From Salminus brasiliensis (taxonomy: Eukaryota), in assembly GCF_030463535.1 (NCBI RefSeq), contig NC_132885.1, positions 19,729,786 to 19,793,785 of the forward strand: a stretch of 64,000 nucleotides of DNA. Reading direction: 5' to 3'. The notes under the pieces are model-generated. The model worked only from the letters and a program-made list of their open reading frames with translations. It was not told where the DNA came from and did no database searches. The number at the start of each line of letters is the position of its first letter. Positions within the stretch are counted from its first letter, which is position 1. Shown piece by piece: positions 1 through 64,000 of the stretch. The translations under genes were made by a program, and so were the position numbers.

Positions 1-560
1 GGCGCGACAGGCCTGTTTCACACTGAGCCATTATAACGGTAATCTTCGGGTCTGTGTGAATAACGTAGCGGAGACCTCAGTATTTCAGCGGACGAAGGCT
101 GCTCTCGATGTGCGTGTAGGTTGAACCCACTGTCACTGATGTGACTCTTCAGCGACCGCGGCTTCATTTAGCTACGCTGCTGGGTAATATTTCGAGATTA
201 GCTATAGCACTACTTATTCGCGAATGAAAACTCAATGTCGTAGCTAGCAGATTTTTGTTTTAATTTCCGTCAAACTTGTCCGGCTCATGGTGAAGAATCA
301 AATGCCTGGCGTTATTTAAAAAAAAATAATAATAAAAAAATAAATAAATAAAAGGTGCTACTAGCTAACGTGAGCTAGCTGCCCAGCTAATGCATCGCCC
401 TCTCCAGCAAAGCGAGAACAGCGAGTTTACAGTCGAGGAAACGTTCAGAGCACGACGAGGACCGAGCACCGAGGACCATGGACGGGAATGATTTAGCTAG
501 GATTCGCACGGTATGTGGACACACTGGGGAGCTGGACGCAGTGTAACGTTACAGTACTGT
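1..560 (+). promoter_or_regulatory. CpG-rich 5' flank / putative promoter of man1a2
   Basis: CpG dinucleotide density is higher than in the rest of the window (ggcgcg, cgaccgcgg, ttcgcgaatg, cacgacgagg, accgagcaccgagg). It lies directly upstream of the first coding exon on the same strand. No experimental TSS is available. Confidence 0.35.
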
Positions 561-1090
561 TGGTGAAATGTTAGTAGCTAAATGTCGCTAAGTGGAGCGG
601 TAGCGGGGGTTTGCTGCAGTTGGCCGTTTTAAAAAAGCCGCTCTAGTACGAGCCGACTATGATATTTATCTCCCTCTTTAAAACTGATACAAATGTAGTT
701 TAATGTGTTTTAAAAGTGTTTAGTTTAATGGTTAATTATTCAAGTCGCACCGAGGTATCACTCATCTGCCTTCGTATATAATGTGAAGATGTAGTAGATA
801 GCTAGGATAGCTATCTAGCACTAATGGTGACGTGTAACGTTACCTGACGTTACCTGAACTACTGCTAGTGCTAGTGCTAGTTAGCTAGCTGCTGTGCAGA
901 TGTCTTAGCTTTTCGCTAGTGCTAATGGTCGTCTCTTTCTCCCCCGGCTTAACAGGACTAGCTAGGTCTCAGCTGCTTCGTGGTCCATGTTTCTGTATCA
1001 AGTTTGTGTGTCGTTTCGAGAATATTAGCTAGCTGTGTTATTAGCTAGTGCTAGCTATCATCCTCCTCCTCCTCCTCCTCCTCTCCTCAT
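560..1090. repeat. Low-complexity block rich in GCTAGC/TAGCTA/CTAGCT palindromes, plus a (CCT)n run at 1060-1088
   Basis: About 16 occurrences of tagcta/gctagc/ctagct-type hexamers, e.g. tagctaggatagctatctagc, ctgctagtgctagtgctagttagctagctgc, attagctagctgtgttattagctagtgctagctatc. Also a tandem acgttacctg duplication at 833-852 and atcctcctcctcctcctcctcctc. Confidence 0.6.
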
Positions 1091-1446
1091 GCTTCTGCTT
1101 GCAGTTTGCTCAGATATCTCTGGATCTGTTAGCTTGCTTGCTCTTTGACCGCCCTCACTGAAGGAAGTGAAATTGCCATGGAAACTGAAAATCCATTTTT
1201 CTGAAAATCCAAATCCCCCATGCCTGTCAAATGTATCACCGCATCCAGCGAAAAAAATGCTGTCCTCTTTCTTTTCAGAGCCAAATGATGCAGATTTTCT
1301 GATGGACGAGACATTCTTCCTGTCCTGGAGCTAAACGACAGCTTGGCAGTTGGACGTGCGTTTGCTGCGATGAGATAAGAGTGGCCCTACACGAGACAAC
1401 TTTGACGTTTGTCCATCCATTTTTTTCCCCCTTCTAATATCAAAAT

Positions 1447-1716
1447 ATGACCACGCCGGCTCTTCTGCCACTCTCGGGACGTAGGATACCCCACTCTGTC
1501 TCCAGGTGCCTCATCGTTCCCCCACCACAGAGCGACCTTGCGGCTCTCCGAGAAGTTTATTCTCCTCCTCATCCTCAGTGCCTTCATCACCCTTTGCTTT
1601 GGAGCGTTTTTCTTTCTCCCGGACAATTCCAAACACAAGCGCTTTGACCTGGGTTTGGAGGACGTTTTGATACCGCACATTGAGCCGGGGAAGGAAGGAA
1701 GACATAGCAGTGGCAG
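1447..1716 (+). CDS. man1a2: man1a2 coding exon 1: cytoplasmic tail plus type II signal-anchor TM segment
   Basis: ATG at 1447 gives MTTPALLPLSGRRIP, identical to the remembered N-terminus of vertebrate MAN1A2. From 1493 the next reading frame gives TLSPGASSFPHHRATLRLSEKFILLLILSAFITLCFGAFFFLPDNSKHKRFDLGLEDVLIPH, matching MAN1A2 SFPHHRATLRLSEKFILLLILSAFITLCFGAFFFLPD. The two segments are one nucleotide out of register in the C4 run at 1489-1492. Only the cag|GTCATA donor at 1716/1717 (phase 2) joins in frame to exon 2 (..HSSG-R-EEEE..). The consensus donor cag|GTGAGA at 1757/1758 is out of phase. Confidence 0.6.
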
Positions 1717-2040
1717 GTCATACACGGGCAAGGAGGACACGATGAGCATCGGCACAGGTGAGAGATTTTCAAATGGCAAAAGATATGGCAGCATTACATT
1801 TCAGGTTTCGACCACAGGGCTTCTCTTGACCAAGTACTTGGGGACGGACACTTCTAAGCACAGTGATACCACCAGCTGGTAGGTGTTTGCCAGTCTATGG
1901 GACGCCAGTGCAAGTAAAGCAGGTGCAACAGTGTTTCTGGGTTGTTTTTGTTTCTTTTTTAACACATTATTCCATATCCCCAAAGATATTCAGCCAAGAG
2001 GGTCTCTGTGATCAGAAACTTACAGTTGATGAAGGACTAA

Positions 2041-2077
2041 AAGATGATGATTGTGATGATGATGATGATGATGATTA
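2041..2077. repeat. (GAT)n microsatellite
   Basis: gatgatgattgtgatgatgatgatgatgat. Confidence 0.9.
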
Positions 2078-3167
2078 ACACACATTGTGCATCAGCAGAT
2101 GGACCGCTGTCTCTAACTGTGCACTTGCAAGGTTGAGCTTCAAGGTCAGGGCTTCTCATTAAGTTGGCTGTGGGTGAATGTAGTCGTTGTTTTGTCTATG
2201 GACTAAAGTGCCTGGTGTTGAAGAAACCACTTGTGTAAAGTAGGTCTGTAAACTCTGGTGGTTGTGGTGTTTACCAAACTTATAATTAGTTTGTGTTCAC
2301 ATTTATTCTATATACTTTTATTCTACTTCATGTTTAGTTCTCCTAATTGTGGTTAATTGTACTATGTGGGTTGCAAATCTGTGTTGGCTAATCTTAGACT
2401 AACTGACCTCTAACCATATAGCTGGCAGCTTTTTTTGGAATCTGATACTCTGGAACAGCAGAAGGTATAGCAAAACTGGGCCACTGGGCTTAAATGTCTG
2501 CATATTTTTTGTCTTTACTGCATTGTTAACCTTCAGCATGGTGTTGAAACCGTTACTGTTGCAGGTAGTTTCAGTTTAGCTCTGTTGTCTTTTTTTATTA
2601 ATATTTATGCATTCATGTCGTTATTGACAGCAGTGTTCATGAACATGATTTCTGCATCAGCTCAGAATTCCCATATTGGTGCCTCTCTGGACCTTCCACG
2701 TTGTTTTGTGTGAAAGGTTTGGTATAATGAGTTTTTCTGATGATAAATAGTCAGCCAACCAGTATTTTACTGCATTTGTGGTTTTTCTGCACACCTGCTG
2801 ATCTCAAATAGATTCAGGAATGGAGAAAAGGAAGTAGTCATGCGTTACTCATTACACGAATTGGTTTAAATGCATTTGGGAATAACAATATTAATAAAAA
2901 AAACGAGCTGATGACTGATCAGAGGCTATTGTTGTTTTGGATGTAGTCGTGCAGGAGATTCTGTACTCGATTTGAGAACACACTCATTACAGAGAAGGAT
3001 CAATAGTAAGAATTGCTTTCATGTAGGCCATGTTACAGTGCTACTGAATCATAAAACAGAGATGATTCATTTACATTAGTGATGATCCAAACTCATTTCT
3101 TGTATTGAGTCTGGGGTTTAAAGGGGTCAATATATTTCCTTTATGAGACTATGCTTCTTAACTGTAG

Positions 3168-3190
3168 CCCCCCCCCCCCCCCCCCCCCCC
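3168..3190. repeat. C23 homopolymer
   Basis: 23 consecutive C. Confidence 0.95.
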
Positions 3191-4004
3191 AAAATCCAAT
3201 TAGAATTAGAGTTTAGTGATATCCACTTGTTGACTCGACTGACACGATTCATCCCTAGGAAATGTATATGGATAGTGGGTGCTTGATGAATGTGTTTCTA
3301 TCTGTGACTACAACTGTTTTTCGGCACATTTAGCAGAATGGTTCATCCAGGTTCCTCGCTATCCTTGTTATTTTGAATGACTCAAGCAGTTTGCCCAACT
3401 TCCTATTACCACAGGCCGTTTTTCACACCAGTTTTTTTTTTTGTGTGTGACCTCACCAGTTAGTAAGCTCCCGCAGTGCCCCCACATTATACAGTTTAAA
3501 TATCGTGCTTATTTGGAGATACTGGCATTATTTTTAAATGCAGCCTTCTGTTATGCCGCATAACTCAGAATAAGGGTGCATGTCAGGGAGAGAGGTTGTT
3601 TTATTAACTGATTACCTTCATTTCTAAACGGGTGCAGGCTTGCTTTATTTATTTATTTATTTTATGATTAATGAGTGTCAAATAAAAAAATCTTACAAAT
3701 AATTGAGAGACATAGACAGATCTGTCAAGTTTAATGTTGGGCTGGACGTTGAGTGTTCAGGAACCTAAGGCATCTATTTATCAGTATATGAATTTTGATA
3801 GTGTGTGTGGATGTATGTTAGAAAAGCAAAAGCAAATTCCAAAAGACCCTGAAATGGATCTCTGCGATACTGAAAGATTAAATCTAGGACTGAGTTAGAA
3901 GCTCCCTGTTGAAGGTGATTCCATCTCATCCTGTCCGCTATTGAGCTCTGATGGGGCTGTTGTTGTGACAGATTGTCATCACCACAATGTTTGGGTGCCT
4001 TTTT

Positions 4005-4310
4005 TCTGCAGTGTGTTTACACTGATGGCATTATCCAGAGTGACTCAGACCCTGTTTACACCTGGTCACTTTATGTGACTAGTATATGGATTGTGTGCTA
4101 ATAAGATTTTAACCACATGCATTTACACTGGTAGTCAAATGCATCAGACTGAAATCCAATTACTGCATGGGATGGAATATGTAAATTTATGTAAATTACT
4201 GGTGTTATACTGGGAGGGGTTTTGGTTGTCGAATGTGTCTTGGAAAGATTAATGTGTTTTACACTGCTATGAATTCTGAAGTGGTTTGAGTGATCAGATT
4301 TTCATCTGTT
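4005..4310. repeat. Dispersed repeat, copy 1 of 2 (family not identified, possibly a non-autonomous DNA element)
   Basis: Shares attactggtgtt..ggttttggttgtcgaatgtgtcttggaaag..agtggtttgagtgatcagatt with 11990-12200. Has internal tttacactg sub-repeats. Confidence 0.45.
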
Positions 4311-6035
4311 TTTTTTATAATATATAAAAACATTTGAATTTGTATGTGTCTTGGCCTCATCCAAATAATCTTGATGGTTAAGAAGCATAAAGTAACAAGA
4401 TGTAAACAGAGTCTTGCATTTCTATCATGTTACACAGGTCATGTTAAACAGGTGTAGTGTTATGAGTCTTGCCCAATGGTGTAGGACAGTGTGTTTTCCC
4501 GGCCAAGGTATCCAAGCATTGTCTACCAAAGAGAGGGCAGTCTTGTTACCTACTTCTCTGCGCCAACCACAGTATGTGATGCCACTGCCACTTCCCTAAC
4601 AATAAGTGAATTTTGCTGGATGGCAGGGAATCAAATTATTGAAATGCAGTGTGAATATTTTATCATGTATCGCTCCCATAGTGAAGCAACACCCTGAACT
4701 CACAGATGATGAGACTCGAATGCACATTAAGTGAAAAATCATTGCAGTGTTTGGCAAAAAATGGTTACTGAAGTAATTACATTTTACAACAATATTTGGA
4801 CTTGTCACTTGTACTTTGTCATGGATCAAAAGTGATCTACAACTCATACGCAATACGCAACTCAACGCATAGACATATAGACTTTAACTCTCCACTGGAA
4901 ATGACACGGTACCGTTTCTTTTCTAATACCAGTACTGAGAACTTAAGTGTTGGCTGGTACCAATCCTGATCCACTGTTTCCAGGCTGTTTCCCTCCAATA
5001 TCCCATCCAGTGCGTTCTGATGATGTTGGCCTAATGCTGATATCTGGTATCATATCAGTTTAGTCTGTATTCTCAACAGTGCTTGAAGTTTCAAGTTAAT
5101 GCCCCAAGATTTTATGCCACCAGCCTTGCACCATTTATCCCGGCAAGGCTGTTGTAGTGATCGTTGCAGCTTCAAGTACTGATCAAATGCCCTGTGTCTG
5201 TCAGAAGGGTCTACTACAGTGGAACATCTTGCTGAGGAAGGAAAGCAAAAGCGACTGTCAGTCTGAGTTGGGAACAGTGGTCCATAAAACCGTAGTCTAC
5301 ATTTCACAGTAACACAGTACACTGAGGTGTGTATCTAGAAATGTTGGTTTTCTAAGGGTTGTCAGTGCAACAGTGGAAATGGAGAAATGACAGACTGTGT
5401 TGTCATCGCATTGAGCGAACAGCAGGAAGCTCTGCAGGGAACAACGGGATGTTTAACAGTACTGGGGGATGGGGTTTTATTCTCAGTGAGGGAACCACAG
5501 TGTAGCTGGCAGCTCCCGCCAAAAGGCATCAATGCCAACTGCTGCAATCTGGACGAGCTGTGGTGTAGAGCAAAGATAACATGCAAAACTGGGTTCAATA
5601 AAAACATTTCCCCCTCTGCTGGACTTTTGAATAAGCTCTAAACTGTTACTGTGCCACTGGGAACATAGCTAATGCAAGTTGCACTGTTTTGGCTGGAAAT
5701 GTGCAAGCATGCCCATACGTTCACAGCTTATGGAAATTCCTCTCATTTCGCAAACGCTGACTCAGTTTGGGCTCAGCGGCGAGGGTAAGTGAGAAGGGAG
5801 TTCAAACAGGCAAATGAGCAGGCTGGGTTAAACAGAGCCCCTCTGCCAGCAGCAAAAACACAGCTAACTTGTAGAATGCTAACTTTTCCCATTCCTGTTT
5901 GTCTCAATGTTAATTCTGGTAATATGGTAATAAACCAACATTGCTGCATCTGTATATTTTAATTTGCTGTTGTACATTTAGAATCTGCCTTTTCTGTAAA
6001 TCTATGCACTAACAGCAAAACAATAGCTCAACATA

Positions 6036-6312
6036 GTGGAGCCAGGTGTCACAGTGGCACTGCAGGTAGTGTGTGTGCTGCACAGGACCTGGGCCTTGGG
6101 TTGTGGGTGTGATCCTCACACCAGTCAGTGTGAGACATTTGGTCTGTTTTTCCTGTGGCGGCTCTTCCAGTTTCTCAAAACACACGGCATGTCAGTTGTC
6201 TTGGCTAAATTGCCCACTAGATGTGAGTGTGCATGGTACCTTGTTCCTGGCACCCTGTCTAGGGGGCATTCCTTGTGCCCCGTGATTCTGGGTATGCATC
6301 AGAGTCCCATAG
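6036..6312 (+). mobile_element. tRNA-derived teleost SINE copy
   Basis: The head gtcacagtggcactgcagg...cctgggccttgggttgtgggtgtgatcc resembles the tRNA-like GGTGGCGCAGTGG...TCCTGGGTTCGAGCCC head of common teleost SINEs. The body (tctcaaaacacacggcatgtcag, ctaaattgcccactagatgtgagtgtgcatgg, ttcctggcaccctgtctaggg) is collinear with the conserved fish SINE body. Confidence 0.55.
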
Positions 6313-9300
6313 AAGCAGATAAAAAGATCTGAGTGGTCCAGTGGACTAAGGCGCTGCTACTGTGATTCTACTTGCCATCAGCAACTGGAGTCCGAGAGAG
6401 CACAATTAGCCTTGCTCTCTCAGGGGCTGACTGTTGGAACGTCTTCCTCGCATCAGATCATGGGGTAGTCCAGTAAGTTTACGTGTTTATCTTTGTCTGA
6501 TCACCAGACGTTACAGCTGTCCTAGCCATTTACTTCAGTGATTCCATGACTTTGTGGGGATCTCTGTGTCAGTAAATTATCTTCAGGATGGGACGCTGCT
6601 GTATCTCTGTGCTCAAGTGCACAACATGGCATTAAAGCCATGGTTTTCAAATGCTGAATATGGTCGCAATAACGGTGGTGAGTTTGTAATTCGCGTCTCC
6701 CAAAGTGCTTCCATGTGTTAGCTTCTAATGCAGAGGGTGCCGTTTGGATTTCTTGCTCATCTGTCTTGTGTCTCTGTTACATGCACGCTACAGTTCTGCC
6801 TTTTATGTTCTGTCAACATTACCTTATCAATTAACATTTAGAAAATTTAGAAAATTCACATCCTTGTTAATGCAGTTTTTAAGCTGCGTTCACACAGCAG
6901 TTAAAAGTGACCAAATCTGATTTATTGCCGATTCCGATTGTACTCTTAATGTGGCGTCCGTCTAAGCAGTTTGGACAAACGAACAAAAACAGAATATCCT
7001 CAACCCAGCTTACATTAAAAAGTAAACATGGTGAGTTTCTGCATTTAACTGTAGAACTGTAGAAGATGATCAAACGGAGAACAGGACGTCCATTTGTTTT
7101 GTTTCCCTGCTGTGAAGAAGAAAGCTAGCAAACCCAGTGCACAAACCCAGACTCGTACTGGATAAAGGGACCAGATCTGCGTGAAGAAGTTCCCTTGACT
7201 GCTTTTCTTCTTTCTCTTTCAGGATCTCCTTGAAATAACCCTGATTTTGAATACCCGTTCATTTGTTTTCTCCTGTAGGAAAGTGCCGTTCTCTCTTTAG
7301 CTTGTGCTGCTAAGTGAAAACCGCAAAGTGTAACCATAGAAATGAGCTTTTTGATAATGCGGGTGAAGTTATAATGGAAAGAAATTGATCTGGCTCTTCA
7401 GACTGGAGCCACATTGTTGCATATTAGCTAGGTATCGGGTTTTAGTTTCGTGACCCTGGCCCAGTCGAAATTGATTAGGGCTGAAACCATTATTCAAGTA
7501 ACTCAATAATTCGATTACGGCTTCGTTTAATTAATGTCTCCAAAGTCCATCTATTTTAAATGTCTCTGCTATCATGTCACTCCTGCATTGTAGACTGGTA
7601 TCATTGTTTAACACCGCCTGTATCGGACTGGTATTGGGTATCGACCAATATGCAAAGTTTATGTATCAGTTTCTGTATCGGAACTGAAAAAGACATATCG
7701 GCGCATCCCTAGTACTAATGAATGCAACAGATGGACAAATTCATTTTTGACTACATTCATTAGCTCATAGATTTACTTCTGAAGATGATTGATCCCTTTT
7801 TATATTAATGATATTTATTCTTTATTCTCAGATGGGCTATTGCAGGGGGTACACCCGTTTTTCCTTAAAATAAAACTAAGAACAAATAGGCTGACCTGTG
7901 AGTGTGACCTAAAAGTGTTGCGTTTGAATAAAAACCTTTTGTGAGGAATAACAGCTAATCGCTTGCTTATTTTAAGAGGCCTTTGATGTTGCATAACAAA
8001 TATTGATATAGTTGTTTAAAAACACAAAAGTATGATTTATCCAATTACTCGATTAATCAATAAAAAATTGACAGAATACTTGATTCCAAAAATATTAGAC
8101 AACACCATATTAAATGTGTATGTGTGTGTGTGTTGGTGGTCATGCAAATAACTGCTATGCAAATAGCAAATTTGTGTGACATATGATTTGGCCCATAGTG
8201 GGCTGATATCGTGACATGTATTTGTGCAGCTAGAGTATTGGTCAGTCTACTCCAGCCTTCATTGACTGGTATGCCTTCAAGACTCGAATCTGATCCTCTG
8301 CCCAGGGGTTCATGTTCCAGTCTTTCAGCACTACAGTCTCAACTTTCTTTTAAAACTGTGTCTTATCTGTTTAGCCAAGTTAAACAGGAAGAATACAAAA
8401 ACAGGGACACTGGACTTGATTCAGCTGACTTTCAGCCAACTGATAGAATGCTAATGTATTTGCATTTTTATGGCTTTGCTGTCTTAAGGGTCACTTGGAG
8501 TTGAATTGGTGTCACTACATGGTGTGTGTGTGGAGTGTTTTGCAGTCAACGAGGAGATGAAATATATAATTTACTAGTTATGATGATTAATAGTGTTTTA
8601 TATGGACTACACATGGCTGCTTTGTTTAGAATATAGTAATAAAGATAATTACATTTCTTTTAACCAGTTTTCTTTTAATGAAGGCTGAAACTCTCTTGCA
8701 TATTATTACCATTTGCTTTGTGTGGGTGGTTTAATTTTTTAATGCACATTTTTAGGGATGCACCGATTTTGATGATAATACCAGATCTTCAAGTCTCTGT
8801 CGATGCTGAGATTTATCTTATCCCAAATAAGATATAACAAGCTTGAAAGGACAGTGCAAGTGTACAGTTACTCAACCAGCAAACAAAGTTAGAGCCATTA
8901 AAAACAATTCAGAAACGCATGCAAGTAGGGAAGCATACTCTTTCTCCGTTCGACCAAACAGCCTTTTAATTGGGGTTTCACATTTCGGAGCCGCGAAAGA
9001 AAGTGTTTATACAGCAATTTCACATTCAGGTATACACCTCTAATGTAAAAAGGTACTAAACTTCAAAGTGAGGTCTTTAAAGAAGTTGCTTAAACTCAAT
9101 TTTTGGTTTCAGAACAAAAATAAAACACACAACAAACAAACACCACAAGAAAGTTTCCATTTAAAGTCTGTTTAATGGTAATAACTGTTTGTGACTGGCT
9201 TTTACTAGTTATTTAAATGTTTGGTTTCAAAACAAAGTATGCAAACAAAAATGTAGGTCGTTAATAAGCTTCATGGTATCAGTGCTCTCTATTGCCCATA

Positions 9301-11989
9301 CTGTGTGCAAGTGACGATATGGTGCAATAAGTAACGCTTCTAGTTTATTCTAGTTTCTGAAAATGCATGCATAATGACCAGTATGTCTCCAGTGTGGTTG
9401 TTGTGCTGAAGAATGTTTCCTTTTCATTTTTGCTGAAATTAAGAAAATCAATTAGTTTTTGCAAGTTAAATTACATAGTTTGGGGAGTTTGCTTAAATCT
9501 GTTTTGTGCATATTGTCTCACACCTCTTTATCATCCCTTACATTGCTGTGTACTGTATTTTATTAAGATATTAAAGAGAATTGAGTGATGGGTGGATATT
9601 AGAAAATATTCTTTCATTATAACTTCCATCAGTGGGCTTAGGTCTTATATGCCTTTTCACATCAGTTTGAATCCATTATTAGTCTATAGGCTGTCCTAAT
9701 ATTAAACACTTATTAATGACGGAAAATGAAATGGTAATTTGCCAGTGCTGTTTTTGTGTTGTTTGTATTGTCCGAAAAAAAAAGAAACTCCGTTTCTAAT
9801 CATGTAATTTATGTTGATCTTTATTTTGCTTGTTTTGTAAAAGTTATTTGCTTGGAACATGTGGATCTGGCAACCCCTAATAGATGCTTCCATCTTTCCG
9901 TCTTTTTAGCTGAAGCATTGTGTACCTGACTGTGGGTCATTTTTCTAATTTGATTCATTTCAGAAATGAGGTTCCTCAAGCTGTTTCTCCAGTACTGTCC
10001 TTGCTTACGTACTGTTATTACACTGAGAAAGACATAGGATAGTCACTGGTACAAACTTTTTTTTTTACAGCATCTGTCTATCTGCTCAAGTCCATTTTGT
10101 AAGTAGACCATCTCCCAGTATCATTTCCTACATATAACCCTGGCCCTATTTAACCTGGATTTCTTGATAAAAGGCCTAAACAGGACCTAAACAAGGATAT
10201 CTAACATTTACGCAGAGGCTGATGTTTTCATTAAGAGATATGGAGGTTTGTGTGAGTCATGGCTACAAGCGATGTGGCACCCTGAATATGGGGCTGATAT
10301 GGATACTGACATAATATGAAACACATCATTGAGAGTCTGCAGGGATCTGTGTGTGGCAGTAGAGAACCAGGGACTTATCTGAAACCAGGAATTGTACCTT
10401 CCCTTCTCATGGCCTGAAGCATTGCAGGAGACTGATATAGGATATAGGGAAACTCCAGTATGTGCACAGTGTGGGGTCTTGACTTTAGAAAGTTTCGATA
10501 TACAAATAGTTGTGACTGCAGAATTGTGGCTTCTTTTGTGAGAGCCTCCTGTTGAGTTTATGCCCGTTTCTTCCCTTTCAGTGATTCACATAAGTAAGTG
10601 TGAGCATTATGAGAACAATGCTGTATTTGTTGTTTTTGGACTCATTTAGGATAGAAGAGACAAAAAGAAAGTATTCGACCAAAGTTGAGAGTTGGACTGG
10701 GGGAAGAAAGATAAGGTTCACGGCTTCCTGGCATTAAAGCCTAATGCTCATCACTGACACAGGATTTCCAGGGAATTGTGAGCCAGTGTACACCACTTAA
10801 TTTTTAGTGGTTGGCTGTTTTACACGTCAGTTAAATAGGCCACTTTCAGGAAAAGTTGGTCATTTTTTTGGTCATGTTGCATTGCAAACTACCAGCCTTT
10901 CTGGTGATGGCATCTGTAGCCCAGCAACATTGCCATGCCATGGATGCAGGTATGCATGAAAGTAACCCTCCACTTCTTTGGCAGTGCCATTAACCAATCC
11001 GTAGTCCTAGCCAGCTGCTCTGCACTGTCTATTTAACAGATTTAGTCTGAGGTCATATCTCTTATTTTTTGTGGTATTCTAGGTTTTAAATGCAGCTTTG
11101 AAATGATTATAGCCTTCATCCAGATAGTCTCACTCTCTTGCTCGCTCGCCACCAATTTACTCATTCTCTTACATGCACTTAGGCACGTGCACAGCCCATC
11201 CCTAACCAGAAATCTAAGAGAGTCTCTTATCTCAGTGCTGATGATCTTGGGGAGGGGTGTTCAATGGCTAGTCTGCAGGCAGGCAGAGGATTTACCCCTT
11301 TTGTCCAGCTTTTTGAAACCATGATTCAACCTCAGAAGTCTTAACCTTGATTCTTCTCTCCTTTACGGCCATAGCCGTTCTTTGAATGTGTGGGGATATG
11401 GAGGGGCGAGGAAGCTTCCAAAGCCAGAAGGCGCACATGCATCCTACATGAAAGACTTTTTATTGTAGTTGCAGTTTCTCCTCCTCCACAATGTGTGTTT
11501 ATTGAATGATTACAGTTAATGGGGGGTTTCTGGGAGAGGATACGGAAGCTTGCATTTCAAAAACATAACCTCATAGGGGAAAGTCAGTTGTTTTTTAAAG
11601 AAGCAGATGTTTAAGATCGGCAGATGTTTACGTCCAATAACATGATGAAAGCGAGGCACATCTTAGCAAGCAGGTTTGGTGCGGATTCCTCTGCCCTTGT
11701 GTCATATCGGTGCACCTCAGAAGGAGGAGCTAGAACATGAGAAAAAAGAAGAAGGGGTGCAAAGAAAGAAAACAAGGACTCCTCATTAAAGATACAAGAT
11801 CCACCCCATGAGAAATGGAGCTTGAGGAATTCTCAGACGGTCACAGTGGATTTGTAGCGGCTTGTTAGTCTTGCCCAAAACAAATCATTAGCTTGTTCAC
11901 CTGGTTCAACAACAGGTGAAAAAAATGGACGATGGTGTGATGCACAGTGGCATGCAAATGTTTAAGCACCCCTGCTCAAAGCTGTTATT

Positions 11990-12200
11990 GCTGTGTGGGT
12001 GGGAATATGCAAAATCACTTGTTCTGAGACAATTATTACTGGTGTTTCGGTTGCACCGGGATGCGTTTTGGTTGTCAAATGTGTCTTAAAGAGATGCAGA
12101 TGCGTTTACGCTACTATTACTTGTGGCTCAAATGCACCTCAGACTGCCTCCTGGAGTGGTTTGAGTGATCGGATTACAACCTGTTCTAAATGAGTCTTTT
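11990..12200. repeat. Dispersed repeat, copy 2 of 2 (same family as 4005-4310)
   Basis: attactggtgtttcggttgcaccgggatgcgttttggttgtcaaatgtgtcttaaagag ... agtggtttgagtgatcggattacaacctg is collinear with copy 1. Confidence 0.45.
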
Positions 12201-14332
12201 GAGTTTTGAGGCACTTGAGTTTTATGTGGTTTTGCCAGATCCAGATATTATCCTGATACTCAAGACTCCTGAAGTGACCAGGCGTTTTCAGCAATTCAGC
12301 TGATTCCTTAAATTGTATTATAATTAAAAACGGCAGTTAAAAGGAACCGTGAAAGTCACGTTGAGCTCTTGAAGAAGACCAAGAGTTCCCTAGTCAAAAC
12401 TAGTCTTTTTTTTTACTGCAAAAGACCTTTTTAGGAGGATTTTTCACAAATATGGCCTTCAGGGAAGAGTTACATTCCTTGTGTTCCTGCGTTCTCACCA
12501 CAAAATTCAGCATCAGAAGTTTTCAAAGAAATATCTAAACAAGCCCAAAGCATTGTTAATGATTATAGATGTTTATGGCTACTGTGAGCAAAGGTATGTT
12601 TGGAAGGGGAAAAAAGGGCTGCAGAATTTCATGAAAACGAACACTTCAACTTTATGGAAAATAAATTTTGAGTTGTTACTGCTACAGGTTCAGTAACAAC
12701 TCTGCTACAGGTTCAGAATGAGCAAGTAGTGTACACGACTCTACATGCTACTCACCTACAGTCATAAATCACTATGGTGAGCAGACCAGGTGTCTGCTGA
12801 AACAGTGCTGCTTTAAGCCTTTTGCGTGTGTTTAGTATACAATACAACCCTGTGCTCTGGTGAAAGCCTGCACGCCATTAAAAGTAGCTACCTGCACCAC
12901 TGCTATGGTTGCTAAGGCTGCTAAGGCTGATCTGGTGTAGTGTGTGATATAAACATGACAGTAACAACCATGCTGTCACCTTCATATTGGAATTTTTAAT
13001 TCCACCTTAAAAGGAGCAGCAGTTACATAAAGGCAAGTGCCAGAATTCAGTCTTCTGAAGTGGCTAATGCAGAGCTACAGAGGCTGCAAATATTTACAGT
13101 AACAGTTTAATTTTGTCAGCTAAAATCAGCTAAACATACATTGACCAAATGTACCCTACTCACAGTACACATTTTCTTCTTCACCTTTTTAAAGCGTGAG
13201 CATCTCTGGAATCGTTGGCATGCTGAAGGCGTTACGCAGAGGCTGCTGTTAACCTTAGCTCACAGGCTTCATCACCACAGCAGGAGCCAGACAGGTAGAC
13301 GAGGTCTGGACCTTGGTTATTTCTGGACCCTGGTTGTGTTTTTCTCTCCCTCCCTCCTTTCTTTCTTTTTTTTATTTATTTATTATTATATTTTTTTTAA
13401 TAAATGTGGGATGCTCCTTTAGTTAATAAAGTGCTCTCTTCTCTCCATGTAATAAAAACATTTACTGTACTGTTATTTAAAACGGAATAATATTGTGTCA
13501 AAAAAAACAAACAAATTAACTTTATGGTGGTCTAGCATTTCCGTTGCAGTGCCCAGCAGCTTAAAATCTGAAAAAAAAAAATATATATATATTAATGCTG
13601 GTATTAAGCCTCTCTAGCCCATGCCTGGAATTGGGCATGGTGTCAATGGGTTCCTGTTTATCTGCTTCAGAGAGTCCTGCCCTGTTGCCAATGCTTCTCT
13701 ACAGGGACTAGACAAGCTGTGTGTGTATGCGTGTATACATATGTGTCTGCAATTGGTGCAACTTGAGGTAAGCTAATGAATGCATTTATTAGTAAGAGTG
13801 TCCACAAACATGGACATCTAGTGTAGGTATGTTTGTATGATCAACTTGAAGCATCACAGTGATCTTTCCAGTCAGCTCCACAATATTTAGCTATAGGAAT
13901 ATGTCCCACAGTTGCAATGTATATGTGAAAGAGATGAAGGATCCAGTCTGGAAGGTGAACCTGGCATAAGCAAGCCCTGGTGGTACCCCTCTGGTCTGGT
14001 TAGGAGTTTGCCAGACTGTTTGTTCACACCACAGTGTGTGTTTTTGTGTTTCTGGCTAAACTGTGAGTCAGTAAGGGTGCTTTGGTAAGTGTACAGTACT
14101 AGAGTCACTCTTGTGCATGAATAATGTATTTTGTTGCTTGGCCATCTGCTTTCACTCATGACCCAAGAAGACGAGCTCATCCTGGCCCTGAGCTCTGGAG
14201 CCAAACACAAGCGCACTGTCTGATCTCGCTCTCCCCCTGGCTGTGCTGTGGTCTGTGCCAGGCTGTGCTGGGTTGTGCCAATCACTGTGCAACCCTGGAC
14301 CAGAGTATGCCTTCTTTTAATATGGCTTACCA

Positions 14333-14400
14333 CCCCCCAACCCCCCCCCCCCCCCCCCCCCTTTTTTTTTATTTTTTATTTTTTATTTATTTTTTTTTTG
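14333..14400. repeat. C-rich then T-rich homopolymer block (C6 aa C21 T9 ...)
   Basis: ccccccaa, then 21 C, then T runs. Confidence 0.9.
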
Positions 14401-17400
14401 TCAACCATCCACAGTCATATTTTTCAGTACATGTGATCTGGCCCTATTTGCCAGTCTTCCTTTACCACAGTGTAATTCACTGCACTGCATCCTCTTTTAT
14501 GCTTGGTTGGAATGGTTTTAAGCACATTTATGGATGTCATGGTCTGGTTTGATGCGTCAAGGACTCCTTGCAGAACAAAGTGAAATTCTCTATTTAACCA
14601 GGCAGAGGAATGTATGACACCTTTTGTGGATGCTGTTTTAACCAGTATTCAGAATTAGTATGTGTCGTGCTGTGATTGGCTCAGTGTGCCAGGTGCTCTT
14701 CAGCTCTTGATGTTACCCATGGCCTCCTGTAGATCTTACTAATTGAGTCAGAGATCACACCTGCCAACCTAAAAAGAGGTTTAAGGCCCCACTGAGTGAA
14801 GGAAATGAGGCATACAGGAATTTAATGTAACACAAAAACTGGCGTAAGCTCAATCTTCTTGCCCCAGATTCTTTGAACGTTAGTCAAATAAGTCTGGTAG
14901 GTTTCACCAAATGAAAGCTCAACCCGGCACACAAATTCAGCTCATTTCCGTAAGAACGTCGGACCTCTTTGCTAGGTTCTTTTACAGGGAAGTCTGATTT
15001 TAATGGTCTATAGCACAAGATCTATTACTTCTGTCTTACAAGACTCCAGAACCACATCCGTGTGAAGTCCGTCTGGATGCAATTTCATGCCGAACACTGC
15101 TCAACTCTTAATGGCTGCAACACAGCACAACACTGTAGCAGTAGATTGAACCTGGAACCATTATTCAGATGTTCAGTGATGGTCTTAGAAGCTGCTAGGT
15201 AATATGTGTTTAGGATACAACTGTTTAGAGCTAGTTGGAATGTGCTTCAGTAGGTTAGTAAGACTAGAGATATGTTTGCTGTTTGGCCATGGGGATGTAC
15301 ATGTGCTATGTGTCTTACGTAGGCTTTCAATAGAGGGCAGACCTGAGAACTCGGGCCATAAAGAACTTTGGGATTTACATAATGTAAACATGGAGACTTG
15401 AGGAGATAAGCTGTTGTTGTTATTATTATTATTATTATTTGGCACAGTGCAGCGACAAGGACACAGCAATACTGATGTGGGTAATTGCAGATCCGGTCAC
15501 ACAGCCTTTCTTCAAGACTCTCCGCTATACGGTGCTTTCTAAACCATGGTGCATAGCTCCAGCTAAAGACTTTGTAGCTCACTGGATGAACAGCTTTAAC
15601 TAAGAATGTCACTTAACCATTATAGGCACCATTTCTTACTGTTCATACTGTTTGTTCCTATGATAAAGGCAGCCAAAGTGAACATTTAATGTACTTAAGG
15701 GTTAATATAGCCTGGACATTGCTTATTGATGTGCAGTATAGTCCCCTTAAATATATTTTTCAGGGCACAGCTGAATAATACAAGTTTGGTACCATAAGGT
15801 TTTCTTAGAGATGTATGCACATCACCACCAGACTCTGCTAGAAAAGTGGTTTCTATACGAACCAGGCCCCATGGTGACTGCACCTTTTCCTGTGCCAGTG
15901 TCCATTGAAGTATAGCTCAAACTCAGTGTGGGTGAAAGCTAAAGCCAGGGAAGCAAGGGGGTAAAGCTGATACTAGCAGACCGGCTTTTACCATCCTTCT
16001 CTTCAGTTCGCTCCCTTAAATGCAAACTGTACTACCTCAGACTAGAGCTAATCTAGTCATCTAATCATCAGAATGGGAACTGAAAATTATACATGAGATC
16101 ACTCATTGACGTGGTTTATAGAGCCACAAAATAAAGACAATGATCAAACTGTTAGTGAGTTGATTGCTAGCTTAATGAATTGGTAGGACTAGTAGGATGT
16201 TCCGATTACTTTTGTTTGCTGTCTTATTACGTTTGCTAATCGACTGTTTATTTCAGAGCAAGAGACCTTTGTTCATGCGTTTGCACCGCACTGCCACCGA
16301 GATTATTCGAGAAAAGCTCAAATCTCCATTATTACATGTAAATGTCTCTGTTTTGCATCTACCATTCATTATGCAAAGATGAAGAAATAGGGAAAGGTAA
16401 TCAGAAAGCAGCTTTGCCTAAAAGGGGAGACATGCAAGATCAGGAGAAAGGCAGAGTCTGTTTACCCTAGCTAACAAGCATTGAGAGCCATTAAAGCCGG
16501 TGCTGTCTGCTTCAAGACTGCTTAATCATTTGATACCATGAGGCATTTGCTCTCCGGAGTGCCCTCAGGTTAAGAGTGATTCAGCCAGGAACAAACAGCT
16601 GCACAGCACACCCTTTTTCAAAGATAGCAGCCACCTCCGGGGAGTAGGTGAGTCCAGTTCGGGTGTCCATGTAACAGAAATTTGAGAAGTTGACCTCGAT
16701 TGTTTCCTTGTTTATTCAAAATTAGCCAGGCGGGTTTTAGCACAAAAGAAAGGAAATTGGACCTGGTTATATAGCTACTAAACTGTATCTGTTCTCACGT
16801 CTCCTAGATCTGTGCCTATATGTTTTTAGCATGTTTGATTTTTACACACAATTTTAGTGGTTCAGTTTTTCCTGTACTGTAATAAAAGTTTTCTTTAAAA
16901 ATCGATGAACTCAAAAATGCACTACTTTTTAACTGAAGCCTAACTTCAGGAGTAAATCACCCTCAATATCTGTGACTCTTAAAACATGATGGGGCTCATT
17001 TAAGACGATAAAGTGTGTTTCACACCAGACGCGATAAACACGCCGCTTAATGCTCAGTGTGCTTCTGTGTTAGTCAGTGAAGCCCTTTACATCACATGTG
17101 CGTCATGCAGCAGTGGTACCGTGGTACCAAGTGGTTCTAGCAGTTTGTGTGCAGAAACCCTATGCATTGGCATTATTGTTTCTGCGTCTAGGCTAATAAA
17201 CTTATCCTCAAACAGCTATACAGTAGTTCACGGGTCCATGTGTAGCCTGTATTCTTATCATGGGAGAAACAGAAAGCGCTTGCCCTTCACAACGCTTATG
17301 TGCTGCATCTGCCGTGAAATGGGCTATTATAAGGAGCGGTTAGGGGAGTTCGGAGCCAGCCAATCTGAGGATTTTCACATTCATATGTCTGTCTCGGGCA

Positions 17401-18713
17401 ATCCATGGGAGAGTTGATATTTGGAAGGTTTCTGCCCACAGCTACGTAACTGTGGTAATCTATAGGTGCATCAGAACTGTTGTAGGGGGTGCGCTAAGCA
17501 GATTTGAAACCAAAAATGTATCGGCAAAAGAAAAAAAAATGGTCAGTCATGGTCAAACTACTCAAACACACTTTTTGTCCACAGGAAGAAATCCACAAGC
17601 TAGATTTGTTACAGGATTGGATTAGATTCATTCTTCTTTTTATTGTCCCTCTTTTGACATGTCCAAAATGTTCTGCTTATATTGGCCCCATGCCAAAACC
17701 CATCAATCAAAAAGTTTCAGCCAGAGTTTGAACCGGAGAGCAACTTTCACCTGTAAACCCCATAATTATAGACTTATGTGGATCTGCTGGTTGTTCAGGC
17801 ATAGTGCCGCCACTCAAGCATTTTTGTTGTTTGAGATGGAGGAAATAATTAGATTTCACCCTGAATTGAATTCATGCTTAACAAGGCATTATTGTAAACC
17901 TCATGACTGCTCCAGTTTTAATGACTTAAACAAGTTTGCCCTCACCTAGAACCACTGACTGGGTTTTCTTTTTCTTTTCTTTTTTTACTGCAGGGCTGCT
18001 TGGGAATTTTGCGGTACATTTTTTTTTTTTTCAGTTCATATAAGAGTCTGCGTAAGGCTTATGGTCTGCCATCGCCCTGTCCCCTCACGTCCTGCCTGAT
18101 ATTTGCCTTTCAAAGATGAGATGGGAGCGTAGCACTCAATTTCAAGTGCAAATTCCATATTGAGAGTAAACAGGGGAAGCAGTGAGTGATGATGGCATTT
18201 TAAAGGATTCCCCTAATAACGGAGACTGGGAGCAGGCAGTCACTGTGAAGTGGCCATCAAACTAGCAGCGGGCTGCCTAGCTGCAGTAATGACTTCTGGA
18301 GCAGGAGATTTTAAGCTGTGCTAGAGATGCGTGTTTGAGCGGGCTTGACCGGTTGGACACACCTGTGAGCCTGCGGAAGATGTTCATGGTGTTGCATTAT
18401 TCATGTTGCTCCCAAACTGCAGGTTACATTTCAAATTTGTCTTCTGTCTGGATAGCTTTTAATGGTTTTAGGATTCTTAAAATAGTTCTTGGCTTGGGTT
18501 CATGCATGGTTCTGGTTGGAGATGCACCCGTATAGGAAAATGCCAGTCTGTCAATGCAGATACTGATGCTGATGCATGAGCAGGAGTCATAAAATCTAGA
18601 AATGGTGGCTGTAACGGTCTGATTAGAGATAGATATAACGGGAATGTTGGTAGCAGGATCCAAATACAGTAAAATGAAAATCCCTGTATTTTAAGCGTAG
18701 TAGCCCAAATATG

Positions 18714-19462
18714 TAATGCATTCAGAAAGTCTTCAGACCCTTTCACTTTTTTTTTTTTTTTTTACATTTTATGTCCGGTTTCCTCCCTGCCATTCTACAC
18801 TCAATAAGCCATAATGACAAAGTAAAAACTGAATGTTATGAATTTTTACAATTTGTTTGAAAGGGAAAATCTTAAATATTGCATTGACATAAGTATTCAG
18901 ACCCTTTACTCAGTACTTAATTGAAGCACCTTTTGGCAGCAATTACAGCCTCCAGTCTTTTTGCACACCTGGATCTGGGAAGTTTCCGCCATTTTTTAAT
19001 TTTTTTTTTGGAAGTCAGGTTGCAGGGGGACTGTTGGGGGACAGCCTTTTTCAGGTCTCTCCAGAGATGTTTGATTAGGTTCAGGTCAGGGCTCTAATTG
19101 GGCCACTCAATGACATTCACAGAAGTGTCCCCAAGCCACTCCTGTGTTGTCTTGGCTGTGTGCTTTGGGTTGTTGTCTTGTCTTGTCTTGTTTCAAGGTG
19201 AACCTTTGGCCCAGTCTAAGGTCCTGTGTGCTATTGATCAGGTTTTCTCATTAAGGATATCTCCGTACTTTTGCTCCATTCAGCTTCCCTCCCTGGTTGG
19301 AATAATTATGTCCATCCAAAGATTTTCTTTTTCAATAAATTGGCAAAAAATTCTACAAATATTTCATTATTGAGGTATTGAGTTTTTAAATAATAATAAT
19401 TAATTATTATTTTAGCACAAGGCCTCAACAAAAAAATGGGTCAGACTTTCCAAATGCATTGT
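18714..19462 (-). mobile_element. Internally deleted (non-autonomous) Tc1/mariner-like element with both terminal inverted repeats
   Basis: Left end taatgcattcagaaagtcttcagaccc and right end gggtcagactttccaaatgcatt are inverted complements. The interior at 19030-19130 is the reverse complement of a transposase C-terminal motif: gagtggcccaattagagccctgacctgaacctaatcaaacatctctggaga translates to EWPN*SPDLNLIKHLW, cf. EWPSQSPDLNPIEHLW. Same family as 54090-55330. Confidence 0.6.
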
Positions 19463-19932
19463 TTACCCATAGCAGCACTGACCCGTGAAAAAATTAACAT
19501 TCGATTATCTTGCATCTGTCAAGGGGTTGGATATCCATATTAGACAAGTGAACAGTCATTTCTTGAAGTTAAAAGCAGGTATATCCGCAAACGTAAAGAT
19601 CTGCGTAGCTTTGACAAGGATTAAATTGTGATGATTGGATGTCTGGGTCAGAGCTTCTGTGTCTTGTGGGGTGTTATAGGTATGCAGTGGTCCCTACCTA
19701 CCAAATGTGCGTCAAAGGAAGCACAAATAATGAAGAAGCCCCAGAGGCATAAGTGCCCAATGCCCATTGATGCTCCTGAGGAGCGAAAGCTAGTCTGTCT
19801 GATCTGATCCCACAGAACAGCCACTGTAGCACAGGTCTCAGAACACAGACTGCATTACAGCTTGTTGCATGTGGGGCTGCGTAACAGCATACCAATCGAG
19901 GGGCCAGTGCTGACCGTTGTAAACCAAACATT

Positions 19933-19955
19933 GGGGGGGGGGGGGGGGGGGGGGG
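19933..19955. repeat. G23 homopolymer
   Basis: 23 consecutive G. Confidence 0.95.
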
Positions 19956-22900
19956 TGGAGAACTCCTTCGCAGACTTGACCTCCAAACTCCCCAGATCTT
20001 GGTTTTATCGAGCATCTGTGGGATGTTCTGACTCATCAGGGTAAACATCTGTATGATGCTGATCTTTTTTTATGTAATGCAAATGCAGACACTGATACTT
20101 CTAGGAACCAAAATTGACCCTTTTTTGACCTTGCTCCATAGAATCCTTTGTCACCAGGGTTAATTACATCCTTACTGTCTTCTACCACTCTGTGTCTTTC
20201 TAGGTTTTTTTCTGCCCTTCCTCTTCTTAGTAAGCCTTGCTGATCCTACTGTATAATGTCCATATTTGGAAGCAGCCTTTCTAACCATATAGGCCTATAT
20301 ATTGATGTGGAAAGAAATTTGAAAGCTTAGTTTTCCACCTCTGACCCTCCACCTCTTTTGTTGAACAGCGTATGCCCAATCTGGAAGTACTGGATATATT
20401 CAACCATCTGGCCTGATGTCATTCAAGCCTAGTGATGTAATGTAGAGTCTGGGCTGTGGAACTGGGCCAATGCTTGCACAGTTCTGCAGGTTTGTGTGGG
20501 TAGAGGAGATGGGTTATTATTCAGAATTAGCCTTGTTCTCAAGTGGAAGTAAGTAAGAGCCGTCTGCTCACGGTTGTGTGTTTGATTATAAAAGAGAGCC
20601 ATCTTCGTCAAAGTAGTCAAACCGTTCTTGGCTCAGTGTGTGTTAGAAGTGCCAAAGTGCGTCTGTTCCACTTTCAGTGTACTGTTGAGTTCAGATATAC
20701 TCTCACTGCAGATGGTGGAAGGCTACCGAAGGCCGTGTTTAAGGGCCTTCTATCTGAGGGAGAGTAATCCCTCTGTTTGAGGCCTGTCCTCCTTTGAGAG
20801 CATGGCCCTTATCTCCTCTCCCATTCGCTAATGGCAGCCGTGAAAACCTCAGGCTCTCCTTAACGATAAAAACAGATTTCTCCGTTTCTCTCTCTTCTCT
20901 CTGTAAAAGGCAGAAAATGAGGCTTGATCTAAGCCTAATGATTAGGCTGAGTAATGGAACTGGCTGAGACAGACTGCGTCTCCTGAGGCAAGTTGGGATA
21001 ATCGTCACTAGCTTTAAAAGGCCCTGCTGCACTCTCTGAGAGTCACATATTCTACAGACCTGTAGGACATGGTCAGATCCACAAGTATTTGAACAGTGGT
21101 GCAATTGTTTTGCATTTGGAAGCAATCAAGATTTGATTGAAGTGTAGACTTTCAATTTAAGGACTTAGGCAAAGGAATTTATTAACTGTTTAGGAATTAC
21201 AGCCACTGTTTTTATAGTGCCTCCATTTTCACAGGCGTAATTGGACAATGAACTGATGCATAACTGTCTACTGTTTCACAGCCAGGAGTGGCCTGTTCCC
21301 TTATTATTTAATCACAAATAAAGGACTGGAGCATGAAGACATGCTGTGGTTAAAGTTAATACAGTTGGTTTACCACAAGATGCAAACCACCTGATGTGCA
21401 GGGATTCTACACTTCAGGCAGTTGACTGTAAAGGATTAAATGATTAGGAATATAACTTACTTTTGCTTGTATGTAATTATTGTCCAGTTTATTTTCCATG
21501 TTCCACTTACATCTTTGTAATTTTTTAAATGGTTAATCCAGTGTTTTTGTCAAGAATCTTTATTTTAAATCCACTGAAAAATTCTTACTGTCCAAAAACT
21601 TCTAGACCTGACTGTCTTTGGGCCAGTTTAGGTGACGCACCCACTTGCTAGGACTCCCCATATCACTTGCAATGCTCCGGACACTAGGAGGATGAGGACG
21701 AGCACATACCTCCTCCTCCGATGTGAAGTCAGCCACCACCAATGCAGCATCACTTAGGTAGCCAACAGACGCCAGTGCCAGCCAGCATCACACTGGGAGT
21801 GATGAGGGGAGGAAGCAACGTCTACCCACACAGACCGAGAATTGCCAGTTGTGCTCTCTCTGGCTCCGGCTACTGATGGTGGGGCAGCATGACCTGGGAT
21901 TAGAGCTCATGATCCTCTGGCCGTAGTATCAGGGTCTTGGTCTGCTGAACTTCTTGAAGCTTCCCCCTGAGAACTTTTTTGAACAAAAGAGAATATAACA
22001 CCTAGTGTAAATTACCCCCAATCCCTCACAAACTTTATTTATTTTTTATAAAGAGACACTTGTTGATCGCTAAACATCATGATATAGTTCTTTTTTGTTT
22101 CGTTGGCAAAATAGCTCTCCTGTCTGCCTTGGGTGTCCTGGAAAAATTGGTTAATTAGCTACAGGCGGTGCTACATCTACTCATGTATGTGCCGTGCCGC
22201 GTTGTGTTTTTGATGTTAACATAAATGTTTTATGGTTGCGTGAGTCTTTTTAACGCTGATTAGCAAAGCGGATGCGAAATTTGCCGCAGGACATCTTTCG
22301 TAGAGAAGTGAGGGACAACTAATGAAATGTAAGCACGACTGCTCTGGATTGAGCTAAAGAGGGTTATTGCAGCTACAGCTTATATTTGTGTGGGCCTCAC
22401 TACATCTCTGCCAAGCTAATTGATGCAGACAGATGTTGACATGCTCCTAATTGCATGTTTGACATTATGAGCCTTGCATGAAATCACTGTGACGCTACAG
22501 TAACTCTGTATACAGTGTTCATGGAAAAGGCAAGGCGAAAAGGAGACAGTGAGAGAAGAACGAGAGGGCAGGGCTGGGCAGATTTGGAGATCAAGCCATT
22601 GCTGTGGTATGGTAGGGGGGCCCCGTTGGACCTGGACGCTTTAGTGTAATGCTGGGTGGTGTGACCGTTTACTGTCATCAGCAGAAACCCTTTGGCCTTA
22701 CCCGGCCCTTACCAGAGCCATTAGAGTCCACGTCTGTCTAATGCATCCTCATGGCATTACTGACTGCTGTTTATGATCCGACCATTTAACCTTAGCCTCC
22801 CTGCTCTCCAAAGCACATTAGCATTAGCAGCATGTGTGCGGAAGCTACTGTTTGAGCATATAAAATATGGCCACTTAGTGTAGACTACATCTTTAGTTCT

Positions 22901-23939
22901 TACACTGATTCCTGACCGCACGCATCTCAAAGAGCCTACAAGAGAAGTGCACGCCTGCTTTGCTGTATTTACAGCAATAATCTGAATGAATCTCATTGGT
23001 ATTGTTAAAGGCACATTCCACCAATATTACAGAATATCTGCATAATTAAATCATTGAGAAATCTAATCTAATCTAATTCCTCAGAAATCTTCACTGGACT
23101 TCGGCACAGTCAACAGCCCGTTAACATGTCTGGAATATCCTCAAACATGGACGAAAGGCTATTTCATTTTGTCTTGTTGAAATGCAGAGCAGTCGATTAC
23201 AGTTAACCAGGTTATTGCTATTCTTAGTGTTCCCTTACAGGCAGCACTTGAATAGCTCAGTCTTTTGTTTCCCCAATAATACAGTTGTTATAAAATGGGT
23301 TTAGTATGGGTTTAAATAGTTTGCTTCATCCTATTAACAGCTTATTCCCAGTACAACAGTCTCCCTCTTTATTTCACTACGACACACTAGCATTGGACCA
23401 TGGGGTGATGCAACGTACAATGCGACAGAATTAGAAACAGGATGTCTGCCGACACCTGAGCCAAACAGGGTGCTTGTGCAGCTCTTGCTGTTCTTGTTGT
23501 ACCAGGGTATTGATTAGTAAATTGAAAATTAAACACGATTGCTCAAGGAGGTTTTGAAAGCTTGAAGACTGATTTGGAAGTAGTTCCGCTCTTCTCTTAC
23601 CAGAGAGGTTTTCTGTTCTGAGGTTTTTGTACTCTGTGAAACACAGTAGTACACAATGGTTTGCAACAGCGTAATAATGCCTGCTTCAAGTACAACACTT
23701 TAATGAAAAAAAAAAGAAGTTAATCTTGCTCTGAAAGGCCCATTCTGTGACTGTGTAGAGCAGGCCCACTGCTAGCTACAAGCACTGTGCTCTAGTGTTC
23801 AGTTGGCCTGGTAAACAAAGTAGTCCTATTTTTTTAATGCTAATAATTGGGTTTCTTTTAAACACAGCACTATAATTATCCATCTAACAAAGGCAAGGAG
23901 GCCCAGCTGTTTCTTTTGCACAATATAAATATCGTCTCA

Positions 23940-24545
23940 TATCCAAAGTATCTCTCAGCTTGTCCAGAAATGCATGTGTAAAGCATGTTTTTTAGGTGTT
24001 GCTCAAAACACAAATTACACTTCCTGACTGAAGGGGAAGCCCAGGAGCAAGATCTACTGACTGCTGGATAGTACTGCTTTAAACCACCCTCACCCAGCTG
24101 AAAAGGTCCATCTCCAACCAGTTTCTGTAGGTGAGGTTGGAGGTTTTTGAAACTTGATACACTAAATGGCCAAATGGTTGTGGCCTTTTTTTTTTTCTTT
24201 TTTTTTCTCCCCCCTCATGAATGCATTCAACTGCTTTAGGTTGCACCAGTTGCTGACACAGATGTGCAAATGCACACACGTGTGCACACACACAGCTTGT
24301 CTAGTCTCCGTAGAGAAGTATTGACCATAGTGTAGGACTCCATGGAGCAGATAAACATGAACCTACTGGCACCATGCATTGCTAGAGTGGTATAAATCCC
24401 CCCAGCATTGTAGTAGAAAGCCTTCCCTGGACAGTAGAGCCGGTTTCTCCAGGAAAAGCAAAATACAATTGTTTTCAGAATAAACTGTGAATAAACAGCT
24501 GTCCCAATACTTTTGTCCCTGTTCTGTATGTTACCCGAGCCCAAG
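23940..24545 (+). mobile_element. Composite Tc1-like-derived repeat copy, ending in a degenerate Tc1-like 3' terminus
   Basis: Shares cagcttgtccagaaatgcatgtgtaaagcatgttttttaggtg...gggaagcccaggagcaag with 52060-52160. Shares ttgcaccagttgctgacaca...cagcttgtctagtctccgtagag with 31750-31800. Ends in cagctgtcccaatacttttgtcc. Confidence 0.5.
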
Positions 24546-25564
24546 ATGCACAATACCAAGTAGGCAAAAAAGAAAAGGTTTGTACTCCCAACACTGTTCT
24601 CTTAGATTTGTTCAAGCAGTTTAGAGGTTGATGTTCATGATTTGTTTGCATCAGAGATGTCAAACTGTATTCTGAGGCTGCATCTCCATCGAGTTTGTCC
24701 CCACACAGTCTTGTCTGTCTTGTGGCCAGTGTGGGCTTATAGCCTGAGGCAGTTGTTTGAACCGCTCTGAGATAAGTGATGTCGCCTCAGCCTATCTCTG
24801 TCCGTGCCACTGTATCCACCTGACCTCTTTTCCTTACACTCTTTCACTTCTCTTTGCTCGTGGTCTTTGTCTGATGCTCTGTCTGTTGCTCTTTGTGTGA
24901 TTTCACTTCACTTGAACACTCCCTTCCCCTCCCACAGAGCGAACGATTGTATTTACAGTGTGTTTGTTTGCGGCACTGTGTGCATGTATGATCGGATCGC
25001 GTTACTCTACCAGGGTCGATTCGCATTATGCGATCTCTCTTTGTGGTTCAGAACCCCTGCGGGAACTCCCACATATGCTTTGTATGTTCCTCAGAGTGAA
25101 GCAATGCTTGTGATGAGTTTCCCTCCTGTCTGCTTGGCTCCAGCTGTGGTGGTGGTTGTTTGTGTATGGTCGCAGTGGTTTATTTTATAATGGATTGTTC
25201 CTGATGTTGGGCTCTAGTTTATGTGTATAAAGTTGACTCACTTCCTGGCTGCTGCCTGATGGCTTTGCTTCACTTCCTCTTCGTGTGAAGGCCTATATCT
25301 GTTTGCGCTAGCTTTATGTTCTAGGCCTGCACAAGTCAGGCTGAAGGGAACAGTATTGAGTTTTTTAGTAGTACTTTTTAGAGCTATCTAAAGATTTCAT
25401 CCCAGTAAGTAAATAATTGTGTTTGCTGTAGCGGGGGCGTGATTATACCGATGACCAGGATGCTATTTGCAGGTAAATGGGGAAAGTCTGTGACATTGTG
25501 TGATGAACTATAGCACTGTTGCCTCTTATGCATGTGTGTCTCTGCTGTGCTTTTGCCTTTGCAG

Positions 25565-25823
25565 GGAAGAGGAGGAGAGCCTACGGGATAAGATCCGGGC
25601 GGATCACGAGCGGGCGCTGCAGGAGGCAAAGGAGAAGCTCCGGAAGTCCAAAGAAGAGCTGAGGGCAGAGATCCAGACAGAAAAGACCAAGGTGGCTGAG
25701 GACCTGAAAAAGAAAGAAGGACCCAAGCCTCTGCCTCCAGTGCCCATGCCCAAAGTGGTGGGGATCAATGATGGAGATCCTGGAGATCCTGATGTCAAAG
25801 AGAAACGGGACAAGATCAGAGAG
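25565..25823 (+). CDS. man1a2: man1a2 coding exon 2 (stem region)
   Basis: Acceptor tgcctttgcag at 25564. Translation (R)EEEESLRDKIRADHERALQEAKEKLRKSKEELRAEIQTEKTKVAEDLKKKEGPKPLPPVPMPKVVGINDGDPGDPDVKEKRDKIRE matches human MAN1A2 REEEERLRNKIRADHEKALEEAKEKLRKSREEIRAEIQTEKNKV...NKPLPPVPIPNLVGIRGGDPEDNDIREKREKIKE. Donor gag|GTGAGA at 25824, phase 0. Confidence 0.85.
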
Positions 25824-28274
25824 GTGAGACCTGTGTGTGTGTGAGTGATTGATTGATTGAGAGGTGTGTGACGGTATATGTATTCCTATAAAACTGTCAT
25901 GGTGCACAGGGGGGTCACAGTTTGGTGCACACAGTTGCACAGAGAACAGTATGATCATTTTAGATGTGCCTGCGCCACCTAGTAATCGTGTGATTGGTTT
26001 GGGCAGGTGCCAATACAGTAATCGCAGTAATCGATTGTTTTTTGTCTGCATCAGAGACCCTTAAGAAGAGGTTTTTACTTTCTTGCTTCCACCAGACAGG
26101 TCTGAACTCATTGGGACTCATTTTGGTCTGCTTGATTTTTATTTATTTATTTATTCATCATAAACATTCAGCACCCTTATTTAATTAACCTAGCGGTGAT
26201 TCAGACTTACAGTTACTTTATCTTTGTCCTGTCATTTTTTTTTTTTTTTTTTTTCATCTTTCAAGTGGCCTTCTGCTTGTTGATGGATTGGTTTCTCCAT
26301 AGGTAACCTTCTGCTCAGTGTTTCTGTATGTATTTGTGTATTATTATATACATGTGTAACTGTCTGCCTGGAATTCTGTTAATGCTTCATTTGTGCCAGA
26401 GGATATTATTGTCCCCAGAAGCTCTAGGTGATGCTTAGATTGTCTGCGATGTATTTCGCAGCTCAAGAGTGCTCAGGTTTTATTGTTGGGTGAGTAAATT
26501 GAGAATGAGACATTACTCTGTTGCGGTGGGGGTGTGCGTATGAGGATAGCGAGTCAGTGTAATTATTTTCTCCCTGTAGATTGTATTTCGGCTATGCTCG
26601 GTTAAGAGCAAACCTGAAATAGTTTTCCTGCTCATTCTCAGTTAATTACTTCTCATCATTTCCTTTTAAAAGGTACTTGGACTTGAACAGTTACAGCCCA
26701 TTTAATCTACGGCTGGCTTTGACTCAAACGCAGAATATCTGCAGATATAATTATCAGGCTTTGAAAATGCGGTCCTGCCTTAGATGAGAGTAACGCCGTG
26801 TGAGTTGGGACCAGTGGCTGATTTACTGCTTACTGAAAATAAAACTGACCGTTATGGATTTCTCCAGTTTCAAATGCTCAGGAGTCTTTGAGAAAATAAG
26901 TTGCAGCCTGACGCATTAACACATCGTCTGAGCTCAGACTGGCAGGAAGAAGTGGGTTAAAGACAGCCATGTTGGGGAATGTTGGCGAGGTATAGATGAG
27001 TTCTGTTTGGACTTGTCAGTTGGGCTTTCAGTGGACAATTTTGTTGTTTTATTTTTTTTTGTCTTTTCATTTGCTGCCTCTAAGGCACGAGGTACTAGCC
27101 AGTGGGCTGTGGATGATGAAGTAGCCATTTTGCATGAAATGTTACATTTCCCAGCCCATTATTTCTAAGTAGTCTGTTATTGCTAATTGGTTCTAATGAG
27201 TATTTAAGCTTGTATGGTTTGGTGCTCTTGGGAAATACAGGTTTTCCCCCTGTTGGGGTGAGCGTGTGTAAGTGTGTAAGTGGTTGGCCAAGATATCCGT
27301 TTCCCCAGGGGGTGAACGGTTCCATTGACCGTAAAGCCGGGATAAGTGGATGGCTGATGCAGGGCTTTTAAAGCTGCCCTAATCATGGCACTGAGATCTG
27401 CCGAGTCATAAAGAGACTCCAGCTATAGAGACCTGGGGTGAGAGGCTACTGACGAGCCATATGTCTGAGCATTATAACACCTCTCAGATGAGCCGTACAG
27501 ACGTAGGTAGGTGTGTGTGTGTTTTGTGTGTGAGCAAAAGAGACAGAGATGGTGAAATGTAGAATTTTGCTTTGCTCTGTTGTATAATGGGTCACATAAG
27601 GGGCTGCTGAGATCAGGAGATGCTGTCTATCCTGAGTTGCACTGGTGTGAATGCAGACAATCGCACACCTGCAGTATACCGTTGTCTAGTCGCACCTCAT
27701 GGCATTTGCCATTGGTGAGAGTATTGCAGGGATGGGGTGAAAGCAGCTTTCCAAAAAAAAGAAAAAGAAAAAGCAGCTTTCCTGCTTCACCAGCACTCAC
27801 CATGTAAGCTGAAGAAAGAGCCGGGAGTACTGAAAGGCAGCTCCTAACATACTGACTGTGGATCCTCTTATCTGCGGCTCCTTTCTCCAATACCAGTTTC
27901 AGCGTGGCAGGTAATGTGATCACACCACAGAAAAGCTGCCTAAACCAGAGACAACAAACATGTAGAAACCTCTGCACTAACTTTGCTCCTGGTTATAGTT
28001 TGGTACTTCAGGGAATGAGATATGGGTATGAGATACAGTAGTTATTTACTGGAAGTTTAGTAAATAGCATGTTTAGAGGCTCTAAATCACTTATTGTTTG
28101 AAAAGGAATAGCTAAAGTTTATTAGATGCGGTCAGTCGGTTCATCACATGGCCTTTCCCAACAGCAAATATAAACAAGCCATAGCCCTAGCGAGATATTT
28201 AAGGTCTGGAACCTTTAAGTCAAAGTAATCTGAGGGTGTTTTATCCTCTGCTCTCTCAGCTCTTCACAGTTACA

Positions 28275-28325
28275 GAAACTTTAACCAGGGGTGCCCAAAC
28301 TTTTGCACACCACTTTACTTTTATA
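28275..28325 (+). mobile_element. Short Tc1-like terminal fragment
   Basis: ggggtgcccaaacttttgcacaccactttacttttatac resembles the ...ggtgtccaaatacttttgtccatata termini at 32236 and 53017. Confidence 0.3.
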
Positions 28326-28375
28326 CATTACTAAAACCATGCATGCTGCATTTTCTGACATTTGAATCACCCCAC

Positions 28376-28420
28376 AACACACACACATGCGCGCGCGCGC
28401 ACACACACTCCACCTCACAG
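28376..28420. repeat. Compound (AC)n(GC)n(AC)n microsatellite
   Basis: acacacacacatgcgcgcgcgcgcacacacac. Confidence 0.9.
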
Positions 28421-28535
28421 ACAGACGGAGGAGACAGAACTGTTTTTGTGTCCTGTAGGGCAAGGTCCACTTCTCTCTCAGTGGAAACCTCGCAGCAGGG
28501 CCATCTGCTGTTCACCAGGGAACCTTGACCTTTTA

Positions 28536-28542
<7 letters not shown>

Positions 28543-28579
<37 letters not shown>

Positions 28580-28586
28580 TGTGTTT
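28543..28586. repeat. (GT)n microsatellite
   Basis: gt run with one interruption. Confidence 0.9.
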
Positions 28587-29744
28587 GACGGTCAAGTTGT
28601 CTTAAAAATCAAACCCATGGAAAATCAGCACAGACAAAATGTTATAACAGCTTGCACTGACCCAGTATGACGGTAACTGACGGGCTACAGGTTTCTTATA
28701 GCACTCAAACATAACAGTAAAGTACTGAACTGAGTTAAGTGCTGTAGTCCTCCTCTTACTGCAAGACCTTTGTATACAGGAATAGATTTCACCAGCAGTG
28801 CCAAAAAAAAAAAAAATCATGCTAATCCTTATAAACAGTAGTTTAGTACGTTTATAGGAATTCTTCCCTTTACAGTGGCTAATCGTATTCATTTATTTAT
28901 TTATCAAAGCTTTTTCTTCATCTTTTTAACATCACCCATATCCGACATTCACTCCAATAACACACATAACACTCCAATGTCACATATGATGAAATTATAC
29001 CTGCTGAGTGAACATATCCTAAGTGTCACTCAGATAATCACCAAAATATCAATTTGAACGAGTGTCCAAACGTTTGTATAGGGTTATGACTAGGATCATA
29101 TTTGGATTGTAGCCTTTAGTTGTGGAAATCGTATTGAAAGAAATGGGACATGATACAGGATTGTTCCAAAAGAAAAAGGAAATAAAACTGAGATTCCCAC
29201 TCCTCACATTAATAGAACTCTGCTCTCCACTCCCACGTCAAAGTGCTGTAGCTGCAGATGTGCTGGATGTGTTGCTCTCTGACTCTCATGGCACAATGTT
29301 TACAAAGTGTACCGGTTTAATCCTTGCGCTCCGTTCACATGACTGACAGCTGCTCAGTCTGTATGTTTTCACTGCAGCTCTGCATCCAGATTGAAGGAAT
29401 TATTACTGTAAAAAGTAACAGCAGCTGAAAAACCGCTTTCCAAGGTGTGTTATGGTTTTGTCCATTAATCCGTGGTTCACGTGCATCCTGAACCGTTGCG
29501 CGCAATCTGTACAGATCGTGGATTATCCGTGATCCGTTAAATCGCTAATTACAGATGTATTAAAATTATTAAAATGCAGTTGTTTTTGTGCAGGAGCCCA
29601 AACTCTGTTCATTCCACTCCTCTGAAGGGAAATAAATACATTAAATATCAGTTTCAAAGGGACGTTTAGATATTTCAAGGTATTGGGTATTTCAAACTGA
29701 GATTTTTCTCTTAATTTGAATTTTTTTTCTGCTGATTCTGAAAT

Positions 29745-29768
29745 TTCTAATTATTCTTATTATAATAA

Positions 29769-29804
<36 letters not shown>

Positions 29805-29813
29805 TATTCCTTT
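29745..29813. repeat. (ATT)n microsatellite
   Basis: ttattattattattattattattattactattatt. Confidence 0.9.
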
Positions 29814-30141
29814 TATCCTTCAGATACAGTTTAGAGTCTGAGCACAGTTGGTCATAACAGGCGCCTGTTAGCTGTTGTGGTGGAGCTGGGAACCTGGCAC
29901 TTTCCTCCGAGAGTGTTGGCTGCCTGGCGATGTGATTCCAAAAGAGATGGCGGTTGGCTTCACATGTATCAGAGGAGAAGTGTGATAAGTCCTGACTCCT
30001 AGTGTCTGGAGCCTTGCATACTGCTAGAGGAGGGGCTATGGGTAACAGGTGGGTTAATTGGCCGTACCACATTGGGAAGAAAAAATTGTGATCGGAGTGT
30101 GTGTGCGGGGTTGTGGGATCTGTGTGTAGTTGCATGTTTTG

Positions 30142-30145
<4 letters not shown>

Positions 30146-30203
<58 letters not shown>

Positions 30204-30228
30204 TGTTTTTTTTTTTTTTTTTTTTTTT
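30146..30228. repeat. Compound (TG)28-T23 microsatellite
   Basis: tg run 30146-30202 followed by T23 at 30206-30228. Confidence 0.95.
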
Positions 30229-31080
30229 AAAGCAGTGCGGGATAAAGGAGCTGAACTATTTCAGGTGAGCTGATCTTTGCTGTGCGCTGCGCCTTCATTA
30301 GCGCTGTGCTAACTTTGATTAGCGTGACAGAGGTGTTGACTGAGAACAAGATGCTCCCACCGTTCCTTTCTCCCCAGGCTGTTGCCACGGCAGCGCACCT
30401 CGGCTATTTGAGCAAGGCGTCTTGTTTGAACAGATTAAACGGAAGCTCTGGATTCGGTTCTCCTGTGTGGATTAGTATGTGGCTAACGCTCGGAGCGGAG
30501 ACGCAGAATAAGAGGGAGAGAGCTTGAGAGGGAGAGCGAGAGAGAGAGTGAGAGTGTGAAAGACTGAACATAAGTGGAGCTTTCATGGCGTCTGCCAGGG
30601 TTTAGTGTTTGTGAGTGCATGCTCCTGTGTGTATTGTGCAGTTTGTCTGTTAGAAGGTAATTTTTTTTTACTGTGTGGCACTATAACTTGTTCCTTGCCC
30701 CTTGTTTCTCTCTCTGTCTGTTCTTCTCCATTTCCAGCATCTGTCTGTCTGTCTGTTCTCCTGCTTCCTTTCTGTCCGTCTTCTTCTCTCTCACTCTCTC
30801 TCGGAGCTGAGGAGGGCGACGCTGGGTGGGTATCGTGTTTTTCTGTAATTGCTGTTCGTGCAGCTCCATGCTGTGTGGAGGTATCTGGCCTGGAGCTCTC
30901 CTAACACACTCTCAGGTGTCGGATCTAACGGTGTGCTAACAGTAATTACCCCAGTCAAGCTCTCTGTACATAAAGCAAGTGATAAGCTTACAGGGATGGG
31001 AATCTGTTTGAGAGCTCCCTGGCTGCTCTCCGCTCTGCTGTGCTCTGCCCCGTTGGCACTTGCAGAGGCATGGCAGCATG

Positions 31081-31082
<2 letters not shown>

Positions 31083-31155
<73 letters not shown>

Positions 31156-31172
31156 TGAGAGAGAGAGAGATC
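31083..31172. repeat. Compound (TG)33-(GA)n microsatellite
   Basis: tg run to 31149, then gagagagtgagagagagagaga. Confidence 0.95.
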
Positions 31173-31714
31173 TCTGTCCTTTTGCCCTCTATCTGACAAT
31201 GCTGTTGGCAGTGCCTGTGAGTGTGTGTCTACATCCTGTGCCTTTGCTCTGCCTGAAGTTGATCTCAGATGGTCACAGTCAGAAGTGCATTAGAACAGCA
31301 GTACTGGAAAGGCAGTGCAGACAGTTAAAGGTGATGTGCTCTGTAAACTGCAGGCTGTGTTTGTGGGAGCAGTGGGGGTATGAACTGCTTGTTCTAGTTG
31401 ATCACCTACAGGCTCCTGTGCTTTGTTCTTGCTTTGATCTCAGTAGTACACAGCCCATCAAAGATTTGGCTACACCTGGTCTTTTGAAAATTCCCTCTAA
31501 AAGATTGATTTTCGCTCTTGTTTTTCATTAAAGTAAGAAATGTGCAGTTATTAGTAAGGCTATCTTCTCATACTTTCACATCTTTCATCTCCTGTCGTCG
31601 TTCTTTTGAGGAGGAGGTCTGGACTAGTAATATCAAAGTAATGCCTTTACCTTCTTTTATTATTTATTTTTTTGATAAATGCACATACGCTTCAGGTCCA
31701 AATGTTTGTGGACA

Positions 31715-32265
31715 CCCCCTCTAATAAATGTGTTCAGCTCCTTTAAGTTGCACCCATTGCTGACACACAGCTTGTCTAGTCCCTGTAGAGACGTGTTGCT
31801 AATAGATAGCAAATCAGAATGAACCAGTTTGCACCAGTGCCTAGGTCAGGTGTGGGCACGTTGCACTTTTGCAGTCTGTCCTGTCCTGTCCTGTGTTTTT
31901 GTTCTCGTTTTTGTTCCATGTTGCACTTTTTGTTCTGGAAAAAATGCACCTTCATTCCACTGTGTTCTTGTATAGAGCTGAAATGACGACAAAAGCCACT
32001 TGACTTGGGCTCCCCGCCACCTTCACACCCCTCCAGTACAACTGTGATCTCTGGAATGATGGTCGGCGCTCGGAGTTCGGGATGAGGTTGGATGGTGACT
32101 ATTTGCCATCCTGACCTCAGTAACACTGTTGTTGCTGAATGCAATCAAATTTCCCTGGACAGTAGAGACTTGAGTTGGAAGTACTCTGTTTCTGTATCCT
32201 TGATTTTGGAAGAAACTATAAAGGAACAGGTGTCCCAATACTTTTGTCCATATAGTCTGTGTAAT
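31715..32265 (+). mobile_element. Composite Tc1-like-derived repeat copy with Tc1-like 3' end
   Basis: The 3' part catcctgacctcagtaacactgttgttgctgaatgcaatcaaatt translates to HPDLSNTVVAECNQI (cf. Tc1 transposase C-terminus ..PDLTNALVAEWEQI..). Terminus ggaacaggtgtcccaatacttttgtccatatag. Confidence 0.5.
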
Positions 32266-32986
32266 ATAATCCAGGAAACTATACAGAACTAAAGGAAGCT
32301 TTGCACTCATTTGGTTTCAAAGAAATTTGAAACAATTTAGTTCGATATTAAGACATGGTTGAGTCTAACTAATGTCCACACAGACACAAGACCAAGCCCA
32401 CACCTCAGTACTACCAACATTACAGCTCGCAGGGCATGAGCACATTTAAGAAAAGGCTCATATTTATCATGATTAAATAGGAGTCATAAATAATTATCCA
32501 TGAATGGACGATTGCTCTCAGCCCTGCTTTCTGTTTAATTGAAAAGCTTCTTGTAAACTGATAAAGAAAGCTCGCTTATTTGATTAGAACCACTTTAAAA
32601 ACCGAGATGTCCAGACTTTTGACAGGCAGTGCAACTGGGGACGTTTTCTAAATGGAGCAAAGAGAACTGAAAGTACAGTTCAGTTGGTGTGTATGTGTGT
32701 GTATATGGTGCACAGGTGTGTAGTGTGCTCCTTGCTCGTTAGGAGCAGAGCTGGGTTGCTGTTGGAGGTTGGAGGTGTTTCAGAATGCTCTGCTGTTGGC
32801 AGAGGGAGCGGGAGGCTCTCAGGGTGCTGGGAGCTGGTATGCATGGGGACGATTACTGTGCCAGGTTCATGACTGAGCATATGCCTGAGAGACAGAGGCA
32901 GGGAGGGAGAGAGGGGAGGAGTGCAGTGTCCCCAACAACCAAGGTCACACCAAAATGAGGGGAAATGAACTTGAGAGGGTATTAAA

Positions 32987-32988
<2 letters not shown>

Positions 32989-33024
<36 letters not shown>
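32989..33024. repeat. (GT)18 microsatellite
   Basis: gt run. Confidence 0.9.
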
Positions 33025-33025
<1 letters not shown>

Positions 33026-36000
33026 TGTCTCTGTCTCCATGCTTGAACTGTGAACCAAATCAGGAACAATAGCTGATTCAGCCAATTAAACTGATTTAGT
33101 TCAAAGATGTCTTTCGCCTGAATCTGGGATGAGGGCCTAAAACTGTTTCAGGATGAATGAAAGCAGAGAATGTGCCATTATTATTATCCTCAGACTAGGC
33201 CTGGATAATAAAACGATGATGATCATGATGATGATGATCAGAATCAGGTGTGATTCGATCGATTGATGATCTTTCAGCCATAAACTTAATATAATATCTA
33301 TTGGTAATCAGTAAAACTATTAATGCTGTTGTGCTGAGCCCCTCCTCTGCAGTGCAGTACCTGAGCTTGCCCTCTGTGGCGCTGTAGCACCCTGAGGCCC
33401 ACTCTGCGTCCGTCTTGTTCTCCGTCCCAGCCCCCCCCCCCCTACATCTAATGGGGTAGTGTAACTTTAAACGGACTACAGTGAAAGAGGACAGAAGGAG
33501 GGACCCGCATGAATCAAACTGACTCCAGCGGACACCAGGGGCATTAAATAATTTGTGTGGTGCCGTGAGCTTTGTGTGCGACAGCAGCAGCAGCGGAGAT
33601 GTCTGATTGCAGCACAGTTCCCCTGGAGTGCAGTGGAGATGAGCTGAAGTGCAGGGAGAGATTTATGAATGCGCTCCTTTTTACGCCATGTACAGGGAAG
33701 CCTGTTGGGGGGGGTTAATACTAATTACTGCTGTTCCCCCTGGAGGTGATTGTAAAGGGCACTCTCTTGCATCAAGTGTGTGAAATGTGGGTTTTGAGCT
33801 AAAGTTTGACTGCCATTGTGAAGGTCAGTGCTTCTCTGCAGACCCAGCGCTGGCTAATGTGTTTTCTGGGTGTGCGGGGTATCTCATGCCTCTGCAGAGT
33901 CGAAAATGAAGTTTGTGTGCTTGAGTACCTCCCACCATCTACCTTTTATCCCGGGACTTCTCAAGAGTTCCTCCCTCACACTGCTATTATAGCATTGCTC
34001 CCTAGAGCATAAAATATGAGCCCGAATCCGACAGGACCCGTCTTATCAAGTTGAGCGCAGTCAGGTTTGAACTTAATTTCTCACATATCTGCTGGACTCG
34101 GGTCCAGTTGAGATTTCACATCTGAGGTCGTTCTTTGACAGACTTTGGACTACGTTTACTTTTTCTCAAAATCATGATTCTTCACTTTTTACCTTCAACT
34201 GTTCATCTGCATTGTAGACTTTGTGCATGTTGTTGGCATTAAAGACCATTGGGCCTTCCATTCCCTTTTGTTGTTGTTGCTGTTGTTGTTGTTGTTGCTC
34301 TAGGCTCGGCACGCTGCTAACTGCAGTATGTTACTTTGGAGAAGCGGGTTGGGATAGCGCAGCATTACGCAGTTCTCACGAGCGTAATCTCCAGTAAAAT
34401 CTGTTACTGTACAGATGTCATTCCACATGCTTCTTTTACTTTCAGTGAGTGTTCTGTATTTCTTAGCTCATCCAAGGAAACTTGAAATGCACTTTTGAAC
34501 TGTAGGGGGAGCCCAGGAGCATGAATTGCCAGGGTTTTTTTTCTGTACCGCTTCAATAATGGGAGTTTGGTACATGGAAATAACAAAAACAAAGGCGGCG
34601 GGGATCCACACTAGGCTAAATGCTAAGATAAGGTGACTCACTTTTGAGGTCTCTTAATTTCTTACGTCTGCTCCATCAAAAACAAACTGGACAACCACTA
34701 AAATGGAGTTAAAACACATTAACAGGAAAAGCTCATTTATTTTATGTAATGTAATTCATTTCTTTTTACCAGTAAGACTCAAAGCCAAACCCAGGGAAGT
34801 GATTGGGGGCAAGGCAAAAATCTAACCCAGCAACAATCTTTTCCACTAGCTAACAGCACAGTGCACACAACAGGAGGACGGCACCACTGTGACACCTCTA
34901 TGGGTCTCTTCCATGTTGGGCTACTCTGTGATATTGCGTTAGCAGCAGTTCAGAAGCTGGTGCTAGCCATCACCCTCTGGTACTGGTAGCATCATTTGAT
35001 AGGAGGAGGCCTAGCCAATAAATGGGAATTGGAAATGTCTGAAGGGGAATGAGGCTGTGGGTTTGGTCAGGCTTGAATTTGAGTCCCCAATAAAGCTCTC
35101 CGGCACTCTTTATAGCACTGTAGCAGTGAGATGCCAAGATTCACTAATGCTGCTCCTTTACCTGTCTGCAGGATTTTGTCCCTGCTGATGGAGAAGGATA
35201 GTCAAAGCTCTCTAACTACTGTTGCTTCTGCTGTCTCTCTCTCTCTCCTGCACCTTGCCTGCGTCGTCCTTTACTCTTTGCCATTTCTTGCCATTTTCCT
35301 TTTCTTAATTCTTCCTTCCTTTCTCTACACCTCTCCATCCCCCCTCCTGCCCTGCTGAGTTGGCTGAGTCTCGTCTCTAGGAAGCGCTCCAGACAGAGTG
35401 ATTTGCTTTAAAAGGATCTCCCTCTCACGCTTGCCTTTCAGAGCAGTGTAGAGAAACCGTCAGGGCACCAAATAATGTCTTCATGTAACATACCTAACAG
35501 CCATGCTTCTCACTGCCAACGTCACGCTTCTAAAAAAATCCAGCGACAATGACCTCAGAAGAAGCGTATTTCACTGTCTGAATGCCTGGATTGGCTACAG
35601 GAAAGGTGATTGTTGAGGCTGTAAGGGAGGTGCTAAGACTGTTGTGGAGGGCTCCAAGAATACACGTTGTCAGGCCAATTTGATGCAATTGGATTTTCAG
35701 TGTTTATGTATGAACCATGTTTTGATTCTACAGAATCTTCACCTCTTCTTCTGACCTTCATATAACAAGAAAAACAGGGCCAGGTCTGCCCACAGCCTCC
35801 ATCCTCCAGCCTTCAGAACAGAGCCAAACGATGGCCTCTTGATGATACAGTGCTAGATAATACCCCTCTCCAAGCAGCGAGCGGAGTCATACACATTGTG
35901 GCTGCAGAAGCCGCAATAATGTGCATAATTTAGAATTTCATTGTGATGGATTTGTTTATGGCCAATTCTGTGCGTGTGTCTGCAGATGGTTGCAGCAGAT

Positions 36001-36489
36001 TTTACAGCAGCAACCCCTCGACTTAAGGATGCTAGCCATGTCCCTCCTTAAGATCTAAACATGCTCTCAAACACCTACAGAGCTTCAGTTTCCTTATCCT
36101 TCAGTGGAGGAAGAAGCTTCTGTCTAAGGTTAGAATTTCTCACTGTGTTGCTCATCTCTATCATGGTTGTAAGAGTTACCGCTTCGGGCTGTTTCTAGGC
36201 CGTCTTTGAAATTATTAGGAGCAGTTCAGTGTATTTATGTACCCCGCACTTCATCAAATCTAATGCAGATCCATTTATACTATGTTTTAGGCACATTGTA
36301 ATCAGTTCACGTGCTCTGAAGTTCTTCTTTGTTTATTTGGAAATAAGGTAGGTGCTTGCTCTCATTGGACTGGTGCCTTCAAAAGTCTTTCTGAGGTTGT
36401 AGATACTTTCCAGTTCTCTAGTTTTACATCACCCTGCCGTTGACTGAATGTTTTAACAATTTCCTCTGGGTGAGAATTAGGTCTGCATT

Positions 36490-37030
36490 TTTTTCATTGT
36501 ATAGTTAGCATTATCATGATGCACTAAATGGACAAAAATATTGGGACACCTACTCGTGTATTGTTTCTTTCAAAATCAAGGGTATTAATGTAGAGTTGAT
36601 CCTGCTGTTTTTGGGAGTAACTCTGTCTACTGTCCAGGAAAGATGGTTTTCTACTAGATTTAGAAGCATTGCTGTGAGGATTTGCTCTTAATCAGCGACA
36701 AGAGCTTTAGTGAGGTCAGAATGTTAGATGATCGCCACCCCACCTCATCCCTAACACATCCCAACGGTATTGGATGGAGCATGATCATTCCAGAGAGCAC
36801 AGCTCCACTCCTGGGGGGCTTTATACCCCCTCTAGCACACAGCTGGCATTAGACATGATGCCAATAAGTTCATGTTTATCTGCTGCAGAAATTCTTATAC
36901 TATTGGCCATATTACACTATAAGCTCTGTGTGCATTTACACATCTGTGCCAGCAGTGGATACAACTTGGAAGGGATGTCCACAAACATTATTGTTTGTCC
37001 ACAAAACACATATTTGCGATGGACAGTTTA
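36490..37030 (-). mobile_element. Tc1-like transposon fragment in reverse orientation
   Basis: aatggacaaaaatattgggacacctactcgtgtattgtttctttcaaaatcaagggtattaatgtagagttgatcctgctg...ctactagatttagaagcattgctgtgagg...cagcgacaagagctttagtgaggtcag is collinear with the reverse complement of the 3' region and terminus of fish Tc1-like elements. Confidence 0.5.
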
Positions 37031-40000
37031 AGGGCTGCGATGACTCAACAGATAAACTACATTACTCATCATTACTGAAATGAAGAGTAGTTCCATTGGC
37101 GGTAACGTAGCATTAGGATTCAGTGTTGCCAACTTTGGGGATGTTGTCGCTAGACTTTGTGACTTTTTTTAATACTTTTTTAAAAAGCGAGTAGCGACAA
37201 ATCTATTGACTTTTCTACAAACTGTAGCTAACATTACTTCCCATGATCACCAAAACTGCCCGTGAGTGAGCGGCACAGCTCCTTCTGTTCCAAGAGATTG
37301 AGCAGCACATTGGCCCTATCCCAGTTCTCGGCTTAACCCTAAGCCCCTAAATAGGTGTAACAGTAAATCTTTTATAAATATATTAGATTTTTAATGTGCT
37401 GTGCACATATTTGCTTCTCGTGTCACATACATAATCAGTATTTTATATTTGTTTATTAATGTTTTTTGTCAATCTGTGAAAATAGTTTATTTGATTTATG
37501 TAAAGGACTGATATCGTTACACTAGGCGGCATGTAACTACTACATGATGAGAGAGAAAATAAGCTAATTTAACAAATTACATCATCTAATCACTAAAAAA
37601 AGCATGTTTTAGCTGATTTCCTCTGAAAAACTATTATTTTAATCATGGTTTCGAGCTTCGCATATCTAAATTACAATATCCAACAGCATTATTAAAGGTG
37701 AGGATGACCAGTATATGGTGAACACTTACTAACACTCAGTCAGCCTAGCAGAGACGGGCAGACACGGCTAATCTTTTTTTCCCTTTGTTTCGGACACACT
37801 GTGTTCTGCTGTGTTGATGGGAGGGTGGAGCAGACAGATCTGTCTGCTACAGGAATTGATATAAACACTATTGACCCCTCAGGGATCACAGGGATCGTTC
37901 TAGTAAATCAATCAGTCTTGTTGTTCAGCATGCTTGGAGGAGGGCACTAACTGCCAATTGTGATACGCCAGCAAACAGAAGCCTTCAATTGTGAGTGATT
38001 GGGGACAGGGAGAGCCATCCTTGTGGACCCCAGTGGTCTGAAATACCAACAACTGTAGACATGGGTTTGATTTCCTGGCTCAGCAAAGCACACCACACTG
38101 CACCAATAATAAGAGTCATTGGGCAAGATTATGATCACTAGTCTCCTACCTGAGTGATTAACATGATACAAAATGTGCACTCATCAGCCATAACAGGATG
38201 GATCAGTTCTGGAACAGTCAGTTCTTGATGGTTAAATGCAGGAAAATGGGCCAGCATAAGGATCTGACAGATCTTGTGGGGTTTATCTGATATGCAGAGG
38301 TCAATCCCTCTCGCAATTGGTCCAAGAAAGCACATCCGGTGAAAAGACGTCAGGGTTGTGGGCACCTAGGGCTCATTGATGTGATCTATTGAGGCTCACC
38401 TTACCTCTCACCTCACAAGACTTAAAGAATCTGTTGCTAACATCTTGGTGCGAGATACCACAGGACACCTTCAGAGGTCACACTCAAATCTGTTGTGGCG
38501 GCGCAAGGAGGACCTACTTAAGATCAGGCAGGTGGTATATAATGTTCTGGCTGATCAGTGTAAGTTGGATAAGAGCGTCAGCCAAATGCCATGCATCCAA
38601 ATACAGAGAGAATAATGCAGACATGGAACACAAGGAGTTGAAAGCTCAAATGAAGGCTGTCAATAATATCGGCCTTCAATAGGGTAGCATGTCAATCGTA
38701 AGCACGTTTACAGGTCATGCCCTTGAGATGTTTAGGAGGCAGCAGCATCGCTCCAGGCGTTTGACCACAAGAGGGTAATGACTGACTCATGATTATCCAG
38801 ACGAGGGTCGATATTAAGAGTGGTTCCAATCATGTTGAAGCTCCCATTGAAGGTCCCCAGAATACTCGGGCTAAGGCAGACCTAATTTCTTTAAGGCTTC
38901 CAAGATTTGTAGACTGTCCCCTTCGGTTGGGTCAGATGTACAGATGGGAAATGGTGAGACAGTGCTGAAAATAAGTGTTCAATCATGCTTTGTTCTCCAT
39001 GGAGGACACCATTTATTGCAGCATTCTTTTCAAGGTGCTGAACCATCTGTACCCCAAGGTTCAGAGACTGTGTGAGGGACGAAAATGCTGATTTTGCTTC
39101 AGAGTTGAAGAGCCACAGTTAAGTCGGTAATCTCTGTAAACAAGACTTTGCAGAGAGTCTACGGTGAAAACAATGATGCAGGTAGGATGCTGATATGGGA
39201 CTCAGTAGACAAGGCGATTAGTGGAGACTGTAAGAAATGCCATCATTGCAGTTAGCTGGCAGGACTTTTTCCGAAAGCACATTAGAAGTATCCATTTTAC
39301 CGTAACTAGGACAGAACACAGTAAGCCTAGACACTGGCCTGAAACTGTAGATGAAACGGGTTCAGGAAGTTGTGGTTGAACTAAAATATAAATGAAAGTA
39401 CATCTCTGCTGAGTGAAGTTGTGGAATAGTTAGAAATAAGGTTTTTCTTTGCTGTCTCAAGTTTCTGCAAACAGTTTAGCCCTTAAATGAGAGGATGGAC
39501 TATAATATGACTCTTCTCTGGGATAATCCTTCTATACTCAGCAGCCAAAATAACTAATGCACTGTGTATTAACTGCGTTCATTAGTCTTCGAAGTGAAGA
39601 GCCAGTCCTTGATTTAGTCCAGTATTTGACTAAGTGGTCAGACTGTGGTCCTTAGAAAGATCTGGGGGAAAACAAGTTGCAGGTCGCAGCTTGATAATTA
39701 AATAATCCTTGGCCCACACAGCTTGCGTCATGGAAAAATTTGTAGCCAAGAACACAATGTAATTATTGGCCTTTTTTTTTCCCCCTTCTTCTTCTGTTGG
39801 CCAGACTCCCTCATGAGTACTAGAGGGAGGTTATAGGCTGTGAACAGCAGAGGAAAATCTGGGCTTTGTGCTCAGGATGCCACCCTCCAGTAATACTAGA
39901 AATCCAGATTGGCAAGCTCCAGAGACTTTTGACAAACGTTCACATTAGAAACTAGCTTTCATGTACACAGACCCAAGCCAGAAATCCAGTGGTCAGACTA

Positions 40001-40934
40001 GGCTGACTAGATCCAGTAAGTTGTCCCTCTCTTTTTGTTATGCAAAGGTAGCATGTGGTTTACACAATGAACAAAATGACAAAATGAACTTCATTTAAAA
40101 ATTGTTGATGGATGTCAGGTAGTTTGCAACTGACTTAAAGGCTTCATTCTACCTAAAGGTAGGCTACAGAACGTAAGAAGGCCTGTAGCCAAAACACACA
40201 CACACAGACACCTTCATGTGGTCAGTTCATTCATCCCAATCAGAAACACGCCTACATACAGTGTAAAATGAGCAGTGTGCTGAGTCCTGCTGGCTGCTGA
40301 ATTGAACAGTGTAAGTGTGGCAGACGGAGTTATAGCCACAGCAGGGGCTGCATTTCTGATTTGCACACACTTTGCACACAACTGCAGCGTCAGAAATAAC
40401 CAGGGGCAAAGGGTAAAAATACCCCCATATTTAACATCATTCCTCCTTGAAACACAAGTGCAGGGGCAGCAAATGCCCTCAAAATAACCTGGAATAAATC
40501 CGTGGGAAGGAACGTCACCATCTCGCTAATAAAGCAGCCAACACGTCGCACATTTTCAGGCCTGCTGAGCTTGACCTGGCAGTGTGAAGGTGCTTTCCCA
40601 CAGATAAAATGGACTGCTAGGTTTTATTATTAGCATTAATATACTGTTACTTTATGTTTAAGTATGCACTGATATGGGAATTTTGGACTGATGGCAATAT
40701 CCAGAATGTTTAGATTTTATTTTCCATGTAAATCTGCATTACGGCCCGTGCTTTAAAGATTTATAAAAAGTAGAAATTTGGACGTCATCCACCTGGATTA
40801 GTATTCCCAAGAAATGTATTTCTATAGAGTTATAAATGCAGAAAAAGTACTAAATCGCAGACATTTTGAAGGGGAATCAGCTGCTGCTTTGGGCCGGGTA
40901 GAAGGCCCTGGCTCGGTTCTGTCCAGCACTGAGC

Positions 40935-41155
40935 TTGATTGTGTAGATAGCTAAGTGCTGCAGTATTAGTTGGCTAATTGTAGCTGCAGAATTGGTTGGT
41001 TTTGTGGATGTAATTAGCCTGCTAGCTAATTGTAGGTGCTGTATTAGTTGGCTAACTGTAGCTGCAGTATTAGTTGGTCTTGTGGATGTAATTATTTAGT
41101 TTGCTAACTGTAGCTGCTGAATTTGTTCGTTTGTGTGGATGAAATTTCCAGAGAA
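40935..41155. repeat. Minisatellite, about 3 tandem units of 65-75 bp
   Basis: Repeated unit gctaa(t/c)tgtagctgcag(t/a)attagttgg(c/t)(t/c)ttgtggatgtaatta...; three imperfect copies are visible. Confidence 0.6.
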
Positions 41156-41821
41156 ACATTTCCACACAGCGCTGGGCTTCTGTCCAGCCAGGAGCTTTGT
41201 CCTCACAGCTGCAGCTGGATACAACCGGACATTTCTAGCTCAGTAACCCACTAGTTGGTGTTCAATCCACCAAAAAATGGAATGGTATTTTAAAATCTAC
41301 CATTTTAAAACTGCACAAAAATGGAATGGAAAAAGCCCACAATTCCAAAATGATTGATAAAAGATTGTTACACTAGGAAGCAGGGCAGGTTTAAATATTG
41401 CTAAAGCCAAAATGCATAAAAAGGATGATGAAAAAGGGGTTTTCGATGACTTGTAAAGGCTGCGAGTCAAGCGATTACGTTTTCAGTTGGCACAAGTGGC
41501 AGGTAACTGGAAAACAAGTGGACCTATGGATATTCCTATCCTGACGCACAGGATAGAAATGCCGACACTCTGAAATGCCAGATCTCAGCAGCAAAATGAC
41601 TCTGCCCTATGCTCTCCCGGAACTGTCTGAAGCATTTGTACACCCAGCTGTATGGTGGACGTTGTTGGGGTGGCACAGAGGCTGGCCACTGCTCATCCTA
41701 CCCGGCATCTCTGAACAGCAGAGGTTTCTGCAGAAATGTCTCAATTGTGTGTGACGTTTTAATGGAAACATGTGTAAAATCACCTGGCTTTCAGCACCAG
41801 GCAGACATTTCAAACTGATGT

Positions 41822-41870
41822 GTTTTTTTTTTGTTTGTTTGTTTGTTTGTTTTTTTTTTGTTTTTTGATG
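41822..41870. repeat. (GTTT)n / T-rich simple repeat
   Basis: tgtttttttttttgtttgtttgtttgtttgtttttttttt. Confidence 0.85.
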
Positions 41871-42217
41871 ATGAATAATGTTGATGCGAGTCTGATGTCG
41901 CTTTGCAGCCTGGTCTTTTATTTTGTTGTATTTATGATTTCATTCTTTTGAATGGGGACAAAAATGATCACTTTAAATCAGAGTAATTCCCACCTTGACT
42001 ATTGTGTCAAAGGTGTAGAATGCTTCACTGAAGATTACAGAAGACACCAGGGTTCAATCATGAGCTGTTGCATGAAATGAGAGCTGCTCACGGGGACCAC
42101 CTCCATCTGAGAGGATATGCCCTGAAAATGTCATCAAGGTTCAAGGCCCTGCCAGGCCGCATCATTAATGTGTTCTTTAGCTGTGTGCACCTCCTGTTAC
42201 AGATCCAGTTGACATCC

Positions 42218-42220
<3 letters not shown>

Positions 42221-42292
<72 letters not shown>
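42221..42292. repeat. (GT)36 microsatellite in intron 2, 72 bp upstream of the exon 3 acceptor
   Basis: Perfect gt dinucleotide run from 42221 to 42292. Confidence 0.95.
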
Positions 42293-42293
<1 letters not shown>

Positions 42294-42364
42294 GAGGCTG
42301 CACCATGCCGCTGCTTTGTATTCATGAGCCTCACTAACTCCCTTTTGTATCTCTGCCTCACTAG

Positions 42365-42466
<102 letters not shown>

Positions 42467-45295
42467 TGAGGTACACCCCTCCCCTTTCTCCCCCCACTGC
42501 ACCCGTAAATCTGCTGTACCCACAGGTTTGTCCTCTCATTTGCATGTAAATAACTGCGCTTGGTGTGTGGCTCTCTTCAGAGCGGAATTCAATACATACA
42601 CAAACACGTCCACTTTCCTGGGCCCTCGCAGTGTGTAATTTCTGTGTTTTCAGAGACGTGCGGACATGCGCGTAACATGGCATGAAGAGGCAGGTGCGTC
42701 CAGCATCACCACGACGTCCAGTTGTATTTAATCATTTCAGCATTCTTTTTCTCTGCTAACTGAACACTCCAGCTGTTCTCGCTGATATAGGAGATCAGAC
42801 TAAAGCAGCTAAAGCTGTGTGTGTTTGTGTCTAGAATCAGAAGTGTTCATTCTGGCAAATTGACCATAAACTGTTTTTTCCAGAGCTGGTGAGAGCTGGT
42901 GGGCCCACAGTTCTCATTAGCTTTCACTCTGGCTTTCTCTGTGATGTTGTTTTGAATATCACCGCTGCTCTGCACTGTGGCTCTCGGTTGCACAATGTGA
43001 GAAAGGGAGAGTGAATGCAGAGGGGGTTGAGAATGAAAGAATCAAAACGCAGAGGGAAGTGCCATGCATCTGATAATTCACTTTCATAATTAATGAGCCA
43101 GCCTTTCTCTCCTTACCCTCTCTACCTCACTGGGATCTCTCTCACGCTCTGTCTCTATTTGGGAAAGGACTGGTTTCTATGGACCGTATTGATCACTGTG
43201 TGCGTGCGCGCGTGTGTGTCGGGACATAGCACTCATGAATGGTAGAGTGGGATGATTCATGTTTGTGTCCTCCTTAAATGCACTAATCCACTGTTCCCTG
43301 CCTGTACTGAAGACCTGGGCAGTAAATACATGAAGGAATGCCTGAAACGGGGAAAGAAGTGTCAACTACAAACATACCGATGGGATTTCGGGTTGAAATT
43401 GCATTGATTAAGTTATTGATTCACCGGTTGATTATTGCAACACATTATTATGAAGCTATAATTCATAATTATGAAACTATAAGTCATGATTGCAGGTCAT
43501 GTAATACCTGCAATCATGTAGGACAGTTGATGTGAGTCTCCTCTGACTCTGTGCTGTCCTGCAGCCTGCAACCTGAATGTGAGCAGCATTATTAATGGCT
43601 GCTGATGGTGGTGACAGCATGATAACGTCATATTCTGTTGGCTAACTACATTTCCTCCAGTTATTGTGTTAAGGGAATACCACAGAGCTCTTCCAGATTT
43701 AGTATTTCGCTATAATTTCGCTATGAAATGAGAGAGAATTCCTCCAGTAGGCTTGCAGAGGGTGTAGAGTGAGACGACCGTATTGCTTTCGGAAACTTTA
43801 ATATGCCACTAATGGAGCGATGCAATATTCTCCATCTCCTAAATCCATCTTTTCATAAGCCCTGATAAGGAACAGTAATGTAAGTGATCTTCAGACTGGC
43901 TTGGGACTGGTTTATCTATCTGCATTCATTTGAATAGTATTGGTAGTGATGGGAAAAGTGGAAAGAATGGCTGGTTGTGAGCTCTCAGGAATACAAGTTG
44001 CTATTGGTAGTCCATTCAGAATACTAGGCGCCAATGCCTCCAGAGCAGAGGTTGTATAAACATGTTCGTTTTTGTAATTATAATGCACACAAGTTTCACG
44101 CCATAATTACAAGAAGCGGGACCTTTCCAGTGACGTCTCCACGTGGCCCGTGTCCATTTATAAGACCAATAGGACCTGCCCGACCTCTGTTGGAGCCTAG
44201 ACTTTGGAACGCAGCTGTAAAGTTACCACCCTGCACATTTTGGTGTGTTTCCAGCTTTAAAATGCCCAGATCAACTCTGTAAGAGGTTGTTAATGACCAC
44301 ATTAGCTAAAAGTCTTTAGCCTAGCTAGATTTTTTTCAGCAGGTTCTAGCTATGGTACACATTTGTTGGACTGGTTGTGTTGAAAGCAGGGGAAACCCTG
44401 TAATGTGCAGAGTAGTGTATCACAGCCGGGTTTGAGAAACCCTTCTCTAGTTAAAGGCGAATGTGTAATGTGTTTTGAAGCCGGGCCCTCTGTCCCCGCT
44501 GACTTCACGCCATGTGAATTAAACCTGATGCTATTCTGAGATTTTTCTGAGATTCCCTGGCAGGCAGGCATTTACTTTTTTATGTAAAGCCAAGCACTAT
44601 CAAAAGAACACACAACCAGCTGTACAGTTGCAGTAATTTTGTCAAATAAATAAGTAAATCAATAAATAAACAGAATAAGGTGAGCAAACAGTAAGGCCGT
44701 TCTATCTGACGGTTTTTGCATGCGATTTCCAGCCTTCGTTTGGTGATGGCCCGTGGCGTAATATGAGGTATTCAGTGTTTGTGTTAAAATCCCATCTTGC
44801 ATTGCTTGTGTCACACAGTGTAAGACGCTGCGTGCTTGAGGTCTGACCTTTTGACTGCAGGGCCGATGTGGTGATCGAAGCATATCCGTTTACCCGTGGC
44901 TGGCTCAGGGGTCATTTGACCACGCTTAGCTGACTTGTAGGTTTTTGCATGAAAATGTTTGACACGTGGAAGTGCAGGTCTGGGCTGGCTAAAGGCACTC
45001 GAGCTGTTTATGCTGTGGTCTAGGAGTACATGGAGTGACCATAAACAGTTTGTTTACTAGGAAAGTGCTCTTGTGCAAACGTGGGTCAGATTACATAGGT
45101 TACCACAGTACACACATCACCATGTGTCAAAACACCGGATCTGTGTTTCCCACACGTAAAATATACTCTGGCACCCCTCTAAAGTGTATTATAGTGTATT
45201 ATTGTCAAGGATATCTGTCCTATTTTAGCAAATTCCAAAGAGAAAATTATTTGGGTGGTTATGGAAAAAGGAAAGCGGGCAGTGTTGCGCTATTC

Positions 45296-45565
45296 TTGCC
45301 GGGTCCATCATTACATTACATTACATTATCAGCATTTAGCTGACGCTCTTATCCAGAGCGACTTACATGGTAATGTAATACATGGTTACATGGTATTACA
45401 GAGGCGGGCCAATGTAGTGTTAGGAGTCTTGCCCAAGGACTCTTATTGGTGTAGCGCAGCAAAGTCACCCAGACCGGGAATCGAACCCCAGTCTCCCACG
45501 TGGTGTGGTAGCTCAGTGGCAGGTAGTGGTGTTATCTGTTGCACCACACCAACCACCATCAAGTG
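45296..45565 (-). mobile_element. tRNA-derived SINE with (AATGT)n-type tail, minus orientation
   Basis: cattacattacattacattatcagcatttagctgacgctcttatccagagcgacttacatgg is the conserved tail and core of a widespread teleost SINE. gggaatcgaacccc is the reverse complement of a tRNA B-box/T-arm (GGTTCGATTCC). Confidence 0.55.
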
Positions 45566-48500
45566 GGGAAAACCCCCAAAAACACACATTGCTGCCCCCA
45601 GGCTTGTCTCGGATGCATACAGCCACACTTCAGCTAAGCTGAATCTTTCAGAGCAGGCGTATGGAGCGTCTGCACACTCTTTCATAGTTGGCCTTGAATT
45701 CTAAATTATGAATGATGATGATATCTCGTCTCATTAAAGTTTGGAGTTAGTTTGTGAGGGTCTTTTCTTCAATTAATAATTGCTTCTTGATTTGCAGTTG
45801 AAAAGTGATGATTTAAGTTTCGAGGCATGTGGGTATTGTCAGAACTGTAGCTGAAGGCCCATCGCCGTATTCACTTTTCTGATAACAGCCTTTATTGAAC
45901 AGCCGTAATGAGGAGTCTTCTTAGTCAGGTTTCATTTGTTTTTTGCCTTGTGGAGCTGCTGAAATGAAACCAGCCCAAAGCTTAACCTCAGTGCCAGGCC
46001 TAAGCCAGTATTAAACTCCACCACAGAGGAAAGGCTGTGACTCTGCACTGGTCAGTGTTGCTGATTGCTCCTGGTTCCCGTCTTGTACTGTGGCCCTTCA
46101 CTATCTCAGCTTGAAGTTTGGTTGTCCTTGCCATGGTGGTCAGGTCAGATTTGTCAGATTAGTCACTGGGAAATGAAGCAGAGCTGCAGATTAGAGAGGC
46201 TTTGATCGGCACTCGGCTTAATCAATACAGGCTAGGATCTAACCACTCTACTGCTCTCCTCCGTTTACTTCTGCTTATACAGTCTTACAGTATTAAAAAG
46301 ATGACATGTACACATAGCTACATTGGTATGCTGGTCTTGGTGACTGTGAGTAAGTTAACGCAGGAAAGGTTTTCTTCTGGGGACTCTTCCATGCAGGCCA
46401 TATTTGTGCAGGTGTTGCTGCACAGTAGAACAGTGCACCTACCAATCCCCAAAAAGGGTTTTTTCCACCCAAACCACACAAAAGAAATTCAAAAAACTGC
46501 ACTGCCAAGAGCAGGTACGTGTATATATACACAGCACTGTAATTTCTTCACACCCTTGCATTACTAGTTTAAAAACCATCCATCTTGTCAATCCAAAATT
46601 ACTTGCCGTCTTGCGTAATCCCCCCTCGTCTGCTAAATAGCAGAGCGTGCAGGCAACTTTTTGACAGCGCTGACAAGCGCTCTCATTACAGGTGTCTGCC
46701 CTTCAATGTGCGGGCAAAGCAGCTCACTCAACGAGCACAGTGACGTCCTCGACAAACAAAAATCCTCTCGCCATTCTTCTGCAACTGCCACTTTGTATTC
46801 AAAGTTGTCCCTCCGATTAGACATTGTCTGAAACCAGTGGTTTTGCTGGTAGGGGTCTGTGTCGTGCGAGTGCTTTATGACGCAGCGACTTGCATAGCAC
46901 ATTCTAACACCTCTTTTCTTCAGTGTGGAGTTAGAGGAACTGCACATTCACTAATTCACACGTGATTAGCCCTGCAATATTCGAACTAGCTCTATTTTGG
47001 CTGTGTATCTGCTGTAGCACAAAATCGCCTCATGCAAACAAAGGAGATAATGGCACACGCTCTGAGGTCAAGCAAAAGAGGAAATGGCTCAAATTCAATG
47101 TAACGAGCTGTCAACGTTACAACTCTGCTTTCCTCATCTGCATCGCAGCACTGAAAACAGGGTTTTGGGTTTTTCTTCACCTTGGAAGGAGTTTTGCAAA
47201 AGACCCGAGGCACAGTTTGTGTATTTACAAAAGGCCAAAATGCATAGAAAAGCTACATTTGAATAAATATGCACGTATGTATGGACAAGGCCTGAGACCT
47301 TGGTAAAACGTATGGGAGCTCAAATCTTTTGGGTTGCTTAAACTTTTGCATGGTGCGTCTTTCTTATTTTTTTTTTTTTGTTCACGTTCTGTTTTATAAT
47401 ATTATATATTATATAACTGTAATAACAAACTTCTCTTGATTAAAATGTTACAGAATGTTTAGTTTTTACTTGTATACCTTTTCGTCTTTTACTCACCTAA
47501 CTCTTCACAGTAACAGAAAATTTGACCTTGAGTCCCCAGACGTCTGTATACCACTGTAAATATCAGCTGTGCATAATGTGGTTGTCAAATTACGAAGTCG
47601 TATTGCAATACAAGTATAAAGTTTAAAAAACAACATGGTATTTCTTGCTCCTGGGCTCCTCCTGCAGTCAGGAAGTTTCATTTGTGCTTTGAACCGCCGC
47701 TAAAGGACACGCATTTCTGGACAAGCTGAGAGATACAGAGCAGTTACTGAAAGTAAAAGAAGGATATGGGCTGAAGTGGTAAGAGTAATATTACAGAATT
47801 TGACTCGACATTCACCAATGTTACATACTGCATTTAGCAGCGTGCTGAGCCCCAAAGGCAACGCAATTACCCCCTTTTACAGGAAATAATTTAGCTGATT
47901 AAAAAAGCTGCATTGTGGAGCTTAAAGCACAAGCAGAACTTCCTAACTGAAAGTTGATCACAGTAATGTTGATAATTACGATAAACAGTAATCATTTGTC
48001 TGGGTTTGTAATATCTTCCTAGATCACACAGCTTGCATTGCAGATTAACACAAGCCAATTAATACACTTCAAATCCAGCTGAATCCTGAGCACACCAGTA
48101 GCTTAGTAGTAACTTTAAGCCTCTGCTAGTTTTTAAACAACAGTAGATTTATAGTTTAAATATTAATGTGTAATATGGGGTCAGATTTTGTGTGTAGCCA
48201 GTGAGTCGGCTGTGGGTTTACTGCTGTGCTATCAAGACGTGGTATGAAGTTTGTTTAGCGTTTGTAAGCGTTAAAGCTGCCTTCGCCTTCTTAATGTAGG
48301 CCCCTTTACGGCCTGCTCCGGTCATTTGCTCGCGTTTTCAAATGGAGATTTGCATCTGAACTGTTTGCACCCTGCGAGCTTTGGATATCTTTTGCTTTTT
48401 GTCTGTAAAGATGCGAGATCAGTGATGGTGGTTGTTACATATGGACTGTGATAATGTACTCATTGTAACAAAGGCAAAACTTTGGGTTCCTACATGCAAA

Positions 48501-51173
48501 TGGTGATTAAATACGTGTTTACAAATTAATGTTGGTCTACTGTATTCTTCTGTTTCTCTGCTGACCACGTTCCATTTAAAGTTCGGCTGCTTGCTGCTCA
48601 ACAAACTAGGTCATCTTTTCCTTTTATTGGCTCCCAGGGCAGAACAGCACAGCGCATGACGGGCAGAGCTATAAAGCGTCTGCATGACGACTTCCCCTAG
48701 AGAGAGAGAGGCCTGATTGGCATAAGGATCTCGTCTGAGTGAACGCTGAATGACTGGCTGCTTTGGAGAGAGCCTCACATCACTGTCAGAGTGTAGAGGC
48801 CTGTATGGCCATGACGACACTGCTTAGAGAGAGGACTGAGAGTGAGAAATAAATAAAGAAATGGACTAGAATGAGGTGAAAATAAGACATAGAGGTCAGT
48901 AGGATCAGGATCAGCGGAGGGAATAGGTTAGGAGAGAAGGTGGCTGGAGAAAAGGAAGAAAGCACTGCCGAGGCCTTTTCCCACCCATTGGGTTCATTGG
49001 CTTCATTCATTTCCAATATTCTTCAGCTCGTCGGTGTAATTCCTGCCATCCCCCTAGGAGTCTTGATGAAATCTCCAATTATACATGCATTTCTTTGCTT
49101 CTTGTGAAATTGCGTTCCCTAGGTGGTTAATATTTTCCTAATGATCCGTGTGATTCTCTTGTTCATTCTGTTTGACTGCAGAGTACATGGGGAAATAGGC
49201 AGTGGTTCACAGCACGGCACTGTGCGAGCGTGTGTCTGTGTGTGTGTGTGTGTGTGCGCATTCGTGTGCACAGTAAGTGAGCGCTGCGGTGGTGTTAATG
49301 GTGTAATGATAGTTTAGATGCGATGCGAGTTCCAGAAGAGCTGGAAGGGGCCAGTACTGAGATTGCTCTGACTTATCCGAGGCATGTGGTTGAATACAGT
49401 TCAAGGAATAGCTTATTAAGTAGGTCTTGCTCTGTATGTTGATGAACATATGCTGTTAGGATTGTGTATTGGCAAGAACCTGGCGATGCGACACAGATCA
49501 CGGTACAGGGGTTACTTCTATTACTCCACCAATTTGTACACGAACCCCTTTTGTTAGCTTTTTTGTATTAAGGGGTTAAATCAGATTTTAGGAAAAAGGG
49601 TCATAGTGGAAGAAAAACTCACCATCATATTCATAAAATCTGAGTAAAAGCAATCCCAGCTGTGGGGTCTGAAGTACAACACTAGCCACATTTACGTGCA
49701 GCCTGATATTCTATTCCAACTACTAGTCTGATTATTACCAGTCTACGTTCATGTGCGTACTCAGTCGGAATAAACTAGTCCCTTTGAGGCCGCTCTGAAT
49801 ACAATTTGTATCCGATTGAACACGGTGGGAATTCCTTTAAGTAATGTGTTAAGCAGACGAATAATAAGCATGTAAACATCTGTATCTGATTACATTCCCA
49901 ATCGGAACGTGTAAGTACATTCTTTGCATGCAGATACAAGGCAACAGCAACACGACTTCTCACTGGAAAAGGGTCTCTTAATGCCAAACGGACGTTTGTG
50001 TTTGTCTGTGTTTGGTTGAATATGACGTGGAATTCAAGTTTGTTCAAGGTTTCGTGATGTTCGGGGCAGTTGGTCATGACTTAGAGTAGACGTTTACACA
50101 CACAGCTGCGCCCCCACTGAATCTTTTTGTTTTTTATTTTTTTTGGCTAAGCTATGCCATTGATGGTGCCAGTCCTATTATTGGTGCTGTGCCATCTTAT
50201 ATGAGGTGAAGCTAACCTTTTTAAAGCTTTGTTTTGGAGATCCTGGTGCATGCTGGTCCTCTAGTGTGACATCTAGTGGCTGAAAGAACAACTTAAGGCT
50301 CCTTTTAAGATTTTTAAGATTGATTTGAACTGTAAATATGAACTGGCATGAATTCCGATTTTGACTGAGAGGCTGCAGCCCAAGAATGAAGTGCCCTAAA
50401 GTTGACACCTTGACACCTTTTTTTTGACAAATGAGACAAAGGAGGAGTCGTTTAGTCTACAGTGACTGAGCAGAGATTTGTTTAGAGAAGTTAAGAAGAG
50501 ACATTCAACCCTAAAAACACTGTTCCAGATGTTAAACATGGTGGTGGTAGAGTTATAGTGGCAGTGACTTTGCTGTCTGTGGAAATGGTACATTGCACAA
50601 AGTGAATGCAATCATAAAGAAGGAGGACTAGCTCAAAATGTAGCATAAGCTCAAACCATCAGCAGGACAGTGCAGCCAAGAAATAGTCCTATTTGTGATG
50701 GTGTTAGACTAAAATTGTTGGAGCAGTAAAATTTCCATAGCGTACATTTTCCAGAAAGATGCTATTTATGCAGAGATTTAAAAAAGGGTGGGATAATCTG
50801 AGACAGTGGAGCTGTGTAGGCTGTAGCAGACAGTAGTCTGAGGCTGCAGCAGTTGGCCATGTTGTGGTGTATGAGCGGTTTGGACCAGCTGAGTGCCTCA
50901 CGCCCACAGGGAGATGGAAGGAGCTCTAGTGTTTCTGAGTGTGTATGAGAAGGGGGTGTGTGTGTGTGAGAGAGAGAGCCTGCATGTGTTTTTGCAGCAG
51001 TTTAACGCTGCTGTATGAAGCAGAATGCCACAGCAGTCAGACGTGCTGTGCTGAAGCGCAATATTAGATTCTCACTTGGTGCACTTTTGGTCCCTCGCTA
51101 ATACGCAGCTTTCCGAAATGAGCAGACACATCCAATATGTCAGCCCGTTTTATCTCTCCTGAGGAGAGAAGGG

Positions 51174-51174
<1 letters not shown>

Positions 51175-51255
<81 letters not shown>
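51175..51255. repeat. (TG)~40 microsatellite
   Basis: Perfect tg run. Confidence 0.95.
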
Positions 51256-51260
<5 letters not shown>

Positions 51261-52054
51261 CACACATAGCCCGTGTAGCTGTTATACGTGTTACTCTGAT
51301 CTCTCCCCTCACTGCTGCTCCGTTCAGACCTTCGTCTTCATATTGACTGTGTCAATTCGGAATGATGGAGCGATTCAGACTTTAAACTCCATTGGGGTGT
51401 GTGTGTATGTGTATGTATGTGTGTGTGGAGGAGCCCAGCACTGATCAGAAGTGACTTTGTTTAATTCTTGCTCTCTTTTTAAGTGCGCTGAGGCCGTACT
51501 TGGGGCAGGCGCTTCGCCAGATTTGAACAGCCGGCGGAGAACCACGGAAAGAGAAAGCTTTCCCAACAGAGCTTCACATTTTCTCTCTGCTCCCATGTGT
51601 CTCCTGCCTCTTTCTCAGCATTCTGCTCAGATTGAACTCATAACAGTGGGCCAGTGCCAACCTCAGGCGGGAAATGGCATGGATTTGGGACTGCTTTCTC
51701 CGCTAGACATGCAAATAAAGCCTCCAAGCCGCAGCGACAGACTTGCACAGAGAAAGAGAGTAAAAAGACAGAGATGGATGACTGTGGAGCAGAAGAGAAG
51801 GAAAGAGGATGATGGGGAGTATGAAAAATACCGGAGCTATGGGTTCACAGTTCATGTGTTTTTGGCATGATCTCTTCTTTCATGTGTTTGGTATCGGCCA
51901 ATAACAGTTTGATATAAGCTTTAAAGAAACACTGTATAATTTCACCTTCATAATTATTGTGATGCTCCACTGACTTGTAATAAGGAGAATAGTGTCTCTA
52001 TCATTGCCACTCTACTCCAGTCCACATGATTCTTTCCCTTCTATATGCCAGTTC

Positions 52055-53045
52055 TGTATCTCTTAGCTTGTCTAGAAATGCATGTGTAGAGCATGTTTTT
52101 TAGATGTGGCTCAAAGCACAAATGACATTTCCCAACTCTAGGGGGAGCCCAGGAGCAACGAAAACCAACTCTTAATAATGCTGCTTTAAGCTGTTAAAAG
52201 AAAGTTCACTCAAATTCACACTCTGTGAGCCCGCAGGAAGAAATACACATCTATTAATGTGACCTCACACACTGCGGAGGAGGTAGGGGGGGCTGTTTCT
52301 AGATTTGTTATAGGTTTTAGATGCATTCCCCTCCAGACCTGTTTCACTGTAAAATGCATGGACAGTGTAGTTCCATTCCCTTCTGTTCTACAAAAATGAA
52401 GCCAAAATGTTTTTCTGTGTTGTTAAATCTGCAAGCGGAGGCGGAGCTAAACTCCCCTACTCATTGGGTAGACTCGCCCCTTTCTCCCAGACCTCTCAGT
52501 GTCTCAAAACGCCTGCTTGAGTTCACAGCACAGCCTAAAGAACCAGAAGCAAAGTGGATTTTTCCACTGCATACCTAGTTTGTCCAGGAAGTGTAATGTT
52601 TCCAAAAGTGTCCAAAAGTGCAGTTTATGTATTTTATTATGAAACAATTTAGATTTCTTTTATGTTACAGTGCTTCGAGGCTACTGTGAGAGTCCGAACA
52701 TACCAGTGACTCATTAAAAAGGAATTAAGATTAAAATAATGTTTTAAATGGTATTTGGACTCTGTCCAGACCAGAAAAAGTGAGCACTGGCTGAGGCCGA
52801 GTGCAAACGCTATCAACACGCCTAACTACAGTAATGTAAGCTGGCTGGGGATGAGGTGGACTGGGGATCATCCAACATCCTGACCTCGCGCTCTTGTCTC
52901 TGAATGCAATCAGATCCTCCAGAATCTAGTAGAAAGCTTTCCCTGAACAGTACAAAAGCAGGATGAACTTTTTAATGCCCTTAACTTTAGAAGAAACTAT
53001 GAATGAGCAGGTGTCCAAATACTTTTGTCCATATAATGTGCAGAA
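52055..53045 (+). mobile_element. Composite Tc1-like-derived repeat copy (third copy of the 23940/31715 family)
   Basis: 5' part matches 23950-24050. 3' part catcctgacctcgcgctcttgtctctgaatgcaatcagat...gaagaaactatgaatgagcaggtgtccaaatacttttgtccatataatgtg matches 32090-32262. Confidence 0.5.
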
Positions 53046-53287
53046 TGCCCTGTTTATATGTTTTTTCCAGCCTACCGTAATCAGAAGTGTCCTAACACAT
53101 TTTACTCTCCTTCATTAAATTATTAAATGCAGCGTTCATATACTTGACCTACTGATTCCTGTTCAACTGAAACACAGATCAGCTGAGTGGAAGTATGGCC
53201 CAGTGTTGCTCACTTATTGGCAGCGCCTATAAGTGATCATCCTGGCCAACTTCGCCGACAGTTACTGCGGCTCAGGCTCGAGGGTGT

Positions 53288-53288
<1 letters not shown>

Positions 53289-53340
<52 letters not shown>
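53289..53340. repeat. (GT)26 microsatellite
   Basis: Perfect gt run. Confidence 0.95.
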
Positions 53341-53344
<4 letters not shown>

Positions 53345-54089
53345 AAGTGTGGTGGGTCCTAATTAGCTCCAGGTATCTTGCTCCTGTCCTTGTGTGTATG
53401 TGTGTGCGTGAGAGAGGAGTCCTGTCCCTCAGCATCACTGCTCCAGTAATTCATCAAAGTGCTGTAGCTCAGTAAATATTCATCAGCCACTTAACAGTGA
53501 CTGACGGCGCAACTCCGCGCACAGCAAACAGCACACAGATCATACACTCGCGCCACGCAGCCAGCAGGGAGAGAGCAGGGAATGAGGAGTGTTTGGAGAA
53601 CGGTTGTTTTTGATAATATACACTATACTGAAGTAACCTTTTTTTAGTCTCCTTGTAGGAGGGGACTGAGAACAGCCTTCGTCTGCCAGAGAGGAGAGAG
53701 AGAGAGTCTCACTCGTACCTGAGAGAGTGGATGTGAGAATGGATGTTAGCTGGAGTGTGAAAAGCAGAAATGACTGCATATGTGCCACACTCCCCAACCC
53801 AATATTCATACAGAATACTCAACACACACTGTACATAAGCAATTTACATCCCGCTCACTCTTTTATTCCCAGTCTTCTCCCAGTCTCTTTCTCTCCGTCT
53901 CTCTCTCTCTCCTTCAGAACAAATCAAACATCCAGGAGCTTTTTCTTCCCTCACACACACTCTTACAGCTTTGTTTCAGGACGTACACTCCAGTGAGTTT
54001 GCAATTCTCTCTTGAATAGATAAGTCATGGCTCAGGCTGTATAAAGTGGCCTCAACGTAGATGGAGGCAAATGCAGCTGAAATTTTATT

Positions 54090-55330
54090 ACAATGCATTC
54101 GGAAAAGTCTTCAGACTTTATTTTATTTTTTACATTTTATGTTGAGGCCTTGTGCTAAAATAATAATTAAAAAAGTTTCCCCCATTATTCTGCACTCAAT
54201 GTCCCTTAATGGCAGTAAGGTGAAAATAGAATTTTATTAAAAAGGAAAAACTGAAATTTCACATGGACACAAGTATTCAGATCATTTGCTAGGCCCCTGG
54301 AACTTTAGCCCTGGGGGTCTCCCATTTAACTTGATCATTTTTTTTTTTAGATGTTCCTACACCTTGTTTGGCCTATGGTAAATTTAATTGATTGGACATG
54401 ACTTGGAAAGACGCACTCCGGTCTACATAACTATATTACAGCTAAAGCCACGAGGAAGAAAAGAACTGCCTGTAGAGCTCACAGAGAGGATTGTGTGACG
54501 GCATAGATCTGGAGAAGGTTCCCAAGAGCGTGGAGGTCTCCAAAAATCCTAAATGGGAGAAGTTTGGAACAACCAGGTCTCTTTGTAAAGCTGGTTGTCC
54601 CACCAAACTACATAATCCAGGGTGAAGGACCTTGATAAGAGAGGTGACCAAGAACCCAATGGGCACTCTGACTGAGATCTGGTAAAGATCCTGTGTAGAG
54701 ATGGGAAAAACGTCCAGAAGGTCAACCATCACTTCAGCACTCTGGGTGCACCGATCTGTACTTCATGGCAGAGTGACCAGACTTTAAGCTTCTCCTCAGT
54801 AAAAGACACGAGACACAAGAGCACCTAAAGCACTCTCAGAATGTGAGAAACAAGATTCTCTGGTCTAATGAACCCAAGATTGACCTTTTTGCTGAACTTC
54901 TAGGAGTCATGACTGGAGGAAATCAGGTACTGCTCATCACCTCACAATACCATCCCTGTAGTGAGGCATGGCGGTGGTAGCATCATGCTGTGGGGGTGTT
55001 CGTCAGTGGCTGGGACAGGGAGACTGGCCAGGGTTGAGGGAAAGTACAGAAATATCCTTAATGAAAACGTGATCCAGAGCGCTCAGACCTCATTAAATGA
55101 CCCCAAAGAGCGACCTGCACACAAGCCCGCATGACCGCTGAAGAATAATGGTCATGTTGTACTGGTGGATCTACATATAGACTGTAATCAGTTTGGACAG
55201 TCCCTTGCCTGTTGTAAGTGATTATTCCCCAGTACTCCTTAAAGTTTCTCTGTGGAAATGTAGAACGTGACCTTAAAGTCTTATCAACTAATATCCTGAG
55301 AGTCCATGGCATTGAAGCTTGAAATTAATG
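54090..55330 (+). mobile_element. Tc1/mariner-like DNA transposon with decayed transposase ORF, 3' truncated
   Basis: Left TIR acaatgcattcggaaaagtcttcagac. From about 54440 the plus strand encodes, with stops and frameshifts, recognisable Tc1 transposase segments (..RKKELPVELRDRIVSRHRSGEGYQKIS..VPKNTVASIILKWKKFGTT..PAKLSNRGRRALVREVTKNPM.., ..[25 protein letters not shown]..). Motifs recalled from Tc1-family transposases. Confidence 0.65.
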
Positions 55331-56532
55331 TTGGATTTTCATTTCAAGGCCATCAGAAAAGTTAACTGGCTTGGAGAAAAGTGAACTTGTCTGTCCAACG
55401 AAATGTCTGCAGCCCTTATGATGTCCAAGATGTAATCACCCAAAACGCATGCATTTTAAAGAGGTTCATTTTCTGTTCACGTTCTGTAACTGGAGGAGTC
55501 TGATAACCTCTCGGTGTCGGTTCTGCGGAACTACGGACATGGCTGGACAGCGTAAGACCTTCTTTCCTTGCCGATGCTGTTCAGAGATTCCGGTTCCTCC
55601 TGTCACTTTACTCAGAACTGGAGCATTCGTCCTTTATTCCCTACAGATAATTTGCTCCCAAAGACATGTTAATCTGGAACAGCCCAGTGTAATTCTCGGA
55701 ACACAAATTGGACATCATAAGCACTTCCTTCAGAAAAATAATACACACAAAAGCGAGCCACCAGGCAATTAGCACCCCTGGTTGTAGTTCAAAGCCCACA
55801 TGATATAGTCTCTACTGGGGCTGACGTTTTAATTGCCCGGCTTTTCGCCTCCTTTCTCTACGTAGCATAAGCAGAGATGTGGGAGCTTTTGTGCTCGTAT
55901 AGGAAAGCCCTGTGATCTTCCTTTTTTTAACTATTATTCAGGAGATGATCAAGGACCCTTTTATCTCATTTGTACTGGAATGAACTCCATTCCTGGCTTG
56001 ACATTATTCTTCCGGTTCTTTTTCCTCAATCTCAAAAGACAGTTTTATATATCAGCCAGTTTGGGCGACAAACTCAGTGGCTGTTCCTTTCAGCATCCAG
56101 AAAGGCTTAGTGGCTGCTGGTCAGTTTGGCCGCAGCTACGGTGGCCACTCTCGCGCTATTAACAGTGGAGGGGACTCTCATTAATCTCAGCCTAAAAGAT
56201 GGCTGAGCGAGTGAGCCCACTGACTAATGGCTTTTGGCTTGCTGGTGCAGCGCTGTAGTGCTCTGGCTTTTCAAATGAGTACGCAAACTGAGCTGCCATA
56301 CCGAACACCCATCATGCTCACACCCAACCGACTCATCTTACCTCTTATTTGCTTCTTTGCCCAACCTGACAGTTTATGAGCCAGCGGAGAAAATGAAGTC
56401 TGAATAATGAAATCACCACACGGGTTGCCATGTGTGCCTTCACATTAGAGCAGCCTGAAAGCTGTCACCTAATGAAACTGGCAGAGATGCCGTCGAGAAA
56501 GAGCCGGGAGATGGAGAGCTGAGATTTGCATG

Positions 56533-56556
56533 GAGAGAGAGAGAGAGAGAGAGAGT
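56533..56556. repeat. (GA)12 microsatellite
   Basis: gagagagagagagagagagagaga. Confidence 0.9.
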
Positions 56557-59138
56557 TGAAGAGGGAAGCTGGAGCAGCGGCTGTTGTGGCGCTTATTGCT
56601 GCTGTTGTTACTCCCCAAATAACCTTGTTGAATCCAATTTGTTCTGTACAAGCAGTGTTTGGCATTTACAAAGGCTAACATTATGAGTGCCAATCAAGAT
56701 TCATTCGATATGATGGCCTTGATTTGTAGGCCGTCGAATGTTTGACGTGGACGACGTGTGCTCTCGGACTTGGGTGCGCTGCAGGCTGGCGTGGTATAAG
56801 AAGGTGAGGTCATAGAGTGTGCGGAGTTGGGCAGTGGGAGACCCGGGAGCGGGCCAGAACTGAGGAAATGGATACGCTTGAAAGAAACAGAGCAAACGAT
56901 GGATGGAACAGATGTTGAGGGATGAAGTGGAAATTGGACTCCAGGTTCAAAGCGTTTGCTTAAGACACTGGCGTAGTAGACAAAAGGCTGTGCGGACGAG
57001 AATGGAAAAAGTGCAATAAATAAATTGAGGATTATGACGAGTTGACAGTTATGACAGAAAGAGAAGGCGGTTGGATGGTTAGATTGCAGGGTGCGAGGTT
57101 TATTAGTGAGCTAGGCTGCTAGGCTCAGGTACAGTATGGACACATTAGCAGAGATGAGAGGCTGGAGGCTGCTGAATATTTTTAGAGTGATTTAGAGCTC
57201 GTGTCAGTAATGATGATAACACTGCAGGCCCTGCATAACATGACTGAGGGAGCTCTAGCACACTGCAGCTTTCAACAGCTGACACTGCTGTACCCTGTCG
57301 TAGCAGCAGGAGGTTCGTCTGCTGAAGTGTCTGGGCTGGAACAGTTATCCTATGGAATAAAAAAAAAAAAGGGGGATCTGTGTTTGAGCAGGCCGGAAGC
57401 AGAGGGTGCACTTGGATATAGGAGTGCTGATCCTTTTATATCCCAGTGAATGCAGTCAGAGTAAATGCAGAGTCCTGTCCTCTAGCCCTGCACTCCTGGC
57501 TCTGAGCTGACACCTTTTATGTATATACTTTCTCTGTTGCATCTACCAACAGATATCACTGGCCCTTTCCTTGTTTGCTGGGCTGAGAAATGGACTGAGC
57601 TGTGGACACACACTGAGCAAAACGATATTTTGCGAGCGAGAAAGAGAGAGTGTATTATGTAGCTGTCAGTGAGGCTGTAATGAAGACTTGGTATTGGTGT
57701 CTTGGTATTGTTCTTTTTTGCCTTGCTGAAAGTAAGGGGTAATTAGGCAGAGAAACACAGCCACCGACTCTCGGCAGCCACAGTTAGTAATTGGCCAAGC
57801 ACAGCGAGCAGTACCTGCGTTTTGGGGCTGTTTCACAGAAGGCAGTGGTTACTGCATTTGTGCTAATAAGTCAGACTTTTGTCTCCTCTGTCCATGGAAC
57901 ATTTTCAGTGTTGTGGTGCATCCAAGTGGACGGCCACTCCAAAGGAGAGCTGCAACAGTCCTGGATTTTCTCTATTTGTCCATTTGTCTGTCTGTTGGGT
58001 TGATGTACACCCAGGTCTTTAGCAATGCTCTTGTAGCGTTTTCCAGCTTAATGTCTTCTGAGGTCTTTTGAAAGTTGTGTTCATCAAGGCAGGGTTCACA
58101 GATAACCAGTATTTAAAAAGAACAGATCTGGCAGTGCACAGGCTTCTCTTGGAGAAGTCATTAACACCAAGTGCTCCTTACTTTTTCTAGCCTGCAGTGT
58201 GGATGTTTACTCTGTGTGCTCAATCCTGTAAAATCCTGTACAAGAATGTTTGTGTTTTATTAGTTTAGTTGGATTGTGTTTGTCTATAATTGTATTAGTA
58301 ATCTATAGTAGAAATCCAAGTAAATCCAAAGGGTTCCATTTTCTTCACTTTTGTCCTGCAACTGTATATCAGTAATGCGACCTGGTAAAACCTTATTATG
58401 TTTGGTCAGTAAATTTTGTTTTATTGCATTGAATGCCTTGATTTATCAGAATAGGACTGTGAGACAGGTGGGACTGCGGTTGGCTAAGATGCTAGCAACA
58501 TGGGGCATTGAACTGAGATAGGACCTGGATTTGCATACTGCATGTTTATGTGACCAACACTGCAATAACAGTTAAAGGGCCTATATAAGAAAATATTTCC
58601 GTTTGTAAATGGAGTGATTGTTACTGCATGTTCACATACTCCTGCTGAACTCCTTGTTTTTGTGATATCACACAAAGCACCGTGTTTATATACGTACATC
58701 CGCCTGCCTATAAGGTATAAGGAGCGTTTCAGCTTGGATTGCTTTTTAATGAGGCAGTATACAGAGCTCACAGTCAGGAAAAGGAATATTTGCATATCCG
58801 TCTTAAAGGCACAGTAACTAAAACAGCCTGTTTTAATTCAAGGGGCAAAGAGAAGGTGGAGTGTGTTATATTAAATGCATTATGATTGCTGGGAACATAT
58901 GGGGGTCTTAAATGAATATCAAGATCAAAATAATGAAGACCAATTGTAAAGCAAGCCCCCTGTTTCTCCATCGCATTGCACATGATCCCCATGTGTTTTT
59001 TTCCTGAATATAGAATATATATGATTTTCAACACATTCTCTAGAACTCCCTCAGGTAAATGCAAATCTATGTGCAAGTGGATATTAGGCCTCTGCTGTAT
59101 GGCAGCGAGTGCAGGTTCGTTTCTGTCATGAATGCTGA

Positions 59139-59327
<189 letters not shown>

Positions 59328-62258
59328 TAAGGTTGTGTCCAATTTTTTAAGGTTGAATAATCTGTCCCTGGTATCAGGTTATTATTGATTATTCACTGTG
59401 TGCCAGCAAGCTTGAAAAATCACCCCACTTCAGACGTCCCAGAAAAAAGGGGATTCATCACTTCAGCTTGAAGGAAAGGGCTTAGAATTGGCACAGGAGA
59501 TAGACGGCGGTGAAAGGTGTTGCTTAGATAACAGACATGAAATTTACTTTTAGTTTTCACACTGAAACAATAAAGCATCAACCTAATTTCCACCCCAATT
59601 ATAGTCATTTCTGATTCCCACCCAGTAGCTAGAACTCCGCCATGTGCTAGGAGAGTGAAAGCTAGCATGTGCTTCCTCAAAGGTTTCCAAGATTCTGTCT
59701 TGGACTTACTCCTAGACAGAGATGATTCTCTCCCCCTCCCCTCCTTTCTTCCCGCATTGGTAAGCACTAAAGTGCTGTGGCTAAGACGCGACTCGCTGAC
59801 TCATGAGTTGACAGCCATTTTCCACATTTTACATCATGTACTTCTCCACGAGCAGAGCAAGCAGGCCTGAAACCTGGGCAAGCTCTGAAAACGCTCGAGT
59901 TTTGCATTCTGTTTGAGTACGTTGGCACTGCGTGGACTTAAGCGTGGTAAGAGAGCAGTGAATATGACACATGGTGGTATCCAGGATACAGCACTAGCAC
60001 CATGGAAACAATGTAGACAGGGAGAGCTCTACCTACCACGCTGAAGAAAAGCCTCAAATGAGCAGGCAGGCTAAGGTTGAGCAGAAAATGGTAGGCAAAA
60101 TAACAGCCAGAGAATAGAGCCGTCCCAGAGAGAAGCCCCAGGGACCCCTTGATCCCCCGCTTTCAATATGGCACTGCCATTAAAGACACTTCTATCTGTC
60201 CATGCTCTCTCTGTCTACTGCTGTCTGTTCCACTATCTGTCTTTTTTTTTTTTTTTTTTTTTTCCCCTCTCCTTCATCAGATACGATGGAGTGCTGGTTT
60301 CTTTTTTTGCCCCATTGCAGAGCCTTTATGCCATCTTTTGTCTGGAGTCTGTAACATTAGTCTTGTCCTCCCTTGTCTTGTTCTTATTTCTGTTCTCGGC
60401 CTGGCTTTTTCTATACCTTGAGGTCCTCACATTTGGCTGTTTGGTATTGCAGGGGGTACACTAGTCTGAAGCTTTTCCTCGTTTCTTCCTCCCACACTTG
60501 TCGTTTCATCATTCTTTTGCCTTTTACATTTTCTTTTGACTTGCTGTGCCATGCCCTCTTTGTGTCTCTCTGACTGCTAATTATTGACCTTGTTCAGTTT
60601 GGCTCTGGACGTCAGCCAGTGCTGAGGGTCAGTAGGATCAAGGAAATTGATTATTTGGTTTGAAGAAGGAAAAAAGAAATCTGACATGCAGGAGCTGTAG
60701 ATAGAGATGTTGGAGGAATATGAGAGACGAACAGAGACCAGATGTAGACAAACCTTCGTTTGCTGCTTCCCACTTCAGCAGTCGGCTCTTGCCCCAGCAG
60801 TCTAATTCTGACTGGCGTTTCATTTGTATTATGTTGTCAGCTCTAGGCAGGAGGTACGTTTACCAGGGTCATTAGTGGTAACTACAATTAGGTCTTGTTT
60901 CTAGAAAAACATTTTCAAGAAAAGCTCTTTTAATGCTTTACTATTCATATTCCTTGGGTTGCATGATCAGAATTGGCCAGTTTATTGATTTTTTTTATCG
61001 TGAACATAATGTGAACCACGTGAGAGCTGCGGCTACAGCAGCTACCAGAATCACTTGATGTGACACAATTGAGTTCTGCTATTGAACTAAACCACCAGTG
61101 CTCCCGACACTAGGTGTTAAGGAGACTTAACACGACTCCTGCAACACAGGCAAAGCCAGCCACCACCTCTTTTTAAACTGCAGACAGTGTGGCCTCGCCG
61201 GGCAGCCGAGACACTCGGAGGAAGGCGCTAGTTCCCCAGCCCCGCCACACTAGCTAACCGACACCTGTGCTAGCCAACATCTCTTTAAGAGTGACGAGGG
61301 AAGAGAGCGCCATCTGCTGATGAGCAAGCGGCATGGCTTGGGATTCTTGCGACTCCTGGGCCATGGTGGCAGCACATTAGAGAACTACTGGCAACTTTTA
61401 AAGGAGGAGACATGCAGAAAGGCAGGAAAAACATCTTGTAAGTTGAGATGTCCATGTCAATTTATTGTCATTGAGCCTTGGGTGCCCTTAACCCTGCCAC
61501 TAGTGGTAACCACTTAGATTAGGTAGATATTAACTACTGCATACTATGATCACCCCACATGACCTGCCATCAGCCAGTTTTTCTGTTAAACAATCCAAAT
61601 TAACCATACAATGGTCAAAAGTGCTGCATGTCGAGTTTGTTAGCCTTTAAAGGTTGTGATGATTATAACCTTCATGAAAAAATAAAAAATAAACCTTGGC
61701 CAATCAGAAGTGAGCACCAAATGTGAAAAGTGTCACATCCAGACATCATAAATCCTCACACCCATGGGTTCTTTCTCTGGCTTTGAGCTCTGGCACTTAA
61801 CTCTACCCTAATTGCTGTGTATGCTTGGGGACAGAGCAGCTGCTTGACCTTAGCCTCCCACTGTTTGGCTCTTCGAGTACCTTGTGGTCACTTGGTGGTC
61901 AGGCACAAGCTATCTTCTCTCTCAAATTTTTTGCTGGCCTCTCCTATCCTCCAAGAGTTTGCTTCATATTTAGAACGTGCAAGTTTAAGTGTTTTTAGGA
62001 TTTTATAGTAGCTTTCATTTTCAGCAGAACTACGGGATCGTCTGCTCGCATGAATGTAAATGAGCAACTAAAACAACTAAAAATATCAGCTGCCGGCGCT
62101 TTGATTTTTGGAAGTCTGCAAGCCATTGATCTTGCGCTCAAATCCGACCGTTTGAATATATTTTTATAGAGACTCCACTGAGTGTGTCACTAAAGTTTAA
62201 AGACTGATTTAACGGGTCGTGATTAGGCTGCTGTACTGTGGTGAGTCACTGTTAGTGA

Positions 62259-62281
62259 CCCCCCCCCCCCCCCCCCCCCCC
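62259..62281. repeat. C23 homopolymer
   Basis: 23 consecutive C, followed by a (CT)/(TCTA) low-complexity stretch to about 62350. Confidence 0.95.
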
Positions 62282-64000
62282 TTCCTGTTTCTCTTGATCT
62301 TTCTATCTATCTATCTCTCTTCTGCTCTCTCTCTGTCTCTCCCCGCTGTGTGCGTGCTCTGCCTCTCTCTCTGATACCGTTGTGATGATGGATGAGGCTG
62401 CATGCCATCAGAATTAATTGTGGCGGTTAAACCAAAAGCTGAATTAATAGACCTTGGTTGGAGAACGGTCATATCTGAATTAATCTGGTCTGTGCACACT
62501 TTTGTCAGAATTAATAGACATGGTAAATGAAGGCTAAGCAAGGCGACCCGACTGAAACATGGTGTTGTCCTTTTTGATTAAAAGCAAGTTTAATCTGCTT
62601 CAGTAGACCTGTCTGAGGAACGGCTAAAGTTAAAGGCTGAAATGCTTTCCTGCTTTAAGAAGAATAGGTGGACACAGCAAGGAAGAGCTGTGCTGTTGGG
62701 TCATTTGGGGCTTGTTTTGGATCAGGGACCCATGTTGATCAGCTCCTCGGACACTTTGTAGTTCTATAATTACAGACTGTAGTCCATCTGTTTCGCTGCA
62801 TTCTTCGTTAGTCTCCTTGGTGGGTCATTCTCAGCAGGTGTGATAGTGTGTGTTGCTCTGCTGGTACCAGTGGATCAATCACAGCAGGGCTGCTGGAGTT
62901 TTTAAACAGTGTCCACTTACACTCTACGCTGTTAGGCAGAGTTAACTTGGAAACAGAACTCAGTTAGTGTTGGTCATCCTCCAGTCCTTCATCAGTGGTC
63001 ACAGGACGCTGGTGTCTGGACATTTCTGGTTGGTGGACTGATCTCAGTCCAGCGGTGATGCTGAAGTGTTTAAAAACTCAAGCAGCTCAAACTGCAACAG
63101 TGCAACACACCTCACTAACACACCACCACCAGGGTCAGTGTCACTGCAGTGCTCAGAATGACCCACCACCCAAATAATACCTGCTCTGTGGTGGTCCTGT
63201 GGGGTCCTGAGCATTAAAGAACAGAAACACTGAATGCAGAGGAACAGATGGACTACAGTCTGTAATTATAGAACTAGAGAGTGCTCCTATATGATAAGTG
63301 GAGCGGATATAACAGGCTGCCTTCGTTTTAAATCGTATTTATTTATTTATTTATTTATTTATATGGTTACTGGTTTATGGTAGGCACAACCAGATTGAGT
63401 TGAATCATACAGCCTGTATGGATACAAAGGATATAAGGATACAAACTCATCACACTGTAACCCAGGTCAGTTACTTAAGGGACATGTAAACTTGGAGACT
63501 GCATAAAACAGCAAAAAGAAGACAGCTCAGTACTGCGAAGCTAAAGAATACAGCATGTATACAAGACAGTTCTGGATGTGAGCAGACAGCAGCGATAAGT
63601 GTTTTCCCCCATCTACCCTCAGAATCAGCGGGACTTTGAAGCCCTGTCTCAGACCTGACACATGGTTATGTTCCTTCAGACGCTGAACTCTGGTGAACTT
63701 TTTTAACTGACAGCTGAGTGTACTTTTTGTGCAATGCCACTCATTGACGTTTGTTGTGAGTGAGCAGTCTGTTCTCATTGAAATCAAGATATAACAAGAT
63801 ATGTATAGATTTTATTGTTTGGTTTTCTCTCATGTCTCTTAGACCTGATTAGAGTGAGTATGCCTCTTAGTCAGCAGGGAAAGGCCTTCGTCACACATGG
63901 CATTAACACGCATCATTAGATGTGGCACATGTACTCAAGTACTTGGTTAACCGCTGGAGCTTTCAGTATTTGACCACTGAAATCATCAGTTGGGTGTTCT

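Follow-up and report, generated by a model that had tools for sequence, protein, structure and literature searches.

How the Golgi mannosidase gene man1a2 can be encoded by an exon whose conserved start codon opens onto a reading frame that soon closes is the question raised by the 64,000-nucleotide stretch of Salminus brasiliensis DNA analysed here (hereafter the window, positions 1–64000, which is free of Ns and free of soft-masking). The initial annotation of this stretch placed a single 1-nt frame break inside the first exon of the gene and offered an assembly error, a genuine frameshift allele and a non-canonical start as possible causes. Four coding exons of man1a2 were located by tblastn, in which a human MAN1A2 sequence served as a probe only:

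Positions 1447–1757, forward strand: first coding exon of man1a2, coding part; 311 nt, a length equal to that of orthologues (from tblastn, orthologue alignments and the repaired translation).
Positions 25565–25823, forward strand: coding exon 2 of man1a2; 259 nt, (R)EEEESLRDKIR...KRDKIRE, acceptor tttgcag/G.
Positions 42365–42461, forward strand: coding exon 3 of man1a2; 97 nt, 32 residues plus (G), start of the GH47 domain.
Positions 59167–59285, forward strand: coding exon 4 of man1a2; 119 nt, (G) plus 39 residues.

The junctions of all four coding exons are canonical AG/GT sites, and exons 2–4, the start codon and every donor and acceptor are intact and in phase. Exon 2 opens at 25565 on the third base of a codon (G GAA GAG GAG GAG AGC, read as (R)EEEES). 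A Glyco_hydro_47 domain (Pfam PF01532) was matched at residues 191–261 of the conceptual product (profile positions 1–67 of 455, E = 1.8e-23), the remainder of the domain lying beyond the window, which holds the first four coding exons only. Identity was 92–98% to fish MAN1A2 (IB) proteins versus 44–49% to MAN1A1 (IA); judged by sequence, the gene is the orthologue of MAN1A2, the GH47 class I alpha-1,2-mannosidase IB, and not a MAN1A1 or MAN1C1 paralogue. The earlier assignment of the locus to man1a2 and its first coding exon is thus borne out by tblastn and the fish orthologues, and the report of intact exons 2–4 holds for their splice sites and phases alike. A protein homology search showed that MAN1A2 has been kept from sharks to mammals. 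The first coding exon (1447–1757) encodes the protein from its cytoplasmic tail through the transmembrane anchor to where the stem begins, and the type-II N-terminal signature, consisting of the MTTPALLPLSGRRIP tail and the RATLRLSEKFILLLILSAFITLCFGAFFFLPD anchor, is identical to that of orthologues in both of its parts, but these lie in two different frames. An Rfam scan of the whole window (1–64000) at the gathering threshold returned zero family hits.

The first change of frame lies close to the start codon and involves two features:

Positions 1447–1647 (including the TGA), forward strand: open reading frame from the conserved ATG, as the sequence stands; 66 codons, of which 15 are genuine residues (MTTPALLPLSGRRIP) and 51 are out of frame.
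Positions 1489–1492, forward strand: site 1, a CCCC run; one base more than the CCC, CCT or CCG of six of six orthologous loci.

The dead end of 66 codons that had been described downstream of the ATG at 1447 was found as stated: after MTTPALLPLSGRRIP the frame runs through unconserved sequence to its TGA, and further frame-1 stops follow at 1681–1683 and at 1705–1707 (TAG). Within the window the run sits in the context GGATA-CCCC-ACT, and it is here that the conserved reading moves from frame 1 to frame 2, which from 1493 gives the conserved continuation, (P)TLSPGASSFPHHRATLRLSEKFILLLILSAFITLCFGAFFFLPD... / (P)TLSPGASSFPHHRATLRLSEKFILLLILSAFITLCFGAFFFLPDNSKHKRFDLGLEDVLIPHIEPGKEG.... Frame 2 has a TGA at 1448–1450 and its first ATG at 1742, so that the C4 run, the conserved frame from 1493, the upstream TGA and the lack of an ATG before 1742 are all present as first reported. 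Deletion of one C from the run yields RRIP-TLSPGASS-FPHHR (...RRIPTLSPGASSFPHHR...), and the spacing that had been expected from this join is the spacing of every fish orthologue retrieved. The frame-2 block was matched by the human probe at E = 5.6e-32 (tblastn) and is identical to fish orthologues; taken as a sequence alignment, this conserved match is far beyond chance.

The lesion at site 1 is real in the sequence as given, but the view that it is the only one did not survive, since a second and opposite break, in a G2 run at 1712–1713, had been missed. The features around it are as follows:

Positions 1493–1713, forward strand: displaced block; 221 nt, frame 2 of which encodes TLSPGASSFPHHRATLRLSEKFILLLILSAFITLCFGAFFFLPDNSKHKRFDLGLEDVLIPHIEPGKEGRHSSG, identical to Astyanax mexicanus XP_049341361.1.
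Positions 1712–1713, forward strand: site 2, the run GG within AGT-GG-CAGG; one base fewer than the GGG, AGA or GGC that precedes CAGG in six of six orthologous loci.
Positions 1714–1757, forward strand: 3' end of the exon, where the ATG frame resumes; QVIHGQGGHDEHRH and 2 nt of an Arg codon, donor CACAG/GTGAGA (1757/1758).
Positions 1714–1722, forward strand: cryptic donor CAG/GTCATA (1716/1717); phase 2 in frame 2 as the sequence stands.

What the displaced block encodes runs from the last part of the cytoplasmic tail through the transmembrane anchor into the proximal stem. At site 2, between the TAG at 1705–1707 and position 1717, the conserved reading goes back from frame 2 to frame 1. Because exon 2 opens on the third base of a codon, the exon before it must end with two codon bases; at the donor 1757/1758 this phase fits the ATG frame alone (…QVIHGQGGHDEHRH-R/EEEES), and the frame must therefore shift back before the exon ends. 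Read in the ATG frame, the exon end agrees with the human LIHGPDEHRHR/EEEE and with fish sequences; read in the transmembrane frame, it would be ...TMSIGT-G, in phase mismatch with exon 2. It follows from the second break at 1712–1713 that removal of a single C yields no exon that splices in frame to exon 2 via the conserved donor. The two sites, +1 and -1, both fall in mononucleotide runs 222 nt apart, and their opposite signs leave the exon at 311 nt with both of its ends in the ATG frame. As written, the spliced coding sequence reads MTTPALLPLSGRRIP, then junk with three stops (the first at codon 67, and two more before the frame is recovered), then QVIHGQGGHDEHRHREEEES...; an uninterrupted frame leading from the ATG into the exons is absent from it, and MAN1A2 is not encodable by the sequence as it stands.

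To place both sites in a comparative setting, six orthologous loci were aligned, from the characiform Prochilodus magdalenae, from three catfish-like short-read contigs, from Cirrhinus molitorella and from Clupea harengus. All six were in frame at both sites, with one base fewer at site 1 (the comparison of homopolymer length among related species that had been proposed as a check) and one more at site 2, and both lesions are private to the window among the seven aligned loci. When proteins were searched with a 645-aa chimera made of the window's 262 residues and a carp C-terminus, the best cluster representative was from Chanos chanos, which reads IESGKEGRHNGGQVIIHG and whose whole gene spans 51 kb, and the closest cluster member was the Astyanax mexicanus RefSeq protein XP_049341361.1 (645 aa, gene span 164 kb), an annotation on GCA_023375975.1 that carries no LOW QUALITY flag. 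With both indels repaired, exon 1 was identical to XP_049341361.1 at 104 of 104 residues in the protein comparison, and repaired exons 1–4 at 260 of 262, the differences being A148V and T237S. These figures point to a characiform source very close to Astyanax, though probably outside the population or species of that RefSeq entry.

Measures of constraint gave a similar picture. In the repaired frame, dN/dS for the exon was 0.02–0.055 against four orthologues (about 0.02), and that of the displaced block 1493–1713 was 0.008–0.048, again against four orthologues. Eleven of the twelve window-private substitutions are synonymous; the remaining one gives Gly97, a glycine shared with the proteins of Astyanax, Prochilodus and Chanos. 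Signs of decay, namely raised dN/dS, lost splice sites or start codon, or extra stops in the correct frame, were found neither in the exon nor in exons 2–4. No Pfam family matched the junk peptides, and a search of 5.8 billion proteins gave no homologue of them. The 66-aa frame-1 ORF, the frame-2 ORFs, the half- and fully repaired exon-1 ORFs and the exon 2–4 ORFs were looked up by exact match without a hit in collections that are without this species' locus, and no paper linking man1a2 with Astyanax turned up in the literature search.

Within the window, then, the exon carries two indels in a homopolymer context that are absent from all comparators, and it shows no decay. We infer that the frame break is very likely the product of two homopolymer-length consensus errors, with a technical rather than a germline cause: the ±1 runs unique to the window, the intact repaired product and the lack of relaxed constraint together favour such errors. 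Assembly or polishing would have called a true CCC as CCCC at 1489–1492, leaving one extra C, and a true GGG as GG at 1712–1713, leaving one G missing. The 221 nt between the two errors would thereby be displaced by one base with the length and ends of the exon unaffected, and in the animal the exon would be expected to read straight through (MTTPALLPLSGRRIPTLSPGASS...GRHSSGQVIHGQGGHDEHRHR). A homopolymer-length error had been among the causes first put forward, and the orthologue comparison and the lack of decay support it.

Longer homopolymers in the window were also inspected. Four runs stop at exactly 23 bases (C23 at 3168–3190, C23 at 62259–62281, G23 at 19933–19955 and T23 at 30206–30228), with none longer, and the next-longest are T22 at 60242–60263, C21 at 14341–14361 and T20 at 26235–26254. 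A (TG)n microsatellite at ~30160–30205, beside the T23 run, exceeds 40 nt. The limit of 23 bases looks like a technical ceiling imposed on homopolymers during consensus building or polishing, and is an independent sign that they were handled poorly. Poly-C and poly-G tracts of such length are in any case unusual. Repeat copies within the window amount to one pair, 75% identical.

Homopolymer-length errors are described in two reports as the commonest residual error of long-read assemblies, one that creates spurious frameshifts and fragments genes (PMC8812927, PMC12007338). Set against such an origin here is the spacing of the errors, two of which fall within 222 nt while the window's remaining 475 coding nt are free of them; this clustering implies a locally poor consensus and not a uniform error rate. 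A further counterpoint is run length, since most platforms are accurate on runs as short as C3 and G3. A third is that one Ensembl-derived Astyanax model (P0131, A0A8B9HAT0) lacks precisely the 15 residues that follow site 2, which could be a problem of another assembly at that place or simply a poor model.

That model is one of three Ensembl-derived man1a2 models in related genomes in which the first coding exon has an abnormal 3' end. In P0131, QVIHGQGGHDEHRHR is missing (...HSSG/EEEES) and exon 5 is garbled; the Pygocentrus model P0128 reads ...HSGGQ/EESLRD; and the Electrophorus model P0103 reads GKEGPGQRAVLARGWRTRPDGDT, which resembles an out-of-frame translation. Two explanations present themselves: several draft assemblies are prone to error at this exon end, or there is an isoform made with the alternative CAG/GTCATA donor. 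For the 'partial' man1a2 model of Prochilodus, a frameshift as the underlying cause was ruled out by the Prochilodus DNA, which is intact.

Could both indels nevertheless be germline? Under that reading man1a2 would carry a null allele of very recent origin or be starting to turn into a pseudogene; in a more exotic version, two recoding events would rescue the full-length enzyme. We regard this as improbable. The lesions are present in the sequence as given, and they are of the frame-disrupting coding kind that a null allele would carry (two 1-nt indels); moreover, the repaired product is not quite that of A. mexicanus, with 2 of 262 residues different, and hence represents a separate lineage. 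If the indels were germline, the locus would yield a 66-aa peptide, and the mRNA would be expected to undergo nonsense-mediated decay. However, two independent frameshifts would be needed within 222 nt of an exon that has zero amino-acid change from Astyanax, with no other lesions, with splice sites intact and with dN/dS about 0.02. The three frame-1 stops between the indels mean that the second does not rescue the first, so no selective tie links the two events. As written, the mRNA would encode a 66-aa peptide without the membrane anchor, in a gene that vertebrates from sharks to mammals have retained; mouse Man1a2 knockouts die neonatally. A genuine frameshift allele, which the initial annotation had kept as an option, is much less likely now that there are two lesions and no other decay.

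More doubtful still is a mixed origin, in which one indel is erroneous and the other, most plausibly the G deletion at 1712–1713, is real and tolerated through the cryptic donor at 1716/1717, giving an enzyme whose poorly conserved stem is shortened by the 14 residues QVIHGQGGHDEHRH. Once site 1 is repaired, this donor does join exon 2 in frame (...HSSG-R-EEEES, with 14 residues lost), and the omission of this stretch from P0131 and P0128 shows that isoforms or models without the QVIHGQGGHDEHRH region exist. By contrast, the 41 nt supposedly skipped encode the conserved QVIHGQGGHDEHRH perfectly in the ATG frame, the conserved donor 1757/1758 is intact, and the Astyanax RefSeq protein has the stretch. 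In addition, P0131 is without the Arg that the junction predicts, and GTCATA is a weak donor. The cryptic motif is present in four of the six orthologous loci, where it is out of phase with exon 2, the exceptions being GTAATA in Prochilodus and a 3-nt insertion at the junction in Clupea; we found no sign that CAG/GTCATA at 1716/1717 is used.

Finally, it is extremely improbable that the indels are real and overcome in translation, by +1 slippage of tRNA-Pro on CCC-C at 1489–1492 and a -1 shift near 1712 or by a non-AUG start in frame 2: CCC-C formally permits P-site re-pairing in the +1 frame, and a CTG with A at -3 is present in frame 2 (1496–1498), but site 1 has neither a 0-frame stop nor a rare codon (the A-site codon is CAC), site 2 has no X-XXY-YYZ heptamer (AGU GGC AGG), downstream folds are no better than shuffled ones (z = -0.35, -0.12 and -0.29), no shift is conserved, both sites being in frame in six of six orthologous loci, the AUG at 1447, with A at -3, would capture scanning ribosomes, and two recoding events within one exon are, to our knowledge, unprecedented.

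The region upstream of the coding exon was examined as well, and one further feature was recognised there:

Positions 360–513 (5' boundary approximate), forward strand: probable non-coding 5'-UTR exon of man1a2; donor CACG/GTATGTGGA at 513/514.

The block 360–513 aligns to Prochilodus magdalenae sequence upstream of the man1a2 ATG, with the donor conserved. It contains an upstream ATG at 478 in good context (accATGG), and the short ORF that this opens differs from that of Prochilodus by a 4-nt indel, so the 5' block is not conserved as coding sequence. What had been called exon 1 is therefore probably the first coding exon but exon 2 of the transcript, preceded by an intron spanning 514 to ~1278. 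The interval ~180–1060, which covers the promoter, the 5'-UTR and the first intron, has an unusually high density of palindromic motifs of the type GCTAGC / CTAGCTAG (as at 361–392 and 870–900), which are partly conserved in Prochilodus (GCTAGCTAA.GT.AGCTAGCT). Two microsatellites were also seen, a (TCC) array of about 9.7 copies at 1061–1088 in the upstream intron and a (GAT) array of 11 copies at 2043–2075, about 290 nt into intron 1.

Alternative starts for the displaced frame were considered and rejected. An upstream in-frame start reached through splicing of the 5' exon (478–513) fails with either acceptor, AG at 1277–1278 or AG at 1279–1280, both of which give a stop before 1447, and an upstream start in frame 2 is likewise blocked by the TGA at 1448–1450. 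The non-AUG candidates CTG 1496 and TTG 1538 lie downstream of the AUG that has A at -3, and would still meet the second break. The suggestion of a non-canonical start, earlier ranked third, is thus unsupported, since CTG 1496, taken as the only near-cognate candidate, sits downstream of that AUG and would meet that break.

Taken together, these results indicate that the frame break is almost certainly not a real biological feature and fits the known class of homopolymer-length assembly errors. The window is best explained, on the sequence comparisons above, as the 5' third of a normal, functional man1a2 encoding Golgi alpha-1,2-mannosidase IB of family GH47. The only unusual thing about the anomaly is that its two errors, being opposite, leave the length unchanged. 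For this reason, checks on the terminal frames or on exon length modulo 3 miss them, and a reader or pipeline sees one only. The locus therefore merits a curation flag: automated annotation will truncate, mis-start or mis-splice man1a2 in this assembly, and similar damage at the same exon is already found in Ensembl-derived models of related genomes. The error pair and the homopolymer ceiling at 23 together suggest that the assembly would gain from re-polishing. If the indels were real, they would represent a natural loss, in a characid, of a conserved mannosidase that trims N-glycans in the Golgi.

Comparison with known systems points in the same direction. Programmed +1 frameshifting, as in antizyme OAZ1 and in yeast Ty1, EST3 and ABP140, shares with site 1 a +1 shift at a run that permits re-pairing of the P-site tRNA; unlike those cases, the exon described here has no A-site stop or hungry codon, no stimulatory structure and no conservation among orthologues, and would need a second, opposite shift. 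Known homopolymer errors of long-read, pyrosequencing and semiconductor platforms are matched in that the changes are ±1 in mononucleotide runs, lie in sequence under strong purifying selection, are absent in relatives and are undone by a trivial repair that restores the ORF; they differ in that the runs here are short (true length 3), of opposite sign and close together. After that repair, the product has the same tail, single anchor, stem, GH47 start and exon phases as MAN1A2 XP_049341361.1.
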